DNA of 11,567 bases, from assembly GCA_045863295.1 (NCBI GenBank), contig BTWA01000015.1, positions 125,508 to 137,074 of the forward strand. The letters run 5' to 3'. The notes beneath the pieces were generated by a model. It saw only the letters and a list, made by a program, of their open reading frames with translations. It was not told the origin of the DNA and ran no database searches. Below, piece after piece: positions 1 through 11,567 of this stretch. Positions within the stretch are counted from its first letter, which is position 1, and every line of letters begins with the position of its first letter. Origin of the DNA: Candidatus Hydrogenedentota bacterium (GTDB lineage Bacteria > Hydrogenedentota > Hydrogenedentia > Hydrogenedentales > SLHB01). A program made the translations under genes and the position numbers.

Positions 1-105
1 CTTGCCCTCTGTCACCGGCAGTGGCTTGCCCGCTGTAACCGGCAGTGGCTTGCCCGCTGTAACCGGCAGTGGCTTGCCCTCTGTCACCGGCAGTGGCTTG
101 CCCGC
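1..105. repeat. 24-bp tandem repeat (at least 4.4 copies, two variants), coding octapeptides on the minus strand
   Basis: CTTGCCCTCTGTCACCGGCAGTGG at 1-24 and 73-96; CTTGCCCGCTGTAACCGGCAGTGG at 25-48 and 49-72; partial CTTGCCCGC at 97-105. No spacers. Confidence 0.97.
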
Positions 106-490
106 AAATAATTCGTGCTGTATCCGCACCGCGAGCTATAAGCAGATCAATCGCACCTTTTCGGTCACCGCAATAGATCACATTGGCGCACGGAACCTTG
201 TACTTTGCGCCATCATCAATAGCGACGAGACTTTTTTTCTCGGCCTCGAACACAATCCACTTTGCATCATCAGTCCAGTCGAGAAGCCTTCCGTCTCCTT
301 CGCCCCATAGGAGACCATGGAGCCCATATCCGCAAACGGGTTTAGGGTTGAAATCACTGCATCGCACCGGACCGGACTCGGGCCATTTGAATCCGTTGGC
401 ATCCGGACTCGGACTGGACATATCGGCTTTACAGGTACGCAGAAGAAGCACCATCTCGGGCTTTTTCGTTTTTTTCTTTCGCTCAGCCAT
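1..490 (-). CDS. Phage protein with an ice-nucleation-protein (InaZ)-like N-terminal domain followed by GQATAG(YS/DR) octapeptide repeats; 3'-partial, runs off the window
   Basis: Not in the ORF track. Manual translation from ATG 490 (in-frame ATGs also at 505 and 511): MAERKKKTKKPEMVLLLRTCKADMSSPSPDANGFKWPESGPVRCSDFNPKPVCGYGLHGLLWGEGDGRLLDWTDDAKWIVFEAEKKSLVAIDDGAKYKVPCANVIYCGDRKGAIDLLIARGADTARIICGQATAGDRGQATAGYSGQATAGYSGQATAGDRGQ..., no stop before base 1, co-oriented with the early operon. Confidence 0.85.
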   Translation of the reverse strand, partial: MAERKKKTKKPEMVLLLRTCKADMSSPSPDANGFKWPESGPVRCSDFNPKPVCGYGLHGLLWGEGDGRLLDWTDDAKWIVFEAEKKSLVAIDDGAKYKVPCANVIYCGDRKGAIDLLIARGADTARIICGQATAGDRGQATAGYSGQATAGYSGQATAGDRGQ

Positions 491-530
491 GGCTAATTTT
501 CTCATCCTCATTGGTTATGGTTTGGGGAGG

Positions 531-575
531 AGGGGCGTCCGGGGAGGGATTCGCGGGCTGGTCCCGGACGCCCCT
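531..575. other. GC-rich intergenic stem-loop (13-bp perfect stem, 19-nt loop)
   Basis: AGGGGCGTCCGGG (531-543) and CCCGGACGCCCCT (563-575) between the nuclease stop and the next start; no U-tract. Confidence 0.7.
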
Positions 576-581
576 TGGCGC

Positions 582-1490
582 TCACGCGGCGGACTCGGTA
601 TCCAACCGCGTGTTTGGGACGTTGTCATCCACCAGCTTCGATCCGAATGGGCACCACTGGCGGACTGAGCAAAACCGCAGACACCGCGTACATTCGCCGC
701 CACGTTGTTCGATCTCTGCGTTGCATCCTTGAGCAGCAGCAAAACGTTCGGCAGCCGCCAGGGTATCGAACGATCCCCCACCTTTCATGGCGCGGACGCC
801 ACCGACTTTTTTCACTGCGTATGTGACGGGCTTTTCCCACCGTTCCTCTGGACTGCATACGGGGAGAACGGTCTCATCCAGTTCAAACGCCTGTTTATGG
901 TCCTGAATCCGTTCGAGGATGTACGCCTCGGCGTCGGATGCGTGCCAAAGGGTTATGGGCACAACCTGGACACTCGATTCCGGGTAGTTCGGCATCGTGC
1001 CTACCCGCGACTGTGACCAGTCGCGCAGAAGAACGACAACCTGGAGGCGGTTCACCGTCTCGCCGTGGTGCTCCAGCAACCAGGCGTACACGTTCAATTG
1101 CCGCTCCCAGTCCTTGTGCTCGCCTTGCTGAAACCCATACACGCTCGTCATCTTGTAGTCCGTGAGCGTGCCGTCCGGCTCCAGTAAATCCATGCGGCCA
1201 CGTAACTGCATGCCGCCGATGGAAACCGCGAATGCCTTCTCTTGCAGCACATTGCTGTCATCGTCGCCCGTCTCCAGGATCCGGTGTACGGACTGGCCCA
1301 TGACCGCCCACACGCGATCGCTGGCGTCCTCGGTGATCTCGTTCCAGTGGGCGAGTTCAAGCTTGCGCACGAGCGGCGGTTTAATCAGATCGGTGACTCC
1401 GATCTGGTGTGTGTGTCTCTCCCGGTTTGCGCCCCGCGACAACACGTCGTACAGAGGTTCCGGTAGATTGTGTTTGTTCGTGATGATCAT
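582..1490 (-). CDS. PD-(D/E)XK nuclease superfamily protein (RecB/Cas4-like phage exonuclease)
   Basis: 302 aa. Motifs GQSVHRILE, RGRMDLL...TDYK (PD-(D/E)xK), QLNVY (QxxxY) and a C-terminal Cys cluster; GGGAG SD upstream; next to ERF. Confidence 0.85.
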   Translation of the reverse strand: MIITNKHNLPEPLYDVLSRGANRERHTHQIGVTDLIKPPLVRKLELAHWNEITEDASDRVWAVMGQSVHRILETGDDDSNVLQEKAFAVSIGGMQLRGRMDLLEPDGTLTDYKMTSVYGFQQGEHKDWERQLNVYAWLLEHHGETVNRLQVVVLLRDWSQSRVGTMPNYPESSVQVVPITLWHASDAEAYILERIQDHKQAFELDETVLPVCSPEERWEKPVTYAVKKVGGVRAMKGGGSFDTLAAAERFAAAQGCNAEIEQRGGECTRCLRFCSVRQWCPFGSKLVDDNVPNTRLDTESAA

Positions 1491-1498
1491 CCCACTCC

Positions 1499-2242
1499 CT
1501 AGAAGCTGTACCGGCGCTTCGCCGCGTTAGAGACCGCGCCCGCCGGTTGCGGAGCGTGCCCGTTGCTGTTGGTTCCGTTCGCCGTGTGGACTTTGCGCAG
1601 GAATGCAAGAAACTGATCCAGACCCATCTTTTCGTTGCACCCTTGGCGCAACAGCGCTTCACGCTTCGCCGGCGGTGTGCGATACTCGGCAAACAACGCT
1701 TGGACCTCGGGGTTCTCGGCTACGTCTGCGTAGGAAATGGATCTGGATGTACCCGATTCCTCTCGCTTGGGTTTTCTGTCTACGACGGCGTCCGCCTCCG
1801 GATCGTCGCCGGTCTCCAGGTTGAGACCTTTCAGGAACCCGTATTTGATGGCGTACGACATTGCCTTGCCAGGCGCTTTGTCCTGCTGGTCCATGCCTTC
1901 GCCAATCATCGGGCCTACGGTGACGCGCTCATCTGGGTTGTCCACGTTCACGAAGTGCATGACCACATGCACGATGCAATGGAAGACGCGCTTTTCGTTC
2001 CCGTTTTTGTCCGGCACAACCATCACTTCCGTCATTTGGTGGATGGTTTCCGGGTAGGCGTATACACCGTGCTTGATCAGGTGTGGGCGAACGGCTCCCA
2101 CCACGTCGTCGTGTTTGGCATACCGGAACCGGCCAAGCATTTCCGGGGCGGTACCGGTTTTTTGGATGTAGGCGACGTCGGCCATCACCGCGAGTAACCG
2201 CTGATGAATGTTGAGCGTCTTTTCGTTGGTTTGGGTGTCCAT
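1499..2242 (-). CDS. erf: ERF-family single-strand annealing recombination protein
   Basis: NIHQRLLAVMADVAYIQK...YAKHDDVVGAVRPHLIKHG...GEGMDQQDKAPGKAMSYAIKY...TGDDPE is typical of ERF. Start placed at ATG 2242 (GGAGG SD, just past the upstream stop at 2245) rather than 2311. Confidence 0.85.
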   Translation of the reverse strand: MDTQTNEKTLNIHQRLLAVMADVAYIQKTGTAPEMLGRFRYAKHDDVVGAVRPHLIKHGVYAYPETIHQMTEVMVVPDKNGNEKRVFHCIVHVVMHFVNVDNPDERVTVGPMIGEGMDQQDKAPGKAMSYAIKYGFLKGLNLETGDDPEADAVVDRKPKREESGTSRSISYADVAENPEVQALFAEYRTPPAKREALLRQGCNEKMGLDQFLAFLRKVHTANGTNSNGHAPQPAGAVSNAAKRRYSF

Positions 2243-2244
2243 GG

Positions 2245-2595
2245 TTATCCCTCCACCGCGACCGGCCGGCGAAGCGGGGTCACGTACTTGCGCACCCAGG
2301 GCCGCTGACACGTCCGGCGCCAGAGAGCGTCGTGCGAATCGACGTGCTCTACGGCGTTGCGTATCAGTTGATCGAGCGAGTCGGGGATTACCCCCTCGTA
2401 AATCGGGCCGCCGTCGTCGGACAGTTCCGACGCTTCGATGCAGCTCTCAGCAACCGCGAGCAAACCCACGGCCGCTTCCATGAATTGCTGTTGGGCGAAT
2501 CCCGAGTGAAGCGCATCCGCCGCTTCTTCTTCTGGATTGTGCCGGCCGATTTCCGCCCGGGTCAGGCGATACCGGCGATCGTCGTACATAGACAT
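2245..2595 (-). CDS. Hypothetical phage protein (116 aa)
   Basis: GGGGAGGA SD before ATG 2595; stop lies 2 nt from the erf start. Confidence 0.7.
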   Translation of the reverse strand: MSMYDDRRYRLTRAEIGRHNPEEEAADALHSGFAQQQFMEAAVGLLAVAESCIEASELSDDGGPIYEGVIPDSLDQLIRNAVEHVDSHDALWRRTCQRPWVRKYVTPLRRPVAVEG

Positions 2596-2664
2596 CTTGC
2601 GATCCTCCCCGCAGCCAGGTAGACTGACTGCGATTCGTTTTGACGCAACGGTTGGCGAGAGCCG

Positions 2665-2973
2665 TCAAACTGACGCTGGCCGTTGCGTTTCGTTTCTTGC
2701 CTCCATCACTATCCGAAGCGCCCCGCGAACCTGCGTTAACAGGTCGGGGTTCCCATCCTGGCTCGTGCTGATGTGCCCAACGATTTCTTCCAGCATCTGA
2801 GCCGTTGCCGTCAGGCCGGATTCACGCGCAATCGGTATCTGGCTCTTGACCATCTGGATCAGGTCATACGTTGGTGTTTCGCTGGTGCCAATCAACCGAT
2901 CCCGTGCCTCAAGCAGCACGTAGTGCAATTCGCGCCATTCGGCGCTCGTCAGCCGTCTCGGAGCCTCTGTCAT
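2665..2973 (-). CDS. Hypothetical phage protein (102 aa, MTEAPRRLTS...)
   Basis: AAGGAGA SD; ATG 2973 overlaps the upstream TGA (ATGA coupling). Trimmed from track ORF 2665..3183. Confidence 0.7.
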   Translation of the reverse strand: MTEAPRRLTSAEWRELHYVLLEARDRLIGTSETPTYDLIQMVKSQIPIARESGLTATAQMLEEIVGHISTSQDGNPDLLTQVRGALRIVMEARNETQRPASV

Positions 2974-3233
2974 GTCATCTCCTTTCCTTGTTTCGCCATG
3001 AACGCTTCCACGCTGTCCAGCGTGATGGCGTGTTTCAGCATCCCCGGAAGCCGCGTCGATACCAGGTCTCCGGCCTCGATGTACGTGCATACCTGGCGTG
3101 TTGAAATACCCAAGAGCTTCGCCACCTGGCCCGTGGTCATCGTCGGCCGCTTTGCCGGCGCCGCACCAAACAGGTGATGGCAAATACGGTCCAGCATTGC
3201 TTCAATCCGGTCCAGTTGTGTTTGCTCCGTCAT
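2970..3233 (-). CDS. Excisionase-like winged HTH (HTH_17/MerR-like) DNA-binding protein
   Basis: MTTGQVAKLLGISTRQVCTYIEAGDLVSTRLPG...ITLDSVEAF pattern; ATGA coupling on both sides. Confidence 0.8.
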   Translation of the reverse strand: MTEQTQLDRIEAMLDRICHHLFGAAPAKRPTMTTGQVAKLLGISTRQVCTYIEAGDLVSTRLPGMLKHAITLDSVEAFMAKQGKEMT

Positions 3234-3478
3234 GTCTCGCTCTCTGCGATAAACGCTTCCAAATCCGCCCGGCGTATCTTCCAGGTCCGCCCACCGGGCG
3301 TCTTCACGCCGTTCAGCGGTATTTCCGGTTCCCGCAGGTACCGGGTCACGGTCTGCTCACTCACACCCAGGATCTCCGCCGCCTCCGGCACGGTCACCCA
3401 GTCCGATAGAACTCGGTCGATCTTCGCCTCCAACCGATCCAGCCGTGAAAGAATCTCGTTCGTCTCCGCCACGGTCAT
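3230..3478 (-). CDS. Excisionase-like winged HTH (HTH_17) DNA-binding protein
   Basis: WVTVPEAAEILGVSEQTVTRYLRE...GVKTPGGRTWKIRRADLEAFI is a clear HTH_17 pattern; ATGA coupling. Confidence 0.85.
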   Translation of the reverse strand: MTVAETNEILSRLDRLEAKIDRVLSDWVTVPEAAEILGVSEQTVTRYLREPEIPLNGVKTPGGRTWKIRRADLEAFIAESET

Positions 3479-3987
3479 TGCAACCCCCGCTTGTGCGCGT
3501 CAGAGAGACTTGCCGCACGCGCGTTCACCCGCCGCGCTTCCTCGGTCTTGCGGACTCGCCGCGAGCGAATAGAGGCCAACGCATCCGCCATGCGGAGCAC
3601 GTCGAGTTCGATCTGTTTCAGTTCATCTTCGTCCGCCACCCCGTCTTCCGCCGAGGCCGCAACCGTCTCCATGAGTTCCGCGGTGCGCGTGCACAAGGTG
3701 TGTATGCTCGTGGATTGCGCCGCGCGCGCTTTCGCCTTCTCCACCTGGTGCGCAATCACATCGGCAACCAACGTCGAGCCAGTCGCTTCGCAAAATGCCG
3801 CCACGGAAACAGCAGGAATATCCCGAATGGGTTTGCCGGTCGTGGGCGAGTCCTGCCACTGCCGGATCGTGTGATCCGCGTAACCCGTGGCCACGTGGAT
3901 GGCCGCAATCGTTTCCGCCACCGACATGCCGGAGTTTTCGATGCTGATACGAACCGCCTCGGCAATGGTCAGCCCCGATGGTTTCAT
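3475..3987 (-). CDS. Phage regulatory protein, CII-like (186/P2-type CII family)
   Basis: N-terminal HTH-like segment, VAAFCEATGS...IA, and C-terminal AEDGVADEDELKQIE pattern; lies downstream of the cro-like genes. Confidence 0.6.
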   Translation of the reverse strand: MKPSGLTIAEAVRISIENSGMSVAETIAAIHVATGYADHTIRQWQDSPTTGKPIRDIPAVSVAAFCEATGSTLVADVIAHQVEKAKARAAQSTSIHTLCTRTAELMETVAASAEDGVADEDELKQIELDVLRMADALASIRSRRVRKTEEARRVNARAASLSDAHKRGLQ

Positions 3988-4175
3988 TGCACGAAATCCC
4001 GCATGGTTTGTGCAGCACTCGATGCCACTATTCCGTCATGACGCACACCCAGTGGCTTCCGGATATCCCGATAGAACTCGGGAGAACGCTCGTAACGGTT
4101 CGCGCACAGGCACAGACCGATCTTCGACTCGGTCCCGTGGTCTACTGGGGTCTGGTGTTCTGGTTCACGACACAT
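3984..4175 (-). CDS. Small hypothetical phage protein (63 aa)
   Basis: GGAGGT SD before ATG 4175; its stop overlaps the next start (ATGA); fills the operon gap. Confidence 0.5.
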   Translation of the reverse strand: MCREPEHQTPVDHGTESKIGLCLCANRYERSPEFYRDIRKPLGVRHDGIVASSAAQTMRDFVQ

Positions 4176-4443
4176 GGGGCATTACCTCCGGCGCTGTCCG
4201 CACAAAAAACAGGGCATCAATGCTGCATTCGAGATACGCCGCAATGAACGGAAGCGCCGAAACAGGTATCCGGTACTCGCCACGCGCCCATTTATCCAAC
4301 GTCGCCTGGTGGATGCCCTTCCCCTGGTACCCATGGTCCGTCATGAACCCCGCCAGCCCCGCCGTGCTCTTGCCATGCGTCCACAGCAGCAACCCAAGGT
4401 CCAGGCTCAACATCCGGAAGTCCCGTTTCACTGCCTTAGCCAT
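4165..4443 (-). CDS. XRE/Cro-type HTH transcriptional regulator (92 aa)
   Basis: GIHQATLDKWARGEYRIPVSALPFIAAYLECSIDALF is an XRE HTH pattern; start at ATG 4443 (GAGGA SD), overlapping the upstream stop. Confidence 0.8.
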   Translation of the reverse strand: MAKAVKRDFRMLSLDLGLLLWTHGKSTAGLAGFMTDHGYQGKGIHQATLDKWARGEYRIPVSALPFIAAYLECSIDALFFVRTAPEVMPHVS

Positions 4444-4699
4444 GAGTAACTTCCTCGGGTGCCGGGCCGTGGATGAGTTGATCCACGGTGATTTCCAGAG
4501 CGGCGGCCAGATCAACTTGGTATGCCGTCTTGATGTTTGTTCGTGCGCCGGATATCCAAGCGTTCATCGCGTGCCAGGAGAACGTGTCCTCCGGGCGCTC
4601 GTGCTGTTCTTGTGCCCGCGCAACCACCTGTTCGGCAGTAAGGCCTCGGATTTCCATCCAGGCCGTAATAGATTCGCGTTGGGTCATCGGAATTTCCAT
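4436..4699 (-). CDS. Cro-like XRE HTH regulator, first gene of the leftward early operon
   Basis: RGLTAEQVVARA...SWHAMNAWISGARTNI...DLAAALEITVDQL; divergent from the cI-like gene. Start may be 4699 or 4687. Confidence 0.8.
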   Translation of the reverse strand: MEIPMTQRESITAWMEIRGLTAEQVVARAQEQHERPEDTFSWHAMNAWISGARTNIKTAYQVDLAAALEITVDQLIHGPAPEEVTHG

Positions 4700-4703
4700 T
4701 TTG

Positions 4704-4782
4704 TGTAGGCTTTGTTGCCTTTCTGTAGTTTAGTGTAGCGTAGAATTCTACAATTGTCAACACAAATGTAGAATAAATGTAG
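4704..4782. promoter_or_regulatory. Operator array of the genetic switch
   Basis: Perfect palindrome GTAGAATTCTAC (4740-4751) in the promoter spacer; TGTAG half-sites at 4704, 4724, 4734, 4767 and 4778; AAATGTAG repeated at 4764 and 4775. Confidence 0.65.
4732..4760 (-). promoter_or_regulatory. Sigma70-type lytic/early promoter
   Basis: Minus strand TTGACA (4760-4755), 17-nt spacer, TACACT (4737-4732). Confidence 0.8.
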
Positions 4783-4815
4783 CTTGGTGTATAAACCAAT
4801 GACAATAAAACGCTT

Positions 4816-5298
4816 ATGAGTTATCTTTTAGGTATGGGTGCGAACGCTGAAGACCGTATTTCTGTGATTCGGGCCGAATTGGATAGTGGCCTTCAGCGCG
4901 AGGGAAACGGCTTCATTCGGCGCGTTGCGGAAAGAGCAAAGTTAACACCAAACTACGTCAGCAACTTTAAGGGCGGTAGGGTGCAGCTGAGCGATTCCGC
5001 CATCAGTAGACTTGAAGCCGCACTAGAACTCGAAAGAAAAGGATTAGGCTACCCGCAGCAATTGCTAGTGGATCACCGGACGGCCCATGGAATTCCCCCT
5101 GTCAAAAATCCGTACACCCACTTGAATCCGATAGACATTACGATGGAAGGGTTGCGGAACCTGCTCGTAATGGCGTCCGATCCCAAAGTGCCGCAAGAAG
5201 AGAAGGCCACGCTGATTCGAACGTCGCTTCAGTACATTTTGAATCACGTGCTTCCGAAGGAACCGGATCAGAAACAAAACCCAACAGACAATACTTGA
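4816..5298 (+). CDS. CI-like prophage repressor (N-terminal HTH, no S24 peptidase domain)
   Basis: IRRVAERAKLTPNYVSNFKGGRVQLSDSAISRLEAAL HTH; divergent from cro across the operator region. Start may be 4816 or 4834. Confidence 0.7.
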   Translation: MSYLLGMGANAEDRISVIRAELDSGLQREGNGFIRRVAERAKLTPNYVSNFKGGRVQLSDSAISRLEAALELERKGLGYPQQLLVDHRTAHGIPPVKNPYTHLNPIDITMEGLRNLLVMASDPKVPQEEKATLIRTSLQYILNHVLPKEPDQKQNPTDNT

Positions 5299-5485
5299 CT
5301 CCCAGTTCGGACATGGCACATTACCCCAGTGGGTACATGCGAGATCGATGGCACTCCAATTCCCAAGTGGAGCGGCCCGCAACCACCGCGTAATGTACAA
5401 CAAAAAAGAACTACTGTCAATATGTTCAGTGGTCTTGCAGTACGCCAATCAGGGTAGTTTCCTAAACCACAAGGGGTTGTAGGTT

Positions 5486-5866
5486 ATGCTCGGCAACACC
5501 CGAAAAGCAGTACTCCTAGCGTTCGCCTTGACCCTCATGGCTGCGTGCGACTCCCCTCAGTCGCGCACCCAAGAAAGCCAGACTGGCTACACCAGGTCGG
5601 CGGAGACCTCACCCGCCTCGACTTCCCCAACCGCTCCTGCCGTCACTTACCAGGCACCGCCGGCCGTCACCCCACCAGCGACCTACCAAGCGCCGGCAAG
5701 GCTCCAGGAAACCCGGACCGCGTCCGTCTATATAGCCCCCTACTCCGGAAAGAAATACCACAGTTCTCCGTCCTGTCGCGGCCTGAACAATGCCGCCAGT
5801 GTGGCCGAAATCAGCCAGTCGACCGCCCAAGGCAGAGGGCTCACCCCATGCAAGATTTGCTGGTGA
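5486..5866 (+). CDS. Lipoprotein with Pro/Thr/Ser linker and a C-terminal Ada-like metal-binding domain
   Basis: Signal peptide with lipobox LMAA-C; low-complexity linker; VYIAPYSGKKYHSSPSC...GLTPCKIC (His + 3 Cys). Confidence 0.75.
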   Translation: MLGNTRKAVLLAFALTLMAACDSPQSRTQESQTGYTRSAETSPASTSPTAPAVTYQAPPAVTPPATYQAPARLQETRTASVYIAPYSGKKYHSSPSCRGLNNAASVAEISQSTAQGRGLTPCKICW

Positions 5867-5875
5867 AACAAAACG

Positions 5876-6946
5876 ATGAACGGTAATTGGCCAGGAAACT
5901 TCACTCAGGACGCTTTCAGAAGCCGTATCGACGACGCCCACTCCGAACACAGAAGCGTCCTGAGACTTGTCATTGCAGCGGTACTGCCTATTGGGATATT
6001 GGTTGGCTACAACTGGACGGGCAAGAGCAACATTATTAGTGCCGTTTTCCTCTTGACAGTGATTACTATACTTTCTCCACGCTACATTCTTAATCCGGTT
6101 TTTGTGTATGCGATTGGGCTCGCCGCAGTCGTTCGCTCTTTCTGGCGTATCCTAACGGGTAATACCCCTGATTGGCCAAACCTCTCGATGTTTGCATCGC
6201 CGTTTGACGCCGGCCCAATTGACAACGCACATGGAACGGAAACAGAGAAACTGTACGGACTCCTGAGTCACGAAAGAGGGTTTTCTATACGCCTTGTACT
6301 GATTGTCGCCTTGCTACTTGGGGGATTTATAGGGTTCACTTGGGCAGACTGGCTCTCGTCACAGAACGAGAACTATTTGCTTTTTGGGTATCTAACCGCC
6401 GCAATATTCTTCGTTATGCGCCAGCGGACACGCATCGACTTCGCAAAGGGGATCGCATTACTTGTCATCAGTCGGCGCTTTATAGTTGGAACTCTGGCTA
6501 TCTCGGGTGTGCTCGTTTCTATAGGCCTATTTATAGTCATTGCCGCACTGATTGTCGGTCGCGCCTTTCCAAGCACAAGGAGCGCCGAAGAACCTCCGGA
6601 AATCAACCTTAGTCCGGATGACCTGCTTCACGATCCGGAATTTCATCTGAGAGTTGAGGCCGCCGAACGTGAATGGTATACCAGTCCCGACACCGGAGAA
6701 CGAGCATGTAGGCTGCAATTGGCGATTTCAAACTCTGGCGATCAAACCGCCGAGACGGCATCTGTGCTTGTGCAATTACTGGATAATTCAAACTCGGTTG
6801 TCGCAACTAAGAGATACGCCGTGGCAGACCCATCCAGGCCCGAAAAGGCCATTCCAGCGAGATCCATAGCCTTTTACGACGTGGACGTAACTGAGTTGCT
6901 GCTCCGCAATGAGTTCGGATCTTTTTTGGTGAAAATGGACTGGTAG
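5876..6946 (+). CDS. Multi-pass membrane protein with a C-terminal Ig-like (FxLYD-like) domain
   Basis: 356 aa with several hydrophobic segments; C-terminal LAISNSGDQTAETASVLVQLLDNSNSVVAT...IPARS beta-sandwich pattern. Confidence 0.7.
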   Translation: MNGNWPGNFTQDAFRSRIDDAHSEHRSVLRLVIAAVLPIGILVGYNWTGKSNIISAVFLLTVITILSPRYILNPVFVYAIGLAAVVRSFWRILTGNTPDWPNLSMFASPFDAGPIDNAHGTETEKLYGLLSHERGFSIRLVLIVALLLGGFIGFTWADWLSSQNENYLLFGYLTAAIFFVMRQRTRIDFAKGIALLVISRRFIVGTLAISGVLVSIGLFIVIAALIVGRAFPSTRSAEEPPEINLSPDDLLHDPEFHLRVEAAEREWYTSPDTGERACRLQLAISNSGDQTAETASVLVQLLDNSNSVVATKRYAVADPSRPEKAIPARSIAFYDVDVTELLLRNEFGSFLVKMDW

Positions 6947-7268
6947 GAGTCACTTACTAATGACCGGGTGCCTCGCAATAGTCGCCATCGAGGCCTTGCT
7001 CATGATTGGCTTTGTCAGACAAGAGGTGAATCACCTGGCCGCGACTTGCTTGGATGCCTCGATAATATCATCCACCAAACGCGACCGATCTAATTCATCA
7101 TCCGCGCTATATACTTTTAGGCCGGCATCCTTTACGAACAACAAAGGGTCGTAGCCAGCCTCAATATATCTAATTATGTATTACACGTTTGGCTGGAATA
7201 AGCCGACGTAACATAGAGAAAACCGAGTCTAGTTGTTACGCGGCAGCGAAGAAAAACAGTGATTTGGC

Positions 7269-7297
7269 TTGACAGCAGGGTGTAAATGATTTACAAT
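7269..7297 (+). promoter_or_regulatory. Sigma70 promoter of the TAC operon with an overlapping palindromic operator
   Basis: TTGACA (7269-7274), 17 nt, TACAAT (7292-7297); perfect 7-1-7 inverted repeat TGTAAAT-G-ATTTACA (7281-7295) overlapping the -10. Confidence 0.85.
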
Positions 7298-7313
7298 CTA
7301 GGTATGCACGGAA

Positions 7314-7643
7314 TTGAATAGACAATCCCTCACACCATCCGAAGTAAAGCGGCGGGTACTGGAACTGCTTAACTTGGGTAGATACTCGGATGAGAGCGGC
7401 CACTTCAAACACAAGCACAGAAATATCTTACGTAACCACATCACCTATGTGCTCCAGACCGGGCAGGCAATTCAAGAGCGATTCGAATGGAGTACGGAGG
7501 TCTATGCATGGAGGTACGTCATAGAGGGAATTGACCAAGACGGCCGAAACCTCAGAATCGTATTCGAATTCATTGAAGTTTCCCCGTTTCCAGATGAATG
7601 GATCTATGTGGTTTCTGCCTACGACCTAAACCTAAAGGACTGA
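7314..7643 (+). CDS. Putative toxin, DUF4258-like (RelE/BrnT-like RNase fold)
   Basis: 109 aa, TTG start; SGHFKHKHRNI...ITYVLQTG...WRYVIEGIDQDGRNLRIVF...IYVVSAY pattern; directly upstream of an HTH antitoxin. Confidence 0.72.
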   Translation: MNRQSLTPSEVKRRVLELLNLGRYSDESGHFKHKHRNILRNHITYVLQTGQAIQERFEWSTEVYAWRYVIEGIDQDGRNLRIVFEFIEVSPFPDEWIYVVSAYDLNLKD

Positions 7644-7647
7644 CACT

Positions 7648-8160
7648 ATGGTATTTACAGATTCGGGATTTGGGTTCCCAGTTGTAATCCACAACGCGGA
7701 TACCATGAATATCCGAGGTAAGATAGTCCCCAAAGTCAACCTTTTGGAGCTGGAACGGACTATCTTGGAACGATTGGTTGTAATCCAACGTCGTCTTACC
7801 GGTAACGAGGTCCGATTCATACGCCTTTGGTTGAAAATGGGAGCGACTGCTTTCGCCAATACCTTGGGGGTGACTCACCCGGCAGTGCTCGGGTGGGAAA
7901 AAAGGGGCGACAGACCGACGACAATGAACTGGGGGACCGAATTCCTGCTACGGTTTAATCTTGCCACTGAACTCAATATGCCAACGAGCGCCCTAGTGGA
8001 TTTTGCCGCTAGTAAAGTGCCGGTAACCCAATCCGATACCTACGAACCCATGCAAATCGTACTAGACACTCAATGGGTGGCGTGTGCCAATACGTCAGTC
8101 ACATCAAGCCACGCGGTCAACACGAAGGCGGGTGTAAATGTTCTCATCCATGCAGCTTGA
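7648..8160 (+). CDS. Antitoxin, MqsA/HigA-like XRE HTH with a C-terminal chaperone-addiction-like tail
   Basis: RLTGNEVRFIRLWLKMGATAFANTLGVTHPAVLGWEK HTH; about 45-50 aa Ser/Thr/Val-rich C-terminal extension ending IHAA. Confidence 0.8.
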   Translation: MVFTDSGFGFPVVIHNADTMNIRGKIVPKVNLLELERTILERLVVIQRRLTGNEVRFIRLWLKMGATAFANTLGVTHPAVLGWEKRGDRPTTMNWGTEFLLRFNLATELNMPTSALVDFAASKVPVTQSDTYEPMQIVLDTQWVACANTSVTSSHAVNTKAGVNVLIHAA

Positions 8161-8560
8161 CCGGATCGAACTCGTTCGTCTTTCGATTGAACATAGCCCA
8201 CGGCCTCAAGACATCGAACTTAAAGATCCTGAAAAGGACTGGGTTCATGTCGAATACACATGCAACGCACATGATGTCAAACCTTGGTTCCAGGTGAAAC
8301 TGCAAATCATGGTGGACCGGGCAAGTAAAGGGGACCAGCGAATTGACGTCGAACTAGAGGCTTATTTCAAATTTCCGGAAGGTACCGGCCTCGAAATTAT
8401 GCAGCTATTCGTACCGAACACCTGCGTGGCTCATGCAATTAATTACGCCCGCAATATCATCTATGAAGCTACTTCACAAACAAAATATGGCCCCTTTCGT
8501 CTTCCATTACTTGATCTCGTGGCGATCGAGCAAAAGAAGGCCGAAACGGCAAACCCTTAG
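8138..8560 (+). CDS. SecB-like chaperone of a TAC module
   Basis: 140 aa; N-terminal SMQLDRI, beta-strand IDVELEAYFKF and C-terminal AINYARNIIYEATSQTKYGPFRLPLLDL matching the SecB-family Y-x-R...T...P-x-x-LP motif; overlaps the antitoxin 3' end. Confidence 0.8.
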   Translation: MFSSMQLDRIELVRLSIEHSPRPQDIELKDPEKDWVHVEYTCNAHDVKPWFQVKLQIMVDRASKGDQRIDVELEAYFKFPEGTGLEIMQLFVPNTCVAHAINYARNIIYEATSQTKYGPFRLPLLDLVAIEQKKAETANP

Positions 8561-8610
8561 GGAATCGTTCCCGCTCCCGCACGAATCGGGTATGGTTGGT
8601 AACCCACAGC

Positions 8611-8632
8611 TCGTCGTACCATCGTCGTACCA
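8611..8632 (+). repeat. Tandem 11-bp direct repeat, candidate integrase arm-type binding sites
   Basis: TCGTCGTACCA at 8611-8621 and 8622-8632, about 115 bp inside the att core. Confidence 0.65.
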
Positions 8633-8745
8633 AAAATCGATACTATGATATAATCAACGAAAATAACGAAAGGAGTGACTGCCTTCAACCCCTTTAAACA
8701 CACATTGTTATAGACTAACACACATTCAACGAAATCTACCGTTTC

Positions 8746-8793
8746 TGCTTGACATGCAAGGGGTCGGAGGTTCGAGTCCTCTACCGCCCACCA
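8746..8793 (+). other. att site: duplicated 3' half of tRNA-Val(GAC), not an intact tRNA
   Basis: TGC-TTGACAT-GCAAG anticodon arm (GAC at 8751-8753), T arm GGAGG-TTCGAGT-CCTCT, acceptor 3' strand ACCGCCC-A-CCA. Upstream has no acceptor 5' strand or D arm, and pairing fails in the outer anticodon stem. Confidence 0.9.
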
Positions 8794-9003
8794 ATTTTTT
8801 CCCCCTTTTTTCTAGAGTCTCTCCGCATGTCATGTCCAGTGCCGTGGGTGGCTTCTCTATTGTTGCAATAGACAAGCCGAGTTGCCACCGTTTGGATACT
8901 ATTTGGTTGGCGGGCAAAATATAGGACAGGCAAGAATCAAGGGCATTCGCCAGATGGATCTGTTTCCAAAACTCATCGTCCCTTTGTAAATTCGGTCCTC
9001 CTA

Positions 9004-10422
9004 CTATTTTTCTGCAATGCAATAGAGGTTTCTACGGCCCTTCAAATACAGTTCGTCGCCGGCGATAATCGGAGACGCATCGAATCCGTCCTCCAGAACG
9101 TTGGTGGCTAGAAGTTCGAACGTGTCCGATTTCTTGACGACCGCCACGTTTCCATCGCGATCGGCAATATAGATCTTGTTCCCGGCGCCGGCAGGTGAAG
9201 CGTAGATTTGTCCTAATCCATCAATGGCTTGCGCTGTAAACATGGCTTTTCCAGATTTTGCGTCGTAGCAGGACAACTCGGCACCGCGATCGGCAGTGAG
9301 ATAAATGCGGTCATCATAAAGCAGAGGTGAGGCAACGTATGGCGTGCCTTGGGTCACTTCCCAAGCAATGGCAGGCGTACCGGTCAAGTCGCCGGTTTGC
9401 GCCAAATCAATGGCTTTCAAGGAGTATCCTCGGAAACCGCTGGTGCAGTACACACTCCCAAAACCGGATACGGGTGTTGGGATGGTATTGGCGGTGAGTC
9501 CGGCGCACTCCCAGACAACGTCGCCCGTCTTGGCATCATAACTGCGAATGCGGTTGGTTGCCGCGGTGACGACTTGTAGCGCGCCGTCTACGGCGACGGG
9601 CAGTGGCGAACTCCATGCGGTGGCTTCCTCACGGGCCTTTTCCCAAAGCAGATCGCCGGTGTCCTTGTTAAACGCCATGATTTTCGAGCCCGCTTCGTGA
9701 TCCATCAGCACCACGATGGCGTCACCGGCCAAGGCAGGAGAACTGCCTTCGCCGAAGCTGTTTTTCATTTGCATCTTTCCCAAGTCACGGGACCACTTTT
9801 GATTTCCCTCCAAGTCGTAGCAATACAATCCCCGGGACCCGAAACTGGCCCACAGCAATTTGCCGTCAGTCACCGGTGAATTGGAGGCATAGCTACCCGT
9901 GGGGTGCCTTCCCTCATGGGGAACCTCTTCTCGGGCCGTCTTCTCCCAGAGCAGTTTTCCAGTCTTTCGATCGTAACACACCACATTGAACTTATAGGGG
10001 AACGAGGGAGGCGGAGTACGCATTCCGCCGCCACGGGATCTACCCTCGCGGGACCCTCCTTCACGCTGTAAACCGGCTTGCGGTGCAGCCGGATTGGTCC
10101 CTTCTGATTGCGGTCCACCGGATTGCGCCCTATCTTGAGACTGCCCGGCAGGCGGAGCCTGTTCCTCTTGGGTAGGCACGGCAGTCTGAATGAAAATCTT
10201 GTCGTCCCAGATAATGGGTGTCGAGTGGCTAAGGCCGGGCAATTCGGTTTTCCACTTTATGTTTTGGGTCTCACTCCAAGTAGAAGGGGGATTGCCTTTG
10301 GATGCCGCCCCATTGTTGTTGGGTCCCCGCCATGATGGCCAGTTGTCTTCCATGGCGGCGCCATAACTGACCAATGCAGGAAATACGACACTCGCAATAC
10401 ACCAAAACCGAAGTAAACGCAT
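9004..10422 (-). CDS. Secreted PQQ-binding-like beta-propeller (BamB-like repeat) protein, host gene
   Basis: Signal peptide then NWPSWRGP...NIKWKTELPG..HSTPIIW, repeated D-x-x-TG-x-x-x-W blades, ASP motifs. Start at ATG 10422 (AGGGAG SD) rather than 10659. Confidence 0.88.
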   Translation of the reverse strand: MRLLRFWCIASVVFPALVSYGAAMEDNWPSWRGPNNNGAASKGNPPSTWSETQNIKWKTELPGLSHSTPIIWDDKIFIQTAVPTQEEQAPPAGQSQDRAQSGGPQSEGTNPAAPQAGLQREGGSREGRSRGGGMRTPPPSFPYKFNVVCYDRKTGKLLWEKTAREEVPHEGRHPTGSYASNSPVTDGKLLWASFGSRGLYCYDLEGNQKWSRDLGKMQMKNSFGEGSSPALAGDAIVVLMDHEAGSKIMAFNKDTGDLLWEKAREEATAWSSPLPVAVDGALQVVTAATNRIRSYDAKTGDVVWECAGLTANTIPTPVSGFGSVYCTSGFRGYSLKAIDLAQTGDLTGTPAIAWEVTQGTPYVASPLLYDDRIYLTADRGAELSCYDAKSGKAMFTAQAIDGLGQIYASPAGAGNKIYIADRDGNVAVVKKSDTFELLATNVLEDGFDASPIIAGDELYLKGRRNLYCIAEK

Positions 10423-10851
10423 GGATCTCTCCCTTTGCCGTTGGGCAATGTCTGAGACCTTGAGCCAACACTTCCAAATGACCGAGCCGTAGCCTTCACG
10501 CTTGCAACAGATTATATTTCTGCTCATGCCACCTTTCAATCGCTTTATTGATATGATTATTGTCTTTACTGAAGATCCAGTTTGCCTTGTAAATGTTTGA
10601 AATCCGTGCTTTCGCGAAGATTGGTTTGCAAGTATGTGTGAGCTGCCGAATGCGGACATAGAAGAGGGTCACTATTCGACGCTGTTGGCGCACTACGGCA
10701 ACATTGCCTACCGGACGGGGCGACGGCTTCATGTCGAGCCGGAGTCCGAGGGATTTGTTGACGATGCGGAAGCCAACACACTGGTCAGGCGGAGTTATCG
10801 CGAGCCGTGGCGTGTGCCGGAGACGGTTTGAACCAGGGCGTGGAGCGTCGG

Positions 10852-11567
10852 CTATTCTTGTCCGTGCAGTCTCATCGCACGGCGCCGCGTATATATTAAA
10901 ATCAGCCCTGTGGCGAGGGCCAGGATGAGCAGATTACCGCGTCCGCGCGCGTCACTCATTCCAGACGACGCTACGTCTGAACTCGATTCTTCGGCAATTC
11001 CCACGCTCATCGTCGCGCCGTGGTTGAGTTGGAGTACCCATTCGTTGTTGACGAGTTGACGTTCGTTATTCATCAGTCCTTGTACGTTTTCGACGGGGTG
11101 CCAGCCGGCATTCTCTCCATCAACGAGGTAGTAGTAGATGTTGAGGGTGCTGGGGTCATGTCCTTGGGGAACGGGGATGCGGATTTCGACCGGCGTGGCA
11201 AATGGGCCGGTGGCTTCGGTGGTGTAGGTTTCGCCGAGGGCGTTGTCCATTGCAGGCGGTTCGGGCAACACGGTGTCTTGTGGCACGATGGTGAAGGTGG
11301 TCGTGTCGCTTTGAAGGACTTCGCCCAGATCGGTCGTGGCTTCGACGGTGAGGGTGATGATTGCACCCACGGGCCATTCGGAGGTGTGGCGTACGACGGC
11401 CCAGCCGTCGTTGGCGTCGTTGCCTACCGGCATCCATTCGACGGTGACGTCGTCCGCGGGCACCCCGTCGAGGGTGACGGTCAGTGAAGTCGCATCAATG
11501 GCATCATCGGCCCGCAGTCGCACGGCGAGCGTTTCGTTGGGTCGTGCGGCGCGGGTGCCGCCGTCCA
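10852..11567 (-). CDS. Membrane-anchored surface/extracellular protein, C-terminal part (5'-partial), host gene
   Basis: Frame is open to the right edge; acidic, beta-rich Ig-like segments; C-terminal GNLLILALATGLILIY-TRRR (TM helix plus basic tail). Confidence 0.75.
   Translation of the reverse strand, partial: DGGTRAARPNETLAVRLRADDAIDATSLTVTLDGVPADDVTVEWMPVGNDANDGWAVVRHTSEWPVGAIITLTVEATTDLGEVLQSDTTTFTIVPQDTVLPEPPAMDNALGETYTTEATGPFATPVEIRIPVPQGHDPSTLNIYYYLVDGENAGWHPVENVQGLMNNERQLVNNEWVLQLNHGATMSVGIAEESSSDVASSGMSDARGRGNLLILALATGLILIYTRRRAMRLHGQE

What the first reader, a model, noticed from the sequence alone, without database searches (positions are those of the whole stretch)
1..490. Unannotated phage early gene resembling ice-nucleation proteins (InaZ-like N-domain plus octapeptide repeats)
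Seen: an edge ORF absent from the track with LLLRTCKADM...GFKWPESGPV...GLHGLLWGEG...DAKWIVFE...KVPCANVIYCGDR. This follows, motif by motif, the InaZ N-terminal domain as I recall it (LVLRTCANNM...GLIWPASGTV...GLVGLLWGAG...DARWIVCE...KFPRAEVVHVGDR). It is followed by 8-residue repeats (TAGYSGQA/TAGDRGQA) with the same period as the INP AGYGSTxT octapeptide. Inference: a phage relative of INPs sitting in a recombination/early operon with no signal peptide, so probably intracellular. The repeats lack the TxT water-ordering motif, so ice nucleation is doubtful. It may bear on the origin of INPs and the function of their N-domain. Similar repeat proteins exist in other phages, so the family itself may already be catalogued.
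Basis: partly seen in the sequence, partly recalled or inferred. Interest (0 to 1): 0.75.

Follow-up and report, generated by a model that had tools for sequence, protein, structure and literature searches.

The report
Phage miniature of ice-nucleation proteins
A prophage gene encodes a short protein (estimated 270 residues) that shares its head and end-cap domains with bacterial ice-nucleation proteins but is likely far too short to make ice; its head is predicted to fold like an ADP-ribosyltransferase, and ice nucleators likely descend from this large phage family.

Summary
Observation confirmed. The ORF (490 to 1, minus strand) continues across a 100-N assembly gap into more 24-bp repeats and a 51-residue cap; contig depths suggest about 11 octapeptides, about 270 aa. 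It lies in the recombination operon of a 61-kb prophage. The family is catalogued: PHROG 18079, Bordetella phage Bbp36 (VR2 repeats, dispensable) and Mica gp48, already annotated "ice nucleation protein". Homology to INPs is real at both ends. Head: 82 bits versus 8.7 for shuffles, 34-40% identity. Cap: significant at family level (HHalign 98.9%), not for this sequence alone. It is not an INP: about 5.5 coils versus about 67, 8- not 16-periodic, QAT instead of TxT, no linker. The predicted head resembles the ADP-ribosyltransferase fold (first 30 VIA-align rows, but Z at most 5.1) and phage rIIB. A conserved CxxGLH...KxK site (265 of 282 relatives) is missing in 31 of 31 INPs. Short relatives vastly outnumber INPs, suggesting INPs are a derived offshoot; the tree does not prove nesting (AU p=0.48). 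Best guess: an early cytoplasmic host-conflict factor using a nucleotide-binding head. The scan reached this reading before on another genome (e1-10033630).

The parts
1..490 (-). Bbp36/PHROG 18079-family gene, 5' part. It continues left of the window across a 100-N gap to a stop at G000:C15:125151 (L001:9644); whole product estimated at about 270 aa.
122..457 (-). Globular head, homologous to the INP N-terminal domain; predicted ADP-ribosyltransferase-like fold; conserved R18, C53, H58, K96, K98
1..105 (-). First 4.4 copies of the 24-bp / 8-aa repeat (QATAG-DR-G or QATAG-YS-G); predicted two-strand-per-coil beta-solenoid. About 11 units in all, followed outside the window by the 51-aa cap.
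   Evidence: fold predicted on homologue P0025
531..575 (.). Perfect 13-bp inverted repeat in the gap between the exonuclease gene and this gene; role unknown
582..1490 (-). PD-(D/E)XK exonuclease, directly upstream in the same operon
1499..2242 (-). Erf-family single-strand annealing protein
3475..3987 (-). CII-like regulator (weak match)
   Evidence: E 0.003
4732..4760 (-). Sigma70-like promoter (10 of 12 matches) facing the operon that holds the gene, divergent from the putative repressor gene; a consensus match only
4816..5298 (+). Putative repressor (weak HTH match)
   Evidence: E 0.045
8746..8794 (+). attR: 49-bp perfect copy of the 3' part of tRNA-Val(GAC) at C15:73487-73535, bounding a prophage of about 60.8 kb

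Best explanation
This is a prophage gene of the Bbp36/PHROG 18079 family whose product shares its head and end cap with ice-nucleation proteins, and it likely acts in the cytoplasm early in lytic growth as a dispensable host-conflict factor, using a predicted ADP-ribosyltransferase-like head that would bind or transfer NAD+/ADP-ribose or a related nucleotide, carried on a short predicted beta-solenoid. Shown: gene, prophage and operon position, family membership, homology of both terminal domains to INPs, and a conserved R/C/H/K site. Predicted: ART-like head, beta-solenoid plus cap, structural likeness to the C-terminal domain of phage rIIB anti-defence proteins. Inferred: early expression from the Cro-side promoter; a nucleotide ligand; lysines rather than the usual catalytic glutamate on the strand where QxE/ExE normally sits (from strand order, not from a residue-level superposition), so either a Tpt1/Arr-like glutamate-free enzyme or a non-catalytic binder; and a solenoid acting as a rigid spacer or binding surface whose length drifts in frame by 24-bp slippage. 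INPs are likely a domesticated offshoot that lost the head's site, gained a linker and expanded the solenoid more than ten-fold into 16-residue water-ordering coils.
For: Family: PHROG 18079 covers the head (E 9e-22) and the repeats plus cap (E 1e-19). Bbp36 head 38% and cap 43% identical. Position: same-strand run of CII-like, Erf, exonuclease, this gene, SbcC-like and ParB genes inside att-bounded DNA. In IMG/VR relatives, 13 of 22 scanned neighbour-cluster representatives are helicases, exonucleases, annealing proteins, integrases or methylases, and none has a structural family as best hit. Fold: head pLDDT 94.8. The first 30 and 43 of 50 VIA-align rows are ART-superfamily entries by my reading of their titles (BC2332 Z 5.1, rmsd 4.1, 89 aligned; TreTu 4.5/3.9/84; Tpt1, Arr, PARPs), and all 21 rows are too. 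Independently, a DUF7666 protein of phage fEg-Aba01 is annotated 'putative ADP-ribosyltransferase' from an Arr structure match. BFVD returns rIIB proteins at E 4e-4 to 1e-3, TM about 0.5-0.6; rIIA/rIIB counter RexAB and are otherwise non-essential (PMC13716836). bbp36 is non-essential and its repeats vary from 9 to 20 (PMC2884959 citing Liu 2004); BPP-1, BIP-1 and BMP-1 carry 14, 20 and 21 units in frame. Conserved site: CxxG[LF]H in 265 of 282 family heads, 18 of 18 rIIB domains and at least 90% of 54 canonical DUF7666 domains, but 0 of 31 INP heads.
Against: The best structural Z is only 5.1, which the tool calls middling. Foldseek found no PDB match at E up to 0.001, and sequence profiles found no ART in the PDB. 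The rIIB link is structural and motif-level only: the family profile gives 3.5 bits versus 10.8 for shuffles and HHalign 4%. The family profile does not align significantly to canonical DUF7666 by HHalign, and the window's own head misses the Pfam DUF7666 model. No ligand, target, partner gene or phenotype is known. The tree nests INPs among phage proteins only with unstarred support (SH-aLRT 84-88), and a sister relationship is not rejected (p-AU 0.479). 6 of 140 short relatives also lack the His, so the site is not indispensable in the phage family.
Confidence: 0.5

Rival explanations
1. The head is a catalytically dead nucleic-acid-binding module and the protein is an accessory of the phage's own recombination or replication machinery (exonuclease, annealing protein, SbcC-like partner), not a conflict factor.
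For: It sits between exonuclease/Erf and SbcC-like genes. A permuted relative in a second prophage of the same genome also precedes exonuclease-, RecT- and SbcC-like ORFs (my reading of the sequences). The conserved site is basic and the N-terminus is Lys-rich.
Against: No single neighbour recurs in more than 10 of about 70 viral loci (ORFs under 130 aa not examined). Early operons collect accessory genes of all kinds. bbp36 is dispensable.
Confidence: 0.22
2. It is an active protein-modifying ADP-ribosyltransferase toxin or host-takeover enzyme (like T4 Alt/Mod, or the toxin of a toxin-antitoxin pair).
For: ART-like fold. The fEg-Aba01 DUF7666 gene was proposed as the toxin of a TA pair (PMC7354433). 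Glutamate-free ARTs (Tpt1, Arr) are among the top rows.
Against: No conserved acidic residue on the inferred catalytic strand (K96-x-K98; register inferred). No recurrent partner gene found, though small ORFs were not examined.
Confidence: 0.15
3. It is an ice-active protein (nucleator or ice binder) that helps the lysogen, as proposed for phage Mica.
For: True homology to INPs at both ends. The predicted solenoid resembles beta-solenoids including antifreeze proteins (Z 7.5-8.1). 68 of 116 long relatives have TxT in at least 70% of units. PMC7883832 proposes the role.
Against: About 5.5 coils versus a median of 135 half-repeats (about 67 coils) in 24 INPs. A 12-coil PbINP construct was inactive and at least 8 R-coils are thought to be needed (PMC9418140, PMC10727499). 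This member has QAT, no TxT. No export signal. It lies on the lytic side of the genetic switch. Repeat cores vary freely across the family.
Confidence: 0.05
4. Evolutionary rival: INPs and the phage family are sister groups, or the short phage genes were cut down from captured INP genes.
For: The AU test does not reject monophyly of the short proteins (p 0.479); the outgroup is remote and the INP branch is long.
Against: INPs make up 10 of the top 150 clusters and the profile reaches 1520 clusters at 50% identity. The short proteins share the CxxGxH..K site and the head-repeat-cap layout with the outgroup, while INPs lack the site. Short proteins are 8-periodic (lag-1 0.75, lag-2 0.75) and INPs 16-periodic (0.45, 0.65). 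Derivation of the short family from INPs would need regain of the site.
Confidence: 0.3

Closest known systems
Bordetella phage BPP-1 Bbp36 (variable region VR2) / PHROG 18079
   Same: Same three parts; head 38% and cap 43% identical; 24-bp in-frame repeats; early-region location near repressor, exonuclease and annealing genes
   Different: Repeat core QAT rather than TAT; about 11 units; host in an unrelated small phylum (1 of 135 genomes of that phylum match)
Burkholderia phage Mica gp48 (annotated 'ice nucleation protein'); Pseudomonas phage D14O DBA08803
   Same: Same family and layout; the INP similarity was noticed by BLAST and published
   Different: The published reading as a lysogen virulence factor is not supported by its size or repeat type
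Bacterial ice-nucleation proteins (InaZ/InaK/IceA/InaX type)
   Same: Homologous N-terminal domain (34-40% identity) and C-terminal cap (HHalign 98.9%); octapeptides in register
   Different: INPs have a linker (77-120 versus about 35 residues from head to first repeat), 96-166 half-repeats in 16-residue coils, TxT/SLT motifs in about 88% of half-repeats, and lack the head's C, H and first K
Pfam DUF7666 (PF24703), canonical phage proteins such as fEg-Aba01 gp28c and ES18 gp53
   Same: K..CxxGFH..K site, octapeptide solenoid and the same cap (47 bits); 10 of 11 close relatives of the window protein reach the Pfam cut-off
   Different: Remote head sequence: the window head itself misses the model and HHalign is not significant
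T4-like phage rIIB C-terminal domain
   Same: Predicted-structure match (E 4e-4 to 1e-3, TM about 0.5-0.6); CxxGLH and K-x-R motif in 18 of 18
   Different: No significant sequence match; rIIB has an N-terminal HTH and no solenoid and works with rIIA
ADP-ribosyltransferase superfamily (TreTu, Tpt1/KptA, Arr, DUF952, PARP)
   Same: Dominates the structural matches of the predicted head
   Different: Z at most 5.1; no catalytic Glu evident; activity untested
E. coli YdhT
   Same: Same cap (38 bits) behind a degenerate small-residue repeat region
   Different: Different N-terminal domain; lies in a chromosomal oxidoreductase operon

Membership tests
Bbp36 / PHROG 18079 | Profile match over head, repeats and cap | tested here: met
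   (E 4e-29, 9e-22, 1e-19)
Bbp36 / PHROG 18079 | In-frame 24-bp tandem repeat in a phage early region | tested here: met
Ice-nucleation proteins | Conserved N-terminal globular domain | tested here: met
   81.9 bits versus 8.7; HHalign 100%
Ice-nucleation proteins | C-terminal cap | tested here: met
   Family level: 30 of 30 INP caps score 40-50 bits versus 9.3 for shuffles. The window's cap alone scores 5.9 bits against the INP cap profile, not significant.
Ice-nucleation proteins | Tens of 16-residue coils | tested here: not met
   About 11 octapeptides; family 8-periodic, median 6 units, versus INP median 135
Ice-nucleation proteins | TxT / SLT water-organising motifs; Pfam PF00818 | tested here: not met
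   Units read QAT; no PF00818 hit at E up to 0.1
Ice-nucleation proteins | Flexible linker between head and solenoid | tested here: not met
Ice-nucleation proteins | Ice nucleation activity; surface location | not testable with these tools
   needs droplet freezing and localisation
DUF7666 (PF24703) | Pfam gathering score of 27 bits | tested here: inconclusive
   The window head is not reported; 10 of 11 close relatives pass; 1 of 6 INP heads hits at 25.4 bits
ADP-ribosyltransferase superfamily | ART core fold | tested here: inconclusive
   First 30 and 43 of 50 rows are ART entries, but best Z is 5.1 at rmsd 4.1 over 89 residues; no Foldseek PDB hit at E up to 0.001. Leans to met.
ADP-ribosyltransferase superfamily | Catalytic triad (H-Y-E, R-S-E or glutamate-free variants) | tested here: inconclusive
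   Conserved R18, H58, K96/K98; positions assigned from strand order only
ADP-ribosyltransferase superfamily | NAD+ binding or transfer | not testable with these tools
   needs biochemistry
rIIB | Sequence homology of the C-terminal domain | tested here: not met
   (structure-level likeness only)
rIIB | rIIA partner gene | not tested
   no dedicated search was run

The most novel reading that the evidence does not exclude
Bacterial ice-nucleation proteins, and through them the fungal ones, are a domesticated phage gene: a small ADP-ribosyltransferase-fold host-conflict protein, related to T4 rIIB, whose slippage-prone 24-bp repeat was expanded into an ice-templating solenoid while the head's active site decayed. 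The INP N-terminal 'membrane anchor' would then be a dead enzyme domain, and the intact site survives in more than a thousand phage clusters such as this gene.
Probability: 0.55. Interest if true: 0.8.

Novelty: new member of a known kind. Interest (0 to 1): 0.57.

Why it matters
The gene itself is one more member of a catalogued phage family. What matters is the link it exposes. INP papers describe the N- and C-terminal domains as having no structural homologues (PMC9418140, passage) and the N-domain as dispensable for activity (PMC10727499); the passages and term counts read there do not mention phages. Showing that both domains belong to a large phage family, that the head is likely ART-like and that INPs lack its conserved site gives a testable origin for biological ice nucleators and a small, soluble natural stand-in for structural work on the INP head and cap. 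It also suggests a fold for the rIIB C-terminal domain and for Bbp36, and warns that 'ice nucleation protein' labels on phage genes are likely wrong as to function.

Tried and rejected
Frame break outside the window: rejected; it is a placeholder gap and contigs hold only whole 24-nt units. Window cap against the INP cap profile alone: not significant. Sequence link to rIIB: not significant. Bbp36-type versus canonical DUF7666 heads by HHalign: not significant. Sequence-profile searches of the PDB: only T4 gp5 and a cement protein at E 0.1-0.5, nothing useful. The idea that INP R-coils preserve the ancestral repeat: not supported overall (9.95 bits per unit versus 13.1 for water-organising coils under the family profile), although D/R at unit positions 6-7 is shared. 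Tree-based proof of nesting: failed (p-AU 0.479; 60 of 203 short proteins with caps, 13 INPs, 9 outgroup rows; quick method only). A dedicated partner gene: none among ORFs of 130 aa or more. The single-protein scan of IMG/VR found nothing; the alignment scan did. The PF00818 search of the own genome was uninformative, as its controls rang nowhere. The INP statistics were parsed in the wrong register and were redone; one search used a wrong frame and was redone. No RNA holder listed. No ESM Atlas result and no oligomer prediction were obtained, so monomer, dimer or trimer is open. Literature: no paper found for 'DUF7666'; none linking ice nucleation and ADP-ribosyltransferase (one unrelated listing); none linking rIIB and ART (PMC9503650 main text and its one supplementary file have no hit; PMC7824862 treats rIIB as a transcription factor). 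Searches gave no paper on a phage origin of INPs. Liu et al. 2004 (PMC344406) is not held, so whether it already notes the INP similarity of Bbp36 is unchecked; most subscription papers and bioRxiv supplements were not searchable.

Full report
Observation. The ORF begins at window 490 on the minus strand and carries all quoted motifs. The window is G000:C15:125508-137074, and its left edge abuts a 100-N placeholder gap. Beyond the gap the same 24-bp units resume and run in frame into a 51-residue cap and a stop, two bases before an SbcC-like gene. Period 24 is confirmed on both sides. Contigs of the probable source run contain only whole units; their depth ratios fit about 11 units, so about 270 aa. 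This is an estimate, not a closed sequence.

Context. A 49-bp perfect repeat at window 8746-8794 duplicates the 3' part of tRNA-Val(GAC) 60.8 kb away, next to an integrase-like ORF, so the gene lies in an integrated prophage. It is in a same-strand run of CII-like, Erf, exonuclease, this gene, SbcC-like and ParB genes, downstream of a sigma70-like site divergent from a putative repressor. Early lytic expression is inferred from this layout; no RNA data were available. The head occurs in 1 of 135 genomes of the host's phylum, this one.

Family. Head, repeats and cap all match PHROG 18079. Named members are Bordetella phage Bbp36, Burkholderia phage Mica gp48 and Pseudomonas phage D14O (8 phage records; annotations). 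PMC2884959 (passages read), citing Liu et al. 2004 (not held), says the 24-bp element of bbp36 repeats 9-20 times, has no known role and that the gene is non-essential; the three Bordetella isolates carry 14, 20 and 21 units in frame. The Mica announcement (PMC7883832, one passage) calls its copy an ice nucleation protein and possible virulence factor. The family is large: 155 proteins among 330 candidates and 146 of 179 IMG/VR stretches. Ten of 11 relatives pass Pfam DUF7666, but the window head does not hit it.

Relation to INPs. I fetched 62 INP loci. A profile of 31 distinct INP heads scores the window head 81.9 bits, versus at most 8.7 in 2000 shuffles; all 31 align at 34-40% identity, and 6 of 6 INP heads hit PHROG 18079. 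The window's cap alone is not significant against INP caps (5.9 bits), but the family cap profile scores 30 of 30 INP caps at 40-50 bits versus 9.3 in 3000 shuffles; HHalign gives 98.9% for caps and 100% for heads. So INPs and this family are homologous at both ends. They differ in the middle: family median 6 units, 8-periodic, about 35 residues from head to first repeat; 24 complete INPs have a median of 135 half-repeats, 16-periodic, 88% with TxT or xL[TI], and a 77-120-residue spacing. The window's units read QAT, whereas 149 of 198 relatives have a TxT core. With about 5.5 coils it is below the 12-coil PbINP construct that was inactive (PMC9418140, passages) and the eight R-coils thought necessary (PMC10727499, passages). 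It is not an INP.

Structure. The head folds confidently (pLDDT 94.8); a full-length relative, P0025, gives head, regular beta-solenoid and cap (pLDDT 97.3), the solenoid matching adhesin heads and antifreeze proteins at Z 7-9. Against 48,161 PDB chains the first 30 and 43 of 50 rows for the head are ADP-ribosyltransferase-fold entries, by my knowledge of those entries, though the best Z is only 5.1 (rmsd 4.1, 89 aligned); one search agrees, Foldseek alone gives no significant PDB hit, and sequence profiles find no ART. Among predicted viral structures the matches are DUF7666 proteins, rIIB proteins and giant-virus ankyrin proteins. A canonical DUF7666 protein of phage fEg-Aba01 was independently annotated as a putative ADP-ribosyltransferase from an Arr match (PMC7354433 passages). 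The rIIB link has no sequence significance.

Conserved site and direction of change. R18, C53, H58, K96 and K98 are invariant or nearly so in 87 aligned relatives. CxxG[LF]H is present in 265 of 282 family heads, 18 of 18 rIIB domains and at least 90% of 54 canonical DUF7666 domains, and in 0 of 31 INP heads, which also lack the first lysine. Six of 140 short relatives lack the His as well. A profile of 24 INP heads plus the window head reaches 1520 clusters at 50% identity; only 10 of the best 150 are INPs and the rest are short proteins of median 241 aa. A head-plus-cap tree rooted on canonical DUF7666 places INPs as one long-branched clade among the short proteins, in an unresolved group with Bbp36, Mica and D14O (SH-aLRT 88, unstarred), but the AU test does not reject a sister position (p 0.479). 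INPs as a derived offshoot is therefore favoured by character states and diversity, not shown by the tree.

Mechanism. Most likely an early, cytoplasmic, dispensable host-conflict factor: an ART-like head that binds or transfers NAD+/ADP-ribose or a related nucleotide through a basic R/H/K site without an evident catalytic glutamate, on a rigid solenoid of drifting length closed by the cap (confidence 0.5). Support is by analogy with rIIB, which counters RexAB and is otherwise non-essential (PMC13716836, passages), and from neighbourhoods dominated by DNA-metabolism genes with no fixed partner. Rivals: recombination accessory (0.22), active ART toxin or takeover enzyme (0.15), ice-active protein (0.05).

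Novelty. The family and its BLAST-level INP similarity are known, so this locus is a new member of a known kind. I found no paper stating that both INP terminal domains come from a phage family or that the INP head is ART-like (term searches in PMC9503650 with its supplement; PMC7824862 passages; PMC12978214 passages; PMC10688885 and PMC12938034 passages were irrelevant). The library lacks most subscription papers. An earlier, unreviewed note of this scan on another genome (e1-10033630) gives the same reading; I saw it after my own tests, and it is not independent evidence. Interest 0.57; the origin hypothesis has probability 0.55 and would merit 0.8.

Noticed in passing
window 7314-8560 (+): Three adjacent prophage genes, a DUF4258 protein, an MqsA/HigA-like HTH protein and a SecB-like protein, look like a toxin-antitoxin-chaperone (TAC) anti-phage cassette (the last two matches are below curated cut-offs).
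   Followed up: partly
G000:C29:48464-49410 (L184): A second prophage in the same genome has a permuted relative: 8-residue repeats first (also broken by a 100-N gap), a DUF7666-like domain last, just before exonuclease-, RecT- and SbcC-like ORFs.
   Followed up: partly
L005:4748-5560 (E. coli ydhT): E. coli YdhT, in the ydhYVWXUT oxidoreductase operon, carries the same C-terminal cap (38 bits) behind degenerate repeats but a different head; possibly another cellular recruitment of the solenoid-cap module.
   Followed up: partly
L146:2466-3404 (T4 rIIB): The rIIB C-terminal domain has no Pfam match, shares the CxxGLH..KxR motif and weakly matches canonical DUF7666 (HHalign 45%); an ART-like fold for rIIB was not found stated in the papers searched.
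   Followed up: partly
P0213; L115; P0095; P0084: Family variants: P0213 has three tandem heads that lack the His; L115, P0095 and P0084 have STLTGG-, STLTAG- or ATQTAG-type repeats approaching INP half-repeats (P0095 passes PF00818), candidates for ice-binding tests.
   Followed up: no
L082, L101, L114; contigs behind L092/L108/L124 and L136/L144: Several viral contigs carry two or more copies of the family.
   Followed up: no
window 531-575: Perfect 13-bp GC-rich inverted repeat between the exonuclease gene and the gene under study, without a T-tail.
   Followed up: no
window 7800-10200: Contig depth is 12.5 on the prophage side of attR and 9.4 on the host side in the one run laid; at most a weak hint of excess phage DNA.
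   Followed up: no
window 5486-6946 (+): A predicted lipoprotein (lipobox-like motif, my reading) and a multi-pass membrane protein follow the repressor on the lysogenic side; no confident family match.
   Followed up: no
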